Of a DNA stretch of 64,000 nt, positions 1 to 64,000 are shown piece by piece. A program made the position numbers and the translations under genes. Origin of the DNA: Candidatus Heimdallarchaeota archaeon (GTDB lineage: Archaea > Asgardarchaeota > Heimdallarchaeia > Heimdallarchaeales > Heimdallarchaeaceae); contig DAOVET010000003.1 of NCBI GenBank assembly GCA_030668825.1, forward strand, positions 1-64,000, read 5' to 3'. How positions within the stretch are numbered: position 1 is the first letter of the stretch; each line of letters starts with the position of its first letter. The notes under the pieces were generated by a model. It had not been told where the DNA came from. It did no database searches and saw only the letters and a program-made list of their open reading frames with translations.

Positions 1-191
1 CCACAAACTACTATGTTGGAAGGCTCACTGTACTTTATGCACTTATCTTTCCAATATATTTTCTCAGGAATAACTATTTTTAGACTATTCTCTCGAGCCT
101 CTTTAAACAGAGATGACCACTTCTCAAGAATTTGAAGTTGATTAGATTTATCAATTTCAATAATACGGTTTTGTTCGTCCAAATCGATCAT
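1..191 (-). CDS. Bifunctional phosphoglucose/phosphomannose isomerase (SIS domain), N-terminal part; runs off the window edge
   Basis: Hand translation from ATG at 191: MIDLDEQNRIIEIDKSNQLQILEKWSSLFKEARENSLKIVIPEKIYWKDKCIKYSEPSNIVVCG. The D..N.L..L..W...F.EA and NIVVCG(MGGS) patterns are typical of PGI/PMI. Lies 20 bp downstream of trmB. Confidence 0.7.
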   Translation of the reverse strand, partial: MIDLDEQNRIIEIDKSNQLQILEKWSSLFKEARENSLKIVIPEKIYWKDKCIKYSEPSNIVVC

Positions 192-211
192 AATTTTCAC
201 TTCCAAAAAGA

Positions 212-1024
212 TTATTCAAAGGAAATTTCTTTACCTTTTACCCACAAATGTTCGAAATTATTGGAAAAAATCTCAATGATTCCAGAGTTAGAGGAGAAGT
301 GGGGACGATAAACATACTTCTCATGTTTAACTGGAGAAACCCAAATAACAAAGACAACTTGTTCTTCATCTACTAAAGTACCACGAGCTAGAACATTTCC
401 CTCTGTAATACTTCTTACTTGAGCACCTAAATCAAGAAGATCTCTTGCAACATCTTTTGATTTGGGATCTTCAATACTCATTATAACTCTAACTTTAACT
501 CCTTTATCTAGTGCATCTTTGATTTCTTTTTTAACATCATTATACCAATAGAAGACATTAGTAAAAATCGATATCTCTTTCTCTCCTTTTCTAATAATAT
601 CCTTAGTCTTTAGTTGCATTTCTTCCAGAGAAGAGTATGCTTCAAGTAGTTCATCTGGTTTGATAATTAATTTTGATTGATACTCTGGATCACTTAAAAG
701 AGATATGATTTCCTGTGAAACTGTTGCCATCTTATCAAGTTTATCGTGATATTCTTGCTCCTTAAATCTTAGAAGGTTATCCAACCCATTCTTTAGAGTA
801 ATTACTTCAAAACGCTTGGGCCTCCCTGATATTGTTCGAACCAATCCTTTTTTCTCTAAGCTGTCAATAGTGTCATAAATTCTTGGTGTGGGGATGTCTG
901 TCTGTTTGTGAATTTCTTCTGCAGTAGAAGATGAAAGAGCTACTAAAGTGATCAAAGTCTTAACTTCGTATTGTGTTAAACCAAGAGCTTTAAGCTTTAA
1001 GGTAAGTTCCTCGGTGTCAGACAT
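212..1024 (-). CDS. trmB: TrmB-family transcriptional regulator
   Basis: LGLTQYE...IPTPRIYDTIDSLEKKGLV wHTH plus C-terminal PLD-like effector domain (GVKVRVI, LVDEEQV). Confidence 0.9.
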   Translation of the reverse strand: MSDTEELTLKLKALGLTQYEVKTLITLVALSSSTAEEIHKQTDIPTPRIYDTIDSLEKKGLVRTISGRPKRFEVITLKNGLDNLLRFKEQEYHDKLDKMATVSQEIISLLSDPEYQSKLIIKPDELLEAYSSLEEMQLKTKDIIRKGEKEISIFTNVFYWYNDVKKEIKDALDKGVKVRVIMSIEDPKSKDVARDLLDLGAQVRSITEGNVLARGTLVDEEQVVFVIWVSPVKHEKYVYRPHFSSNSGIIEIFSNNFEHLWVKGKEISFE

Positions 1025-1159
1025 CAGGCTTTCTCCACTTTCAAATCTATACGGAGAAATATATAAGTAAATCGTAAGAGTAGCAGCAGGAAGTAAAATT
1101 AATTAACCAAAAGTTTAAAATGAAAACAACTAGCAAAAGAAATGTAACCAATAAAACAA

Positions 1160-1237
1160 GGGGCAGTGATCTAGCTCGGTTATGATACCTCGCTTACACC
1201 GAGGAAGTCAGCGGTTCAAATCCGCTTTGCCCCACCA
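1160..1237 (+). tRNA. tRNA-Val(TAC), CCA encoded
   Basis: Acceptor GGGGCAG/TTGCCCC; anticodon arm CCTCG-CTTACAC-CGAGG; T-loop GTTCAAATC; 3' ACCA. Confidence 0.95.
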
Positions 1238-1337
1238 AGCTTTCTACCATTTTTGTTCCATGCCAGTCTTTAATTAATTTCAAACCACCTTTAATCTGGT
1301 AAGCTCAATAATTCATCTACTAGAACGGAGAAATAAA

Positions 1338-1883
1338 ATGGCAAACGAAATAAATCTGAAAACAACTACTCTAGGTGGAGGATGCTTCTGGTGTATAGAA
1401 GCTATCTTCAGTGAATTAAAGGGTGTTCAACTAGCTGAATCAGGTTATTCTGGAGGTAAAGTTGACAATCCAACATATGAACAAGTATGTTCGGGAAAAA
1501 CAGGTCATGCAGAAGTTGTTCAGATTAGATTCAATCCAAAGATAATTTCATATAAAGAAATTCTAGAAATATTTTTTACGATTCATGATCCGACCACATT
1601 AAATCAACAAGGTAATGATATTGGATCCCAATATAGGTCTGTAATCTTCTATCATTCAGAAGAACAAAAAAAAGTCGCTCAAAAAATAATATCCAAATTA
1701 GATAGTTCTAAGAAATGGAAAAATCCCGTAGTTACAGAAGTATCTTCGTTTGACAAATATTACAAAGCTGTAGACTATCATCAAAATTACTTCAAACTTA
1801 ATGCATCACAACCATACTGTAAAGCTGTTATTGAACCAAAAGTTAACAAGTTTCGAAAACTGTATTTTAATCAATTAAAATGA
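1338..1883 (+). CDS. msrA: Peptide-methionine (S)-S-oxide reductase
   Basis: GGGCFWC active site, GHAEVVQ, HDPT, YHQNYF. Confidence 0.97.
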   Translation: MANEINLKTTTLGGGCFWCIEAIFSELKGVQLAESGYSGGKVDNPTYEQVCSGKTGHAEVVQIRFNPKIISYKEILEIFFTIHDPTTLNQQGNDIGSQYRSVIFYHSEEQKKVAQKIISKLDSSKKWKNPVVTEVSSFDKYYKAVDYHQNYFKLNASQPYCKAVIEPKVNKFRKLYFNQLK

Positions 1884-1907
1884 AATATATCAATCAATGT
1901 TGGTTTT

Positions 1908-2705
1908 TTAATCTTTAACTTTTAACTCTTCTTGAACTTTAGTTAATTCTTTTACCCTTTTAGGGACTTGAGCTCCAATCTTTGCCCTTCCTAAGAGATA
2001 CCCTAATTCAGGAATCATTCCATCCGCTCTAGTTCCTCTTTTACAAATTAGTCTATATTCAAGTAAACCTATTCTTTCTATTACTTCAATGTCTTCGGCA
2101 TGATTTGAACCGATAAGGGCATGCTTTATCATTCTTCTTGTAGTTCCACAGATAATTAATGACTCTTTCTTTTCCTTTAATGCACTTTTCAACCATTTGA
2201 GGGATTCATCAGAAAGTTTGACCCAAACTTTAGATCCGAGGACTTGCTTTTTTATTACCTCAAAGAACATTGGTAAATTATCTATGAAGCCATACGCTCT
2301 AACCATATTCATTAGAGGAACTTTTTTACCTTGAGCCAATTGCTCTCTCATCTCGTATAATGGATACAAGGCATCTATGTTTTGGGTTGTGCTTGTTATA
2401 CCGCAGTCTATGAACAAACCAAACTTAACTTCCCCTACCTCTCTAAATCTACCATAAATAGCATCTCCCTCTTGCAAATCTCCAATGCTTCGTATTGTTC
2501 CATAATTTCTTATTAAGATGTTTTTGGCTATTTCCTCATCTTCCCCTTCTATTGTAACTTCGGCATATCTTTCCTTAGTGAAACTTATTCCCTTGACTTT
2601 TACATCTAAATTTTCAAACTCTTTGTTTAGTATGTAAGTAAAAGCTTTTTCTGAACTATGTTTAGCAACAATGTAGGTTTTTTCAAGAGTAATTACTTTT
2701 TGCAT
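1908..2705 (-). CDS. DUF2110-family conserved archaeal protein
   Basis: GEDEEIAKNIL, FGLFIDCG, IERIGLLE..LICKRGT motifs; usual neighbour of aTrm56/TFE. Confidence 0.8.
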   Translation of the reverse strand: MQKVITLEKTYIVAKHSSEKAFTYILNKEFENLDVKVKGISFTKERYAEVTIEGEDEEIAKNILIRNYGTIRSIGDLQEGDAIYGRFREVGEVKFGLFIDCGITSTTQNIDALYPLYEMREQLAQGKKVPLMNMVRAYGFIDNLPMFFEVIKKQVLGSKVWVKLSDESLKWLKSALKEKKESLIICGTTRRMIKHALIGSNHAEDIEVIERIGLLEYRLICKRGTRADGMIPELGYLLGRAKIGAQVPKRVKELTKVQEELKVKD

Positions 2706-2716
2706 ATTTTATCACC

Positions 2717-3247
2717 TTAAATCTTCTTAGTCTGCTTTCCCCTTTCCATAGGAACAATTTCATAGTTTGCATCTTGGAATTTTTGTTTTCTTGCTTCTCC
2801 TTCCGTAATCCTATCAAGAAAAACTGCAAGTGCTGCAACTTCACTATGTGGTTGATTACCAATTGCTATATTATGATCTGCAAGTTCGAAAACTTGACCC
2901 GGAACTTTAACTCCGCCAACCACAATCAGAATCTCCTCCTTCTCCAAATCTTGGATTTCCTGTAATTTATCTGATAGTTCAATACCATACATCGTTAGAT
3001 GAATCACAATCCCACCTTGTTTCTTCCAATCTTTCAAGAAATTCCAAGGTTTTCCAATATGTGTTGCGGATAAATTTCCTCCCCATTCTTGCTGTATTTT
3101 CTGAATACTGTCTTCCACATGTTTATCATGATCTCCTGTGTAGAAGAATTCAGATGCTCCAAAAGCTCTAGCTGTTAATGCCAAATGTGTAGAGATTCTC
3201 TTGTCTCTTACAACTCTATGTGATAATCGGAGTACAGCTAGTTTCAT
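2717..3247 (-). CDS. trm56: tRNA (cytidine56-2'-O)-methyltransferase aTrm56
   Basis: VLRLSHRVVRDKRISTH, HLTMYG, NQPHSEVAALAVFLDR; start refined to ATG 3247. Confidence 0.95.
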   Translation of the reverse strand: MKLAVLRLSHRVVRDKRISTHLALTARAFGASEFFYTGDHDKHVEDSIQKIQQEWGGNLSATHIGKPWNFLKDWKKQGGIVIHLTMYGIELSDKLQEIQDLEKEEILIVVGGVKVPGQVFELADHNIAIGNQPHSEVAALAVFLDRITEGEARKQKFQDANYEIVPMERGKQTKKI

Positions 3248-3424
3248 ACCGATAATTAATTTGAAATACACTTAAAGTTGCTGATTTGGTTGCTTAATAG
3301 ATTTTTCGCGGAAGATAAAATGCTTAACAAAACAATTAATTAATGAATCAAAACAATAAGTAAAGTATAATATATATAGACTTTTATATTTATTTAGGTA
3401 AGAAAATATTGAGAAATACCGAGG

Positions 3425-4627
3425 GTGCTAAGACTGTCAAAAGAAAGTTCTGAACCAGATCAAAATGATCCTGCTTATTTAATTTCATATGCTAATCACT
3501 TAGAAAGACAAGCAAGACAGTTAGAAACAGAAAAACAGATGGTAGAAAGCGAAAGATTGAGACTTCAACGAGAAGTAAACAATCTGAAAGTAGAACTTGA
3601 AAGGTTAAGATCTCCTCCGCTTTTTATGGGTTATATCGTGGAAACACTTGATAACAAAACAGCTGTAGTTAGAAGCACAACAGGTCCAAATCTTGTCGTA
3701 TCAATCTCACGTCAAGTTGATATAAACGATCTGAAACCTGATACTCGTGTTGCACTAAATCAAAGAACTTTTGCTATTGTAAATGTCTTGCCAGCTTCGT
3801 ATGATCCCATGGTTCAAAAAATGGAGCTCATCGAAAAACCAGCCGAAAGATATGTTGATATTGGTGGTCTAGATGCTCAGATACAAGAGATTATAGAAAC
3901 AGTTGAATTACCTCTGTTGAAGCCAGAGTTATTTGAGAAAATAGGTATAGATCCTCCGAAAGGAGTGCTTTTACATGGAGCTCCTGGGACTGGAAAAACT
4001 TTACTGGCTAAAGCAGTTGCTAACGAAACTCAAGCTGCTTTCATTCGATTGATAGGGAGTGAGCTTGTGCAAAAATTCATTGGTGATGGTGCAAGGTTAG
4101 TAAGAGAAATTTTCGAATTTGCTAGGGAAAATGCTCCAAGCATTCTATTTATTGATGAATTGGATGCAATAGGAAGTAGAAGAATAGACCTTGCTACTAG
4201 TGGTGATAGAGAGGTTCAAAGAACCTTAATGCAGCTTCTTTCAGAATTAGATGGTTTCAATGCTAGGGGAGACGTTAAAATTATTGCAGCCACTAACAGG
4301 ATAGATATTTTAGATTCCGCAATGTTAAGACCTGGTAGATTTGATAGAATAATAGAAACCCCCCTTCCTAATGCAGAAAGTAGAACTATAATATTCAAGA
4401 TTCACACTAAAGGGATGAATATTAAGGGAGATGTTGATATAAAATATTTGGTTCAAATGACAGAAGGTGGCAGTGGAGCTGACGTCAAAAACATCTGTAC
4501 AGAAGCAGGCATGTTTGCTATACGTGCAGAGAGAGACCACGTTGTAAATCAAGATTTCGTTGATGCTATTAAGAAAATCACTGGAGACAAAGAAACAACT
4601 GCCCGAGTAACAACTGGATATATTTGA
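3425..4627 (+). CDS. pan: Proteasome-activating nucleotidase (AAA+)
   Basis: N-terminal coiled coil and OB domain, GAPGTGKT Walker A, FIDELD Walker B, RPGRFDR, C-terminal GYI. Confidence 0.97.
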
Positions 4628-4641
4628 GAATATCCATCTTC

Positions 4642-5172
4642 TTATAGTTTATTTAATTTTATTAAACTGTCAAGCAATTTCTTTTGTCTGAAAAATCCTT
4701 GAACAACGTGAGATTCTTTTCCAAATTTTTGAACAAAGTGATCAAGCTTCTCCTCAAAAGAGCATCTATCGTTACCTGATGTAAGATTATCAGAATATGA
4801 AACAATTTCTTCTTCTAGTGTTTCAGGGATGTAATCTCCTGGGGGTAATCCTAGTTTTTTTGCTTCCTCTTTGACTATTCCTGTTCCAATGTGGTTCCTG
4901 ACTATTGCAATGATTCTCGAATCAATATTCTCTTTTTCTAGAATTTCAACACCATTTACTGCATGAGAAATAGAATGAGTAATAGTTCTACCAATGTCAT
5001 GTAACATAGCCCCAGCAATAGCGATTTTTCTGTTAACTTGTGGTATCTTCAAACAGAACTCTTCAACAATACTTGTAACAGTTAAACAGTGTTGAATTAC
5101 AGTGTTTGGAGTCTTGTATTTTTTCAAGATATACATGCACTGATTTTTTGTAGGAATACTTGAGTTTTCCAT
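4642..5172 (-). CDS. HD-domain (HDIG) metal-dependent phosphohydrolase
   Basis: H...LHDIGR...HAVNG...RNHIGTG...YSDNL. Confidence 0.9.
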   Translation of the reverse strand: MENSSIPTKNQCMYILKKYKTPNTVIQHCLTVTSIVEEFCLKIPQVNRKIAIAGAMLHDIGRTITHSISHAVNGVEILEKENIDSRIIAIVRNHIGTGIVKEEAKKLGLPPGDYIPETLEEEIVSYSDNLTSGNDRCSFEEKLDHFVQKFGKESHVVQGFFRQKKLLDSLIKLNKL

Positions 5173-5283
5173 CTTTTTCTATGCTAAAGAATCTTGTTCA
5201 TCTTTTATATTTTATTGAAATTCAGTAAAAACCTTATATCAAAACTTTTTTAAGAAAATTTAAGTGACACAACTCGACTGCAA

Positions 5284-5496
5284 ATGCCTAGCGAAATAAC
5301 TAAAGATAGATTAGAAGAAATTATTCAGCTAACTATAGACCAGAAAGGTGAATTGAGAACAAAACGTCATAAAGGCGATATCAAGCTCAAATTCAGAACA
5401 AAGAAGAAGCTTTATACAATTAAACTTCCTCTGAAAGAAGCAGAAGCGATAATTAACGATCTCTCATCAAAAATAGAAGTTATTTCATTTTCATGA
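5284..5496 (+). CDS. rpl38e: 50S ribosomal protein eL38
   Basis: MPSEI...KLKFRTKKKLYTIKL...A, matching the L38e KFKVR..RYLYTL pattern; 70 aa. Confidence 0.8.
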   Translation: MPSEITKDRLEEIIQLTIDQKGELRTKRHKGDIKLKFRTKKKLYTIKLPLKEAEAIINDLSSKIEVISFS

Positions 5497-5511
5497 GAGC
5501 TAAAGAGAAAG

Positions 5512-6039
5512 CTACTCCTCATCATCCTTCTTCTTTTTAATTACTACTATATCACCTAGGGTTTGAAATGTTGAACCCTTCTTTTGGTCTTTTGAGCCGT
5601 AAGCTTGAATTTCCTCAGTCATTTTAATATTGTAGAACTTCTCTAATCTACCAATTAGATCATCTGATGGTCTCATCTTGCCAGTTTCAAGACTTTGTAA
5701 TTCAGCTACAGATATTTTAGTTTGAATTGAAACTTCTTTCTGATTAAGCTTCATTTTTTGTCTAGCTAATCTTATTTTTTCAGCATAATCAGTAACAAGC
5801 TCCTTTTCACTACCAAATCTCCCTCTTCTTTGAGGTTGTGATGAAGTGGATGTTCTTGGAGTATATGCTGAACGTGAGGGCGAGGTTCTAGTACTAGCAG
5901 TAGGTTTCTTTGGTGATCTCTTAACAACTGGTTTTCCGTGTTTGGCACAAGCTGGACAAACTAATAATTCAGCTCCTTCTATCTTTATTGTAATTGATCT
6001 CCCATATATCTCACTACCACACATTTCACATGTTGACAA
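5512..6039 (-). CDS. mbf1: Archaeal multiprotein bridging factor aMBF1
   Basis: CEMCG...VCPACAKHG Zn ribbon, cro-like HTH, TLGD motif. Confidence 0.93.
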   Translation of the reverse strand: MSTCEMCGSEIYGRSITIKIEGAELLVCPACAKHGKPVVKRSPKKPTASTRTSPSRSAYTPRTSTSSQPQRRGRFGSEKELVTDYAEKIRLARQKMKLNQKEVSIQTKISVAELQSLETGKMRPSDDLIGRLEKFYNIKMTEEIQAYGSKDQKKGSTFQTLGDIVVIKKKKDDEE

Positions 6040-6160
6040 ATTTATTCACCATAGGAGGTTGAATTTAAACTGATAAATAAAGACAAATTCAAAAACATTT
6101 TTCTATGGGCTTAAATAGACTTGATATAGCTAAAGATTACTGTATTTAAGAAGATTGTAG

Positions 6161-6514
6161 GTGATATGCGTGGATTTCTGTCCTAAATGTGGAAAATTAC
6201 TTCATACTGAAAAAAATAAAAATGGTGGAACTATTCTAATTTGCCTTAAATGTGGATTTAAACGTGATTTGGGTGAAAATGAAGAAGTAGCCTTTACTGA
6301 GGAAGTCGAACACAACTTAATTAAAGAGATGACAACAGTATTTGATGAAGCACAAGCAGATTCAACAAAACCTACAGAAGATAAGTATTGCGAAGACTGC
6401 AAAAAGATTCAAAAAATCAGTTTTTGGATGATACAAACAAGAAGTGCTGATGAATCACCAACAAGATTCTTCCGTTGCACCATATGTGATAAAACTTGGA
6501 GAGAATACGATTAA
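6161..6514 (+). CDS. tfs: Transcription factor S (TFS/RpoM family)
   Basis: FCPKCG..C..CG and QTRSADE..TRFFRC..C...WREY. Confidence 0.95.
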   Translation: MICVDFCPKCGKLLHTEKNKNGGTILICLKCGFKRDLGENEEVAFTEEVEHNLIKEMTTVFDEAQADSTKPTEDKYCEDCKKIQKISFWMIQTRSADESPTRFFRCTICDKTWREYD

Positions 6515-6877
6515 TTGGATGTAACTTTAATGAGTGAATCAGATTTTGAAAAACCCTACAAAGATAAACCGTTTGTTGATGTAAATATTGCAGAGATTCA
6601 AAAACCTGGTAAATACCGAATAGTGGGTAAAATAGCGGAAATTACAGATTCAACAATACTAATTGATGATGGATATGAACAAATTACAATAATCCTGCCA
6701 GAAAATATTAGTATTGGTCTTAAGGAAGGTTTACAAATACGAGCTCTTGGTTATGTGGAATTGCATCCTGAAAAACAAATGAGAGGTTCATTTATTCAGA
6801 ATTTCAATGGTGTAGATTTAGAAGTTTACAAGCAAATAAATGAACTTGAGCAATCCTTAAGAAGAGTTAATATATGA
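6515..6877 (+). CDS. Single OB-fold protein, RPA14/RPA3-like
   Basis: RIVGKI...ILIDDG...I......G..IRALG.V OB pattern plus C-terminal helix; between tfs and pcna; likely start ATG 6530. Confidence 0.6.
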   Translation: MDVTLMSESDFEKPYKDKPFVDVNIAEIQKPGKYRIVGKIAEITDSTILIDDGYEQITIILPENISIGLKEGLQIRALGYVELHPEKQMRGSFIQNFNGVDLEVYKQINELEQSLRRVNI

Positions 6878-6971
6878 TGGGTTTTGATAGACGATTCCCT
6901 TATATAGTGAAAAGATAAACAAAGAGAAAGAGATAAATTCGTAATTTAAGTAAAAGTATTGGTGTATAATA

Positions 6972-7757
6972 ATGGCTTTTCAAATGGTATTAGAAGACGC
7001 GAAATTGATGTCCAATATAGTGTCAATTATAAGTTCAATAGTTGCAGAAAGCAGAATAAATGTAGACGAAGATGGTATCCGAATTAAAGCATTTGATGCA
7101 ACCCGTATTTCCATGATAGATTTCTTCATGAAAAAGGAAGCTTTTCAAAAATATGAAGCTAAGGATGCCGATCCTATAGGTTTGAGTTTGGAAACATTAA
7201 ATACAATATTAAAAACAGCAAAGGCTAATGAGCAACTCAGAATGTCTTTCGATGATACAACAAAAAGATTTGTTGTAGAATTTATAGGACAAAACCAGCA
7301 AAGAAAATTTGCTCTATCAGTAATTGATATTCCAGAAGAAGGAAATATTCCAGATTCCATTCACATTGAATTTGATACAAATTTTGAGATTAAAGCATCA
7401 TTTATTCAGCAAGTTCTAAAAGATGCAGAAATGGTAAGTGATTACTTGAAAATAAGAGCAAAGGAAGAAGGTATCTTCTTCGGAGCAGAAAGTGATACAA
7501 AGGAAATGGATACATTCATTGAACCTCAAAGTGAAGAAATGGAAACAGGGGCTTTTCTAGTTTCTGGAGAATCCGAAGCAATGTACTCACTTGATTTTCT
7601 TTCAAACTTTCTACGAGGTATACGTTCTTCTGACTATGTTAGAATGTCATTCAATAGAGAACAACCAATTAGATTGGTGTATGAAATTGAAGACAAAGGA
7701 CATCTAATTTACTTTGTTGCACCAAGAATAGAAGAAAGCGAAGAAATTGAGGATTAA
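6972..7757 (+). CDS. pcn: DNA polymerase sliding clamp PCNA
   Basis: GIRIKAFDATRISMIDF, YSLDFL, PIRL.Y, YFVAPRIE. Confidence 0.96.
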   Translation: MAFQMVLEDAKLMSNIVSIISSIVAESRINVDEDGIRIKAFDATRISMIDFFMKKEAFQKYEAKDADPIGLSLETLNTILKTAKANEQLRMSFDDTTKRFVVEFIGQNQQRKFALSVIDIPEEGNIPDSIHIEFDTNFEIKASFIQQVLKDAEMVSDYLKIRAKEEGIFFGAESDTKEMDTFIEPQSEEMETGAFLVSGESEAMYSLDFLSNFLRGIRSSDYVRMSFNREQPIRLVYEIEDKGHLIYFVAPRIEESEEIED

Positions 7758-7822
7758 GAAGGAAGCTAAAACTAAAGAGGGAGACTATTCTTTATTTCTT
7801 ACTAATGGACTGAGGAAGCATT

Positions 7823-8401
7823 GTGTTTGATAAAATTCAAAATAAATGGAAAGAAGAACGGGAAAAAGAACAACTAACTCCCATGAATGAAGCTTTCTAT
7901 GGTGCTATGAGAGATTTTTTGAAAGCGAGAACTGTCAGAACTAAAGAAGAAATTAATCCTCTTATCAAAAAGATACTAGAAGAGAGATTATTTCGATTAA
8001 AATATGTGATTAACGATTTACTAAAACTTAGAACAAGTAAAATTATCCAAATTGTTATGAGTAAACAAGAGATAAATGTGAATCTTGCACGAGAAGAGCA
8101 AAATTTCTATGAAAGAATGAAACAAGTATATGATGTTTATCGAAAGGATGTTTTTTCACCAAAAGATGTCGCATACACTGATTTGAGCTTACCCTCAATA
8201 AGCAGTGAAGATACAGATTTAGATGATGAAATAGATTTCGTGGCAGTTAGATTCATACAAAGTACAAAAGAAAAAATCAAAGGTTTGGATGGTAAAACAT
8301 ATGGACCCTTTGAAATTGAAGATGTTTGTTTACTACCAAAAGAAAACGCAAAAGGTCTTGTAATAAAAGACATTGCTGAAAATATTGAATTAAAAGAGTG
8401 A
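7823..8401 (+). CDS. GINS complex subunit (Gins51/Gins15 type)
   Basis: Helical A domain (E..L.P...FY, LR..KI) then B domain VRF...GLDGKTYGPF..EDV..LP.ENA; follows pcna. Confidence 0.88.
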   Translation: MFDKIQNKWKEEREKEQLTPMNEAFYGAMRDFLKARTVRTKEEINPLIKKILEERLFRLKYVINDLLKLRTSKIIQIVMSKQEINVNLAREEQNFYERMKQVYDVYRKDVFSPKDVAYTDLSLPSISSEDTDLDDEIDFVAVRFIQSTKEKIKGLDGKTYGPFEIEDVCLLPKENAKGLVIKDIAENIELKE

Positions 8402-8413
8402 AAATTCTTAATA

Positions 8414-8599
8414 TTAAGATAGTACTTCTACTATCTCACCCAATATCTTAGCTTTACCACCACGAGGTTGAGCTAAATCTTCTTCACATACAGTGCATTT
8501 AACCACAATTTTAGCAGAATCAAATATTACTTGCTCATTGTTACAACTAGTGCATTTAACCTTCAGGAACTTTGTTGTTGGATAAGGTATTTTAGACAT
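8414..8599 (-). CDS. rps27e: 30S ribosomal protein eS27
   Basis: FLKVKCTSCNNEQVIF...C.VC...LAQPRGGKA; start refined to ATG 8599. Confidence 0.96.
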   Translation of the reverse strand: MSKIPYPTTKFLKVKCTSCNNEQVIFDSAKIVVKCTVCEEDLAQPRGGKAKILGEIVEVLS

Positions 8600-8679
8600 G
8601 ATTGAGTTTTGAGAACTACTCTTTAAAAAAATGTTGTTATAAAACAAGTTCAAAAAAACGTTACAAAATTAAAGAAAAA

Positions 8680-8794
8680 TGGTGCGGGGAGGGAGATTCG
8701 AACTCCCGAACCACTAAGGAACGGATGTCCCATCTAGCCAATGACTCTTGATAGATCTTGAGTCCGTCATCGTTGACCACTTGATTATCCCCGC
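8680..8794 (-). tRNA. tRNA-Leu(CAA) with 30-nt intron (8727-8756) at 37/38, CCA encoded
   Basis: Reverse complement GCGGGGA...ACGGA-CTCAAG[intron]A-TCCGT, long variable arm, TTCGAAT, TCCCCGC-ACCA; BHB central helix CTCA/TGGG, outer helix TCTA/TAGA. Confidence 0.93.
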
Positions 8795-8840
8795 AATTAT
8801 GGAAGTCTCAACGATATTTGAGAAATTCAACCATACTTAT

Positions 8841-10094
8841 TTAATCTTTTCTTCTTTTAGTTCGGTAGTAGAGTACAACTAATGGTAAAAACACAATTGC
8901 CATCAGAGAAGAAATAGAACCATATGAAGCTTCTTTGCTATCACCAACATATTTCACCAAGGTAAAATTAGTATTTTCATTTCCCCATTCATCAACAACT
9001 GCAATGGTAACATTATAATCCCGTTTCTCATCAATTGATAAACTAAATGTGTAATCCCAGGAGTTCAACATGGTTGCTCCATGACTTCCCCATGTTTTCA
9101 AATCTTCATCTACATAGCAATAATAGTTAAAATCTGATCTATCACTTAATCCAAAAATCACATCAACTGTTGCTTCATCGGTGTAGTATATTACATTCTG
9201 ACTATTGATGGTAGGTCCCTTTACATCATCTTCCCAGACATATTTCTCATGGTTTAGGATGAAATCTGTAGCGTTTAGGGTTAAACCATAATATAAGTTA
9301 TTTACAACTGTTGGCATGGGATAGTTCTCTGTGTACCCTGCTATTGATTCTATATATTCCACTAGATTAGGATATGCTTCAAATGTTTCATTATAACAAT
9401 TCCTGATCAGTGGTAATGAATACAAATGCATTTCATTTAGGCTTATTACACCATCAAGAGACGAATCAGCAGAAATATTTGTCATTGCTTTAGCCCAGAA
9501 ATGTGAGGATATACCTCCCGCAAAAGGAGGTTCGCTTAAAGACCATGTACCATTTTCTTCAGGGATAAAAGCGACTGCAAGTTCAAATGGGCTTACACTG
9601 CTCATTGCATAGCATTTCCCTGAAAAAAGTCTCACAAATTCTCCACCATAGCAAGATTCCATCAAATAAACCTTATTAGCTGTTCCAATTTGATTGAACT
9701 CTGCTTGAAACCAGCTATTGAAATCCAATACATCTCGACAATAAGTGTGACCATGAGCCGTGATGTAAATAAAAACCAAATCATTTTCATCAACTTCTTG
9801 TTCTAGGTAATTTAGTTGCTCAAGGAAAATTGTTTTTGTGAGATTTTCATCTCCTAGAAACAATGAAATGTTGTCATCAGACCATCCTATTTGAAGAAGA
9901 GAATCTTTCAATTCAATAGCTGATCCCATAAGTGTACCGTTTACTTCAACTCCAAATTGATCAAAAAGAACTGCATAGGTTTCAATTGGATTATCGAAAT
10001 CTTCAGTATTTAAGGAGTAAACCTGCGATTCACTAGAAAGCAGAGAGGAGAATATTACAAGAACTATGATAGTCTTTCGGAAAGCAACTTTCAT
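8841..10094 (-). CDS. Secreted, C-terminally anchored caspase-like (clan CD) peptidase
   Basis: Signal peptide; DLVFIYITAHG (His) and YLMESCYGG (Cys); ADSSLDGVISLNEM; beta-rich Ig-like domain; TM plus basic tail RTKRRKD. Confidence 0.8.
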   Translation of the reverse strand: MKVAFRKTIIVLVIFSSLLSSESQVYSLNTEDFDNPIETYAVLFDQFGVEVNGTLMGSAIELKDSLLQIGWSDDNISLFLGDENLTKTIFLEQLNYLEQEVDENDLVFIYITAHGHTYCRDVLDFNSWFQAEFNQIGTANKVYLMESCYGGEFVRLFSGKCYAMSSVSPFELAVAFIPEENGTWSLSEPPFAGGISSHFWAKAMTNISADSSLDGVISLNEMHLYSLPLIRNCYNETFEAYPNLVEYIESIAGYTENYPMPTVVNNLYYGLTLNATDFILNHEKYVWEDDVKGPTINSQNVIYYTDEATVDVIFGLSDRSDFNYYCYVDEDLKTWGSHGATMLNSWDYTFSLSIDEKRDYNVTIAVVDEWGNENTNFTLVKYVGDSKEASYGSISSLMAIVFLPLVVLYYRTKRRKD

Positions 10095-10133
10095 TATTCT
10101 TCAGCAACATTAAGCATTTATATTTATTCTGAC

Positions 10134-11318
10134 TTATAGCTTTAGTAATGATAGTTCTAATTGTCTATCAGAAAGAAACTCACAGCCATCTTCTGTTACT
10201 ATAACATCCTCTTCAACGCTGCAGTAACCATGATTTTCAACGTAAACATGGAGTTCTAAAGTAAATGCTTGCCCTTCTTCAACCTTGTACATTACAGATT
10301 TTCCGTATTTCTCCCATCTTGGACCCAACAGACATCCTCCATCATGCACGTTTCTTCCAATTTGATGTCCAAGTGCATGCATGAATTCTTGATATCCTGC
10401 ATCAGTAACCACTTTACGCGCAACACAGTCTACTTCCCAGCCTTGGACACCTGGTTTTAGTTTTTCTGCTCCAGCATTAATTGCCTTGATAACAGTTTCA
10501 AAAGCTCTTCTGACTTCTGTTGTAGGTATATCTTCACCATCTTGTAATACATAGTTCATTCTTTGGAGGTCTGATGCATATCCCTCATAAAAAACGCCGT
10601 AATCAACATTAATTAAATCCCCTTTCTTGATTTTAATATCGGAAGATGCTTTTCCATGGCCTATTGATGTAGATGGACCAACGTGGACTAGAGGAGGGTA
10701 AGAAACAGTTAGATTATTTTCTTTGGTAAATTTCAAGAGCATTTCTTCTATTTCTTCCTCAGACATACCAATTCTTGCTGTCTCACTAACTTTTTTGTGC
10801 CCTAATTCACTAAAATCAACAGCTTTTCTTATATTTTCTAGTTCCAGTTCTGTTTTTCTCCCCCTTAAAGCTGCAAGAAGATTCTCAGAAGAAATTAGTC
10901 TGTTAATATATTCTGTATCTTCTAGCATTTTGTTTAATCTAAGCCACATACCATGTGTTAATCCATCTGCGGCAATATTATCAAAAGAATAATTAATGGC
11001 TATGTTTTTTGGTTTAAGTTCGTTTAAAACTGCAAGTAGTTCTTCTTTTATGCTTTGATCATAACTTATGACTTTATCATAAATTCCTGATACCTCTATA
11101 TTCTGAGCATCATATCTTCCACAAATGACAATTTTTTGACCATTTTTACTAATAATGATAGCTGATTGCCAAGTTAACCAAGTATCTTCCAGAAGAAAAT
11201 ATAAGCTTGGATCATGAATTTCTGATGTTTTTCTAACATATGTCAACCACAAATCTATGCCTAATTCGTTTAAAATCTTGACGGCTTGATCTGTTTTTTG
11301 CTTAACTATACTCATCAA
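10134..11318 (-). CDS. Xaa-Pro aminopeptidase (M24 family)
   Basis: VDYG..YEGYASDLQR, HALGHQIGRNVHD, TLE, VEEDV metal ligands. Confidence 0.93.
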   Translation of the reverse strand: MMSIVKQKTDQAVKILNELGIDLWLTYVRKTSEIHDPSLYFLLEDTWLTWQSAIIISKNGQKIVICGRYDAQNIEVSGIYDKVISYDQSIKEELLAVLNELKPKNIAINYSFDNIAADGLTHGMWLRLNKMLEDTEYINRLISSENLLAALRGRKTELELENIRKAVDFSELGHKKVSETARIGMSEEEIEEMLLKFTKENNLTVSYPPLVHVGPSTSIGHGKASSDIKIKKGDLINVDYGVFYEGYASDLQRMNYVLQDGEDIPTTEVRRAFETVIKAINAGAEKLKPGVQGWEVDCVARKVVTDAGYQEFMHALGHQIGRNVHDGGCLLGPRWEKYGKSVMYKVEEGQAFTLELHVYVENHGYCSVEEDVIVTEDGCEFLSDRQLELSLLKL

Positions 11319-11502
11319 ACTGCTTTTTCTTCTTCTTCTTTATTTATTTTTTTACTACATCTAGGATTGCATCACATAAAGAATTCAAAAACAGTCTATT
11401 TTATGTTAGAAACAATTACCCCCATAAGAGAAAATTAAAGAAGGCTTAAATACATAATATTTTGTTAAATAATACCATAATTTATTACGTGTGAGATTGT
11501 CC

Positions 11503-12117
11503 ATGTCTAGGGAAGCAGTTGATAATTTTGATGAGGATGCAGATGTCAATTCTGTTAAAGTGGCATCAAAGATAAATATTTCAGAACGACAAAGACAAAC
11601 TCTCATTGAAGTTGTTGATGATATTGCGGGAGAAGAGGTAAGAAAAGTTACTTTAGTTCTGCTAAATGCAGATCAAGAAACTACAGATGAGGAGATTTCT
11701 GAAAAACTTGATATGCGTCTAAATCAGGTGAGAAAATCTCTCTATAAACTATATGATCTCCAACTTGCAACTTTTAGAAGGATTAGAGATAAGTCCACTG
11801 GGTGGTTTGTTTACTTTTGGACTTTGCATCCTGAAAGGATTGACGTGTTTGTTGATAGAAAGCAGCAAGAAGTTATGGAGAAACTACAAGAAAGATTAGC
11901 TTACGAAGAAGAAAATATGTTTTTTACATGCAATAATCCTGAATGCCCTAGAGTTATTTTTCAAGAAGCAATGGATAATAATTTTGAGTGTGAACATTGC
12001 GCAGGAAGATTGGAATCTTTTGATAATGAGCAGCTAAAACAAGTGTTAAGGGAAAAGATTACTGAAATGAAAGAGATAAGAGACAAAACTAGAAAAATAA
12101 TGAAAGGAGAAAAATAA
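11503..12117 (+). CDS. tfe: Transcription factor E alpha
   Basis: TDEEIS...LNQVRKSLYKLYD..L..FRR.RD..TGWFVYFW wHTH; Zn ribbon with FQEAM..NFEC..C; start refined to ATG 11503. Confidence 0.95.
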   Translation: MSREAVDNFDEDADVNSVKVASKINISERQRQTLIEVVDDIAGEEVRKVTLVLLNADQETTDEEISEKLDMRLNQVRKSLYKLYDLQLATFRRIRDKSTGWFVYFWTLHPERIDVFVDRKQQEVMEKLQERLAYEEENMFFTCNNPECPRVIFQEAMDNNFECEHCAGRLESFDNEQLKQVLREKITEMKEIRDKTRKIMKGEK

Positions 12118-12132
12118 TACATTCATTTCATT

Positions 12133-12813
12133 TTAGCTAAATCTCAACTGAATTGAATCACTTTCTAATTCTTTTATAGCATCTCTAGCAATCCATTTTG
12201 CACTTTTAGAATCTTTCTTCTGAATCTCCTTTGCTAATTCAATGGCTTTTTTGTTTAGGTTTAAGTTTCTTTTTCCAATTTGTCTCAAAGCCCAATTTAC
12301 TGCCTTTTTTACATTTTTTCTGTCATCAATTGATTCCTTCTCAATAAAAGGAAAGAATTGCAGCAATTTTTTATCATCTGCTTCTTTATCTTTCCAGGCA
12401 AAAACAGCAATTAGTGCAAATGCTGCTCGTTTTACAAATTCTTCTTTTCTACTACTCCACTCAGTGGCTTTTATGTATGCATAATCTGTCAGATAGAAAA
12501 GATTCATACAAGTCTGATCAACAATTTCCCAATATGTGAAATGCGGAGAAGAAACCCATTCTTCCATTTGAGTTTGTGTTACTTGTGAAGGATTATCAAT
12601 CATAGCACCCAGAATCATAGTCTCTCTATACCCAAAATCCCATAATTGTTGAGCAAGCTTGTGATTCTTTTTAATTTTCTTTGCCATTTTACGTAGAATT
12701 GGTATTCTTACTCCAAAAACCTTATCCGGATTTATACCAAACCTTATCATTCCTTCTACATTGGCTGAATTACTTTGAGATTTTAATTCATTCAATATCT
12801 CTTCAAGATTCAT
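12133..12813 (-). CDS. AlkD-like DNA alkylation repair protein (HEAT-like repeats)
   Basis: GVRIPILRKMAK, WEIVDQ, EFVKRAAF, VKKAVNWALRQIGK. Confidence 0.9.
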   Translation of the reverse strand: MNLEEILNELKSQSNSANVEGMIRFGINPDKVFGVRIPILRKMAKKIKKNHKLAQQLWDFGYRETMILGAMIDNPSQVTQTQMEEWVSSPHFTYWEIVDQTCMNLFYLTDYAYIKATEWSSRKEEFVKRAAFALIAVFAWKDKEADDKKLLQFFPFIEKESIDDRKNVKKAVNWALRQIGKRNLNLNKKAIELAKEIQKKDSKSAKWIARDAIKELESDSIQLRFS

Positions 12814-12933
12814 CGTAATCTAATACTAAATTAGTTTTGAGAATATAAATTTGTAATCCATATTTTTTTGAATAATCAATAAAGTTTATTTGATACTATT
12901 TTCATTTTAACAAGAATAAAAGGTGTTTCCATT

Positions 12934-13482
12934 ATGATTCCTAATTTAAAAAGAGCAAAAGACGAGGTTAAGAATGCTGGTTTAGATAACCTAGTAATTA
13001 AACTGGATCATGTTGCTTATCGAGTTAAAATGGGACAAAGAGAAAAAGCAATGAAAGAAATTGCAGACTTAGTACCCTATAAAGAGTATAAAACTTTCAA
13101 AGTTATTTCAATGAAGGCTACAACAAGCACACTTAAGCTTCATGATACGTTACCTGTAATAGTTGTAAGTGAAGGTTTAGCTGAAGATTCTATAGTTGAG
13201 AACTATGTAAAGAAATATGGAGGAAGAATACATCATCTTGCATATTTAGTACGTGACATAGAAAAAGTAGTAGAAATTCAAAAGAACAAAGGTGTAAAAT
13301 TTACTACAGATGATATAATTGGGAGTGAAGAAGAGGGAATTAAACAAATATTCACATTACCTACCGAAACAGCTAATCATATCATTGAATATATCCAGCG
13401 TTTTGGTGATTTTGATGGTTTCTTCACACCTTCAAACATAGGTGCTCTGATGAAATCAACTGAAAAATTAGGTGAAGCATGA
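12934..13482 (+). CDS. VOC/glyoxalase-fold protein resembling the C-terminal domain of 4-hydroxyphenylpyruvate dioxygenase
   Basis: LDHVAY, GGRIHHLAYLV.DI, KQIFT, IEYIQR.G.FDGF...N..ALM. Confidence 0.8.
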   Translation: MIPNLKRAKDEVKNAGLDNLVIKLDHVAYRVKMGQREKAMKEIADLVPYKEYKTFKVISMKATTSTLKLHDTLPVIVVSEGLAEDSIVENYVKKYGGRIHHLAYLVRDIEKVVEIQKNKGVKFTTDDIIGSEEEGIKQIFTLPTETANHIIEYIQRFGDFDGFFTPSNIGALMKSTEKLGEA

Positions 13483-13524
13483 AAATATCAAGAAAAGTTT
13501 ATTTTTTATTAATCTTCAAATAAA

Positions 13525-14046
13525 ATGATATACATGAAAAAGCTACAAGAAAGTCCAAACTCAGCTCTTTATCCAAATCCAGTAATGCTAGTATCAGCAA
13601 CACATAACAAGAAAGAATCTATTATCACTTTAGCTTGGGGGGGAACAAGTAGTTCTAATCCACCTTATGTTTCTATAGCAATTAGAAAAGCAAGATTTTC
13701 TTATAATCTAATAAAAAATTCTAAGGAATTTGTACTTAATATTCCTACATCAGAAATGCTTACTCAGGTGGAATTCTGTGGAACAAAATCTGGTAGAGAC
13801 TTCAATAAGTGGAAAGAATGCAATTTCACCAAAGGTAATAGTGTTGAGATTAATCCCCCTTACATAATTGAATGTCCAGTAAGTATGGAATGTAAATTAC
13901 ATCAAGTTATTGACCTTGGTACTCATGATTTGTTCATAGGAGAAGTAGTAGCAGTTCATCTGGATGAAGAATGGAAAGAAAAAGGATACCCAGATATGCT
14001 TACCTATACTAGAGGAAAATACAAAAAATGCATAGATATTAACTAA
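13525..14046 (+). CDS. Flavin reductase-like FMN-binding protein (flavoredoxin family)
   Basis: LYPNPV.LV, EFVLNIP, CGTKSGRD, IECPVSMEC, GTHDLFIGEV. Confidence 0.92.
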   Translation: MIYMKKLQESPNSALYPNPVMLVSATHNKKESIITLAWGGTSSSNPPYVSIAIRKARFSYNLIKNSKEFVLNIPTSEMLTQVEFCGTKSGRDFNKWKECNFTKGNSVEINPPYIIECPVSMECKLHQVIDLGTHDLFIGEVVAVHLDEEWKEKGYPDMLTYTRGKYKKCIDIN

Positions 14047-14053
14047 GAAGATA

Positions 14054-14130
14054 TGGTGGTCGGACTGGGATTTGAACCCAGGATCCTTTGCTCCCGAAGC
14101 AAAAATCTTACCAAACTAGACCACCCGACC
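14054..14130 (-). tRNA. tRNA-Pro(CGG), CCA encoded
   Basis: Reverse complement GGTCGGG...TTTGC-TTCGGGA-GCAAA...GTTCAAATC...TCCGACC-ACCA. Confidence 0.93.
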
Positions 14131-14252
14131 ATTCATACATTCCTTCTAATTTCTATTTACAAAAACCAAGTTAAAAAAATTCTGAAAGATAAATACTATA
14201 AGTTACATTTCAAATGAAAAATATGTGATTAGCAATTTAATGGTTGATTCTG

Positions 14253-15013
14253 ATGAGAATTTTAACAATAAGACCCAATTTACTCCGCTTATCTGATTAT
14301 GACAAAGAAGATATTTTTCTGGTAATTGACACGTTTAGAGCTACATCAACCCTAGCAGTTTTGGCTGAATCTGGTGTAGAAAATATCTTTATTGTTAAAA
14401 ATCAAGAAGAAGCAAGAATCTTACAAAAGCAATTATGTCCTGGCTGTTTATTGATAGGTGAAGAGAAAGGTTTGAAGATTAAAGGGTTTGATTATGGAAA
14501 TAGTCCTTCTTTTTTATATAAGAAGAACTTAGAAAATAAAAGTGTAGTTTTTCTTCAAGTAATGGCGCAAAAACACTAATATTGCTCAAGAACAAGAAGA
14601 ATGTTTTTCTCGGCGCTTCGGTAAATCTTCCAAGTATATCTAAAGAAGTAAGTAAATTAGCAGCAAAGGAAAAAAAGAATGTAATAATAATTCCTGCAGG
14701 CCATCAAGGGAATCCAAAAGAATATGTTTTGGAAGACTGGATTACTAGTGTTCTAATCGCTAGAAAAGTATCTGAATTAACTGAATTTCCAATTGTTACA
14801 CAAGATGATTTCTGGGATAAAACTATAGATGCGCTAGATGAAGAGAGTACTCTTGAAAAATTACTCATAAATTCGCCTAATGGAAGGTATTTAGCAGAGT
14901 TAGGATTTGAAAACGATGTGATTTTTTCTATTTCAGTTGACAAAATTGATAATTTTTTGAAAGTGAAAAAATGGCTGAAAATAGATGGTTATAATTGTGT
15001 AAAGTTAGAATAA
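14253..15013 (+). pseudogene. comB: 2-phosphosulfolactate phosphatase (ComB) family, split by a single-base frameshift near 14548-14552
   Basis: ORF1 has VIDTFRATST, GEEKG, FDYGNSP. The -1 frame continues (F)SSSNGAKTL (the conserved T/S-S-N-G motif) directly into ORF 14582-15013 (LEDW, G.YL..LGF..DV). May be a sequencing error. Confidence 0.75.
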
Positions 15014-15035
15014 AAGAAAGAAAAGGAAAAAAGAA

Positions 15036-16478
15036 CTATATGTTTATAGTATTGAAGTCTGTTTTCTTATCCCTTTTTGTAGGATGGAATTTATCAATAA
15101 CTTCAGATGGAATACGTTTTAGCACTCTGTAAGGATCATCAAAAATTCCTAATAATTCCCAACCAACATCTAATGATTCGAAAATTGATCTGTCCTCATA
15201 GTAATCTTGATTGATGAATTTTTGCTCAAAAAGTTCTGCAAATTCGAGAGTCTTCTTATCAATATCTGAAAGCGATTCATCTCCAACTACAGCAACAAGA
15301 TCTCTCAAATCTTTACCTGTAGCATAAAGTGCGTATAACTGATCTTGAACATACTTATGATCACTTCTTGTTGAACCCTTTCCAATTGTATCTTTCATTA
15401 GCCTAGAAAGTGAAGGTAATGGATTAATCGGTGGATACAATCCCTTTCTGTTTAATCCTATATCTACATACACTTGTCCTTCAGTAATGTATCCAGTTAA
15501 ATCTGGTACAGGATGGGTGATATCGTAGTTTGGTAATGTTAGAATTGGAATTTGGGTGATTGAACCTTTCCTACCATGTATTCTTCCCGCTCTCTCATAT
15601 ATTGTTGAGAAATCTGAGTACATATAACCGGGATAACCTCTTCTGCTAGGAACTTCGCTTCTTGCAGCAGCAACTTCACGAAGAGATTCTGCATATGCTG
15701 TTATATCAGTGAGAATTACGAGCACATGATAATCATGATCATATGCAAGATGTTCAGCTGCTGTTAAAGCAAGACGAGGTGTTAAGAGTCGTTCAATCGC
15801 AGGATCATCTGCTAAATTAAGGAAAAGAACAACTTTGTCCAAAGCACCAGTTTGTTCAAAATCATCTCTGAAGAATCTGGCTTCATCTGCTGTGATTCCC
15901 ATTGCACAAAAGATAACTGCAAAATCCTCTTTTGCCCCAAGAACCTTTGCTTGTCTAGCAATTTGAGCCGCTAACATATTATGTGGAAGACCACTCCCAC
16001 TGAATAATGGTAGTTTTTGTCCTCTTACTAGTGTCAATAATGTATCAATTGTACTAATGCCTGTTTCTATAAACTCTTTGGGGTACTGTCTAGCAGAAGG
16101 ATTTATTGGTGATCCAGTGATATCTAGAATTCTTTCTGGTACTATATCTCCTCCACCATCTATGGCTTCACCTCTACCATTGAATACTCTGCCAAGCATC
16201 TCAGCACTAACACCTATTTTCATGGTTTCTCCAAGAAATCTACATATGGTGTCTTTTGTTTCAAGACCGGAAGTACCTTCAAAACATTGAATAATTGCGA
16301 GATTCTTAGACACATCTAGAACTTGACCTCTTCTTTTTTCTCCTGTTGTGGTGATAATCTCAGCAATTTCGCCATAAGATACACCACCCATTCCTTGTAG
16401 ATCTACAAACATCAAAGGTCCTGAAACTTCAATGACTGTTTTAAATTCTCTAGTTTCATATTTTTCTTGGACTGTCAT
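15036..16478 (-). CDS. atpB: A/V-type ATP synthase subunit B
   Basis: [47 protein letters not shown]. Confidence 0.97.
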
Positions 16479-16480
16479 TA

Positions 16481-18271
16481 TTAATCCTCCACACCAAAGG
16501 CTTGAATTGTCAAGCCATCTATTTCTTTCATCAACTCGTTTAAGCTCGTTTCAATTTCACTTCTTTCAATGTACTTCATTCTTGCAATTCTAACAACTAA
16601 TTCGTGCTCAAAAATGTCTGACACAATTGCCCCTCGTTTGTAGAGGTCTTGAGCTTTTTCGTAAAATCGTAGAATTGTTTTCAACATAAGATATTGTTTC
16701 TCCAAGCTGCAGAAACTATCTATTTCATGAAATGCATTTTGCTGTAAGAAATCCTCCTTAAGCATTCTCGCTGTTTCAAGAATGATTTTTTCACTTGGAG
16801 GTAAAGCATCAGGTCCAACCAGAGCAACAATATCTTGCAACTCCTTATCCTTTTGGAGAAGTGCTAAAGCCTCTGCTCGTAATTCAGGGAATTCGGGACT
16901 AACATTTTCTGAATAATAATCTTCTAAAGCTGACCAATAAAGAGTATAACTTAGTAAGTAATCAATCGCAGGAAAATGTCTGCGGCTAGCTAAATCTTTC
17001 GAAAGTGCCCAGAATACTTTGACAATTCTTAGTGTGTTCTGTGTAACTGGTTCACTGAAATCTCCACCAGGAGGACTGACTGCGCCAACTACAGTAATAC
17101 TTGCTTCTCTTGGTTTAGAACCAATTGTTAAAACACGACCTGATCTTTCATAATATTCAGCGATTCTTGAAGCAAGATATGCTGGAAATGATTCTTCACC
17201 GGGCATTTCTTCTAAACGTCCCGAGATTTCTCTCATAGCTTCTGCCCATCTTGATGTGCTGTCAGCCATCATCGCCACATCGTAACCCATGTCACGGAAG
17301 AATTCTGCCAGTGTGATACCTGTATAAACACTAGCTTCTCGAGCAGCTACAGGCATATTGGATGTATTAGCAATAAGTACTGTACGGTCCATCAAAGGTC
17401 CTCCTGTATATGGATCCACCAGTTTTGGAAACTCTCTGAGGACATCAGTCATCTCATTTCCTCGCTCACCACAACCAACATAAACCACAATTTTAGCATC
17501 AGACCATTTTGCTAGTTGGTGTTGACTGACAGTTTTGCCTGTTCCAAACCCACCAGGAATCGCCCCTGTTCCACCCTTAGCTATAGGAGCTATTGTATCA
17601 AAGATTCTCTGTCCTGTTATTAAGGGAATATTAGAAGGTAATCTCTGATGATAGGGTCTCGGTTGTCTTACTGGCCATTTGTGATAGAATTGTAAATCAA
17701 CTTTGTCGCCTGTGGGGGTAACAACAGTTGCTGATAAATCATCTACAGTATAATCTCCTCTTTGTGCAATGAATTCTAATTTTCCTTGAATATTCGGAGG
17801 AACCATCAACTTGAAATCTACAGTTGGAGTTTCCGGTATTTCACCCAAAATATCTCCTCCAACAACCTTATCTCCTACTTTTAGACTAGGTGCAAAAGCC
17901 CATAATTTCTTGTGATCTAAACCAGATATTTCAATTCCTCTAGCAATAAAATCACCCGAGACTTCTCGAATTACGGGTAATGGTCTTTGAATTCCATCAA
18001 AAATTTGTCTCATCAAACCTGGTCCAAGTTCAACAGAAAGAGGCGCGTTTGTTAAATGGACTGGTTCTCCAGGAGTTAACCCCTCAGTATTTTCATAAAC
18101 TTGAATTGTTGCTAAATCACCAGTAAGTCTAATAATTTCTCCTACTAGCTTTTCCTCTCCTACTCTTGCTACATCATATAGCTTAGAGCCTAGCATATTA
18201 GAAGCTTGAACAACTGGTCCAGAGATTCTATAGATTAAACCGATTTGTTCAGTATTAGTAGTAGTCATCAT
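16481..18271 (-). CDS. atpA: A/V-type ATP synthase subunit A (no intein)
   Basis: [11 protein letters not shown]-loop, [30 protein letters not shown]. Confidence 0.97.
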
Positions 18272-18400
18272 TCATACTCTCTATTCGCTACCCAACTTAA
18301 TGATTTCTTTTTTTAAGTTTTGTTAAATATCTCTCTTTTTGCTGAATAAGTCTCCATACTCAAAAAAAGCGATAAAACTAGTAGTATAATCTTTCTAAGT

Positions 18401-19768
18401 TTATTGTTGATATTTTTGTATCGCTTGAGCAACCAACTTTAAGCTATCTTGCAATAAAATATCAACCTTTTCCTTGCTCTTGGCTTCCACAAAGATTCTG
18501 AAAATTGGTTCTGTTCCAGAAGGTCTTATCAGAATCCAACTGTCAGAAGATATGAGTTTGATACCATCAATTGAGATAACTTCATCAGCTTGAACATTAG
18601 TTTTGATATATTCCATTACTAGCTCCTTCAGATCATTCGAACATTTGATCTTTTCTTTAGCTTGATAATATTGAGGTAATTCAGATATTAAATCACTCAA
18701 GGTACTTTGGGATTCAGCTAAAATATTTGCCATCAAAGCTGCTGCCATCATTCCATCCCTAACACTTTGATGAGGTGCATAAAACAATCCTCCATTTTCC
18801 TCTCCTCCAAGAATGCAATTATCCGCAATCATTTTTCGGCTTACATAGATACATCCAACAGGTGTCCAAGTGACTGATCCACCAAGATCTTCTGCGATAT
18901 CAACAACTGCTGAAGAAGAACTAACGGGGGTAACAAATTGCTTGTTATCAGAATTTTGTAATATCCACCTTTCAAAAAGTGCAATTGATTTATCTCCAAA
19001 GTAGATTTTTCCCCTTTCATCCCCAAATATTGCACGATCTGCATCTCCATCATGTCCTACAGAAAAATCAGCTTTAACTTGATTAGCAACATACCCCATC
19101 ACTCGAAGTTTCCTTGGATCGGGTTCCACCCCTCTTCCTGGGAATTTGCCATCAAGCTGACAATTAACTGAAACAACTCTTATTCCAAGATTCCTTAATA
19201 CGTAAGGTGTAACTAAGCTTCCTACAGCATTTCCTCCATCAACAACAGCTGTAAGTTTCTTTTTTTGTATTAAATCAACATCTACAAACCCAATAATTTG
19301 GTTTATGTATTCAGGTATTAGATTCATTTTTGTTATGCTTTTCTTCGTCTCAGTTTTTCCATCTTGATAGGTTTCAGCTTCATAGGTCTCTTCTATTCCC
19401 TTCTGTTTTACTATGTCAATCTCTATTCCGTCTGAATCTATTACCTTGAGACCATTAAATTCTGGAGGATTGTGGCTAGCAGTTACCACTATACCAATAT
19501 CTGCGTGTAAATAGGGAACCGCAAACTGTACTAATGGAGTTGGTACTATTCCCAAATCTATAACTTCTATTCCTTGTGCTAAGAAACTGGAAATAACAAT
19601 TTCTTTGAGAGAAGGACTACTTAACCTCGAATCAGAACCAATCACCATTGTACCCTTATTTAGCATATACGAAGCAATGGCTGAACTTATTCTGGAAACA
19701 AAATCAGGAGTAATTAATTCACCCACTACACCTCTTATCCCGTTTGTGCCAAAATATTTTCTTTTCAT
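18401..19768 (-). CDS. Phosphohexomutase (phosphoglucosamine mutase / PMM-PGM family)
   Basis: FGTNGIRG, TASHNP, DGDADR, GGEENG, IRPSGTEP. Confidence 0.93.
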   Translation of the reverse strand: MKRKYFGTNGIRGVVGELITPDFVSRISSAIASYMLNKGTMVIGSDSRLSSPSLKEIVISSFLAQGIEVIDLGIVPTPLVQFAVPYLHADIGIVVTASHNPPEFNGLKVIDSDGIEIDIVKQKGIEETYEAETYQDGKTETKKSITKMNLIPEYINQIIGFVDVDLIQKKKLTAVVDGGNAVGSLVTPYVLRNLGIRVVSVNCQLDGKFPGRGVEPDPRKLRVMGYVANQVKADFSVGHDGDADRAIFGDERGKIYFGDKSIALFERWILQNSDNKQFVTPVSSSSAVVDIAEDLGGSVTWTPVGCIYVSRKMIADNCILGGEENGGLFYAPHQSVRDGMMAAALMANILAESQSTLSDLISELPQYYQAKEKIKCSNDLKELVMEYIKTNVQADEVISIDGIKLISSDSWILIRPSGTEPIFRIFVEAKSKEKVDILLQDSLKLVAQAIQKYQQ

Positions 19769-19894
19769 TAGTCATCTATTTGTGTGTCGGAATAAATCTT
19801 TTTCGTCATATCGTCATATCCTTTAAGATATCAAGGTGCAACAGAATCTTTTAAAAGAGTAATTTATGGTATTCATTTAACTGGACAATTTATC

Positions 19895-20215
19895 GTGGTA
19901 GGTACAATGAGCGTTGAGTTTCTAAAAATAATAAGAAAAACAGAAAGAGATTGTGAAGAAAAAATCAAACAAACAGAAGTATCCAAACAAAATGCTATTT
20001 TAGAAGCAGAAAAAACTTCTGTATTAAAGGTTCGAGATGCGGAAATTCAAGCTAAAGAGGAAGCTGAAAAAATTCTTTCTGGTGCTGAAGATAGAGTTGA
20101 AAAAGAATTTGTCTCAATGAATAAGAAATTTGAAGAAAATCAAAATAAATTCAATGAAAAGGCAAAACAAGTTGAGAAAAAAGCTATTGAGGTAGTTCTC
20201 TCTGAAGTTTTATAG
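19895..20215 (+). CDS. A/V-type ATP synthase peripheral stalk subunit H(G)
   Basis: Long charged coiled coil (IRKTE...A..EAEKIL...A...V); directly upstream of subunit F. Confidence 0.75.
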   Translation: MVGTMSVEFLKIIRKTERDCEEKIKQTEVSKQNAILEAEKTSVLKVRDAEIQAKEEAEKILSGAEDRVEKEFVSMNKKFEENQNKFNEKAKQVEKKAIEVVLSEVL

Positions 20216-20226
20216 TTCGATATTAT

Positions 20227-20565
20227 GTGATTTACATGAGTTCTCCAATAAGAAACAAAATTGTAAGCATTGGTGATGAAGAAACATCATTGGGTTTCAA
20301 ATTATCTGGAATATCCCAAGTTTTTACGGAAGAACCCGAAAAAGCAGGATCACTTTTGAGAACGTTATCTGATGATCCTGAAATTGCTATTCTTATTATC
20401 ACCGAGGAAGTAGCAAAAGCAAATGAAGCTATTTTAAGGAGAATAAAACTCAATCCCTATCCAGTTATTGTTGAAGTCCCAGGTAAGAAAGCACAGTATG
20501 AAGGTGCTGAAGATAAGGTGCGAGCCTTAATCAAAATGGCTTTAGGTATCGATATTGAGATGTAA
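20227..20565 (+). CDS. atpF: A/V-type ATP synthase subunit F
   Basis: IGDEETSLGFKLSGI, IAILIITE, PVIVEVP, IKMALGI. Confidence 0.93.
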   Translation: MIYMSSPIRNKIVSIGDEETSLGFKLSGISQVFTEEPEKAGSLLRTLSDDPEIAILIITEEVAKANEAILRRIKLNPYPVIVEVPGKKAQYEGAEDKVRALIKMALGIDIEM

Positions 20566-20618
20566 ATGAGAAAAGTCTTTAAGATTGTTCTCTCTTCTTT
20601 CTGTTGGAGAATATTACA

Positions 20619-20885
20619 ATGAATGATAAAATAATTGGTTTGGTGATGATTTTTGGTTCACTGTCAATTATTGGATTTCTTTTATTTTGGACAATCATAA
20701 TGCCCATAATCTGGGAAGATCGCCTTTTTGATGCTTATCTTGGTTTAGCTATTACTGTCTTCGTTATTATTGCCACAGCATTACTTTTTATAGCATGGGT
20801 TGGGCGGATTTTTCTGAAAAACAGAGCACCCAAAGAAGGGGTGTTAGATGAACAAATAGAAGAATATAAAAAAACAAATGATTAG
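20619..20885 (+). CDS. Small two-TM membrane protein, DPM2-like
   Basis: Two hydrophobic helices with D..IG......SL.I......W.I.MP.I; charged C-terminal tail; start refined to ATG 20619. Confidence 0.6.
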   Translation: MNDKIIGLVMIFGSLSIIGFLLFWTIIMPIIWEDRLFDAYLGLAITVFVIIATALLFIAWVGRIFLKNRAPKEGVLDEQIEEYKKTND

Positions 20886-20900
20886 ATAAACGTGATTAAA

Positions 20901-21272
20901 ATGAGTGGAAGAAGACCTATGTCTCCTCGAGATGCAAAAAGAATGCAAGCAAGGATGAGACAAATTGAACTAGAAGGAGTTGAAGAGGTCATTATACGTT
21001 TCGCTGATAAGGAAACGGTGATTTACAGTCCAACAGTTATGAAAGCCTTTATTCCTGGTATGATGGAATCAGATACATTTCAAATAGTAGGACCAGGAAC
21101 AGATAGACCTAGGGGTACTGGAGAAGGTGTAGCAGCGGGAGTTAATTTCACTGATTCAGATGTTGAATTAGTAATGGCTCAAGCAGGTGTTTCTGAAGAA
21201 AAAGCACGAAAAGCACTTGAAGAAGAAAATGGAGACTTAGCTGGAGCTATAGTCCGATTAAAAACAAAATAG
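20901..21272 (+). CDS. nac: Nascent polypeptide-associated complex protein
   Basis: VEEVIIR, FQIVG, UBA-like DVELVMAQAGVS.EKARKALEE.NGDLAGAI. Confidence 0.95.
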   Translation: MSGRRPMSPRDAKRMQARMRQIELEGVEEVIIRFADKETVIYSPTVMKAFIPGMMESDTFQIVGPGTDRPRGTGEGVAAGVNFTDSDVELVMAQAGVSEEKARKALEEENGDLAGAIVRLKTK

Positions 21273-21276
21273 TAAG

Positions 21277-21762
21277 TTATTTCCTTTTTCCTATTCCTTT
21301 TCTGGTAGAAACCGCAACTCCAGATTTCATTTCTTTAATTAGTTTTCCAGGAATTTTTGCAGTACCAATACCTAGAAAGTTTCCCTTCTGATTTGTGATA
21401 ATAACCTCATCTTTAGCAGAAATATCATCATCAACATCTACAACATGTTTAGAGAAAACAGTTTTACCATCTCTTACAAAGGGTTCGGCATCGTCATTTA
21501 CAATAACTTTGAAACCAAAATTGTTTTTGTGGAGTATTTCACCTCCTAGAATAGAGGGAACCAAAAATCCATCACGTACGCGAAAAGAGCAGATTCTTTC
21601 ATTATTCCTGTAGATATACCTGATTCTGTTAGTACCTCTTGATCTTTCAACCAGTGTATCTTCTGTGAACAATATATCTCCTGATCCTTTTCCAAATTGA
21701 AAATCAGCTATACTCTGAATCTGTCTCAAATCAAAAGGAGTAGGTTTTTCTAATTTTTGCAT
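21277..21762 (-). CDS. PUA-domain RNA-binding protein (archaeal TGT C-terminal-like)
   Basis: IADFQFG, SRGTNRIR, PFVRDGKTVFSKHV..D, DEV, G.AV..R. Confidence 0.88.
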   Translation of the reverse strand: MQKLEKPTPFDLRQIQSIADFQFGKGSGDILFTEDTLVERSRGTNRIRYIYRNNERICSFRVRDGFLVPSILGGEILHKNNFGFKVIVNDDAEPFVRDGKTVFSKHVVDVDDDISAKDEVIITNQKGNFLGIGTAKIPGKLIKEMKSGVAVSTRKGIGKRK

Positions 21763-21822
21763 ACATTGAAAATCTAACCTTACAGATAATAAGAATTATC
21801 ATAATTAAGAGAATCGAAATTA

Positions 21823-22188
21823 CTAGTTTTTGCTTATTTCTTGAGCTTCATTAAATGAAATAGCAACTTGATTCCAGTCCTTTAACATTGCTTCAAGAAA
21901 TACTTCTCCCTTCTCGGATAATTGAAAATATCTTCTAGTTCTTCCATCGAAAATTTCATTTCTAACTGAAACCAAACTTCTCTCCTTTAACCTAGTTAAG
22001 ATGTTATATATTGTTCCATCTGCTAAAGGAGGATCGGTTTGAGGTAATAATGAACGAATCAGCTGTAAAATGTCCCACCCATATCTCTCTTTCTGTAAAA
22101 GAACAAGGATGAGCAACTCAAGAACACCCCTTGAAAGTTGAGCTCTCCATTTTTTTAGTATTTCTTGAATTTGCTCATCGACAGACAT
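21823..22188 (-). CDS. PadR-family transcriptional regulator
   Basis: QLSRGVLELLIL.LL...RYGWDI, GTIYNILTRL, RRYFQLSEKG, W; start refined to ATG 22188. Confidence 0.92.
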   Translation of the reverse strand: MSVDEQIQEILKKWRAQLSRGVLELLILVLLQKERYGWDILQLIRSLLPQTDPPLADGTIYNILTRLKERSLVSVRNEIFDGRTRRYFQLSEKGEVFLEAMLKDWNQVAISFNEAQEISKN

Positions 22189-22189
22189 T

Positions 22190-23917
22190 TTAGGTTTGCT
22201 CCTTTGGTTCGCTTTTATTTTTTGTAATATGTTTTTTAAGTGTCGGTTCTTCCCAACAGAAGAAGATAGAGAGATAACACACACAAATTATCATAATTTC
22301 CAACCAGGAAGGGAACCAAGGAACTGGAGATACCCATTTAACATCGTAGAATGGTAGAATTCCACCGAAAGTACTAATGTTAAATTCAGTGTGCACCTTT
22401 AGCAATCCGGAATTTTCTACTTCAAATGTGAAGTAGTTTATAGATATTTCCCCATTTGATATTTTATACATTAATGTAGAGAAATTTCCAAAGGTGCCAC
22501 TATAGATAGGACCATAGTCAAATTGAACTGACCAGTTTCCCTCCAGTACGAAATATTCCTCTTCGTAGTGTCTAGTTAGATTCATATTTGTGTAAATCGA
22601 GAAGTAAATGGTACCTTCTGCTGGAATTTTGTAAGTTGAATCAGAGACTAAAATCTCACCATATGGCTCTGGAGGAATTCGGGAATAATGATGACCAGAG
22701 GCTACAAAAGTATATTGTGGTTGAGATCCTAGAGTTGCTAATCCAACAATACTTAATAAGACAAGAGATTGAAGTAGCTTCTTCTTATTAGGAATTTTAA
22801 ATATTGGAAAAAATCTTTCCTTTCGTTTTCTTATAATAACTATACAAATAATAGTCCATAGAATTGCCATCACAATCGAGATTATAATATGGCTTTTACC
22901 ACCTCTTACTAGATTGCTGAATTTTAATTTAATCCCAAATATTATTTGATATCCTGATTCTGAGATGGTTCCTACTACTATATAATGCTTCAATCGCATA
23001 CTCAAAATTATCACTTGAGTTGAAATGGCTAAGGTACCAATAATCCATGTTTCACCAGTAATTCTACCAAGAAGCAACATGCTTATTCCAAGAAAAAGTA
23101 CTAAAGTTCCAATCCCTGGATTTGGGATAGTAAAACTAGTAAGTACGAAGAAGATGAAAACTGTCTTTAAATTATCGATTAAATATTTCTTTTTCACAGT
23201 TTTTTGTTTTGTTTCCCTATGTTTCTTCGTATAGAATAATGTTGTTGTAATCAGAAAAACGCCCAGTAATACCCAACGGATTAATCCCTCTACAATTAGA
23301 AATCCCATACCTTGTTTCCACATGTCAGCAATCACTTGTGTGAAAATTGTATATGGTAGAATAAATTGTACAACCCAAATAAGAAAAATAAACCAATATA
23401 ATACTAAAATACCTTTTTTTGCATTTTCTCTAATATCATATTTAGAAAATCGATTCTTAATCTGTTGGTAAATGATCCATAAAAACATATTTAATCCAAA
23501 TAAAGTTCCAACAAAACCAGTACCCATATTAGCTACAGAAACACCCAAGAATATGGCAGAACCTCCTATAAGCATTAAAAAATATGGGAATAAGAATAAA
23601 CTTGCTAAACCTAGAGAGATTATTGCAATGAAACTGATAACTATAAGTGAAGTATAGACTATTTGACCAAAGGATGCCTCTTTTGAATAATCTAACATAT
23701 TGTTATCGCAAAACTGTTTGACTGAACCAAAACTTTGTTCTATTTCTTCTAGACTGCTCAATTCATTTTCAGGAATGTATTCAGTTAAACTAATTGCTAC
23801 CTCATCTAGCACTGATTTAATTTGACTATTTGAAATTCCTCTTCTAATAAGCTCAATAGATAGCTTACTTAGATATTTTTTCCTGATTTTTTCAGAGTTA
23901 TTTATCCTTTTGGACAT
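22190..23917 (-). CDS. Polytopic membrane protein with N-terminal HAAS-like domain and C-terminal beta-rich, probably extracellular domain
   Basis: YLSKLSIEL...VLDEV...L.E...EIEQSFGS.KQF; about 10 hydrophobic segments; 1 bp from the padR start. Confidence 0.7.
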   Translation of the reverse strand: MSKRINNSEKIRKKYLSKLSIELIRRGISNSQIKSVLDEVAISLTEYIPENELSSLEEIEQSFGSVKQFCDNNMLDYSKEASFGQIVYTSLIVISFIAIISLGLASLFLFPYFLMLIGGSAIFLGVSVANMGTGFVGTLFGLNMFLWIIYQQIKNRFSKYDIRENAKKGILVLYWFIFLIWVVQFILPYTIFTQVIADMWKQGMGFLIVEGLIRWVLLGVFLITTTLFYTKKHRETKQKTVKKKYLIDNLKTVFIFFVLTSFTIPNPGIGTLVLFLGISMLLLGRITGETWIIGTLAISTQVIILSMRLKHYIVVGTISESGYQIIFGIKLKFSNLVRGGKSHIIISIVMAILWTIICIVIIRKRKERFFPIFKIPNKKKLLQSLVLLSIVGLATLGSQPQYTFVASGHHYSRIPPEPYGEILVSDSTYKIPAEGTIYFSIYTNMNLTRHYEEEYFVLEGNWSVQFDYGPIYSGTFGNFSTLMYKISNGEISINYFTFEVENSGLLKVHTEFNISTFGGILPFYDVKWVSPVPWFPSWLEIMIICVCYLSIFFCWEEPTLKKHITKNKSEPKEQT

Positions 23918-23953
23918 GATATTATCGATCCTTGCAGTGTGATACTCTAACTA

Positions 23954-23983
23954 TACTATTTAGTAAAAGGTATATATAACTTT
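23954..23983 (-). promoter_or_regulatory. Candidate TATA box with an adjacent palindromic operator for the HAAS-padR operon
   Basis: Minus-strand AAAGTTATATATA (TATA at about 23971-23979) followed by inverted repeat TACTA-TT-TAGTA (23954-23965). Confidence 0.35.
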
Positions 23984-24041
23984 TTCGACTTAATTGTAAT
24001 AATGATAACAATATCATAAATATCAAAAGAGCTCAAAACGA

Positions 24042-24902
24042 TTATTTCTGAACAAAGCAATCAAAACAATAGTGAATTAATCTTGGTGAAAATTTCTTTA
24101 TTTGTCTCTTTTCTTTTATACTAAATTCACATTTTAGAGATTTGATTTGTGATGTAACTGCTTTTACTGCATCTTCAATTTTTCCTCTTTGGATAATTGT
24201 ATGGTAGTGGATCCATCCTTCTTTATTAATGGCATTCACAGCTCTAAAGAGCTGCTTGGTATCACTTTCAAAATAACCCATTAAAACTCTTGAAGCGATA
24301 TCTTTGGGAGTTTTATCTCTATTGTCACCAAGGATTGGGAAATATTTATCCTTAATTTTGTTTTCCTCAATATTTCTCTCAAGGAAACTGTAAGCTTCTA
24401 CATTCATCTCTATACCATAGCATTTGACTGTGGAATTATTCTTGACAATCGGAAGAGATAGGTTTCCAGCACAAGCAAACATATCCACAATTATTTCATT
24501 ATTCTTTACTGTGTTAATGAGATATCCCCTTTCTCCTTTATTCCCCGGAGAGAAAGTAATCTTCGCAACATCGATGTTGAAAATAGTGCTATACTCCTTG
24601 TGTTTAGTAGTAGTTCTCTTTTCCCCAGCAAGGTGGATGATTTGAGGTTTACGATAATTTGAATCAGTTGAAAACTGCTCTATAACCACATTAACTTGTG
24701 GATCTATATCAATAACGATATTTCCTATGTCTTGCTTGTAATAATTCAATTCTTGATCAATGTGTCTGAAAATTGCTATATCTCCAATAATGGAGTATCC
24801 TGAAGGCAGCTTATTCAGTAGTTCACCATCAAGTTTGTCTTCTAACAAAGTTTGCAGTTGTTTCTTTAGTTTCATTAAATCTAAAATATCTTTCAACACC
24901 AA
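24042..24902 (-). CDS. Trm5/Taw2 (Met-10+) family SAM-dependent tRNA-37 modification enzyme
   Basis: LPSGYSIIGDIAI, HKEY...F..D..K..FSPGN..ER, DMFACAG, GDNR, RVLMGY, IHYH. Confidence 0.85.
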   Translation of the reverse strand: MVLKDILDLMKLKKQLQTLLEDKLDGELLNKLPSGYSIIGDIAIFRHIDQELNYYKQDIGNIVIDIDPQVNVVIEQFSTDSNYRKPQIIHLAGEKRTTTKHKEYSTIFNIDVAKITFSPGNKGERGYLINTVKNNEIIVDMFACAGNLSLPIVKNNSTVKCYGIEMNVEAYSFLERNIEENKIKDKYFPILGDNRDKTPKDIASRVLMGYFESDTKQLFRAVNAINKEGWIHYHTIIQRGKIEDAVKAVTSQIKSLKCEFSIKEKRQIKKFSPRLIHYCFDCFVQK

Positions 24903-24939
24903 TTTTTAATATTATCTCCCTTTCACTATTACTAGGAAA

Positions 24940-25482
24940 ATGGTTATCGTTGCTAAACTCCATGATGAATACGCTTTGATAAATGATAAAGAAGGTAATT
25001 CTATCTATAGTCAAGGTTGGTTTGGAAAACATACTAAATCTGGTAATGTTAAGCTCAGTCCATATGAGACTGTTCTATTATTAGAAAGGAAAAAAATTGA
25101 TGTAATAAGCGAAAGCGAAGCTTCTTTACCTTTATCAGATGTAGTAGCATATTTTTCAAACAAAATTCCAGATTTTTTGGTTCGTTTTTTGCTATACAAG
25201 GACCTAAGAAACAGAGGTTATGTAGTAAAAGAACACACTGAAACTGGAAAATACTTTGAGTTATATGAGAGAGGAGCAACACCAAACAATGCTAAACATT
25301 TGGCATTAGTTGTTACAATGGTAGAAGGTGTACTGTTTGATATTGACGATATTGATCAAATTGTTTCACAGGCAAAAGAAATCAGTAAGCAGTTAATTTT
25401 CGCCGTTATAGATAGTTTAGGAGATGTTTCTTACTATAGTGTAAGTGAATTAGAATTCACAAAAATAGATATAGAAGGTTAA
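24940..25482 (+). CDS. endA: tRNA-splicing endonuclease subunit, probably structural (beta) type
   Basis: LSPYETVLL, YKDLRNRGYVVK, YERG, IFAVIDSLGDVSYY; lacks the G.K(F/Y)G.DF, PG..H and A..VRK catalytic motifs. Confidence 0.82.
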   Translation: MVIVAKLHDEYALINDKEGNSIYSQGWFGKHTKSGNVKLSPYETVLLLERKKIDVISESEASLPLSDVVAYFSNKIPDFLVRFLLYKDLRNRGYVVKEHTETGKYFELYERGATPNNAKHLALVVTMVEGVLFDIDDIDQIVSQAKEISKQLIFAVIDSLGDVSYYSVSELEFTKIDIEG

Positions 25483-25491
25483 GGTTTTATT

Positions 25492-27303
25492 ATGCATTAT
25501 GTCCCAGATACTTCAACAATAATCAATGGTCAGTTTCTAAAATATCTTGCTGAAAAAGAAGATATTGAATCAATCGTTCTTTCTCGCGTTGTAATAGCTG
25601 AAATTGAAAATATGGCAAATCAGGCTAAAACAGCAGGTATGACAGCTTTAGAAGAATTACAACGTATGAGAGATTTTTGTGCAAAACAAGGTATAAACAT
25701 GATTATTGATGGTCAAAGACCAACATATAACCAAATTAGAGGGGCATCAATAGGTGAGTTGGATGCTCAAATTAGAGAACTAGCAGCTGAATATGATGCC
25801 ATTCTAATAACTTCTGACCGTGTAATGGCAGAGATAGGAAAAGCTGAAGGATTAGCAGTTGTTTTCATGAAAGAGGAAACAAAAAGTTTGGGAAAGAAAG
25901 TTGAAGATTATTTTGATGAACAAACTATGTCTATACATCTAAGAGAAAACAACTTACCTCTAGCAAAAAAAGGACTTCCTGGTAATTTTCAATTAATACC
26001 TCTTCAAGGAGAACCCATTTTAACTCGCGAGACATTAGATGAACTAGCAAAAGACGTAATTGAAAGAGCTTCTAGAGAAAAAGATAGTTTTATAGAATCT
26101 GACCGACATGGAACAACAGTAATCCAGCTGAAAAATACTAGAATTGTCATACTTCGACCCCCCTTCAGTGATGCGATGGAAATTACTGCTGTTAGACCAA
26201 TTGTAAAACTAACCTTAGGGGACTATAAAATTGATTCAAAGCTCCTTGAAAGGATAGAAACGCAAGCTGAAGGAATAATTATTGCAGGTCCACCTGGTGC
26301 TGGAAAAAGTACCTTTGCTACAGCAATGGCTGAATTCTATGCTGATAAAGATAAAATTGTTAAAACTTTTGAAAATCCAAGAGATCTCCAAGTGGACAAC
26401 AGAATAACACAAATGTCCGGTTTTGAAGGAGATATTTCTGCGTCTGCAGATTTGGTTCTTCTAATGAGACCTGACTATGTAATTTATGATGAATTGCGAA
26501 GAACTAAGGATTTCGAAACTTATTCCGATTTACGTTTAGCAGGAGTAGGGTTGCTTGGAGTTGTTCATGCTACTCAAGCTATAGATGGTATTCAAAGATT
26601 TATCAAAAGAGTTGATTTAGGTATTATCCCATCAATTGTTGACACAATTATCTTCATTTCTGAAGGGAAAATATCGAAGGTTTATACACTTGAGCTTACA
26701 GTAACAATGCCAACAGGACTAACTGAACGTGATTTAAGTCGCCCAGTTATTAAGGTTAAAGATTTTCACACAGATAAGGTTGAGTATGAAATTTATACAT
26801 TTGGAGAACAAATTGTTGTTTCACCTCTCATGAAACTAAGTATGAAACACTCTAAAACAGGTAAAACAATCACGGCTAATTCAGCTCAAATACAAAAGGT
26901 TCTCAAGAAATATTCTGTTTATGATTTTACCTATGACTTTGCTCCACCAAATTCTCTTACCCTATTTGTTTCCAATAAAGATAAACCCCGTGTAATTGGA
27001 AAGGATGGGCGTAATATTGATGAAATAGAACAGAAATTGGGATTATCAATAACTGTAAAATCATTTAACGAGCAAGAAGAAATGGAATTTGTCATTGATA
27101 TGTATCCGTCTAAGGGGAAACTTAATCTTGTGTTTCCTAGTGTTTGTATAGGTAAAGATGTTATTCTAGCAGTAAATGGATCACCTTTGACTCAATTAAC
27201 AGTTGGTAAAACTAGTGAAATAAGTGTCGCAAAAAATACAGAAATAGGTAAAATGCTCATGGAAGCTCATCACAAGGGAGATACCATTACAGCTTTATTG
27301 TAA
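25492..27303 (+). CDS. PIN-domain ATPase with KH domain (PINA, Holliday-junction branch migration ATPase family)
   Basis: YVPDTS PIN domain, GPPGAGKST, ENPRDL, RPDY.IYDE, VVHAT, VIGKDG KH loop. Confidence 0.92.
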   Translation: MHYVPDTSTIINGQFLKYLAEKEDIESIVLSRVVIAEIENMANQAKTAGMTALEELQRMRDFCAKQGINMIIDGQRPTYNQIRGASIGELDAQIRELAAEYDAILITSDRVMAEIGKAEGLAVVFMKEETKSLGKKVEDYFDEQTMSIHLRENNLPLAKKGLPGNFQLIPLQGEPILTRETLDELAKDVIERASREKDSFIESDRHGTTVIQLKNTRIVILRPPFSDAMEITAVRPIVKLTLGDYKIDSKLLERIETQAEGIIIAGPPGAGKSTFATAMAEFYADKDKIVKTFENPRDLQVDNRITQMSGFEGDISASADLVLLMRPDYVIYDELRRTKDFETYSDLRLAGVGLLGVVHATQAIDGIQRFIKRVDLGIIPSIVDTIIFISEGKISKVYTLELTVTMPTGLTERDLSRPVIKVKDFHTDKVEYEIYTFGEQIVVSPLMKLSMKHSKTGKTITANSAQIQKVLKKYSVYDFTYDFAPPNSLTLFVSNKDKPRVIGKDGRNIDEIEQKLGLSITVKSFNEQEEMEFVIDMYPSKGKLNLVFPSVCIGKDVILAVNGSPLTQLTVGKTSEISVAKNTEIGKMLMEAHHKGDTITALL

Positions 27304-27304
27304 G

Positions 27305-28021
27305 CTATGAACCCCTCTTTATCAATTTTGCACTATTTTTTTTACCAATAATGATTTTATCTGCATCAGAAGGAAATAGTCCATTTTCAACGATTCCAGC
27401 AATGTTATTCAAGTTCATCTCCATGTTAAACGGATCATATTCTCGTTTGAAGGTTATGTCTCCTATTATGTTACCATTGTCTGTTATAACTGGTCCTTTC
27501 TTTCCTGTACCATATCGAAGTTGAAGTTCTCCTCCTAGATTGAATATGGGTTGAAGAACTGTTATGATTGCCTGTTTTATGATTTCTACAGGAACGGGAT
27601 AGCTTAACAGATCTCTTGGATATTTTGAGCTATCTGCAATTACTAAGAATTCTTGAGAAGCTCTTGCTATTATTTTTTCTAATGTTAAAGCCCCCCCGCC
27701 TCCCTTAATCATAACATAATCTTTAGTAATGATATCTGCACCATCTACATAGATGTTTATCTCAGGATATTCAAGTAACGTTGAAACAGGTAATCCTGCT
27801 TTAACCAATTCAAGATGAGTTTCTGCAGAAGATGGGATAGTGATTATTTCCAATTCGTTTTTATCAACAAGCTCTCCTAATTGTTGAATGAAGTACTTCA
27901 CTGTTGAACCAGTTCCTACTCCTACAACAAATCCATCATAAATGAATTCTTTCGCTGCTTTTTGAGCCGCAAGAAATTTAGATTTTTCTTGATCTGAGAA
28001 TTTCGAATCTTTTGAATTCAT
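27305..28021 (-). CDS. rpiA: Ribose-5-phosphate isomerase A
   Basis: GVGTGST, DGAD, IKGGGGAL..EKI, VITDNGN, GIVENGLF. Confidence 0.96.
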   Translation of the reverse strand: MNSKDSKFSDQEKSKFLAAQKAAKEFIYDGFVVGVGTGSTVKYFIQQLGELVDKNELEIITIPSSAETHLELVKAGLPVSTLLEYPEINIYVDGADIITKDYVMIKGGGGALTLEKIIARASQEFLVIADSSKYPRDLLSYPVPVEIIKQAIITVLQPIFNLGGELQLRYGTGKKGPVITDNGNIIGDITFKREYDPFNMEMNLNNIAGIVENGLFPSDADKIIIGKKNSAKLIKRGS

Positions 28022-28182
28022 TATAAGTCACTTTAAGCTAATTAGAATTGAAACCAATTTAGTGAGAACAAATTAAAACTTTTTTACTATCATCAATTTT
28101 GTAAAATAAAAATAAGAAGAGTAGAAAATATTTCTATTTTCTTTCCTTTTCAGACAAGAATTTTACCATCATGAAGCAAATT

Positions 28183-29067
28183 TTATTGCTGCTCGCTCAT
28201 GAATTTCTTTAATCTGTCTAATTCTTTTAACATCTCTTTTCGAAGAGCTGCTATCGATGTACTCTTAGCAAACAAATCTCCTTCTCCTTCTCCTCCCACT
28301 GGAGCAACTACTGGAGCTGCTGTTACACCTGGTGGTTTTGGAGTTGGAACAGTTGGTGCTGGAATTGAAGGTGTTGTAACTGGTGCACCAGTTGGTATTG
28401 GTGTTGGCATTGGTGGGCTTGGAATTGCTGTAGGCGGTGGTATCTTACCCACACCTGGAGGTGGTGGGGGAGCTGCTTTGCCAGTTACTGGAGGTGCAGC
28501 AGGTGTTGCAACAGCTTTGCCTTTTCTCTTCCTTTTTGGAGGTTTAACGGCTACTGGGGGAGCTGGAGGTGCAGTTACTGGGGTTGTTGAAGGAACATCT
28601 ATCTTCTCTTCACCCTTTATTTTACTCAGATAATCTCCCTGCATCTTCTTTAGTTCCTCTTCAAGTTGAGAAACTTCAGCTTCTCTTGCTGTCTTTTCAA
28701 TCTCATCTTCAATTTTCTTAACATCAGATGCGTATCTTACTGATAGTCTACCGAATACCGATTCACTAATTTCCTTCTTTCTATGTGTATTAGACAAAGC
28801 TTGTTGTGCTGCCTCGAACTTTGTTTTTTCAATTTTAAGAATAGCAATACGTTCTGAAGAAGGAATATCTGAAGGTGTGGGTAGATCTGAATCCATATCT
28901 AAACCAAGGAGAGAAGGGGCTTCTTTCTTTCGGTATACTCTAGTTGTAATGAATACTACAAGAGCACTTAGAAATGTGAAAATAACTAAAAGGTAAATTA
29001 GCATCTTCACTCCTGTGTCAGTTAAACTTGCTGGTGGTAAATTCTCAAACCAATCTATAAGCGACAT
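28183..29067 (-). CDS. Single-pass membrane protein with coiled coil, proline-rich region and C-terminal amphipathic helix
   Basis: TM LIYLLVIFTFLSALVVFIT followed by RVYRKK; coiled coil; PPAPP, PPPPP, IPPP; ends SIAALRKEMLKELDRLKKFMSEQQ. Confidence 0.8.
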   Translation of the reverse strand: MSLIDWFENLPPASLTDTGVKMLIYLLVIFTFLSALVVFITTRVYRKKEAPSLLGLDMDSDLPTPSDIPSSERIAILKIEKTKFEAAQQALSNTHRKKEISESVFGRLSVRYASDVKKIEDEIEKTAREAEVSQLEEELKKMQGDYLSKIKGEEKIDVPSTTPVTAPPAPPVAVKPPKRKRKGKAVATPAAPPVTGKAAPPPPPGVGKIPPPTAIPSPPMPTPIPTGAPVTTPSIPAPTVPTPKPPGVTAAPVVAPVGGEGEGDLFAKSTSIAALRKEMLKELDRLKKFMSEQQ

Positions 29068-29242
29068 ATACTTGCCTCTGAATTAATGTTGTTATAATCC
29101 TTTTATTTGTTTCTCTGTCTATTAAGTTATTAGATTATAGTTAATAAACTCTATCAAAGTGTCCAATTAAAAAAGAAGATAATATCTCGAAAATATTGTC
29201 CTTTTATGTGAACAACAATACATTTTTCCATAAACAACTGTT

Positions 29243-29893
29243 TCACTGCTTTTTAGCTTCCAGTATTGCTTTGACTCGTTTTAATCTCGAAAATGTTTCT
29301 CTTTCTTGTTCTTCAAGAGTACTCGCAATAAATTTTGCTGTTGCATGTAATTTTGGAATTAAAATATAGTTCAGAGCATTAACTCTTCTCTTAGTTTTAT
29401 TAATCTCAATAGCTAGTTTTTCAAGTAAAGTCATCTTCTCGGCTATAATCATCAGTGTTTTCAATGACTTGCGAAAATAAACTATTGACCTATCTAGTTG
29501 TGCACTCGAACTAGTTAGACCATAAAACACATCTTCTCCTTCCCTCTGAATCTCATTAACAATAAACCTAGGAGATCTAACACCCATGATACTAACAGTT
29601 TGGGGGGTGATTTCTAAAACAGCGGGTGCATATTGAGCAAGATCTCTAATTTTGTCTGGACCTACAATCATCTCAGCTTTAGCAAGAGATTGATACGCAA
29701 TTCTTAGTTCCTCTTCTACTTGTTTTCTTGCTTCTCTCACTTCATCTTTGATGGCATATAATTCAATAACTAGTGCGTCCATCTTCTCCTTGAGAAGATC
29801 ATGCCCCTTTTGAGCAAGCTTAATTCGAGATCTTGTATTAAGAAGCTCCATTCTTGTTGCACTAATTGTACCAAATTCTGGTGTTGCCATCAA
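29243..29893 (-). CDS. atpD: A/V-type ATP synthase subunit D
   Basis: ATRMELL, GHDLLKEKMDAL, EINKTKRRVNAL..ILIP, LEEQERE.F.RLK. Confidence 0.96.
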   Translation of the reverse strand: MMATPEFGTISATRMELLNTRSRIKLAQKGHDLLKEKMDALVIELYAIKDEVREARKQVEEELRIAYQSLAKAEMIVGPDKIRDLAQYAPAVLEITPQTVSIMGVRSPRFIVNEIQREGEDVFYGLTSSSAQLDRSIVYFRKSLKTLMIIAEKMTLLEKLAIEINKTKRRVNALNYILIPKLHATAKFIASTLEEQERETFSRLKRVKAILEAKKQ

Positions 29894-30051
29894 CGGAAAG
29901 AATACCAGTTAAGTTAAATAGTTTTTGTTCTGTAGACGGCCTCTAGATTTGCCTGTAAGTGCAGTTATTAGCATAATCATAACTATGTTAAGAATGGAAA
30001 GATATTTTACTCGATACTATTTCCATTATTAAAAGACAGATGTGACACTGA

Positions 30052-30654
30052 ATGACATTAGACATCTACGATAGAATAAAGGATACCGATGAGCTAGTTT
30101 TTCCAGGAACCTGTTTAGCAGTTACAGAGGAATTTATAGGTGGGCAAGGTACATATTCAGAAGGCAACCATATCTATGCTGCAGTAGCAGGAAAAGTTAA
30201 CATAAATATTGAAAAACATGAAATATCAGTTATGCCTAAAGTAAAAACTGCCATTGTCCCTAAAAACGGTGACATAGTAATTGGTGGAGTTGTAAATGCT
30301 TCTCGTCAAATGATAACTGTATCTGTAAATTATGTCAATAACAAGGAAGTTTATCCAACTTATACAATGGTTATCCATGTTTCTCAAATCTCAAGAGAAT
30401 ATTTGGATACAGTAGATGAAGCAGTGCGTTTGGCTGATATTGTTAGGGCCAAAGTAATTGATGATAAGACCATTCCCTTGCAAGGATCTTTAATAGGTTC
30501 ACAACTTGGAGTTATATTAACCGGTTGTTCAAGATGTGGGGGGAAATTGGAGAAAATAGGGAGAGACAAATTGAAATGTTCTGAATGCGCTTATTTTGAA
30601 AAAAGAACAACCACTATTGATTATGGAAGTGGAAAATTAGCATTCAAAACATAA
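30052..30654 (+). CDS. csl4: Exosome RNA-binding subunit Csl4
   Basis: VFPG..L...EEF..G.GTY, S1 domain (HVSQ, DIVRAKVI), LGVI...C..C...C..C..E.R. Confidence 0.93.
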   Translation: MTLDIYDRIKDTDELVFPGTCLAVTEEFIGGQGTYSEGNHIYAAVAGKVNINIEKHEISVMPKVKTAIVPKNGDIVIGGVVNASRQMITVSVNYVNNKEVYPTYTMVIHVSQISREYLDTVDEAVRLADIVRAKVIDDKTIPLQGSLIGSQLGVILTGCSRCGGKLEKIGRDKLKCSECAYFEKRTTTIDYGSGKLAFKT

Positions 30655-30673
30655 ACTAACTTTCATTACTGGG

Positions 30674-31375
30674 TTGGTGATTAGTTTGGCAAAAACAACC
30701 AAGAAAGAGATATATGTTAATATTGTAAGAAAAGATTTGTTAGAATATTTCCTGGAATTGCTCTCGGATTCCTTACGTTATGTGGAGTTTGTTTTTACAC
30801 ATAGAAAAGGAAAATCCAAAATTTCTTTGTTTGGAGAAAGGGTGACTGTAAATCAGTCTGCTATTAAAGTTAAAATTCTTGCGAAAATGTTTAATCAATC
30901 TGCAGTTCTCAATACTGATGGTTATTATGTTCATAATCTGAAACTTATACAACAAATTGGATCAAAAATCATCTCTTTACAAAGTATAAGTACCGTCTTA
31001 TCTCATTTGGAAATCCCTTCATCAGTAAAAGATCAAAATTTGATTACAAAAGCAACTATGCAAGAAGTACAGAAGATTTTGTCGTCAATGCATGAATTAA
31101 TTCAAGAAACTCCTTTAAATGTTAGAACACAGATAATGAAAAGAATTTTGGCTACAGTTAGTTACTGTACAGAACTTTTCCCCTCTTATGTTCTTGATAA
31201 AGGATTAGAAATGGAATATTTCAAGAAGCAGAAAAACACTATCTCAATAAACTATAATCCTGAAAAATGTATTACAGAACTAATAAAAAAATTGTCTGGA
31301 GATTCTGCACAAACTGAGTATCTGGAATCTAGAGACAAAGATGCAGAGATAGAGAAGATTTTATTTAGAGAATAA
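30674..31375 (+). CDS. DUF2067-like conserved archaeal protein
   Basis: Position between csl4 and rpoL and size are typical; sequence support is weak. Confidence 0.55.
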   Translation: MVISLAKTTKKEIYVNIVRKDLLEYFLELLSDSLRYVEFVFTHRKGKSKISLFGERVTVNQSAIKVKILAKMFNQSAVLNTDGYYVHNLKLIQQIGSKIISLQSISTVLSHLEIPSSVKDQNLITKATMQEVQKILSSMHELIQETPLNVRTQIMKRILATVSYCTELFPSYVLDKGLEMEYFKKQKNTISINYNPEKCITELIKKLSGDSAQTEYLESRDKDAEIEKILFRE

Positions 31376-31437
31376 AAACAGTCTAGACTGGCAAAATATT
31401 TAAATCAAGTATTAAAATAAACTTCAGAGGCAATGAA

Positions 31438-31722
31438 ATGCTGATTAACATTCTAAAAAAAGAACAGGGTTACATAAAATTTAATGTCAAAGCTACAGAC
31501 CCCCACACTTTATTCAATATCTTACGTGAAGAACTACTAAAAGATACAGAAGTGGATTTTGCTGGTTACTGGCGCGATGAATCTTTCTATGAATCACTCA
31601 TTTTTCAAGTAAAAATGAAGAAGAAAGCTGCGGATCCTGTTGTTTCTATAAATTCTGCATTAGGCAGATTGGAAAAACAATCGAAGGAATTTGTCGATTT
31701 ATGCAAAGCAAAAATTGAGTAA
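31438..31722 (+). CDS. rpoL: RNA polymerase subunit Rpo11 (RpoL)
   Basis: HTLFNILREELLKD.EVDFAGY. Confidence 0.9.
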   Translation: MLINILKKEQGYIKFNVKATDPHTLFNILREELLKDTEVDFAGYWRDESFYESLIFQVKMKKKAADPVVSINSALGRLEKQSKEFVDLCKAKIE

Positions 31723-31734
31723 GGAGGTAGTCTT

Positions 31735-32154
31735 TTGGACTCACCCTTCGAATTTACTCCAGATTTAAATGAACTTCTTTTGAATAAAAAACTTGCTAAA
31801 TTCGGAGATTCTATTGTGAATTTCATTTACAATGCGGCTGTATACAATGCTACTAAAGAATTGAAAGGGATAAAAGTTTGGGATCAATGTCTTGCAAAAG
31901 CATGCAGAGATTCTCCTTTAAGAAAGTATGTGGGCTCAAGGAAAAATGCGGGGGATTTGGGTGATGCCGTTGAAGCATTTATTGCCTTTATTTATCTAAG
32001 AAATCCAATCAACATTACTGAAATGATTTCAATTTTAACAAAAAGCATTACAATAAACAAGCATTTGCTAAAACTTAATGAAAGAGAATTATGTTCCAAA
32101 GCTTTTACAGTTTTACTAGATGAATTATGTAAAAATCTTGGAATAAGTAAATAA
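31735..32154 (+). CDS. Archaeal minimal ribonuclease III-like protein
   Basis: LAKFGDSIVNFIY, G.KV.D..LA.A, GDAVEA. Confidence 0.85.
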   Translation: MDSPFEFTPDLNELLLNKKLAKFGDSIVNFIYNAAVYNATKELKGIKVWDQCLAKACRDSPLRKYVGSRKNAGDLGDAVEAFIAFIYLRNPINITEMISILTKSITINKHLLKLNERELCSKAFTVLLDELCKNLGISK

Positions 32155-32164
32155 TTTGCTTTTT

Positions 32165-32746
32165 TCATAAAAGATAATCTTTGAAACTCTGCCCTATTAT
32201 GTCTGCTAATCTGAGGCTTTCAGGAACACAACTTGAGTAGGTTGTGATTTGAAGCAGATTTTTCACTTCATCAATATTTCTGAACCCTAGATATTGTACA
32301 TATATTTTGCACTCTCTTCCACTTTGATTTACGAATTCAACCTTCTCTAGATTTGGGTTAGACATTAGAATTTCTAGACGCTTTTCCCAATCAGGAAGAT
32401 GAGATAGTGCTTTCTTAACTTCTGCATCATTAGGCGGGTTGTGTAAAATTGATATTGTTGGTATGGCTGTTTTTTGGAAGATATCTCTCATGTTAATAAC
32501 ATTGAATGCAGCAATAGTTGCACTTCCTAAAACTATAGCTTTCACCTGATTTAGGAACTTGCTTTCCTTTATCATAGTGACTATTCTATCTGTCGCATCC
32601 AAACCATCAACTGTTATTTCTGTTCTTAAAACACCCTCAATTAGATTATTTCCTCTTACAACAACACCAAAAACAAAGCATTTCAAGGACTTTTCTCTAC
32701 TAAAAGCCGCATCATCAATACCTATTGTTCTAATATTTCTCTTCAC
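32165..32746 (-). CDS. DUF99 family (endonuclease dU / EndoV-like)
   Basis: IGIDDA.F, ITVDGLDAT, IAAFNVI, VPESLRLA. Confidence 0.92.
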   Translation of the reverse strand: MKRNIRTIGIDDAAFSREKSLKCFVFGVVVRGNNLIEGVLRTEITVDGLDATDRIVTMIKESKFLNQVKAIVLGSATIAAFNVINMRDIFQKTAIPTISILHNPPNDAEVKKALSHLPDWEKRLEILMSNPNLEKVEFVNQSGRECKIYVQYLGFRNIDEVKNLLQITTYSSCVPESLRLADIIGQSFKDYLL

Positions 32747-32844
32747 AGCTTACTTTCTAGTGTTATTTATTTAAGTAACTATCTAATTTCTGTGTTAGGA
32801 AAGTAACTTTTTAAATAAAGGGTATAGAGAGATTACTGGTTTAT

Positions 32845-33642
32845 ATGAGTAGAAGAAACCTCCCAGAATATGGTGATTTAGTAATTGGTACAGTTAAGAG
32901 CATTTTCGATCATGGAGTATATGTTGATCTTGATGAGTACGACGATTTACAAGCATATTGCCATGTTTCTGAAGTTAGTTCCACTTGGGTGAGGAACATT
33001 CGAAATGTTATGAGGTTGGGCAAGAAGGTTGTAGGAAGGGTTATGCGAGTCAAAGAAAATCAGATTGACATCAGCATAAAAAGAGTTTCTGATGGATTAA
33101 AAAGAAAGAAAGTTGAAGAAACTAAAAGATATAAAACCGCTCTAACTCTTCTGGAGATGAGTGCTAAAATAAGGAAGATAAGCTTCGAAACAGCTCGAGC
33201 TGAAGTTGAAGATTTATGCACTGAATATTATGGGAGCTTCTACCAAGCCTTTGAAGAATCATTATTCAGCGGAGAGAGCATTTTTACTGATGCAAATGTA
33301 TCTGAAGAGTGGGCTCAAGTGCTAACTGATATGGCAAAAACGAATTTAACCATACCCAAAGTGGAGATTTCCAGAGATATTGAGATAATTTGTTGGGAAG
33401 GTAATGGAGTTAATTCGATTAGAGATGCTCTTAAAAAAGCAAGTAAATCTAGAGAAGAGATTGACGCAGGAGAAGAAGAGCTCAATATGAACATATATGT
33501 AAGAGGCGCACCCATGTATAGATTCGTTATCTCAGCAAGAGATTACGAGTTAGCAGAAGAGTTAATGTCTAAAGTAGTCTCTACAATTGAGGATTCCTTG
33601 TCTACAGTCAAAGCTTCTGTTAAGGTTGTTGAATCAAAGTAA
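32845..33642 (+). CDS. eif2a: Translation initiation factor 2 subunit alpha
   Basis: LPEYGDLVIGTV, LDEY, HVSEVS..WVRNIR, IDISIKRV, GAPMYR. Confidence 0.96.
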   Translation: MSRRNLPEYGDLVIGTVKSIFDHGVYVDLDEYDDLQAYCHVSEVSSTWVRNIRNVMRLGKKVVGRVMRVKENQIDISIKRVSDGLKRKKVEETKRYKTALTLLEMSAKIRKISFETARAEVEDLCTEYYGSFYQAFEESLFSGESIFTDANVSEEWAQVLTDMAKTNLTIPKVEISRDIEIICWEGNGVNSIRDALKKASKSREEIDAGEEELNMNIYVRGAPMYRFVISARDYELAEELMSKVVSTIEDSLSTVKASVKVVESK

Positions 33643-33653
33643 GGGAGATTTTA

Positions 33654-33830
33654 ATGACCAAATCTATCTTTTTCTGTGCTAAATGCAAAACCTATACCCT
33701 GAATGATAAAACATGTCCAAATTGTGAAGGTAGAGTTGTTTCTCCTCAACCTGCTCGTTTTTCTATAGAGAAAGAAAAAAAATATTCAATTTATAGAAGA
33801 AAATTGCTAAAAGAAGAAATAAAAAAATAG
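33654..33830 (+). CDS. nop10: H/ACA RNP protein Nop10 (not in ORF track)
   Basis: Hand translation MTKSIFFCAKCKTYTLNDKTCPNCEGRVVSPQPARFSIEKEKKYSIYRRKLLKEEIKK; canonical position after aIF2-alpha. Confidence 0.92.
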   Translation: MTKSIFFCAKCKTYTLNDKTCPNCEGRVVSPQPARFSIEKEKKYSIYRRKLLKEEIKK

Positions 33831-33837
33831 TTTTTTG

Positions 33838-34437
33838 TTATTTACATTGTAATATTGCTACCTCTATAATATGCTGTCTTTTTGTGTGAAAACTGTAAAT
33901 TTTAGGTATTTCAAACTCTGCTTTTATTATTTCTTTCACTTCTTTGTTGTGATTTTTCACGAAACTCTTCAGGAAAATGATATTTCTTTCTTGATGAAGA
34001 TGAATAGAATAAGATATCATAGAAGCTTTTAGAGCTGAAAGTAAAAACTCTTGATCTTTAATCTCTCCTTGAACACCAAAGGGACTATTCATAAAAACTG
34101 TATCAAACTTTCGCTCAGTAGTTCTTACATCTTCTTCGAAGAATTCTACATCTACTTCCAATTTAGCAGCATTTTGTTTTGCAATTTCTAAAGCTTCTTT
34201 ATCAATTTCTAATCCAATAACCTTTTTTGCACCTAGTTGTTTAGCACCTATTCCAAACATTCCTGTTCCGCAACAAAAGTCTCCTATAACTTTATTTTCA
34301 ATATGTCCTAGTTGATAAGCTCTCCAGAGAATCATTGCTGCTATACGTGGTGGGGTTTGATATTGCTCCAGTTTTACATTAGGTTTCTGAAACGTTTGAA
34401 CTTGTGAGAGTAGCATTTCAATGTCCTTTTGTCTCAC
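33838..34437 (-). CDS. METTL5-family methyltransferase
   Basis: P.VKLEQYQTP..IAA, DFCCGTG, MNSPFG, YSIH. Confidence 0.92.
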   Translation of the reverse strand: MRQKDIEMLLSQVQTFQKPNVKLEQYQTPPRIAAMILWRAYQLGHIENKVIGDFCCGTGMFGIGAKQLGAKKVIGLEIDKEALEIAKQNAAKLEVDVEFFEEDVRTTERKFDTVFMNSPFGVQGEIKDQEFLLSALKASMISYSIHLHQERNIIFLKSFVKNHNKEVKEIIKAEFEIPKIYSFHTKRQHIIEVAILQCK

Positions 34438-35195
34438 CTCTTCTCTCCCCCCCCTGATTTCTTCAACTGATGAAGAATGGTTTTGAAAATGCCAATTAAT
34501 GAGTGAATCTCTTCACTAGTCGGGAAGCTTCTATTAACAACAGTTGTAAAACTGTGAAAAGCGATAGGTTTTCTGTACTCTTCGTACGGTAGGAAATCAA
34601 TTAAATCTTCAACTAAGTCAAATAAGATTTTTCTTTCTATACTAGTTGAAATCCTCTCTTCTGAAATCCTTTTTTCAGTTTGTGATAATTCCTTCCATAT
34701 TTCATATAATATAATTGCAACAGCTTGGGAAATATTCAAAACTCTATGATCCCCAGGTATAGGAATATTTACTAAAATATCACACAATCGTAATTCCTCG
34801 TTAGATAACCCCCTATCTTCTCTTCCAAAAACTATACCCATATTTCCTTGAGATACGTTTTGAATCTCACTTAAGTTCCAAGGAAAAGAAGGTTGTCTAT
34901 ATACATTGTAGTTCAATCCTGCCTTAGCAGAAGTTCCTATTAAAAGTGAATAATTTTCCTTTATTTCTTTTATAGAATTGACCACTTCAGCTTCCTCTAA
35001 GTATTTTATTGAGTGCTTAGCCCTCTTTCTAGCTTCCCCATCAAGATGATTAACTTGAGGTGCAACTAAAACTAATCTATTAATTGCAAAGTTGTTACAC
35101 AATCTAGCAATTGCACCAATATTCCCCCCAATTTTGGGTTCTACCAAGATAACATCTTGCTTAATATTTGTTTCATAATATGTCATTTCTTTCAC
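34434..35195 (-). CDS. trmJ: TrmJ-family SPOUT tRNA methyltransferase
   Basis: ILVEP...NIGAIAR...NF, VFGREDRGLSNEEL, LNISQAV. Confidence 0.92.
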   Translation of the reverse strand: MKEMTYYETNIKQDVILVEPKIGGNIGAIARLCNNFAINRLVLVAPQVNHLDGEARKRAKHSIKYLEEAEVVNSIKEIKENYSLLIGTSAKAGLNYNVYRQPSFPWNLSEIQNVSQGNMGIVFGREDRGLSNEELRLCDILVNIPIPGDHRVLNISQAVAIILYEIWKELSQTEKRISEERISTSIERKILFDLVEDLIDFLPYEEYRKPIAFHSFTTVVNRSFPTSEEIHSLIGIFKTILHQLKKSGGGEKR

Positions 35196-35808
35196 AAAAA
35201 TTGATTTTTACTAAATATAGTTTCTCAAAGAATAAGCTTAACTCACTTATAATCTCTAATTCTAATCCCTCTTTCTTTAATTCTTGAATATTGTCTTCAT
35301 GCCAGCTTAGAGATGAGAATATAGTATAAAAACTGGCATTAACCTTGTTTTTTCGTAAAGAATCCAACATCTCATACGTCTCTTCATAGCCTTTTTTCCC
35401 CCCCACTAACATAAGCCTGTTTAATGATGAAAGGTTTCCACTTTCTTCATTATCTGGTAGATAGGGCGGATTCCAGATAATGATTTCAGAGTCGAGATAA
35501 TGAACTGCCTCAAGCTTATCCATACAAACAATGTCAACTTGATTCTGAATACTGTTTAACTGTAAATTGTACTTAATTGCTTTAGTGGCACTAAAGGAAA
35601 TATCTGATATTAGAAACTGAATATGGGGATTTCTTTTGGCAAGAACAATAGATATAATCCCTGAACCGCTACCTATTTCCACTATTTTCTCTATGTTGTT
35701 TGATATTTCTATTGCATCTATTAGAAAAAAAGTATCTTCCGATGGAAAATAGACGTCATCATCTAATTCTAGTTCTATTTCATATTTGGGGAAATCATAT
35801 TTAACCAA
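35173..35808 (-). CDS. HemK2/MTQ2-family release-factor glutamine methyltransferase
   Basis: VYFPSEDTF, EIGSGSG, NPPYLP, GG..G, LFFEKL. Confidence 0.9.
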   Translation of the reverse strand: MVKYDFPKYEIELELDDDVYFPSEDTFFLIDAIEISNNIEKIVEIGSGSGIISIVLAKRNPHIQFLISDISFSATKAIKYNLQLNSIQNQVDIVCMDKLEAVHYLDSEIIIWNPPYLPDNEESGNLSSLNRLMLVGGKKGYEETYEMLDSLRKNKVNASFYTIFSSLSWHEDNIQELKKEGLELEIISELSLFFEKLYLVKINFCERNDIL

Positions 35809-36659
35809 AGTTCCTCGCCTATCCTTTCTTTCATGTGACCATATAGTTGCAGAAGTTCTTCAATTGACATTGTAAAAACCCGTCTATCCATAAATTGAAG
35901 CGTTTCCAAAACTTTCCTCTCAACCAATATATTTTCCTTTTCCTTTCTCTTCATTATATTGAACAAAATACTTCTAATTGTCTTTTTCTTGTTTGTAAAA
36001 AGCATTCTTACAAATGCAGAAAAATCTTCGTTATCATCTAAATGAACTTCATCTTTTTTTGTAATAGCTACTATTGAAGAATATATCTTGGGTTGTGGAT
36101 AGAATGAAGTTGGTTTAACAGTCTTAAGATTCCTACAAATAGCCTTTAAATTAATCATCACTGACAGTCTTGAATAATTCTTGGTTCCAGGTTTGGCAAA
36201 AAACCTTTGTGCAAACTCCCTTTGATACATGAGAATTGCTAAATCAAAAGAATATTCTAGAAGCTTAAATGTTATGGGAGAAGATATTTGATAGGGTAGA
36301 TTGGAGACACATTTAGTAAATCTTGGGAACTCTGTTTTAACAGCATCCCCTTGAATTATTTCTACATTTGAAAAATCTTGTAGAAAATTAGTTAATAATG
36401 AGATCATTCGTTTATCATGTTCTATAATAATCAGTTTTTTAGCTTTGATAGCAATACATTTTGATAGGTTCCCTATTCCTCCTCCAATTTCAAGAACAAT
36501 ATCCTTGGGTTGTATACTTGCTTGGTTTATTTGGTAGTTGATAATGTTGGAATCTATTAAAAAATTCTGCCCCCTATGTCTGGAAGGGGCGATATTCAAC
36601 TCTCCTAAACTATTTAAAACATGTTTTCTTAATTCAAAAGATGAAGTCCAGCAATCCAT
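35775..36659 (-). CDS. rsmA: 16S rRNA m6,2A dimethyltransferase KsgA/Dim1
   Basis: GQNFLID, LEIGGG.G, NLPYQISS, MYQREFA.R, YSRLSV. Confidence 0.95.
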   Translation of the reverse strand: MDCWTSSFELRKHVLNSLGELNIAPSRHRGQNFLIDSNIINYQINQASIQPKDIVLEIGGGIGNLSKCIAIKAKKLIIIEHDKRMISLLTNFLQDFSNVEIIQGDAVKTEFPRFTKCVSNLPYQISSPITFKLLEYSFDLAILMYQREFAQRFFAKPGTKNYSRLSVMINLKAICRNLKTVKPTSFYPQPKIYSSIVAITKKDEVHLDDNEDFSAFVRMLFTNKKKTIRSILFNIMKRKEKENILVERKVLETLQFMDRRVFTMSIEELLQLYGHMKERIGEELWLNMISPNMK

Positions 36660-36679
36660 TATTCAAACCATTTTTGGTG

Positions 36680-37345
36680 TTACCTTCTTTGTCTAGAATC
36701 TGGGGTTGCTGTAAATAATCTATGTTTCTCATCTTCTTCTAATTCTTGCATAATTCTATTGAGAATCATTTTTCTTATATCCGAGATTTTTACTCTCTCT
36801 TCTATATCGCTAAAGGAGACGAAAGGCATGCTTTTTCTTGATTGTAATATCTCCCACATCAGCTTCTTTCCAATGCCAGGTATTAATTGTAGAGAGTGAA
36901 TACGGTTGGTTATAGGTTGAGCTTTATTGAAAAAGGAAACAAATCTTTTTTCGTTTTTGTTTATTATATTAATTACAGCCTCTTCCAATGAACTATGTCC
37001 TGTGTTTGTTAAATCATTTACAGTAATTCTTCGTTTGATTTGTCTAATTGGAGTTTTTTCACTGATTTTTGGTAGAGGTAGCTCTGTGAATAGAGGATAA
37101 CTGCTCCTTTTTTCAACAACAATATCGAGTAAACTAAACCATGTTGTACCAATACCCTGAATTGTAGGTTCCCTTTGTTTGGTTTGTCCAAAACCCTTAC
37201 CTTCTGGTAAATAGTCGAGAACTAGAATTCGTGATTCATCTTTCTTTGTATGTTTTACACGAGTAACGGGACCAATAATGAAATCATCACTTTCTGTTGA
37301 TTTCTCAGGACGTTTGTTTGATCTGGAATGTTGATTGTTTACCAT
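36680..37345 (-). CDS. DUF655-family RNA-binding protein
   Basis: VLDYLP.G, FFNKAQPIT.R.HSL.LIPGIGKK, PF.SF.DI. Confidence 0.92.
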   Translation of the reverse strand: MVNNQHSRSNKRPEKSTESDDFIIGPVTRVKHTKKDESRILVLDYLPEGKGFGQTKQREPTIQGIGTTWFSLLDIVVEKRSSYPLFTELPLPKISEKTPIRQIKRRITVNDLTNTGHSSLEEAVINIINKNEKRFVSFFNKAQPITNRIHSLQLIPGIGKKLMWEILQSRKSMPFVSFSDIEERVKISDIRKMILNRIMQELEEDEKHRLFTATPDSRQRR

Positions 37346-37419
37346 GATACTCTCACCATAAATAAGTACGAATACAAAAAAAGTTTTTGCTTTCTTGGTA
37401 TTAATCCTATATTGAAGTT

Positions 37420-37773
37420 TTATGCCGATTTGGGTTCTCTATCGATAAATGGCTTAATAATATTAAAGATTTCTTTGATATCAGAATCTGTTAGCATTTG
37501 TGGTTCTTTTGAGAGCAAATCCTTCAGTTCTTCTAAAGATGGGGGAAGTATATTAGCAATAGAATATGCTGAGAGTTCAGATAATTTATATTTTTTAATT
37601 AATTTCTCAACTATTTCTCTAGATTCTTCAGGTTCAATTCTAGCATTTTGCATAGCATGTTCAAATGCAACTCTTTGCCAGTAGGAAAGTTCGGATTCTT
37701 CACTTCTTTCCTGTAAAATACGCATAGCTTCAGAAATTGTTAATGGTTTTTTATCGAGACCCTCTCTAGGCAT
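37420..37773 (-). CDS. rpoF: RNA polymerase subunit Rpo4 (RpoF)
   Basis: LTISEA..IL, LSY.Q, IANILP...EEL; canonical eL21-rpoF-DUF655-ksgA order. Confidence 0.92.
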   Translation of the reverse strand: MPREGLDKKPLTISEAMRILQERSEESELSYWQRVAFEHAMQNARIEPEESREIVEKLIKKYKLSELSAYSIANILPPSLEELKDLLSKEPQMLTDSDIKEIFNIIKPFIDREPKSA

Positions 37774-37785
37774 AAACTCACTTCA

Positions 37786-38097
37786 CTAATTTTCTACTTG
37801 AATTACAGAACGACTTAAGCGTAAATGTTCCTTTACGGCAATAATCTGCTTTGTAGCTCTTCCTTGTTTTATTGAAACAATGAAAGCTTTACCTTGCTTC
37901 TTTGTGATTTCTCCTGTTTTACCATGATATCTTCTGTGAGGCATTCCTCTATGTTCACCTGAATCAATAATAATGTCCACTATATCACCTTCGTTGAAAT
38001 CACGCAATAGATAATCTAAAGGTCGAATACCTTTATCTCTTGTATGCTTCTTCATGAGATGTCTTGTTCTAGCACGATAACCTTTGGATTTACGCAT
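37786..38097 (-). CDS. rpl21e: 50S ribosomal protein eL21
   Basis: SKGYRARTR, GMPHRRYHGKTG, EHL. Confidence 0.97.
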   Translation of the reverse strand: MRKSKGYRARTRHLMKKHTRDKGIRPLDYLLRDFNEGDIVDIIIDSGEHRGMPHRRYHGKTGEITKKQGKAFIVSIKQGRATKQIIAVKEHLRLSRSVIQVEN

Positions 38098-38216
38098 ACT
38101 TTACACCTTTATGTTTAATTTATACAAGTGAGCAAAGTCCCTCGATGTAACTTTTAATCTTTTCGTTATCTGTTCTGGTGATTGTAAAACTAGCCTTCAA
38201 AACTACTACTTCTATT

Positions 38217-39557
38217 TCACACTTCATTGCCCCTATCCTGAATTTCAATGACATCCAATTCCTTGCATTTAGCTTCTATACCTATAACCTCTGCTATGCT
38301 GGGTTTTGTTCGATTATTATCTCCTGAAATTAGTTCTTTAACATAACAACCACCATCACAGGTTATTATGGCTTCAATATGAGTCTCATTAATTCTTGAG
38401 CATTGAACAGAAAATGCTGTCTTTTTTCTTATAAGATCTGCTCTTCTATGAGAAACTCTCTGAGGTGTTCGTTGGTCTATGGGTCGGTTTTGAAAGAATT
38501 CTTCAATTTCTTTGATTTTCCTTTCAGAAATTGGTTCATTAAAGGCAATAAGAGCTTTGTACTTCTTTACTGTTCTTTCTGCACTGCTTTTTAAATCTCT
38601 CAACTCTTTTTTTGAAGACCATCTATATTCAGAAACATCGATTTTTCCTTTAACATATTGGTTTGTGTTTTTTTCAAGCTCACGCAAATCTATGGTTCGT
38701 ACCTTTGGCTCCACTATTTCGAGAACAAAAGGTCTTCCTGTACCCAACATCAAGGCATCTATATCCTCTCTTCCCGCCCCATGTAACACGCCTTTGTATC
38801 CATGTGTTAATTTAAGTGCTTCATATTCTGCAAGCTCCTCAACAGATTCCTGATGTTTTTTACCAGTATGATTGCACTCTACACATCCCCTCCCTTTACA
38901 TTTTCTACAAGGCCAACGTGTCTGAGGTAGAGTTCGGATATACTTTCGATATCGACCATAAATATACAAAGGTTTTAACTTGAGGGCTATAGAGTAGGTT
39001 AAAGGACTTATTTCGATGACAATTTCTGGGGACTGAAAATCGGTTTCTTTTGAAAGAAACTCCCCAATTTTTCCTCCTATCAAACGATTGAATTCTTGCT
39101 TTAAATATTCAGTTTGCACAACGTTGAATTCTTCTTTCAGATTTCTCTCTCTTTCAAAGAACTCCTTAGGTAGTGAAGTACCAATCAAGAAAGTTTGAAA
39201 TTCATAATCTCTAATTTCTGGTAAAATCCCTTGTATAATTTCTTCAGAATTTTCAGTCAGAGTATTCTGACAGATATAACACTCTTCTGAATTCTCTGTT
39301 TCAAAATTATTTCTTTTTAGAGTGTTTTTTGCTAATTTATTGTCTGCTCTTGACAAAGCTTGAAGCATTAAGACAGTATTGTCTGTAATATCAGTTGAAT
39401 AGAATAGAGTTAGAAAGTCCTTAATTGTTGAACCTCTATTCTTGTTTGTAGTTCCTGTTGACAAATTAGAGAATTGTCTCCCTAAACAAAAATCACACAA
39501 AGAATATGATTTTAGTATGTCTATAGCTTTTTTATGCAGAGTCATCCTATCTAACAC
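38217..39557 (-). CDS. pus10: tRNA pseudouridine(54/55) synthase Pus10
   Basis: LCDFCLGRQF, GRYRK..R..PQT.W, GAGREDID, QRTP.RV.HRR, G.YVKE. Confidence 0.95.
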   Translation of the reverse strand: MLDRMTLHKKAIDILKSYSLCDFCLGRQFSNLSTGTTNKNRGSTIKDFLTLFYSTDITDNTVLMLQALSRADNKLAKNTLKRNNFETENSEECYICQNTLTENSEEIIQGILPEIRDYEFQTFLIGTSLPKEFFERERNLKEEFNVVQTEYLKQEFNRLIGGKIGEFLSKETDFQSPEIVIEISPLTYSIALKLKPLYIYGRYRKYIRTLPQTRWPCRKCKGRGCVECNHTGKKHQESVEELAEYEALKLTHGYKGVLHGAGREDIDALMLGTGRPFVLEIVEPKVRTIDLRELEKNTNQYVKGKIDVSEYRWSSKKELRDLKSSAERTVKKYKALIAFNEPISERKIKEIEEFFQNRPIDQRTPQRVSHRRADLIRKKTAFSVQCSRINETHIEAIITCDGGCYVKELISGDNNRTKPSIAEVIGIEAKCKELDVIEIQDRGNEV

Positions 39558-40116
39558 TCCCCAAAAGATAATTGGTAATAATTACTTGTTCATCAACTAC
39601 TAGATGCTTTAAGAGCATTTTCTTTGAATTGATTGATAAAGGTAGTTTTTCGAAACCATAAGCAAAGACGTTGCTATGTTTAGTGATTTCTTGTGAAAAT
39701 TCTGTTTCTTTTTCACATGTTGAAATAACTTGAACTATCTTATCCTCTTTGTGCTTTTCAAAGATCCAATCGCTACTTTGCTCTAGAACTGAAATTCCTG
39801 GGGTGAGTTTTCCATCTCGAGAATTAGAATCTAGTATGTGATTTTTTGCTCGTAGTATTAGGTGTGCTGCTGAAAAGAAGCTAGGACCAAGATACCTTAA
39901 TTTGCTACCTTCGAAGGTAATTACATATGGCATTCCTTGGTAGCTTGTACAGTAATAAAGAACAAGATTCTTCCTAAATTGATTTGACAGAAAAAAAGAA
40001 TCTGCAACTGATTTGATGTAGGGTGCGGATTCTTCCAACTCTATATTTTTTTTATATAAATTGGATTTAATAAAAGATAAAGGAGGTGCGTTTAAGATGA
40101 AGAAAAGCTGAGACAT
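39547..40116 (-). CDS. Divergent TrmY-like (m1-psi54 SPOUT methyltransferase) protein
   Basis: FFLSNQFRKN, I.FEG..LRYL.P, TPGI.V; adjacent to pus10; SAM-knot motifs eroded. Confidence 0.65.
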   Translation of the reverse strand: MSQLFFILNAPPLSFIKSNLYKKNIELEESAPYIKSVADSFFLSNQFRKNLVLYYCTSYQGMPYVITFEGSKLRYLGPSFFSAAHLILRAKNHILDSNSRDGKLTPGISVLEQSSDWIFEKHKEDKIVQVISTCEKETEFSQEITKHSNVFAYGFEKLPLSINSKKMLLKHLVVDEQVIITNYLLGSVR

Positions 40117-40139
40117 ACGATTTCACATTTGGTGATTGT

Positions 40140-41483
40140 CTATTGCCCTAATAACCCAGGTGGTATTCCTGGTATTTGCATTCCTCCACGTCTTCCTTTA
40201 CGCATGCGTTTTACCAGATTGGTCATCATCTTGTGTTGGGCCATTAGTTCTCTAACTTCTGAAACAGGTCTCCCACTACCTTTAGCAATTCGTTGAACTC
40301 TAGAACTCCCTAATTTGGTTTTTCCATCTAGTTCTTCATCTGTCATTGAGGTCATAATGACTTTGAATCTTTTCATATTGTCCTTTGAAACATTGAGCAT
40401 ATCTTCATCTATAGTCATTCCTAATCCTGGAATCATTGAAAGCATTCTCTTCATCGAACCAGAGGAGCTGAAAGTGTCTAACAATTCCATCATTTGTCTA
40501 TAGGAGATTTTACCACTTAGCATACTCATTGCTTCCTCTTTTGAGGGAAGAGCCTCCATTTCTCGTACTTCTTTCAAAAGACCTTCTAAATCCCCTACTC
40601 CAATAAGCCTTCCTACAAACGAAGTTGGGTTGAATTCCTCCAAAGAATCAATATCTTCACCATCAGCAAGGAATTTAATTGGAACTTTAGCCGCTACTGC
40701 TGCAGAGAGACTTCCACCACCCTTAGCTGAACCATCCATCTTAGTTACAATAACTGAACCAACTTTGGTTACTTCTGCAAAGGCAGAAGCTTGATCATGA
40801 GCTGCTTGTCCGAGATTTCCATCTACAACGAGCATAATTTCATCTGGTTTTATTTTGTCAGTAAGCTCTTTCATTTCTTTAAGAAGAGCTTTTTCCTCTT
40901 TGTGACGTCCAGCTGTATCAATAATGATAGTGTTATACTTTTCATCAAAAAACTTCTTAATACCATCTACTGCAATTTTGACAGTATTTTTGTTTTCAGG
41001 ATCACCATAAACAGGTATTTTAATACTTGAGCAAAGTTGTTGCAATTGTTCATAGGCACCCGGTCTAAAATTATCGACAGTTACAACTGCAACCTTTTTA
41101 CCTCTTTTTTGAATGTATTTAGCTAGTTTTGCTGCTGTGGTTGTTTTTCCAGATCCTTGAATCCCTACCAACAGTATTAGTGTTGGTCTGTCTGGATGTA
41201 ATGTAAGGGGGTAAACCTTTGTTCCTAGAAACTTAGAAAGCTCATCATGTATGATTGACAAAACACTTTTTTTACGAGATAAACCATCCGGAAGTCCCTT
41301 ATCCATAGATTTACGTTCAACTTCATTAACTACCTCTGCAGCTAAATCAAATTGAACATCAGCTTCTAATAAAGCTTTTAACATTGCATTCTTTAATTCA
41401 CGAATTTGCTCTTTATCTGGAGGACCACCTCTAAGAATCTTAGAAATTGCGGTGTTAAGAGCAGATCCTAGTTTACCTAACAT
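40140..41483 (-). CDS. srp54: Signal recognition particle protein SRP54
   Basis: GIQGSGKTT, DTAGRH, TKMDG, M domain SMT.EE, R..RIAKGSG. Confidence 0.97.
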   Translation of the reverse strand: MLGKLGSALNTAISKILRGGPPDKEQIRELKNAMLKALLEADVQFDLAAEVVNEVERKSMDKGLPDGLSRKKSVLSIIHDELSKFLGTKVYPLTLHPDRPTLILLVGIQGSGKTTTAAKLAKYIQKRGKKVAVVTVDNFRPGAYEQLQQLCSSIKIPVYGDPENKNTVKIAVDGIKKFFDEKYNTIIIDTAGRHKEEKALLKEMKELTDKIKPDEIMLVVDGNLGQAAHDQASAFAEVTKVGSVIVTKMDGSAKGGGSLSAAVAAKVPIKFLADGEDIDSLEEFNPTSFVGRLIGVGDLEGLLKEVREMEALPSKEEAMSMLSGKISYRQMMELLDTFSSSGSMKRMLSMIPGLGMTIDEDMLNVSKDNMKRFKVIMTSMTDEELDGKTKLGSSRVQRIAKGSGRPVSEVRELMAQHKMMTNLVKRMRKGRRGGMQIPGIPPGLLGQ

Positions 41484-41561
41484 GGATTATCATTTGAAGA
41501 ATGCAAAAGAGATTAAAGAATATTTTGTTTTGAGGGAAAAGAAAAAAAGGAGTGATAGGAA

Positions 41562-42461
41562 CTAAAGTTTTAGTTCTTCAGGTTTGATTCGGGTGGGTTC
41601 TTTATTTAGTTTTACTCTGCGTTTAACTTTGAGAGAATTAACGAAGTAAACTTTTCCACCAACTTCTGAACGACGACCAATAAAGACATCGTATCCTTTT
41701 ACGTCACCAGTAACTAATGTGGCTCTAATATCAACGTTATTTTTTGCAAATAAGTTGCCACCAACTTTGTATGGGTGTTTGACACTGCTACCGATTCTTA
41801 GACTTAACCATCTTTTCCATCCTTTCAAACCTAGAGTTACATTTTCTCCTACTAAGTTTCCTTTAACATTAGCTGCTCCCTCTACTGTAACATCTTTTTT
41901 TGATAGGAGATTTCCACCTACTCCTATGGATCCTGAAGATTTTATTCCATTATTTGTTTGTAGATTTCCACCTACTTTGAAAGAACCAGATGATTTTGTG
42001 AAACCCTGTACAGTAGTTTCTCCATCAATCCTTGCTGAACCTGAAAATTTAGCATCACTGCTACCAATGAAATCTCCACCAACCTTGAAAGATCCAGAAG
42101 ATTTAACTGGACCTAATATGTTAACATCTTGACCAATTTTTGCAGAGCCACTAAACCTAGCAGAAGATTCACTCACAAGTCCTCCAGATATACCAAAGGA
42201 TCCAGAACTTCTAACTGTACCCAAAGAAGTTAAATTTCCTTCACCCTTTAATGATCCTAAGGATCTTATTCCATTACATTTGAAATCTCCACCAAGTTTT
42301 CCTGAACCTGAAATTTTGATAAATTTAGGAATAATTCCACTGGATATACTTGATGACCCAGAGATTTTAACTAAATCTTCTGTTTCCTTTAAACTCCCAG
42401 CAGAGCTGATTGTAGCTCTCTGTTCGACATTTTCATTTGTTTCTTTAATTGTTTTTTCCAT
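41562..42461 (-). CDS. Bactofilin-like (polymer-forming) beta-helix protein
   Basis: About 17-18-aa repeats SGS(F/A)K(V/I).G; start refined to ATG 42461 behind GGTGA. Confidence 0.75.
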   Translation of the reverse strand: MEKTIKETNENVEQRATISSAGSLKETEDLVKISGSSSISSGIIPKFIKISGSGKLGGDFKCNGIRSLGSLKGEGNLTSLGTVRSSGSFGISGGLVSESSARFSGSAKIGQDVNILGPVKSSGSFKVGGDFIGSSDAKFSGSARIDGETTVQGFTKSSGSFKVGGNLQTNNGIKSSGSIGVGGNLLSKKDVTVEGAANVKGNLVGENVTLGLKGWKRWLSLRIGSSVKHPYKVGGNLFAKNNVDIRATLVTGDVKGYDVFIGRRSEVGGKVYFVNSLKVKRRVKLNKEPTRIKPEELKL

Positions 42462-42490
42462 TATTTTCACCTTTATATTTCATTAGTTAA

Positions 42491-43387
42491 TTATAATCTT
42501 AGTTTTTCATGGCTTATTTTTACTGGTTCATTAGCCAAATCAGCTCTCTTGTCAACATCTATGTAATCGACATAGAAAACAATACCTTCTACTTTGGTAT
42601 ATGGTCCGATTTCTACTTTGAGACCTTTAACATCGCCTTCTACAGTAGTGTTGGCTAAATATACTTCACCAGTACCTAAAACATGCCCTTCAACTATTGA
42701 TTTTTTGAGACTTCTAAATCTTAGACTAAGGAAATCCTTCCCCTTATTGATAAGAATATCATCACCTACCACGTCTCCTTCTACTAAAATTCGTCCAGCT
42801 ACTTCAACAATTCCTTGAGATAATAGATTACCTTCAATTCTAGCAGAACCTGAGAATTTTGCGCCGTTTTCAGCTTGTAAAATTCCTCCAGTAGCAAAAC
42901 TACCAGCAGCTACAATTCTGCCTTTGAGAATAGTTTCTAGGCCTATTTTTGCTGAACCTGCGAATTTTGCATCTTGATCTCCATGTACGAAACCTGCGCA
43001 CTTAAAAGATCCAGCAGTATTGATGTCTCCATGGGCAATAATGTTCCCATTACTCTTTAGAGAACCAGCGGATTTCAAGTTGTTACATTCCACATCATTA
43101 TCAATTTTTCCAGAACCTGCGATGCGAATATCCTTTCCAATATGACCTCCAGAGATTTTAGTTGATCCCGCAACTGAAAGAGATTTATCAGTTGATACCT
43201 TAACTCCTGAAGTATAAATCTGAGAAGCTTCTTTGTGTTGTTCATAATTTTCTTTAGCATCATCAAGCTTTTGGAGATAACGTTCTTTTAATTCGACATA
43301 GTTTTGTTTATCGATTTCTCCTTTGTCAAACCTCTTTTCCAAGAGTTCTAATAATTCCTCATACATTTTGACTTCGTTTTTAGTCAA
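42491..43387 (-). CDS. Bactofilin-like beta-helix protein with N-terminal SHOCT-like helix pair
   Basis: RFDKGEIDKQNYVELKERY; repeats AGS.KI.G; VEGDVKG..V.IG....VEG. Confidence 0.75.
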   Translation of the reverse strand: MTKNEVKMYEELLELLEKRFDKGEIDKQNYVELKERYLQKLDDAKENYEQHKEASQIYTSGVKVSTDKSLSVAGSTKISGGHIGKDIRIAGSGKIDNDVECNNLKSAGSLKSNGNIIAHGDINTAGSFKCAGFVHGDQDAKFAGSAKIGLETILKGRIVAAGSFATGGILQAENGAKFSGSARIEGNLLSQGIVEVAGRILVEGDVVGDDILINKGKDFLSLRFRSLKKSIVEGHVLGTGEVYLANTTVEGDVKGLKVEIGPYTKVEGIVFYVDYIDVDKRADLANEPVKISHEKLRL

Positions 43388-43554
43388 TTATATCACCATG
43401 ATACCAGTAACCTCACTTTATTTAATCATTTTTTTAATTGCTTAGAACAAGTGCTTAATCGCTTGGTTAAACGATTTTAATAACAAGGTAAAGAGAATAA
43501 ACCAAATAGCTTAAGGTTAAACCAACCAGTGAAAAAACTTCTAGAAGGTAAAAA

Positions 43555-43684
43555 TGGTGCGGGGAGGGAGATTCGAACTCCCGAACTACTAAAGAACGGA
43601 TGGCTCATCTGACTTCTAACCCTTATCTTAGGTTTAAAACCAAGATCTTAAGTCCGCCGCCGTTGGCCACTTGGCTATCCCCGC
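43555..43684 (-). tRNA. tRNA-Leu(TAA) with 45-nt intron (43602-43646) at 37/38, CCA encoded
   Basis: Reverse complement GCGGGGA...GCGGA-CTTAAG[intron]A-TCCGT; BHB central helix CTTA/TGAG; TTCGAAT; TCCCCGC-ACCA. Confidence 0.93.
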
Positions 43685-43768
43685 AAACAAAGTCTTAATG
43701 TTTAACTACTATAATGAATTTCATTCTTTTTTTAAGATTTTTCATCTTGATTTGAAATTGATTGAAGA

Positions 43769-45082
43769 TTATGGATGGAGTCTTGTTGGATCTCTTGGTA
43801 GTAATCTCGCTTCTCTAATATTAGGTAAATCAAGGATCTTTTGCACAAATCTTTCAATTCCTGTTCCACTTCCTCCGTGTGGAGGTGCTCCATTTCTAAA
43901 GAATTGCAGATAACTGTCAACCTCTTCAAGCTTGAAATCCTTTTCAACAGCTTGCTTGGCTAAAATATCTACTCTGTGTTCTCTTTGCCCTCCAGTGGTT
44001 AATTCTTGTCCTTTGAATAAGAGATCAAAAGATTTAGTCAATCTTGGATCTTCATCATCCTTCATAGTATAAAATGGTCTAATTTTCCAAGGATATTGGT
44101 CTACGAATACAAAGTCTGAGTTCCATTTCTCTTTTGCGTACTTACCAATAATTCCCTCTGCTTCAGCGTCTAAATCTTCATAGAGGTCTAGTTTTTTACC
44201 TTCATCTGCTAAAATATCATTACATTCGGGAATTGTGATTATTGGCCATTCTTTGGGTTGATCATCGATTTGAACCCCCAATACTTCAAGAGAATTAGCT
44301 CTAGATGTTTTTATTGTATCAAGAGCAAAACCAATTGCGCCTTGTATAACTTTCATGACATCTTTTTGATCATTAATGTATGAAATCTCAAAATCTATAG
44401 AAGTATATTCGCATAAATGACGATTAGTGTGGTGTTTCTCAGCTCGAAAAACAGGACCTATTTCAAAAACTCTCTCAAATCCTGCCATTAACATCATTTG
44501 TTTATAGAATTGAGGGGATTGTGCTAAGTATGCTTTTTTATCAAAATAATTTATTTCAAAAACATTGGCACCACTTTCTGTTGCTGAACCAACAATTTTA
44601 GCTGAAAAGAACTGTAAGAAGTCGTTATCTCTAAAATATTGTTGAATTGCATAAGCAGCAGTACTCTCAATTTCGAAAATGTGAGCAACCTTTCTATCTC
44701 TTAAATCTAGAAACCTATAGTCGTATCTTTTATCAGGATTTGTTTCAATCTTATCACCAACTGAAATCGGATATTCTTGAGTTCTTTTATTGATAATTTC
44801 AATCTCAGACGGAAGGACTTCTTTTCCATTTGGGGCACTTTCATTGGTTACGACATCTCCAGTAACTGCAATTATATCCCCTTCTTGAAAATCTAAAGCA
44901 AATATCTCTTCAGATACTTTCTTTTTGGGTAAAACTATTTGCACAATCCCTGTTCTATCTTGTAATTGAATAAATCGTAATCCACCAAGATTGCGAACTT
45001 GTTGGACCCATCCCGCAATCGATATCTTTACATCTGTTGTAGAAAAAACCTTCTCAATAGGATTTCTTTGACTAAAGTCCAT
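43769..45082 (-). CDS. aspS: Aspartate-tRNA ligase, archaeal type, probably non-discriminating (Asp/Asn)
   Basis: LAQSPQFYKQ, FRAE...RH..E, GAPPHGG.G.G.ER; Pro in the anticodon-binding loop (SAPNG). Confidence 0.95.
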   Translation of the reverse strand: MDFSQRNPIEKVFSTTDVKISIAGWVQQVRNLGGLRFIQLQDRTGIVQIVLPKKKVSEEIFALDFQEGDIIAVTGDVVTNESAPNGKEVLPSEIEIINKRTQEYPISVGDKIETNPDKRYDYRFLDLRDRKVAHIFEIESTAAYAIQQYFRDNDFLQFFSAKIVGSATESGANVFEINYFDKKAYLAQSPQFYKQMMLMAGFERVFEIGPVFRAEKHHTNRHLCEYTSIDFEISYINDQKDVMKVIQGAIGFALDTIKTSRANSLEVLGVQIDDQPKEWPIITIPECNDILADEGKKLDLYEDLDAEAEGIIGKYAKEKWNSDFVFVDQYPWKIRPFYTMKDDEDPRLTKSFDLLFKGQELTTGGQREHRVDILAKQAVEKDFKLEEVDSYLQFFRNGAPPHGGSGTGIERFVQKILDLPNIREARLLPRDPTRLHP

Positions 45083-45226
45083 GTTACAGTCCTCAGTTTA
45101 TTTGTTGCACCTTTGAGAGTTTATTAAAAAAGATTCTCTTCTTTGTTGTATAAAAACGTGAGAAAAAAGACTTTCTGAGAAAAAACGTTATTTAGCTATT
45201 GTCCTAATAACTTTGTAGCGATACTA

Positions 45227-45916
45227 ATGAAGAAGATTGTACTAAAGTTTGGCGGTTCTGTTTTATATAAAGAAGAAATGGTTCTAAATGTTGAGAGAAT
45301 AAAGGAAATTGTTGATACCATTAACACCCTTCATGATACAGGGCATAAAGTTGCTGTAGTTGTTGGAGGAGGAAAATTAGCTAGAGTTATCATTCAAGCA
45401 AGCGATGTCCTTGGGCATGTATCTACTTTCAAAGACATTCTTGCAGTAGAATCAACTCGAATTCATGCTTTACTAGTAATTGCTTCGCTCCAAAATAAAG
45501 CATATTTGCTTGTTCCTCGTTCATTCGAAGAAATTGGCAAAGCACTCTCGACTGGAAGGATTGTTGTTACTGGAGGTCTTCAACCGGGGCAATCTACAAA
45601 TGCTGTTGCAGCTCTTGTAGCAGAATATTGGGGTGCTGATTTACTGATAAATTTGACAAATGTAGACAAAGTCTATGATAAAGATCCCAACCTGTATAAA
45701 GATGCTAAACCTTTAGATGAGCTTTCAGCTGATGAACTGTTAGAGATTATATCAAAACAAGATGAAGAACCAGGAAAATATGCCCTCTTTGACAGAGTAG
45801 GATGTGAAATAGTGAAAAGATCCAATTTAAGACTAATATTTACAAATGGTTCTGATCCTAAGAACATTTTGAGAATTGTTGATGGAGAAAATATTGGAAC
45901 TGTGGTTAATGGATAA
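45227..45916 (+). CDS. pyrH: UMP kinase
   Basis: VLKFGGS, VVGGG..AR, GG.QPGQST.AVAA, TNVD.VY..DP. Confidence 0.95.
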   Translation: MKKIVLKFGGSVLYKEEMVLNVERIKEIVDTINTLHDTGHKVAVVVGGGKLARVIIQASDVLGHVSTFKDILAVESTRIHALLVIASLQNKAYLLVPRSFEEIGKALSTGRIVVTGGLQPGQSTNAVAALVAEYWGADLLINLTNVDKVYDKDPNLYKDAKPLDELSADELLEIISKQDEEPGKYALFDRVGCEIVKRSNLRLIFTNGSDPKNILRIVDGENIGTVVNG

Positions 45917-45935
45917 GTCTTTCTTTTTTTTCTTT
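45917..45935. terminator. Oligo-T tract between convergent pyrH and aRF1
   Basis: GTCTTTCTTTTTTTTCTTT right after the pyrH stop; typical archaeal U-rich terminator. Confidence 0.45.
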
Positions 45936-47207
45936 CTAATAACTATCATATGTTTTGTATCGGAGAATTGCTGCTATCCCACCAAATGCATTGTATAACA
46001 TAGCCCCATCCTCATGATCAGATGAAATGACCTCTAGAGTGGCACCAGTATTCTCGGCTTTTTCATTCAATTCAGTGATTAAATCACTTTCACTTTCAAT
46101 ATACAATTTGGAATTTCCGCAATCAGGACATTTTTTATCAGATAATTTTTTTACGAAATCATTGTAATCTTTGCTTTTTACCGACTCAATGGTTGAGTAA
46201 TCACACCCATCACATTTAATTTCCATATTAACTCTATCTACATCCTCACTTACTAAAACAATATCAACAGCTGCTTTTTCTAATGCTTCCAAAACTTCCT
46301 TTTCTCCATAAGTAACTAGTCCTGTATCCTTTCCCAAATGTTCCATGAATTTTTGTGTGAGTTTGCGCTCCTTAACTAACTCAAAATCAGACAATTTATC
46401 TGCAGCTTTATCTAGAAGTTCTCGAATCCCAACTGAACCCAAATATCCTATATCATAGATTCCTATGACTTTTTCAAGCAATCGATAATCAATTTCCTTA
46501 CTTTCCAAAAATTCTGCTTTTGATAAAGCTGGACCACCAACAACTATTGCTTCAACAGGATAATCTTCAAGATAAACAGTATTCATAATATCTGCAACTT
46601 TGCCATACCATCTTTGAGCCGCTTCTTCAGTTAATCTTTGAAAACGAGCTTGAGACTGACCACCCATTTTATGTTTACCAGGAACATTAGATTCTTCTTC
46701 ACGAATTATATCTAATCGGGAGCCTTGAACAGTTGCTAGTGTTGCTCCTCCTCGAGCAATTAATGCTAACCCATACCTTTGTTTGCTTTCTAACATCTCT
46801 TTAAGATGATCAATATGAAATACATAATCACAGAGATAGAGCTTAATTCCTACAGGATCTGGAGGGCTAATTAGGAAAAATTCCACCTTATTGTTTTGAG
46901 TAATTCCACAGAAGATAACAAGACCATTCTCTCCAGAACTAGGAATAGTTTTTATCCTAGACATGATAGAGGAAAGCGCAGATTGGACAGCCTTTCCAGT
47001 GCTTTTGTCTTTGATATTTGTTGCAGTACCATATTCATCACGCAACTGGGAGTTAATATCAGATAACCTAGTGTTGGGGGGGATGTACAATGTAACCAAA
47101 CTTGTAGACATGTTAAAACTTTTCTTAGTTTCTAGCTTTTCTATCTCATGTTTTAACATATAGCGTTCTACTGACGATCTTTTCTTTTCTTCTTGTTGTT
47201 TTGTCAT
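45936..47207 (-). CDS. prf1: Peptide chain release factor aRF1
   Basis: NIK(D), YLCD..F, KH..GGQSQARF, YGEKEV, Zn ribbon, FGGIAAILRY. Confidence 0.97.
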   Translation of the reverse strand: MTKQQEEKKRSSVERYMLKHEIEKLETKKSFNMSTSLVTLYIPPNTRLSDINSQLRDEYGTATNIKDKSTGKAVQSALSSIMSRIKTIPSSGENGLVIFCGITQNNKVEFFLISPPDPVGIKLYLCDYVFHIDHLKEMLESKQRYGLALIARGGATLATVQGSRLDIIREEESNVPGKHKMGGQSQARFQRLTEEAAQRWYGKVADIMNTVYLEDYPVEAIVVGGPALSKAEFLESKEIDYRLLEKVIGIYDIGYLGSVGIRELLDKAADKLSDFELVKERKLTQKFMEHLGKDTGLVTYGEKEVLEALEKAAVDIVLVSEDVDRVNMEIKCDGCDYSTIESVKSKDYNDFVKKLSDKKCPDCGNSKLYIESESDLITELNEKAENTGATLEVISSDHEDGAMLYNAFGGIAAILRYKTYDSY

Positions 47208-47373
47208 GGTATCTCCTCGGGATAAGGTAAACTAAAGAACTATGCTTCAGTATAGCACTTTAGACAAAATTTCAAGATTTGTTATTATCTTTTTGGTTAT
47301 GAGTCTTTAGAAATGATGAGAAATAATAGGGAAATATTTTTAGAAAGAACAAATAGTTAACATTCTGATAGTA

Positions 47374-47628
47374 ATGGTAGAGAAACAACAGATAGAAATT
47401 GACTTATTAGATATTTTTGTTTCACTAAACAAGGGTTTAAATCTCTCAGATGTGATGTTCCAGCTAAATAACCTTTATGCTCCAAGAGGAGAGAAAGTGG
47501 AACAAGCTGTTCTCATTGAAGTGTTAAATTCATTAACAGAAAAAGATTATTTAAAGAATTTTCAGGTGGGAGCATTAGATAGTTGGAAAATCACTGATGA
47601 AGGAGAAGATTATTTCTATAGTCTCTAA
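47374..47628 (+). CDS. Small winged-helix protein
   Basis: L..L..L.EKDYL......WKITDEGEDY wing motif. Confidence 0.6.
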   Translation: MVEKQQIEIDLLDIFVSLNKGLNLSDVMFQLNNLYAPRGEKVEQAVLIEVLNSLTEKDYLKNFQVGALDSWKITDEGEDYFYSL

Positions 47629-47645
47629 TTGTAATTAAGTAAGAG

Positions 47646-48413
47646 ATGAGTAGAATGAATTTAAGGGAAATTACAGGGTTGCCCATTAGTAGTGAAGAAA
47701 CTACACTAAGATACAGTGAAAGTGAAATTAGTGTGAAGGATGTGCTGATTCACAAAGTCGAGGATATTTCTAATTTTTTGTTGAAAAATGAATGGGGAGG
47801 AAAAGAGAAGGATAAAGAAGTGTTTAGAATCTATCGAGGAGTAAGGAAAGTAGAAGATAAACCCCTATGGGATGTAATGAGATTTGATTTCTTAATTATC
47901 CAAGCTGGAAAATTAGGAGAAGAATATTACAAGACTTCTGGCTATTATAGATCCTTTGCAGGTACAGGATACCGTTTTTCCGAGATCTATCAAGTTGTTG
48001 AAGGATATTCAGAATTCTTACTCCAACAATTCGGGGAGACCCATGAGAAAATCAAAGATGCTGTAATGATAAGAGCACAAAAATTTGATACAGTTATCGT
48101 ACCTCCTTCTTACGGAGTTACAATAATTAATCCAAGTGACCAAAAAGCTGTTCTAGCAAGAATCCGTGCAGACGATGCTAAGGAAATAAAGGATGGCTAT
48201 GAAAGAACAAAAGGGGAATGTTATATTAGGGGGGAAGAAGGGAGATGGATGTATAATGAGAACTATCAAGAAATTCCAAACTTGAGATTAGAACCACCTC
48301 AAAATAAATGGCGATCTTTGAAAAGGGGGATTCCAATCTACAATATATATGTATACAAGCCAAGAATATTTGCACCTTTATTAGAACCAGATCCTGCAGA
48401 TTATATCATATGA
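47646..48413 (+). CDS. Cupin-type glucose-6-phosphate isomerase homolog lacking the His ligands
   Basis: IYRGV, RFD...I..G.LG.EYYKT.G, EIYQVVEG...LLQ, VIVPP.YG...INP. Confidence 0.8.
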   Translation: MSRMNLREITGLPISSEETTLRYSESEISVKDVLIHKVEDISNFLLKNEWGGKEKDKEVFRIYRGVRKVEDKPLWDVMRFDFLIIQAGKLGEEYYKTSGYYRSFAGTGYRFSEIYQVVEGYSEFLLQQFGETHEKIKDAVMIRAQKFDTVIVPPSYGVTIINPSDQKAVLARIRADDAKEIKDGYERTKGECYIRGEEGRWMYNENYQEIPNLRLEPPQNKWRSLKRGIPIYNIYVYKPRIFAPLLEPDPADYII

Positions 48414-48452
48414 TAAAGTTACTAACAATTATTTCAAATATTTTGAGAAAAG

Positions 48453-48561
48453 TGGTGGGGCATAGCAGATTTGAACTGCCGACCCCCCGGTTTCGAAATA
48501 TGATTCTCTCAAGAATCACAAATATCAGCCGAGTGCTCTAACCAAGCTGAGCTAATGCCCC
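48453..48561 (-). tRNA. tRNA-Ile(GAT) with 31-nt intron (48492-48522) at 37/38, CCA encoded
   Basis: Reverse complement GGGGCAT-TAGCTCAGCTTGGTTAGAGC-A-CTCGG-CTGATA[intron]A-CCGGG...GTTCAAATC...ATGCCCC-ACCA. Confidence 0.92.
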
Positions 48562-48688
48562 ATTCTTACTGCATTCCTCCTAATTTATTACTTTTAAAAA
48601 TGTTTTCTTATAATTCTAAAAAAGAAAGAGGAACTTGGTCAGTCTATTGTAAGACATTTTTTTATACTAATCTCTCCTAAGAAGAGTT

Positions 48689-48910
48689 CTACTCACTGTC
48701 ATCTTTTGAGGTGTAAAATGGAGATTTTTTTTCGTTTTTCAACATTCGAATCAATCTATCCATCCCTTCAATTTCTTCTACACTTATTCTTGGTTTTTCC
48801 TGTAATAAATCCTGAAATCTTAAAATCTTATTTCTACTGTCCACACTAATCTCTATCTTAGGGTATGATTCTGTTAATTTTTCAGATTCTTCTGTCATTT
48901 GCATAACCAT
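48689..48910 (-). CDS. Small hypothetical protein, paralog of 49107-49316
   Basis: Shared motif ES.PK...IL...DLL.EKPR.SV.EI....LI.MLKN. Confidence 0.7.
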   Translation of the reverse strand: MVMQMTEESEKLTESYPKIEISVDSRNKILRFQDLLQEKPRISVEEIEGMDRLIRMLKNEKKSPFYTSKDDSE

Positions 48911-49106
48911 CTGTTACTTTAGTTCCCAACCCCATTTTACATAATGATAGGATGTATTACTTACGTATTTGCCAGATGAATATAAAAGACAATTAAAATT
49001 CTATACTGTACTTCTTTTGTAGCTTTATGAGACCATCAAACGATTTTGATGATTCCATTAAAGCTGGTGCTGATTTGGATTTTTTCTTGGGCAGAACAAG
49101 TTGTAA

Positions 49107-49316
49107 TTACTTTCCAGTACCTTTTGGAGGCTTATACGAGAATTTTGCAGAGTTTTTTAGCATCTTTATCAGTTTGTAGGTATCGTCTATCTCTTTTACA
49201 CTAGCTCGAGGTTTTTCTGTAAGCAAATCTTCTATTTTGAGAATAACTCTCCCTTTATCTGGTTTTGCAGACAACTTAGGAATAGATTCAATTGTTCGTT
49301 CTATTTTTTTAACCAT
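49107..49316 (-). CDS. Small hypothetical protein, paralog of 48689-48910
   Basis: Shared motif ES.PK...IL...DLL.EKPR.SV.EI....LI.MLKN. Confidence 0.7.
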   Translation of the reverse strand: MVKKIERTIESIPKLSAKPDKGRVILKIEDLLTEKPRASVKEIDDTYKLIKMLKNSAKFSYKPPKGTGK

Positions 49317-49449
49317 TCAGAATCACAGTACTTATTTCTTAGTCTTAAGAGCTTAACTATTTTCTTTTGATAGAATGTATTACTGGGATATTCATTATTT
49401 ACTTGTGAAAGACAATTAACGTTTTATAGTAACTTTTCACTGTTTTCAT

Positions 49450-49869
49450 ATGTCTCCATCAAAAGAATCAGATGCTTCTGTCGCTGCAGGAGCTGACTTA
49501 CTTCTAAAGGGTTGGAAGATGATCAATAAAGCCTGCCCTGTTTGTGTAGAACCTCTTTATGAAAAAGATGGAAAAGTCGTTTGTGTAAAATGTAAAAAAG
49601 AATATGTTCTGGTGGATTCAAAATCTGAAATGCCCCCAACTAAAACATCAGAGGCTCAACAACCAGCAGCAAGTTCTTCACCAAACAATTTCAGTTCATA
49701 TGATTTCAGCTCTTTACCTCCTGCTCTAGCAGATACTGCTAAAATAATGCTGGAAAAAATAACTGACCTGAATGCAAAATTAAAAGAATCATCGGATCCC
49801 AAAGAAATAGAAAAAATTTCTTCTTCAATTCGTTCTCTTATTGATTCTCTCCATTCTCTGAATTCTTAG
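49450..49869 (+). CDS. SSSCA1/autoantigen p27 (UPF0148) Zn-ribbon protein
   Basis: ADLLLKGWKM...ACPVC..PLY..DG...CV.C. Confidence 0.88.
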   Translation: MSPSKESDASVAAGADLLLKGWKMINKACPVCVEPLYEKDGKVVCVKCKKEYVLVDSKSEMPPTKTSEAQQPAASSSPNNFSSYDFSSLPPALADTAKIMLEKITDLNAKLKESSDPKEIEKISSSIRSLIDSLHSLNS

Positions 49870-52309
49870 GTTCTTTTTTTACCTTTTCTCTTTTTAAGAA
49901 CTCTAGTTCATCCTTCATCCCCTTTATCTCTTCTCCCGTCTCGATTTCATTATAATTTGTATAAATAAAATCAACTATGTCAGAAGCTATCTTCTCACCA
50001 ACTCCGCGTACTTCAAAGAAGTCCTCTAGTTTCGCATTCATAATCTCTTTAACCGATCCAAAATGCTTCAACATTCTACTAGATATCTTGTGGTCAACAT
50101 GTGGTAAAGAAGCAATGGCTTCTTCTAATTGTGACTTAAGACCTATTCCTTTTCTTTTACCAATTGAAATGCTTCTTTTTCTCTCTTCTTGTTCTCTTCT
50201 TGCCATAGCAAATAGAATTTCTGCTGTCTCTTTCTGATTTTGAGTGTGAATAATTGGGAGTCTGAAATCTGTAGCTAAAGAAGTTAAAGCTCCAGCAAGT
50301 GCATGTGGGTGAAGTGATGAACTGAATAAATTGAAGTCTCCTTCTAAAATCATTACTGGTTTTGCACAACTTTCTACCAATACTTTTGTTTGCACAAATA
50401 GCCGTTTATCTAAAATTGATTTGATAAAATCATCACCGGTTTTTCTCTCCACTACGATTTGATCTGAACAAATATAGTCACCAATATCCAATCTTTCAAA
50501 TCCTAGTTCTACATCTTTGTTCATCAATTCTTTAATAACAACTGAATTTCTTTCTCTACTATCACAAATTACTTTGATTTTTCCCTTTTCTTTAACGAAT
50601 TTAACATCTTTAGTTTCTTTTTCGAGGTTTTCTAGTTCTTCTAGATTTTCTTCTTGATATTCTTGTATCTTGGTTGAAATTTTTTCAGCTTCTTTGAGAA
50701 AATCCATAATTCCTTTTTGTTTGTCTTTCGTTGCTGTTTCTTTCCTTTTTAAGGGTTTTTCAAGCCTCTTCACGAGTTTTTTCATTTTTTGAGTTTGTCT
50801 CTTAGATACCCACATGTATGCTTCATCTCTAGTTCCCTCAGCGATGAGCATAATTACTTTACCTTCCTTTCTTCTTCCTGTCCGTCCCTTTCTCTGAATT
50901 AATCTGATAGCACTTGGGACAGCATCATAGAAAATTACTAACTCACACTCACCAATGTCTAACCCTTCTTCTGCAACACTAGTTGAAACTAATGAGTTGT
51001 AAGTTCCATCTCGAAAAGATTGCATAATTTCAATTTGTTCTTTCTGAGAAAGACCTTTATCTCCTCTTGCGGAAGATTGCCCCACAAACCAGTGGGAATT
51101 TATTCCACTTATTTTGTTTAGTTCTTCACTAATTATTTTGGCAGCTACTCTGAAATGTGCAAAAATGAGTATTCTGTTGTTTGGATTATTAGATAATTCC
51201 TCAGTTACAATCTTCTTTAACCTTTCAATTTTCGGGTGAATAATTTTCTCTTCTTGAAGAATTTGAACAGATTCTACAACTTGTCGCATTTCATCTGAGA
51301 ACATTAATTCTTTTAGTGCTCTACTTCCTTTCCCAAACTTAATCTCATTAATTTGTTTTTCTAAATATTTACTTAACGAAGGTATTCCTTGTGTTTCAAT
51401 AAGTTCTATGGCATGAGATAATCGAATTGAATTACCTACTAAAGACATGGCTCTGAAGAATTCTGTTCTATCTTCTTGGTCTGAATTACTGTAGATTTCA
51501 TTTACTCTTGCTCTTAACTGTAACAATTCCCTCCTGGGATTATTTTTTGGGGAGACTGATTTAATAATTTTAAGTTCTTTTAATCCCTCTAGGATAACCT
51601 TGAAGAGATCATTTAGTGTATCAATAATTGCTTTAAATTCATCTGATAGTGGAATAATTTCCCAGCTTTCATCAATTTCATGTATATATTGCCTAACATC
51701 ATCTGAACTTTCATCACGCATTTCGATGTTAGTGATTCCAAGATTTGATTGAACTTCATTAATTCTTTCAATTTTTGAACCGGGACTAGCGGTTATACCA
51801 AGCAATAAAGGATTGGTTGCTCTTTTAAGATATTGTTCTGCGATGAAAACATAGCTATGGTCTCCAACAGCTTTATGTGCTTCATCTAAACACAGAAAAA
51901 TAATTTCTTCCAATTTGACTCTTCTTTGAATTATGTCATTCTGTATAGTTTGAGGCGTAGTAATGAACACTTGGCCATTAGCCCAAATCTCCCTGCGTTT
52001 CTTTGGATCAATTTGTCCAGAAACTTGAACAATTTTATCTTGATCAATATTTAGTGATTTACGGGTTGTACGCTCATGCTGATCAAGTAAGGGTTTTGTT
52101 GGAGCACAAAAAACGATTTTTCCTTCTGGAAACTTCTCTAATCTCTGTGCAGTAATCATCAGATAAAGAACGGTTTTACCTAACCCTGTTGGTAAAATAA
52201 CAAGGGAATTTTCCTTTATACAAGAAGCAAAAAGAGTCTGTTGGTATAATCTTGCTTCAATTGTATTTGGCTTAATCAAAGGATGATTTAGGTATTCAGT
52301 CTGGTTCAT
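49838..52309 (-). CDS. hef: Hef: FANCM-like helicase fused to ERCC4/XPF nuclease
   Basis: R.YQ, PTGLGKT, DEAH, TASPG, EEGLDI, QRKGRTGR; GDY..S....ERK...DF; HhH; start refined to ATG 52309. Confidence 0.96.
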   Translation of the reverse strand: MNQTEYLNHPLIKPNTIEARLYQQTLFASCIKENSLVILPTGLGKTVLYLMITAQRLEKFPEGKIVFCAPTKPLLDQHERTTRKSLNIDQDKIVQVSGQIDPKKRREIWANGQVFITTPQTIQNDIIQRRVKLEEIIFLCLDEAHKAVGDHSYVFIAEQYLKRATNPLLLGITASPGSKIERINEVQSNLGITNIEMRDESSDDVRQYIHEIDESWEIIPLSDEFKAIIDTLNDLFKVILEGLKELKIIKSVSPKNNPRRELLQLRARVNEIYSNSDQEDRTEFFRAMSLVGNSIRLSHAIELIETQGIPSLSKYLEKQINEIKFGKGSRALKELMFSDEMRQVVESVQILQEEKIIHPKIERLKKIVTEELSNNPNNRILIFAHFRVAAKIISEELNKISGINSHWFVGQSSARGDKGLSQKEQIEIMQSFRDGTYNSLVSTSVAEEGLDIGECELVIFYDAVPSAIRLIQRKGRTGRRKEGKVIMLIAEGTRDEAYMWVSKRQTQKMKKLVKRLEKPLKRKETATKDKQKGIMDFLKEAEKISTKIQEYQEENLEELENLEKETKDVKFVKEKGKIKVICDSRERNSVVIKELMNKDVELGFERLDIGDYICSDQIVVERKTGDDFIKSILDKRLFVQTKVLVESCAKPVMILEGDFNLFSSSLHPHALAGALTSLATDFRLPIIHTQNQKETAEILFAMARREQEERKRSISIGKRKGIGLKSQLEEAIASLPHVDHKISSRMLKHFGSVKEIMNAKLEDFFEVRGVGEKIASDIVDFIYTNYNEIETGEEIKGMKDELEFLKREKVKKEPKNSENGENQ

Positions 52310-52381
52310 TTTAGACCACAATAACAATTTGCATATGATGTTTTATATTTGAATATATAAATTATAGTTCTTTCTAATTCT

Positions 52382-54004
52382 TTGCTAAAGCCAATGCAAA
52401 ACTCTTATAATGTTGCAGTTAGAGATGAAAGAGTGTCTATTATGAGTTCTGAACGAGATGACCCAGAAATGCCCTCAGGAACTCAACTGAAAATTGTCAC
52501 ACTAGTTAGTACTGTAGGTATAGGGGTTTTCATGTCCTCTTTAGATGCTTCCATTGTGGTAGTAATTTTGGATAACATAAGATCTCTCTACGGCTATACA
52601 ATCCTGTCTCTCAGTGAATTTGGTGGCATTCCACAATTAACATGGAACTTTGTAGATGTTACACCTACACAAATACAGTGGGTGATGCTTTCATATCTTC
52701 TTGTAATGATGGCTTTTACAGTTATCGCAGGAGATTTAGGTGACAGATTCAGCAACAAAAGAATATTTCAGTATGGAATGATTTGTTTTGCTATTGGGTC
52801 ACTTTTCTGTTATTTGTCCATTGAATTTCTTACTCGTTCTATTTGGTGGTTAGTGCTCAGTAGAGTTATCCAATCTCTAGGAGCTACAGGAATGCTGGCA
52901 AATGGAATGGCCCTTGTAACTAGATTTACTACTAAGAAGAATAGAGGAACTGCAGTAGGTATAAACAACGTTGTTATTTCTATAGCAGTAATCTTAGGAC
53001 CTGTTTTTGGATCTGTAATAGGTCAATATTGGAATATTGGTGGTGTGTTTTTAATTAATCTTCCAATTGCAGCTATCGGATTAGTGTTAGTACATCTTAA
53101 TATTCCAAAAACTCCACCATTAGCAGAAAAGAGAACAGCAGATTATCTTGGATCTTTTTTAATTGCAGTATTTCTAATGATTTTAGTTTTAAGCTTCAGT
53201 ATTTTTCCTGAATCAGAAACTATTCCAAACGCGAGAATCTTGGCGGGGCTAGCTCTAGGTTTCAGTCTTCTTGTTCTTCCAGTTTTCATATGGTGGGAAA
53301 GAAAAACGTCTAATCCTCTGCTTGATTTCAAGATGTTAAAAAACAAGAAGATCTCAATAGGTTTAGTTACTGCCATATTAAAACATCAAGGGTATATAGT
53401 TATTATCTATCAATTTAGCTTGTTTTTACCGAGATTTGGAATAACCCATACTCCAATAGAACTTGGTTTAGTGCTTTCAGGAGTAGCTATTGGCATGGCA
53501 ATTTTTGCAGCAGTTTCAGGAAAATTATCAAACACAGTTGATGCAAGATATTTATGTACTGGTGCAATGATGGGTGTTGCTATAATGCTTGCAGTTCTTT
53601 CTGCATTAATTGATGTTAATGCTCATCTGTCGATATATATTATCTCGGCAATTGTGATAGGTATCTGTATAGGAATGTTTCAATCTCCCAATGGCAACAG
53701 TATTATGAGCGCTGCACCAAAGGAAAAACTTGGGATAGCAAGCGCTTTACATGGTTTAACAACCAGTGTAGGGATAAGCTTGGGGACAGCTATTTCTACA
53801 GCTATTCTTGCTTTTGCAGTAGGTCTTGCTTCAAATAAAAATGGCCTACCTATTTATGGAGAAGTAAATTACGCAATTGGACTCAAATGGGTATTTGGGG
53901 TATATGCAATAGTAACCTTTTTGGGAGCAGTTCTATCATATTTCAGAGGACCAGAAGATAGAAGTGATGATGAACCTATAGAAAAAGTAATGAAAACACA
54001 TTAA
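52382..54004 (+). CDS. MFS drug:H+ antiporter (DHA2, EmrB/QacA-like)
   Basis: FMSSLDASIV, GDLGDRFSNK, R.IQ.LG, FLINLP; about 14 TM segments. Confidence 0.92.
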   Translation: MLKPMQNSYNVAVRDERVSIMSSERDDPEMPSGTQLKIVTLVSTVGIGVFMSSLDASIVVVILDNIRSLYGYTILSLSEFGGIPQLTWNFVDVTPTQIQWVMLSYLLVMMAFTVIAGDLGDRFSNKRIFQYGMICFAIGSLFCYLSIEFLTRSIWWLVLSRVIQSLGATGMLANGMALVTRFTTKKNRGTAVGINNVVISIAVILGPVFGSVIGQYWNIGGVFLINLPIAAIGLVLVHLNIPKTPPLAEKRTADYLGSFLIAVFLMILVLSFSIFPESETIPNARILAGLALGFSLLVLPVFIWWERKTSNPLLDFKMLKNKKISIGLVTAILKHQGYIVIIYQFSLFLPRFGITHTPIELGLVLSGVAIGMAIFAAVSGKLSNTVDARYLCTGAMMGVAIMLAVLSALIDVNAHLSIYIISAIVIGICIGMFQSPNGNSIMSAAPKEKLGIASALHGLTTSVGISLGTAISTAILAFAVGLASNKNGLPIYGEVNYAIGLKWVFGVYAIVTFLGAVLSYFRGPEDRSDDEPIEKVMKTH

Positions 54005-54148
54005 GTTTTCATTCTTTCTTTCAAGTTAAGAAAAGTTGACGAAGTTTTTTAAAATGGCCTTTATCTTAATACAAACATAAAGGCTTTATATTAATTGGGT
54101 GTGTAATCACTCTATTTTTAAAGCAACGAAAAACAGCAATATTAAAGG

Positions 54149-56626
54149 TTGATGACTGTGAGTGAATTCGTTCCTAGACTAACAGAAAAAACATATGACC
54201 CCCAAACAAAGGATATAAAACTATTCAATATTTGGCAAAAGGAAAAACTGTTTGCATTTAACAAAAACTCAGGAAAGCCAATCTATTGTATAGATACCCC
54301 TCCGCCTTATGCAAATGCACCTTGGCACATGGGTGGTGCTATTCATTATAGTGGAATAGATATGATTGCTAGATATAAACGTATGTCTGGAAATGAAATC
54401 TTATTTCCAATGTGTTTGGATCGCAATGGCCTACCAATTGAAGTTCAAGCTGAGAAAGAATTCAAGGTATCCATGCATGATGTTCCAAGAGAAGAATTTT
54501 TGAAAATGTGCAAAAGGATCTTAGATCGAGTAGGTGACCAAATACTCCATATATGCAGAATTTTAGGATTCAGCAATAATTCCTTTGAATGGGACGAAGT
54601 TTACAAAACTGACGAAGAACAATACAGGGCACTTACTCAAGCGACATTCATTGAATTGTTTAAGGATAATCAAATTTACGAAGATAATCGACCCAACAAT
54701 TATTGCACCCGCTGCAAAACAACCATAGCCGATAATGAAATTGATTATGAGTCAGGTTCACATTTACTCTATGATGTTAGGTTCAAAGTAAAAGAAACAG
54801 GTGAGGAGTTAATTATCTCAACGTCTAGACCTGAGTTGATACCAGCTATAGGGGTAGTAATTTTTAGCCCAAAAGATGAAAGGTATTTGCATTTAAAGGG
54901 GAAGACAGCTATATCTCCTATATTTGAAGATGAAGTGCTGATTATGCCCCATCATTATGCAAAAGCTGAATTTGGAACCGGTATAATGATGGTATGTGCT
55001 TATGGAGATTCAGGAGATGTTCAAATATTTAGAGAACTTCAATTAAATCCCCAAACTGTAATAGATACAGATGGTAAGATAACAGAACAAGTACCTGCTT
55101 ATACTGGTTTAACAGTGAAAGAAGCAAGAAAACAAATTGCTATTGATCTTGAAGAACAAGGGTTTATTCTTGAGAAAGCAGATGCACCTCATAATTTTCC
55201 AACATGTTCTAGATGTAAGAAAGAAGTAGAATTTCTAGCAATGCCTGAGTATTACCTAAAACAAGTAGAATATGTTCCAAAGTTACTTGAGTATGCGCAA
55301 GAGATGGATTTTTTCCCACCTTTCATGAGACAGGTTTGGGTAGATTGGTTGAACATTGTTTCGATTGACTGGCCAATAAGCAGAAGACGGTATTATGGAA
55401 CAGAAGTACCCATATGGTATTGTAATAAATGTAATCATCCCAATGTGCCTGAACCAGGACCTTATTATCAACCTTGGAAAGATGACCCTCCCTTTGGTAC
55501 ATGTGAAAAATGCAATAGCTCTGAGGGTTTTGAAGGTGATTCACGTACTTTTGATACTTGGATGGATTCTTCAATTAGTGAAATATACATAACTAAACAT
55601 CCTCACAACAAGAAAGATGAAGAACTATTTAAGGAATTGAACAGCAGACCCTTTATATGTGATATAAGGCCTCAAGGTAAGGATATAGTACGAACATGGT
55701 TACATTATACTATGTTAAGGGGTCTTCAACTTCATAATAAACCCGCATTTAATCATGCTTGGATTTCAGGACACGTGGTAAATAGTAAAGGCGAAAAGAT
55801 GTCAAAAAGCAAAGGAGCTGCTGTACACCCTGAGAAAATGATTGAAAAATTTGGTGGTGATGCTGTGAGATTTTATGGAGCAGCTGAAGCAAGTCATGGC
55901 TCTGATATCAGATTCAATCAGCAGAGATTACAAGGTATTTCCAAATTCATAAACAAATTTTACAATATTGCCAAATTTGTTAGTAGATTTCCTATAGTCG
56001 AAGATGAATTAGAAATTTCTTTACAACCGGCTGATGAATGGATACTATCTGAATTAGCAAAGGCTATAGATGAATCTCAAAAAGGTTATGAGATATATGA
56101 TTTTCAAATACCAGCTAAAACTCTTCGAAATTTTGCCTGGGAAACATTCGCTTCACATTATGTGGAACTTGTAAAAGGAAGAGCTTACAACAGAAATGGC
56201 ACATACAAAATTAAAGAACAAAAAGCTGCTTGGTTCACCCTTCATAAAATTATAAAAGAATTAACCAAAGCTTTTGCTCCAATCATTCCATTTGTTACAG
56301 ATTTAATCTATAGAGGGATTTATGATTCATGCGTTCACACACAAGCGTTTCCAAAACCTGAAGAAATTATTAAAAAATCCATGTTCACAAATTTAACATC
56401 ATTACTATTAGAAATAAATTCTGCAATTTGGAAATTTAAGAAAGATAAGAAACTGCCTTTGAACACTCCGATAAAACAAGCATACTTTCCCAAAGAACTA
56501 TCTCCTTTGATGGGTGACCTTCAATCGATGCATGGAATTGAAAGTATGGTAGAAAATATAGATAGTATAAAGGAAGGAGAAATAATAAGTCTCACAGAAG
56601 AAACCATCATAAACCTGAAATTATAG
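54149..56626 (+). CDS. valS: Valine-tRNA ligase
   Basis: IDTPPPY...HMGG, DWPISRRR.YG, DTWMDSS, RPQGKDI.RTW, KMSKS. Confidence 0.96.
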   Translation: MMTVSEFVPRLTEKTYDPQTKDIKLFNIWQKEKLFAFNKNSGKPIYCIDTPPPYANAPWHMGGAIHYSGIDMIARYKRMSGNEILFPMCLDRNGLPIEVQAEKEFKVSMHDVPREEFLKMCKRILDRVGDQILHICRILGFSNNSFEWDEVYKTDEEQYRALTQATFIELFKDNQIYEDNRPNNYCTRCKTTIADNEIDYESGSHLLYDVRFKVKETGEELIISTSRPELIPAIGVVIFSPKDERYLHLKGKTAISPIFEDEVLIMPHHYAKAEFGTGIMMVCAYGDSGDVQIFRELQLNPQTVIDTDGKITEQVPAYTGLTVKEARKQIAIDLEEQGFILEKADAPHNFPTCSRCKKEVEFLAMPEYYLKQVEYVPKLLEYAQEMDFFPPFMRQVWVDWLNIVSIDWPISRRRYYGTEVPIWYCNKCNHPNVPEPGPYYQPWKDDPPFGTCEKCNSSEGFEGDSRTFDTWMDSSISEIYITKHPHNKKDEELFKELNSRPFICDIRPQGKDIVRTWLHYTMLRGLQLHNKPAFNHAWISGHVVNSKGEKMSKSKGAAVHPEKMIEKFGGDAVRFYGAAEASHGSDIRFNQQRLQGISKFINKFYNIAKFVSRFPIVEDELEISLQPADEWILSELAKAIDESQKGYEIYDFQIPAKTLRNFAWETFASHYVELVKGRAYNRNGTYKIKEQKAAWFTLHKIIKELTKAFAPIIPFVTDLIYRGIYDSCVHTQAFPKPEEIIKKSMFTNLTSLLLEINSAIWKFKKDKKLPLNTPIKQAYFPKELSPLMGDLQSMHGIESMVENIDSIKEGEIISLTEETIINLKL

Positions 56627-56652
56627 GTTATTATGAAATGGTAATCAAGAAT

Positions 56653-56958
56653 TTACCAGCTGGGGATTTTTTTCTTTACTCTTGTTTCTGGAGTTCCTTT
56701 AATTATATGTCCTTCAACTAAAATTATCGTTCCATCTGTAATTTTGATTTGAAAAACTTGATTTGACTTTGGAATCCATAAGACCTTCTTTTCAGTTGAA
56801 ACTCTTAAAAGATTGGAAGTTTCCTCTTCAATAATACCTTTTACACCAATTAAATCTTCAGAGGAACTATGTTTTACTTCTATTTCTAAACCTACTAGTG
56901 ACGAAGAAAGATTTCGCCAAACTCTAGATTTTCGTTTATTACGATTTTCTTTTGACAT
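56653..56958 (-). CDS. rnp1: Ribonuclease P protein component 1 (Rpp29/Pop4)
   Basis: LVGL..EV......L.G..G.I.EET.N, IPK....F, G..I.G.PE.R. Confidence 0.92.
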   Translation of the reverse strand: MSKENRNKRKSRVWRNLSSSLVGLEIEVKHSSSEDLIGVKGIIEEETSNLLRVSTEKKVLWIPKSNQVFQIKITDGTIILVEGHIIKGTPETRVKKKIPSW

Positions 56959-57161
56959 TAAATCTCATCTAGTTCAGTCATAATAGTCACAATTCTTGCA
57001 ATTGCTTTCTTATATTCTTGAATTTGACCTGGATTTTCGATTGATCCACCAGATGATAATTCGGATTGAATTGTAAATAGCTTCTTCTTAAATTCGTCCA
57101 GTTTCTTGAGTCTTTGATTTTTATTCAACTTTCTAATTTCACTTGATCTTATTAGTGTCAC
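56958..57161 (-). CDS. rpl29: 50S ribosomal protein uL29
   Basis: EIRKL, ENPGQI...KKAIARI.T; follows uS3. Confidence 0.93.
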   Translation of the reverse strand: MTLIRSSEIRKLNKNQRLKKLDEFKKKLFTIQSELSSGGSIENPGQIQEYKKAIARIVTIMTELDEI

Positions 57162-57175
57162 ATCATTTCACTCCT

Positions 57176-58120
57176 TCATTTCTTCTTGGACTTTTCTTTT
57201 GGTTTTTCTTCTTCCTTATCTTCTTTCTTTGATTTGGAAGCTTTAACATCTTTCTTTGGTTTTTCTTCTTTCTTATCTTCTTTCTTTGGTTTGGAAGCCT
57301 TAACATCTTTCTTTGATTTTGAAACTTTATCAACTTCTTCCAGTTCTTCAAACTCGTCTTTGGGTTTCTTCTTTTTCTTCTTACTCTCTTCTTCTGTTAT
57401 TTTTTCGAGTTCTTCATCGATATCTGGAAACTCTTCTAATTCTTCAATAACTTCTTCACTAACTTCTTCGATAATCTCAGGTTCTTCTTCTATACCAATA
57501 TCCACTATCATGGATGTTGAAGTTGGTTCAGCTTCAATAGTAATGTCATCAGGTAAAATTGCATCTCCCCTCATGATTCGAACTTGAATACCTATTAATC
57601 CTCGTCGAATAAGGGCTGTTGCTTTTCCTATATCGACATATCGCTCTGCAGGATCTCCTGCCTTTGCAACAAAACCAGCTCTGAATGTTTCAACTCTTGC
57701 TCTTTGACTAGTGATCTTTCCACTAATCTTTATTTCAATACCTTTGGCTCCAACTGATAATATACGTCTAATTATACCATGAGCACTTCTACGAAAATGA
57801 CGTCCCCTCTCTAAAGAAGATGCTAAACGAAACGCCATAATACGGGCATCAAGTTCTGGATTTTCTACCTCGGTTACCTCAATTTGTGGATTATCTAAAT
57901 CATATTGCTCGCGTAATGCTTCAGTAATCCTGTGGATGTTTCTTCCTCTTCCCCCAATCGCTAATCCTACTCTCCCCACTTTAAGAATAACACGATCTCC
58001 CAAAGGTGTTCTTCTAAGTTCAACTCCCCCATATTCAGCATTTTTTAATTCTTCAGCTAAATATTCGTCAATTGCATTTTTTTGATATTTTTTTAATAGA
58101 TAGTCTTTTGTTGTAGGCAT
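57176..58120 (-). CDS. rps3: 30S ribosomal protein uS3 with long acidic/Lys-rich C-terminal extension
   Basis: KH motif IGGRGRNI, GAKGIEIKISGK, G.IGIQVRIM; about 115-aa E/K tail; start refined to ATG 58120. Confidence 0.96.
   Translation of the reverse strand: MPTTKDYLLKKYQKNAIDEYLAEELKNAEYGGVELRRTPLGDRVILKVGRVGLAIGGRGRNIHRITEALREQYDLDNPQIEVTEVENPELDARIMAFRLASSLERGRHFRRSAHGIIRRILSVGAKGIEIKISGKITSQRARVETFRAGFVAKAGDPAERYVDIGKATALIRRGLIGIQVRIMRGDAILPDDITIEAEPTSTSMIVDIGIEEEPEIIEEVSEEVIEELEEFPDIDEELEKITEEESKKKKKKPKDEFEELEEVDKVSKSKKDVKASKPKKEDKKEEKPKKDVKASKSKKEDKEEEKPKEKSKKK
57200..57313 (-). repeat. Two tandem 57-bp repeats in the uS3 tail
   Basis: Encode KKDVKASK(P/S)KKEDK(K/E)EEKP twice. Confidence 0.85.
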
Positions 58121-58125
58121 AATTA

Positions 58126-58590
58126 TCACATCTCAGCTACTTCTGCTACTAATTCTACATGGATAAATTGTCTCATTTTAGGTGAAGAACTTCCATGAGC
58201 TCGGTAAAACATACCTTGTTGTCTTGTTCCTTGTAGAGTTACAGCATGAGTAATCCTACATTTATCTAACTGTAATTGATTATTTTCCGCATTGTTTTCT
58301 AGATTTCTTACAACTTTAAGAATCTCTGTTGCAGCTTTCATAGGATATCTGCCACTTGCCCAACCAACTACGCTACTTTTGTGTCCTACATTATTTTTGA
58401 ATCGTCTATATGGGACTGCAAGTTTCTTATCAATTACAGCCTCAAGAAACTCAATAGTTTGATGAATTGTCATACCCTTAATTGTGTTACAAACTTCGCG
58501 AGCTGCCTTTCTACTAACATCGATACCTCTAGCAGAGGCTTTGGCTGATCTATCAGGATCTGTTTGAACTGAATATTTGTATTTTGGCAA
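58126..58590 (-). CDS. rpl22: 50S ribosomal protein uL22
   Basis: VS.KAAREVC..IKGM, VPYRR, GRYP.KAA, NAE, RAHG; TTG start. Confidence 0.96.
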   Translation of the reverse strand: MPKYKYSVQTDPDRSAKASARGIDVSRKAAREVCNTIKGMTIHQTIEFLEAVIDKKLAVPYRRFKNNVGHKSSVVGWASGRYPMKAATEILKVVRNLENNAENNQLQLDKCRITHAVTLQGTRQQGMFYRAHGSSSPKMRQFIHVELVAEVAEM

Positions 58591-59004
58591 TCTTATATCT
58601 CCTGTATATTCGTGTTACTATTGACTACATTAGCGAGTAAGAGTACAATTTTTAAGGTTTATTAACGGATACAAATTGTATTAACTGTTACCCGGCAAGT
58701 AAAATCGACTATTTGTTATTTAAAATGGTTTTCTTTAATGAGCAAATAAAAGAAAGAACAATTTAATTATATTCTGAAAGTTTTTTCAGCATTTAAATTT
58801 CAATTTTTGAAAAACTTAACAATAACAACTATTAAAAAGATAAATGATGGAGAAAATCTGTCGATATAGTTTCAAATTAAACAAAAACTAAAAACAGGTA
58901 TGCGACGTCTTACTCCAAAAGAAATTCTGGAGCCGAAATTATTTTCCTGTGTTTTTAACATGGGAAAATATGGGTATAAGACGCTTTACCGAGGTGACAA
59001 AAAA

Positions 59005-59337
59005 ATGAGTGAAGTAAAGAATATAGGTGTTCCTGGAGTGGAACCACCTACCACAGAATGTGAAGATCCACGTTGTCCTTTTCATGGTAAACTTCCAGTT
59101 AGAGGGAGGATTTTCACAGGAAAAGTGGTTTCTGACAAGATGAGACGAACTGTCGTTATTAGGAGAGATTATCTTCAGTATGTGAAAAAATACAGAAGAT
59201 ATGAACGTGCTCATGGAAAGATTTCTGCCCATAACCCTCCTTGTTTAAATGTTAAAGAAGGTGATATGGTTTTAGCAGCAGAATGCCGACCACTCGCAAA
59301 AACTGTGAGTTTTGTTGTTATACAAAAACTAAACTAA
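59005..59337 (+). CDS. rps17: 30S ribosomal protein uS17
   Basis: CEDPRCPFHG.L.VRG, KY.RYER, AHNPPC, ECRPLAKT; start refined to ATG 59005 behind GAGGTGA. Confidence 0.97.
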   Translation: MSEVKNIGVPGVEPPTTECEDPRCPFHGKLPVRGRIFTGKVVSDKMRRTVVIRRDYLQYVKKYRRYERAHGKISAHNPPCLNVKEGDMVLAAECRPLAKTVSFVVIQKLN

Positions 59338-59346
59338 GGTGATAAA

Positions 59347-59763
59347 ATGGCAAAAAGAAAAACAGTCGGAAGGACTCAAGTTCATATCACTAAAGGATTG
59401 ATAGTTGGTTCTAAATTACGCTGCGCGGATAATTCTGGTGCAAGAATTGTGCAAATTATTGCAGTAAAAAATTATAGAGGAAGATTAAACAGGATTCCCA
59501 AAGCTTCTGTTGCAAATATGGTTATAGTATCAGTGAAGCAAGGAACACCTCAAAGAAGAAAGCAAATCTTCTCTGCAGTGATTGTAAGACAACGTTCCCC
59601 TTATCGTAGAAGATCGGGAGATTGGATACAATTTGAGGAAAATGCTGTGGTTCTTACAAATGAAGTAGGAGACCCACTTGGAAGCGAGATTAGAGGACCG
59701 GTTGCTAAGGAAGCAGCAGAAAAATGGCCAAGAATAGCTCACCAAGCTTCCATAATCGTATAG
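59347..59763 (+). CDS. rpl14: 50S ribosomal protein uL14
   Basis: CADNSGAR, AVIVRQR..YRR, FEENA, GPVAKEAAE. Confidence 0.97.
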   Translation: MAKRKTVGRTQVHITKGLIVGSKLRCADNSGARIVQIIAVKNYRGRLNRIPKASVANMVIVSVKQGTPQRRKQIFSAVIVRQRSPYRRRSGDWIQFEENAVVLTNEVGDPLGSEIRGPVAKEAAEKWPRIAHQASIIV

Positions 59764-59772
59764 GTGATTAAA

Positions 59773-60339
59773 ATGAAACAAACCAAGTCAATACAACCTC
59801 GTAAACAGAGGAAGAGTCATTTCAAAGCTGAATATCATATCAGAAATCGTAAAATGACTGCTCTATTATCTCATGCATTAAGAGAAAAATATGGTATCCG
59901 CCGTTTGCCTATACACAGAAACGATAAGGTAACAGTCTTCAAAAACAAATCACAAGACGCAGAAATTAAAGGAAAAGTCATTAGGGTTCTACCACAAAGA
60001 TATGCAGTTCATATTGAAGGACACAGTAAAGAAAAAGCAGATGGAACTATTGTCAGCTTTCCAGTTCATCCAAGTAATGTTGTGATAACCTCACTAAATT
60101 TAAGAGATAAAAAGAGACGAGCTATTATTCAGCGAAGGTCTAAAAAAGAAATAACTGATGAAGAATTAGCTGAAGATATTTTTGACGAAGATGAAGAGTT
60201 AACTGAAGAACTAGAAGATCTTGATATGCTAGACGATGAGAATATCCTCGAAGAAGATTTCGAGGATCTTGATATGGATGAATTAGATGAAGGAGAAGAA
60301 AAAACTCCTGACACTGAAGCAAAGGAGGAATCAGAATGA
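59773..60339 (+). CDS. rpl24: 50S ribosomal protein uL24 with acidic C-terminal extension
   Basis: SIQPRKQRK, LS..LR.KY, K.DG....PVHPSNV.I; about 60-aa D/E tail. Confidence 0.95.
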   Translation: MKQTKSIQPRKQRKSHFKAEYHIRNRKMTALLSHALREKYGIRRLPIHRNDKVTVFKNKSQDAEIKGKVIRVLPQRYAVHIEGHSKEKADGTIVSFPVHPSNVVITSLNLRDKKRRAIIQRRSKKEITDEELAEDIFDEDEELTEELEDLDMLDDENILEEDFEDLDMDELDEGEEKTPDTEAKEESE

Positions 60340-61082
60340 CCAAGGGCGGTGGAAAAAGACATCTGAAGAGATACGTTGTATCAAAACATGTCCCCATCAG
60401 TAAAAAAACTGATAAATACGCTGTCAGACCTTCCCCTGGTCCTCATGCAGCTTATGATTGTATTCCTGTAGCTATTCTACTAAGAGATATGTTCCATTTT
60501 GCACGAAACATGAGCGAAGTTAAACGTATTCTCCATGAAAGAAATGTTGTCGTTGATGGTAGAGTTAAAACAAACAGAAAATACCCTCTAGGGTTTATGG
60601 ATGTTTTATCTTTACCCAAAATGCAAAGGCACTATAGGATGATTTACACAATTAAGAAAGGATTAAGAGCTATCCCAATAGATGAAAGCGAAACAACTGA
60701 AAAACTGTGTCAAATAAAGAACAAAACCACAATTAAAGATGGTTTAATACAACTAAATTTACATGACGGAAGAAATATAGTTCTTAGCAAAGAAGAAAAA
60801 ACTAATTCAACTTATGCTACTCATGATACCATAAAAATTTCTCTACCTGAACAAAAGATTCTAGAGAAATTTGAGCTTAAAGTAGGAACATATGGATTTG
60901 TTACTAGTGGAAGATGGATGGGTAGGCATGGTGCTATTGAAGAAATTAGTGCTCATGGAACTAAGAAAACAAAAACTGTTACCCTTAGTACTCCTGATGG
61001 TGAAAAAATAGTCACACTTTACAGATATATTTTTGTTGTAGGGGATCAATCTCCAAGTGTGACAATTGAAGGTAAGAAGTAG
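60336..61082 (+). CDS. rps4e: 30S ribosomal protein eS4
   Basis: HLKR, PSPGPH, VDGRV.....P.GFMDV, LNLHDGRN. Confidence 0.97.
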   Translation: MTKGGGKRHLKRYVVSKHVPISKKTDKYAVRPSPGPHAAYDCIPVAILLRDMFHFARNMSEVKRILHERNVVVDGRVKTNRKYPLGFMDVLSLPKMQRHYRMIYTIKKGLRAIPIDESETTEKLCQIKNKTTIKDGLIQLNLHDGRNIVLSKEEKTNSTYATHDTIKISLPEQKILEKFELKVGTYGFVTSGRWMGRHGAIEEISAHGTKKTKTVTLSTPDGEKIVTLYRYIFVVGDQSPSVTIEGKK

Positions 61083-61089
61083 GTGATGA

Positions 61090-61659
61090 TTGATGACAGA
61101 AGAAGTAATGGAACAAACACAATTTGAGCCTAAATTTGCTGAAGAATGGAAGAAGAATCCAATGAAAAAGCCAAAGCTAAAAGCTCTTATCGTCAATACA
61201 TGTGTCGGTGAATCAGGTCCAAAGTATGAACGTTCAAAGGAAATTCTAAGACAGATAACTAATAGAGAGCCTGTTGATAGGCAAGCAAAAGAATCTATCA
61301 GAGGTTTTAACATCAGAAAAGGTGAACCAATTGCTTCACTTGTAACTCTGAGGGGAGATGAAGCTGGTAAAGCCTTGAAACGATTTCTGTATGCATATGA
61401 TTACGAAATTAAGCATTCATCTTTTGATGAACAAGGTAATTTTGCTTTTGGAATAACAGAACATGTTGATATTGAGGATGCACCATTTGATCCTATGTTA
61501 GGAACTATTGGTTTTAATGTAGTTGTTAAAATTGAAAGAGCTGGATATAGACTCAAATATCGCCAAAGAAAAAGACAAAGTATCCCAAAAAAGCACTTTA
61601 TAAGTCCTGAAGAAGCCATGGAATATCTAGTGACAGAATTTGGGCTGAAGATAATTTAG
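61090..61659 (+). CDS. rpl5: 50S ribosomal protein uL5
   Basis: NPMKKP, VGESG, FNIRKGEPI...VTLRG, FDEQGNFAFGI.EH. Confidence 0.97.
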   Translation: MMTEEVMEQTQFEPKFAEEWKKNPMKKPKLKALIVNTCVGESGPKYERSKEILRQITNREPVDRQAKESIRGFNIRKGEPIASLVTLRGDEAGKALKRFLYAYDYEIKHSSFDEQGNFAFGITEHVDIEDAPFDPMLGTIGFNVVVKIERAGYRLKYRQRKRQSIPKKHFISPEEAMEYLVTEFGLKII

Positions 61660-61668
61660 GTGACGGAA

Positions 61669-61836
61669 ATGCAAGAGAAAAGAGAAATTAAATATGGTAA
61701 AGGCTCAAGACGATGCAGACGTTGTGGTACTCATCAAGCTATTATAAGACGAGGAGGACTATATGTTTGTAGACGATGCATTAGAGAAATATACGCCAAA
61801 ATAGGTTTCAAGAAAACCGGCGGTAGAGGAGGATAA
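61669..61836 (+). CDS. rps14: 30S ribosomal protein uS14, Zn-binding (not in ORF track)
   Basis: Hand translation MQEKREIKYGKGSRRCRRCGTHQAIIRRGGLYVCRRCIREIYAKIGFKKTGGRGG; between uL5 and uS8. Confidence 0.95.
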   Translation: MQEKREIKYGKGSRRCRRCGTHQAIIRRGGLYVCRRCIREIYAKIGFKKTGGRGG

Positions 61837-61851
61837 GGAGGTAATATAAAA

Positions 61852-62241
61852 ATGCAAATGGATACACTAGCAGATGCCTTAACATCGATTCTGAATGCTG
61901 AAAAAACTGGAAAGAAAACCGTCACGGTCAAACCTGCAAGTAAAATAATTGCTAATGTTTTGCGAACAGTTCAAAGAGCAGGATATCTAGGAGAACTAGA
62001 ATATATCGAAAATAACAGAGGGGGAATGTTCGACATCCAACTTTTAGGTCGTATAAACAAGTGCGGTGTTATTAAACCTCGTTTTCCAATCCAAAAAGAT
62101 AAATTTGAGGATGAAGAACGTGCGTTTCTTCCCGCAAGAGGATTCGGTATACTTGTAGTCACTACCTCAGAAGGCGTTATGACACACGAAGATGCAAAAG
62201 AGAAAAACATCGGTGGTCGTTTATTGGCTTACATATACTAG
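61852..62241 (+). CDS. rps8: 30S ribosomal protein uS8
   Basis: DTLADAL..I.NAE, GRINKCGVIKPRF, LPARGFG..V.TTSEGVM.H. Confidence 0.97.
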   Translation: MQMDTLADALTSILNAEKTGKKTVTVKPASKIIANVLRTVQRAGYLGELEYIENNRGGMFDIQLLGRINKCGVIKPRFPIQKDKFEDEERAFLPARGFGILVVTTSEGVMTHEDAKEKNIGGRLLAYIY

Positions 62242-62251
62242 GGCGATTAAA

Positions 62252-62803
62252 ATGAAACAGTTATACATCAAAAGAAGTATCGAACTTCCTGAAGATTTGA
62301 AGATAACCGTTAAAGATCGGCATGTAACTGTTGAAGGACCTAAAGGTACTTTGACAAGAAACTTTGATCCAACTGATGTCGAAATTACAAAGAAAGGCAA
62401 AAAAGTTGATATCAAAGCTTATTATATAAACAAAAAACGAAAAGCATCAACCCTTGCAGTAGTTGGGTACATAAACAACATGGTCAAGGGCGTAATGCAG
62501 GGTTATACATACAAATCTAAGATTGTTTTTAGTCATTTTCCTTTGACAGTTGAACCAGACAATAAGAAGAAAATTATAACCATCAAGAATTTGTATGGTG
62601 GTCGTAAGCACATAGTTGTTCCTATAGTCGGTCCTGAAACTACAGTTAAAGTTGACAAAGATGATGTCATCATCGAAGGTATTGATAAAGAAGCAGTAGG
62701 TCAAACAACAGCTAATATGCAAGAAGCATGTAGGTTAAGGGGTAAAAGAAAGAAAGATCCAGAAACCTTCATGGATGGCATTTGGCTATGGGATAAAGAA
62801 TAA
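62252..62803 (+). CDS. rpl6: 50S ribosomal protein uL6
   Basis: V.GPKG.L.R.F, NMVKGV..GY.Y, HFP, KD...F.DGI; start refined to ATG 62252. Confidence 0.96.
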   Translation: MKQLYIKRSIELPEDLKITVKDRHVTVEGPKGTLTRNFDPTDVEITKKGKKVDIKAYYINKKRKASTLAVVGYINNMVKGVMQGYTYKSKIVFSHFPLTVEPDNKKKIITIKNLYGGRKHIVVPIVGPETTVKVDKDDVIIEGIDKEAVGQTTANMQEACRLRGKRKKDPETFMDGIWLWDKE

Positions 62804-62850
62804 TCCCTTCTTTTTTATTTTTCATTTTTAATACTTTATTTAATTTCTAA
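62804..62850 (+). terminator. U-rich tract after uL6
   Basis: TCCCTTCTTTTTTATTTTTCATTTT, opening a ~190-bp AT-rich spacer before eL32. Confidence 0.45.
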
Positions 62851-62993
62851 TACTTCTAAATTTGAATGTGAATTTTATTATTATGATTTTTTAGGGAGCT
62901 TTGTGATTCCGTTCTAGAATTTCTTAACGATAAAAAGTATTAAAAACACCAGAAAGTAGGTAGCATAATTACAAAGGTAACATTCTACCGTGA

Positions 62994-63527
62994 GTGCCTA
63001 TGACAGTCAATAAAAAACGATTGTTGGAAAAACGAAAAAAAATCAATGCTCGTAGACCTAACTTTGTACGTCAAGAAAGTTGGCGCTACAATAGAGTCAA
63101 GAAAAGTTGGCGAAAGCCCAAGGGTATTGATAATAAAATGAAAGAAAAACGCAAAGGTGTTCCTGCAATGGTCAGCGTTGGTTATAGAGGACCAAAAGCT
63201 GTCAGAGGTCTGCATCCTTCGGGTTATCAGGTAGTTCATGTTGCTAATATCTACGAACTTGATAAAGTAGATAAAGAGGCTGAAGCAGTAATTATTAAAC
63301 ACACTGTGGGGTCTCGAAAAAGGCAAACAATTCTCGACACAGCAGCAGATTTGGGTTTGAAAGTACTGAATCCACCAGCTCGAATTGAAGAGTTTGGTGA
63401 AGTACTCGAAGATACTATGCTCGAGGAAGAGTATGAACTATTAGATGAAGATTTCGAATTGGATGAAGATTTCGAGTTGGACGAAGACCTTGAAAAAGAT
63501 GAAGAGTCAAAAGATGATTCTTCATAG
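62994..63527 (+). CDS. rpl32e: 50S ribosomal protein eL32 with acidic C-terminal extension
   Basis: P.F.RQE, WRKPKGIDNK, GYRGP..VRGLHPSG, VG.RKR, VLNP; D/E tail. Confidence 0.96.
   Translation: MPMTVNKKRLLEKRKKINARRPNFVRQESWRYNRVKKSWRKPKGIDNKMKEKRKGVPAMVSVGYRGPKAVRGLHPSGYQVVHVANIYELDKVDKEAEAVIIKHTVGSRKRQTILDTAADLGLKVLNPPARIEEFGEVLEDTMLEEEYELLDEDFELDEDFELDEDLEKDEESKDDSS
63444..63497 (+). repeat. Three tandem 18-bp repeats in the eL32 tail
   Basis: GATGAAGATTTCGAATTG / GATGAAGATTTCGAGTTG / GACGAAGACCTTGAAAAA, encoding DEDFEL DEDFEL DEDLEK. Confidence 0.85.
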
Positions 63528-63553
63528 AACAAAACTAACGTGAGGTTAAGTTT

Positions 63554-64000
63554 ATGGACGTAAAAACTCAAAGAAAAATAGCTGCTAAAGTATTAAAGGT
63601 CGGTGTTAACAGAGTTATAATCGAACCTGATAGTTTAAGTGATGTTGCTTTAGCGATTACTAGAGAGGATATTAGACGTCATATAGATGACGGCGATATC
63701 AGAAAAAGAAAGGTTAAAGGAGTTAGTAGAGGGAGAGCAAAAGCTGTTGCGGCTAAGAAGAGAAAGGGTCAAAGAATTGGTCCCGGTAGTCGTAAAGGTT
63801 CTAAATACTCTCGTCTTTCTGGTAAAGACAGATGGATCTCAAAAATACGAGCTCAACGAAAATACCTTAAAAACCTTAGAGATGAAGGATATATTGATAC
63901 TTTAAATTACAGAAAGTTATATCTCCAAACTAAAGGTGGCCTTTTCCGCTCTGTACGCTATCTTCGAAATTATATTGCTGAACATGGTTTAGCAAAGAAA
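63554..64000 (+). CDS. rpl19e: 50S ribosomal protein eL19 (runs off the window edge; not in ORF track)
   Basis: Hand translation MDVKTQRKIAAKVLKVGVNRV...AITREDIR...GVSRGR...GPGSRKG...YRKLYLQTKGG.F. Confidence 0.96.
   Translation, partial: MDVKTQRKIAAKVLKVGVNRVIIEPDSLSDVALAITREDIRRHIDDGDIRKRKVKGVSRGRAKAVAAKKRKGQRIGPGSRKGSKYSRLSGKDRWISKIRAQRKYLKNLRDEGYIDTLNYRKLYLQTKGGLFRSVRYLRNYIAEHGLAKK

Follow-up and report, generated by a model that had tools for sequence, protein, structure and literature searches.

A predicted membrane-anchored protein of Heimdallarchaeia with a proline-rich arm and a near-invariant C-terminal helix

Gene, family and genomic neighbours

The window, a stretch of 64,000 nucleotides from a Candidatus Heimdallarchaeota genome, carries on its minus strand a gene for a protein of 294 amino acids, flanked by genes for A/V-type ATPase subunit D and ribose-5-phosphate isomerase A (Table 1). 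The gene is real. Its frame, 28183..29067 (-), is the longest at the site and begins with ATG (ORF list), and the homology search returned 88 homologues of the window protein. The parts follow each other as a short stub, predicted to lie outside, one membrane helix, a helical hairpin, a proline-rich arm of ~110 amino acids and a C-terminal helix, here called the end helix. The AF2 model has helices at 18-49, 70-96, 102-152 and 264-293 and low confidence at 153-263. Each feature listed by an earlier, sequence-only reading is present in the translation of this frame. An antisense ORF (28199..28633, plus strand) is Gly-rich and appears to be the mirror of the Pro codons. Short contigs of X17, a run of uncertain kind, lie within the gene and are not usable as expression evidence.

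The family is an undescribed membrane protein outside every Pfam family. At E <= 10, the window protein matched DUF6377, TcdA_TcdB and Trimer_CC alone, each under its cut-off. With the last 45 residues as query, a word-index search recovered the same family alone, the ESM Atlas search gave no usable match, and a full-text literature search found no paper on the motif or the family. One gene copy was detected in 42 of the 47 genomes of the order, and the genome of the window likewise has a single copy.

Table 1. Features of the gene and its direct neighbours in the window.
Feature	Residues	Position	Strand	Basis
Whole gene, 294 aa, membrane-anchored with proline-rich arm and end helix		28183..29067	-	ORF list, homologues
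N-terminal stub, short, acidic; conserved W, LPP, D, K21; predicted outside	1-21	29005..29067	-	alignment A1, positive-inside rule
Single transmembrane helix	22-42	28942..29004	-	hydropathy, AF2 helix 18-49
Basic stop-transfer RVYRKK, after hydrophobic stretch	43-48	28924..28941	-	sequence
Predicted cytoplasmic helical hairpin (helices 70-96 and 102-152)	70-152	28612..28860	-	AF2 pLDDT 76-91 at 71-140
Internal segment (..EVSQLEEELKKMQGDY), weakly like ESCRT-III tails	130-146	28630..28680	-	profile search
Disordered proline-rich arm of varying length and sequence	153-263	28279..28611	-	pLDDT 36-52
Basic patch KPPKRKRKGK in arm	175-184	28516..28545	-	sequence
PPPPP run	200-204	28456..28470	-	sequence
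End helix FAKSTSIAALRKEMLKELDRLKKF, amphipathic, basic, near-invariant, presumed docking peptide	266-289	28201..28272	-	alignments, AF2
A/V-type ATPase subunit D, upstream neighbour		29243..29893	-	PF01813, E 4.4e-54
Ribose-5-phosphate isomerase A, downstream neighbour		27305..28021	-	PF06026, E 5e-53

The ATPase subunit D gene adjoins the family gene in 24/47 related loci, in closer relatives only. The N-terminus of the subunit (..ISATRMELL..) was considered as a mimic of the end helix and rejected, with a score of 2.9 bits only. rpiA-like ORFs were found in 36/47 related loci, in 34 of them directly downstream of the called family gene, and this neighbour reaches relatives of 27-31% identity.

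Membrane helix, hairpin and arm

The membrane helix is a general property of the family. Exactly one such hydrophobic segment is present in 107/109 members, with a median hydropathy of 2.82 over 19 residues among all 109. On the N side of the membrane helix these members have a median net charge of -2, and beyond it one of +2. The arm and the end helix are predicted to be cytoplasmic because, in 106/109 members, the whole N-terminal side contains fewer Lys and Arg than the 15 residues that follow the membrane helix. By the positive-inside rule, we infer an outside N-terminus and place the rest of the protein in the cytoplasm. This charge pattern fits the topology proposed by the sequence-only reading (one N-terminal membrane helix, a basic stop-transfer and a cytoplasmic remainder), and a proline-rich region outside the cell, which that reading had named as a counter-argument, is not what the Lys and Arg bias predicts.

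The segment next to the membrane had been labelled SHOCT or coiled coil. KKEISESVFGRLSVRY (residues 97-112) and EEELKKMQ (136-143) lie inside predicted helices; the SHOCT label finds no support, as the window protein lacks a Pfam match to SHOCT (PF09851) at E <= 10. The hairpin was also compared with CdvA (PF18822) and with steadiness-box hairpins (Vps23 core, PF09454). A Foldseek search against the PDB yielded no match at E <= 0.001. The best rows for the hairpin were chains of the ESCRT-I headpiece (E 0.29-0.67, TM 0.78-0.79 at best). In VIA-align, the hairpin matched the ESCRT-I headpiece, CdvA and the Loki OST1 tail at Z 8.7-9.1 (6vme_C 8.9, 9s9g_A 8.7, 2f66_A 8.7), a level that unrelated hairpins equally reach. 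A PDB profile search with the family matched the CdvA sequence weakly (E 0.1). The fold matches of the modelled hairpin are at the level of any generic helical hairpin.

The proline-rich region with a basic patch and a PPPPP run was recovered at about 153-263, 175-184 and 200-204. Across the 109 members, the arm has 55-202 amino acids (median 125) and 30% Pro; in a nearly identical database copy of the window protein (P0001), 35 Pro occur within 115 residues (151-265). PPPP is found in 55/109 members, and a basic patch of the KPPKRKRKGK type is aligned in part of the family only. P[TS]AP occurs in 48/109 members and a MIM2-like regular expression matches 2/109; therefore, neither is a family feature, and both were discarded.

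Conservation and spread of the end helix

The end helix contains LRKEMLKELDRLKKF (residues 275-289), and 18 of the 24 positions F266-F289 are invariant in alignment A1 with 32 sequences. In 15 diverse relatives, 14-24 of these 24 residues are identical (58-100%). Relatives with a strongly kept end helix have whole proteins merely 26-31% identical, and three loci with 27-40% whole-protein identity (L033, L039 and L040) keep 19-20/24. The end-helix profile scored 77.8-78.8 bits in distant genomes (G035, G037, G041), compared with 80.2 bits for the window's own. The terminal amphipathic helix of the sequence-only reading is borne out by the AF2 model and the invariant columns, and its conservation among homologues, on which that reading depended, was observed. 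Versions in Asgard species include ..LREEMLKELDRLKKIM.. and ..LRDEMLDELNRLKKIM...

The conserved residues I18, L21, M25, L26, L29 and L32 (numbered as in alignment A2) lie on one face in a helical-wheel count; in the window protein, the conserved face includes I272, L275, M279, L283 and L286. An Eisenberg moment of 0.44 and a net charge of +3 over 20 residues would also suit a helix that has no separate partner and either bundles with itself into oligomers or anchors the protein at the membrane like the amphipathic C-terminal helices of MinD and FtsA. The roughly heptad spacing of the hydrophobic residues is in line with this explanation; tandem motif copies in a relative (P0197) could form a bundle, and soluble members and a GTPase with the motif would gain a membrane anchor. 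However, lipid-binding helices usually keep their character, not their identity, while the polar or charged residues S17, R22, E28 and K33 (A2) are invariant, and a second anchor is little needed next to a transmembrane helix. A helix without a separate partner is improbable.

The helix extends beyond the membrane-anchored family. The end-helix profile matched 44 cluster representatives among 1.84 billion, and a looser form sits on other heads in 204/332 genomes of the phylum. These heads of the arm-plus-helix module include soluble helical hairpins, a polytopic membrane protein and a Ras-like GTPase. P0197 has three tandem copies of the motif, ~20 residues apart, and P0210 is a Ras-like GTPase bearing two copies. 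The gene is lacking in 5/47 genomes of the order, and all five contain a Vps4 MIT domain. In family f28, the profile search detected the end helix in 0/71, with the MIT domain in 66/71 and actin in 18/18 genomes; f12, likewise without a detectable end helix, has the MIT domain in 12/14. The helix absences may reflect divergence past the reach of the profile. A comparison of the co-occurrence of the helix with actin and profilin versus Vps4 had been proposed. The helix could be followed across Asgard genomes in this way, but the phyletic pattern did not discriminate between partners.

Candidate partners and comparison with known systems

With a probability of about 0.8, the protein is a membrane tether, its end helix being a docking peptide for a slowly evolving cytoplasmic partner and its arm giving reach. 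In such a tether, the N-terminus of a single-pass protein would be outside and the helical hairpin in the cytoplasm next to the membrane. A flexible proline-rich arm of 55-202 residues would leave the hairpin and bear the basic amphipathic helix of 24 residues, one face of which would dock in a groove on its partner, a cytoplasmic protein that changes very slowly in evolution.

The leading candidate for this partner, proposed tentatively, is an actin-family protein. Its hydrophobic groove would be gripped by the end helix, as in arcadin-2/crenactin or WH2/actin, and the proline arm may hold profilin-actin as well. The degree of conservation, the repeated motif in relatives and, in one family, an actin paralogue in synteny lend the proposal indirect support. 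Within the order, actin is 78-100% identical, and the end helix is conserved about equally. The genome of the window has two actin genes, one at C31:118-1227 and one on C108. In family f19, an actin-family gene comes after the gene of a soluble member, within three ORFs and on the same strand, in 13/14 sampled loci from seven genera. The product of this downstream gene matches PF00022 with 286-298 bits. A gene of 120-130 amino acids after the actin paralogue was considered as a profilin and rejected: it has no Pfam match, and its sequence is winged-helix-like by eye. Several observations speak against actin. Profilin (PF00235) was not found in the assembly of the window, which is 90.6% complete. 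The synteny concerns one family and an actin paralogue, and an actin gene was nearby in 0/16 loci of other families and 0/47 Heimdall-type loci. Family f28 has actin and no detectable end helix, and neighbours elsewhere are a Vps22-like protein (three loci) and an Arf-family GTPase with an extra domain (eight loci).

A WH2 motif had been suggested for the C-terminus. LKKF is located at residues 286-289 and hydrophobic residues at 275, 279 and 283; nevertheless, AF2 predicts one unbroken end helix of 30 residues (264-293) in place of a short helix and an extended LKK stretch. The label is not supported, since WH2 (PF02205) gave no match for the window protein at E <= 10. Both observations also count against an actin partner. 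WH2 was also absent among the matches listed for 32 family members (25 of 33 families). It is decidedly unlikely that the end helix is a general Asgard actin-docking peptide, an archaeal counterpart of WH2, with proline arms feeding profilin-actin.

The ESCRT system is a further candidate. The end helix would be a MIM1-type motif for the Vps4 MIT domain or would bind a winged-helix ESCRT-II-like protein, and the protein would recruit or regulate ESCRT at the membrane, as CdvA does with CdvB via a C-terminal peptide. The MIM1 consensus is (D/E)xxLxxRLxxL(K/R) at the C-terminus. M279, L283, L286 and K287 fit these positions; the Arg position is E282, and it is also Glu in the two ESCRT-III tails of the same genome. 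The pattern [DE][LIMV]..E[LIMV]..L[KR][KR], composed post hoc with all three sequences known, occurs in the last 25 residues of 3/6584 ORFs of the genome: the two ESCRT-III proteins and the window protein. In all three it follows a Pro/Gly/Thr-rich linker. Leu-rich MIM1-like C-terminal helices have been described in Asgard Vps2/24/46 (PMC7240154). In L033, L039 and L040, the gene immediately upstream, on the same strand, encodes a divergent EAP30/Vps22-like paralogue, which has an orthologue on contig C69 (29516-30283) of the window's genome. The ESCRT-I and CdvA rows from the hairpin searches also point in this direction, but they are no better than those of any helical hairpin.

The Vps4/ESCRT explanation is weakened because the unbiased tail profile and the evolutionary rate go against it. 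When 56 ESCRT-III tails from the order were made into a profile, leaving out the window protein, the end helix ranked 54th with 1.9 bits. The genome's third-best match to the profile of 56 tails is the internal segment 130-146 (6.9 bits, E 2). In the reverse search, the best 25 matches of the end-helix profile in the genome include no ESCRT-III tails. Hhalign of the family (A1) versus 14 ESCRT-III sequences (A5) gave a probability of 2.6% over 18 columns and aligned the 130-146 stretch. Neither ESCRT-III/Snf7 (PF03357) nor CdvA (PF18822) matched the window protein in Pfam at E <= 10. In the three most distant loci with a Vps4 MIT domain, this domain retains 34-40% identity (27-30 of 69-80 residues), and ESCRT-III tails within the order fall to 5-11 of 22 identical residues, whereas the end helix stays; the endings of the tails do not change together. 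FAKSTSIAAL, the invariant N-terminal half of the end helix, has no MIM1 counterpart, and the MIT domain is kept in the five gene-lacking genomes and in most of f28 and f12. An ESCRT adaptor is unlikely. Of the interpretation by the sequence-only reading, an actin or ESCRT adaptor, the architecture and predicted topology hold; the family labels are not supported, given the missing WH2 match and the hhalign result.

The partner could also be another Asgard-specific hub, such as an Arf- or Rag-like GTPase extended by an additional C-terminal domain, a winged-helix protein or one not recognised so far. In eight loci of one Heimdall subgroup, seven of them with a called family gene, an Arf-family GTPase of ~308 amino acids (PF00025 at 8-173) is encoded directly after the family-gene site on the same strand. 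It carries an extra C-terminal domain of ~130 amino acids, whose sequence suggests, by eye, a roadblock-like fold. Arf-plus-domain GTPases are encoded at C50:682-1692 and C97:27866-28831. A Ras/Roc-type GTPase is located two genes off in four loci, three with a called family gene. The GTPase fusion P0210 fits the same idea, as does c1, a conserved protein of 84-98 amino acids encoded within four ORFs of soluble versions in 8/16 and then 8/14 sampled loci. None of these neighbours, however, is common to all helix-bearing lineages. The GTPases are each confined to one subgroup, and c1 has no homologue among the ORFs of the window's genome (hmmsearch, E <= 10). Such a hub is possible, if rather unlikely. 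The idea of a LAMTOR1-like protein that tethers a Rag-like GTPase was rejected, given a GTPase neighbour in one subgroup only and the motif on GTPases themselves.

An open question for models of the origin of eukaryotes is how Asgard archaea link their eukaryote-like cytoskeleton and their membrane-remodelling machines to the membrane. The Asgard actin regulators named in the part of the literature cited here are profilins and gelsolins only (bioRxiv 10.1101/2025.11.30.690169). The end-helix peptide of 24-29 residues is synthesisable, kept across most of the phylum and present on membrane anchors, coiled coils and a GTPase. Its partner could be a hub central to the cell biology of Asgard archaea. 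If general actin docking is true, the membrane-anchored version would be a pre-eukaryotic factor for actin assembly or attachment at the cell membrane, and the relatives with repeated motifs would act as nucleators.

Known systems share parts of this architecture. The WH2 consensus is an amphipathic helix of ~3 turns, a linker and an extended LKK[TV], and it binds actin monomers in the hydrophobic groove. WASP/WIP, Ena/VASP and Spire are alike in a proline-rich region directly before an amphipathic helix with LKK, and in tandem copies in relatives. Unlike these assembly factors, the window protein is without EVH1, EVH2, GBD or CA, and its end helix is predicted to be continuous over ~30 residues. 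The Asgard WH2-like motif described to date, in the cited part of the source, is LKDV between gelsolin domains (bioRxiv 10.1101/2025.11.30.690169). The MIM1 tails of the Vps2/24/46 class resemble the window protein in a short Leu-rich helix with basic residues at the C-terminus after a flexible Pro-rich linker. The window protein differs by having no ESCRT-III core, and its end helix has double the length of the tails and is much better conserved. CdvA of Sulfolobales is likewise a non-ESCRT-III component on the membrane side with a coiled-coil or hairpin body. Its flexible tail ends in the CdvB-recruiting peptide. The modelled hairpin superposes on CdvA residues 127-197 (PDB 9S9G; Z 8.7, rmsd 1.5 Å over 71 residues, not significant). 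CdvA differs by an N-terminal PRC barrel and, in the cited part of its description, no transmembrane helix (PMC12818579). Arcadin-2 of Pyrobaculum calidifontis (PDB 5LY3), likened here by its description, is a soluble protein that lacks a proline-rich arm, and its gene lies beside that of crenactin in the arcade cluster. It shares with the window protein a core, a linker that is not conserved and presumably has no structure, and a small conserved helix at the C-terminus, and this helix alone has binding activity, in the hydrophobic groove of the archaeal actin, crenactin (PMC5173319).

Anatomy and conservation of the family

The anatomy of the window protein is confirmed. Every sequence element listed by the sequence-only reading is present in the 294-aa translation (table). 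An AlphaFold2 model, built with an alignment of 32 relatives as input, consists of a membrane segment (helix 18-49), a well-supported hairpin (helices 70-96 and 102-152; pLDDT 76-91 over 71-140), a Pro-rich arm without confident structure (153-263) and a terminal helix (264-293; pLDDT 68-76 over 271-290). A Gly-rich antisense ORF over the gene can be read as merely mirroring its Pro codons.

Features of the family gene and of related or neighbouring genes
Feature	Position	Strand	Basis or description
Family ORF	28183-29067	-	ATG start, 294 codons
RVYRKK	residues 43-48	-	translation
KKEISESVFGRLSVRY	residues 97-112	-	translation
EEELKKMQ	residues 136-143	-	translation
KPPKRKRKGK	residues 175-184	-	translation
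PPPPP	residues 200-204	-	translation
LRKEMLKELDRLKKF	residues 275-289	-	translation
Internal stretch EVSQLEEELKKMQGDY, hairpin end	residues 130-146, 28630-28680	-	match to ESCRT-III-tail profile
Gly-rich antisense ORF	28199-28633
A/V-ATPase subunit D gene	29243-29893	-	beside family gene
Two PF00006 (A/B subunit) matches	about 15405-18271	-
PIN, T2SSE/AAA-type ATPase and KH domain protein	25492-27303	+	603 aa
EAP30/Vps22-like orthologue, own genome	C69:29516-30283	+	255 aa

Among 109 family members, 107 have a single hydrophobic segment, and in 106 the 15 residues past it contain more Lys and Arg than the entire N-terminal side. Because of this charge bias, the positive-inside rule predicts that the arm and the end helix are most likely cytoplasmic. 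The arm spans 55-202 residues with 30% Pro.

A word-index search yielded 88 homologues from Heimdall-group and other Asgard bins, all unnamed or 'hypothetical'. The source genome has one copy, as do 42 of the 47 genomes of the order, including 8/8 high-quality ones (40-position C-terminus profile). Conservation of the C-terminal helix, on which the adaptor idea of the sequence-only reading had been staked, was borne out: in a 32-sequence alignment where the arm is free to change in both length and sequence, F266-F289 keeps 18 of its 24 positions invariant, down to relatives of ~30% overall identity. Against 15 diverse relatives, 14-24 core positions are identical. Among Asgard genomes at least 80% complete, 204/332 match the end-helix profile at E <= 0.001; at this cut-off, there was no match in the genomes of families f28 (0/71) and f12 (0/14). 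Literature searches found no published description of the motif or family.

The best-fitting mechanism, with a probability of about 0.8, is a membrane tether that would present a one-faced docking helix, to be met by a very conserved cytoplasmic partner. Self-association or membrane binding as the role of the helix is quite unlikely.

Carriers of the end helix and gene neighbourhood

An exhaustive HMMER search of 1.84 billion cluster representatives with the end-helix profile matched only 44 of them (E <= 0.001). Most are membrane-anchored proteins of 290-370 aa resembling the window protein. In other families the carrier is soluble (190-290 aa), with an N-terminal helical hairpin, GPPxGPPK-type repeats and endings such as ..GLSSLRDEMLDELNRLKKIMRGE. 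The motif also occurs at the end of a 94-aa protein (P0208), together with a Pro arm in a polytopic membrane protein (P0211) and in three tandem copies, spaced by about 20 residues, N-terminal to the helical domain of P0197 (344 aa). P0197 has no Pfam family; by eye, its C-terminal part resembles a winged-helix domain. In P0210, two motif copies are combined with a Ras-like GTPase and a zinc ribbon.

The neighbourhood of the membrane-anchored, Heimdall-type form was surveyed in 47 related loci. rpiA-like ORFs are present in 36, and in 34 they lie directly downstream of the called family gene, including relatives of 27-31% identity. Upstream, atpD is found in 24 loci, all of closer relatives. 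The PIN/T2SSE/KH protein adjoins rpiA in 32/47 loci. In the window, the subunit D gene is solitary, ~11 kb from the two A/B subunit matches and separated from them by unrelated genes; contig C116 carries a further A/B pair. The subunit D N-terminus (..GTISATRMELLNTRSRIKLA..) bears a loose resemblance to the end helix as found in distant relatives (..SIAALRMEMLRELARLKK..), a likeness that is probably due to chance since it scores only 2.9 bits with the helix profile.

In eight loci of one subgroup, seven of them with a called family gene, an Arf-family GTPase of roughly 308 aa with an extra C-terminal domain directly follows the place of the family gene. Another hub as the partner, for example a GTPase module, is somewhat unlikely.

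ESCRT comparisons

The sequence-only reading had labelled parts of the protein SHOCT and WH2-like. Neither label was upheld by Pfam: the matches of the window protein are DUF6377, TcdA_TcdB and Trimer_CC alone, each far under the cut-off, and WH2, Snf7, CdvA, Vps23 and SHOCT are absent among the best 25 of 33 Pfam families matched by 32 members. No Foldseek match reached E <= 0.001, and the highest-ranked ones were hairpins of the ESCRT-I headpiece (E 0.29-0.67). VIA-align Z scores of 8.7-9.4, an ordinary level for such shapes, were obtained with helical hairpins from many unrelated proteins: HIV gp41, a PadR regulator, the Loki OST1 cytoplasmic domain, ESCRT-I headpiece, CdvA and Snf7.

Vps4/ESCRT as partner or role is improbable. 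The ESCRT locus on contig C2 of the same genome encodes two ESCRT-III proteins, Vps4 and a Vps22-like protein. The ESCRT-III tails end in ..SELEAELEGLKKKMKEDN and ..DDLEDEIQKLRRREED, the window protein in ..KEMLKELDRLKKFMSEQQ. The noted MIM1 resemblance held insofar as a MIM1-position pattern within the last 25 residues is common to 3/6584 ORFs of this genome, the two ESCRT-III proteins and the window protein; this pattern is post hoc because it was written after seeing the three sequences. MIM1 in eukaryotes has an Arg where these tails have a Glu. The resemblance was lost with a profile of 56 ESCRT-III tails of the order, in which the end helix ranked 54th (1.9 bits). The third-best match of this profile in the genome was instead residues 130-143 of the window protein (6.9 bits, E 2, not significant), within the internal stretch 130-146 that is strongly conserved among closer relatives. 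Conversely, ESCRT-III tails are not among the best 25 matches of the end-helix profile in this genome, and 0 of 14 end-helix representatives examined are ESCRT-III proteins. The family compared with 14 ESCRT-III proteins of the order by hhalign gave a probability of 2.6% over 18 columns.

Compared with the most distant family of the order, this genome's MIT domain shows 34-40% identity, and class-A ESCRT-III tails keep 5-11/22 positions. The end helix keeps 19-20/24 in relatives of 27-40% identity (loci L033, L039 and L040), and in the distant genomes G035, G037 and G041 it still scores 77.8-78.8 bits with the end-helix profile, versus 80.2 for the window's own. The two kinds of endings are not changing in step. 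The ESCRT reading fails the unbiased profile tests, and the evolutionary rates also disagree with it. In L033, L040 and L039, the gene immediately upstream of the family gene is a divergent EAP30/Vps22-like paralogue; its orthologue in the source genome is a second, divergent gene outside the ESCRT locus.

Actin and known systems

An actin-family protein is the leading, though still tentative, candidate for the partner of the docking helix. Actin is 78-100% identical in the same genomes, matching the conservation of the end helix. Further support for this reading comes from the short helix recurring in tandem at even spacing, from the proline-rich run immediately ahead of it and from synteny with an actin paralogue in family f19. 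There, the gene order is family gene, PIG-L deacetylase, actin-family paralogue and a small winged-helix-like protein. The paralogue matches PF00022 with 286-298 bits versus 430-446 for main actins. In 13/14 f19 loci from 7 genera, an actin-family ORF follows downstream on the same strand at a distance of no more than three ORFs; 16 loci of other families and the 47 Heimdall-type loci have no actin gene close to the family gene.

Near soluble versions, a protein of 84-98 aa (c1) is encoded at most four ORFs from the family gene in 8/16, then 8/14 sampled loci. Pfam places it in no family, and the ORFs of the source genome include no homologue. The conserved f19 cluster (L151-L153, L159-L169) combines c1, the soluble Pro-arm/end-helix protein, the deacetylase and the actin paralogue, and ends with one or two 120-130-aa proteins resembling winged helices. 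In four f28 genomes (G269, G272, G273, G289), the main actin match has 30 extra bases (1134 vs 1104) and one in-frame stop (TAA/TGA), which would fit a small insertion, an intron-like element or recoding in the actin gene.

No profilin was found by Pfam in the source genome. The affinity of Heimdall and Thor profilins for a VASP polyproline peptide is low (0.3-3.3 mM; PMC8410842). In Lokiarchaeum, the proteins reported by a preprint to co-purify with Lokiactin include an Arf GTPase, a profilin and five of gelsolin type, and the sole 'WH2' named in its section 9 is LKDV between gelsolin domains (10.1101/2025.11.30.690169).

Among known archaeal proteins, a CdvA sequence was matched by the family profile at E 0.1. 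Arcadin-2 is a precedent from archaea for this design: its C-terminal helix, which is conserved although the linker that carries it is not, plugs the hydrophobic groove of actin (PMC5173319).
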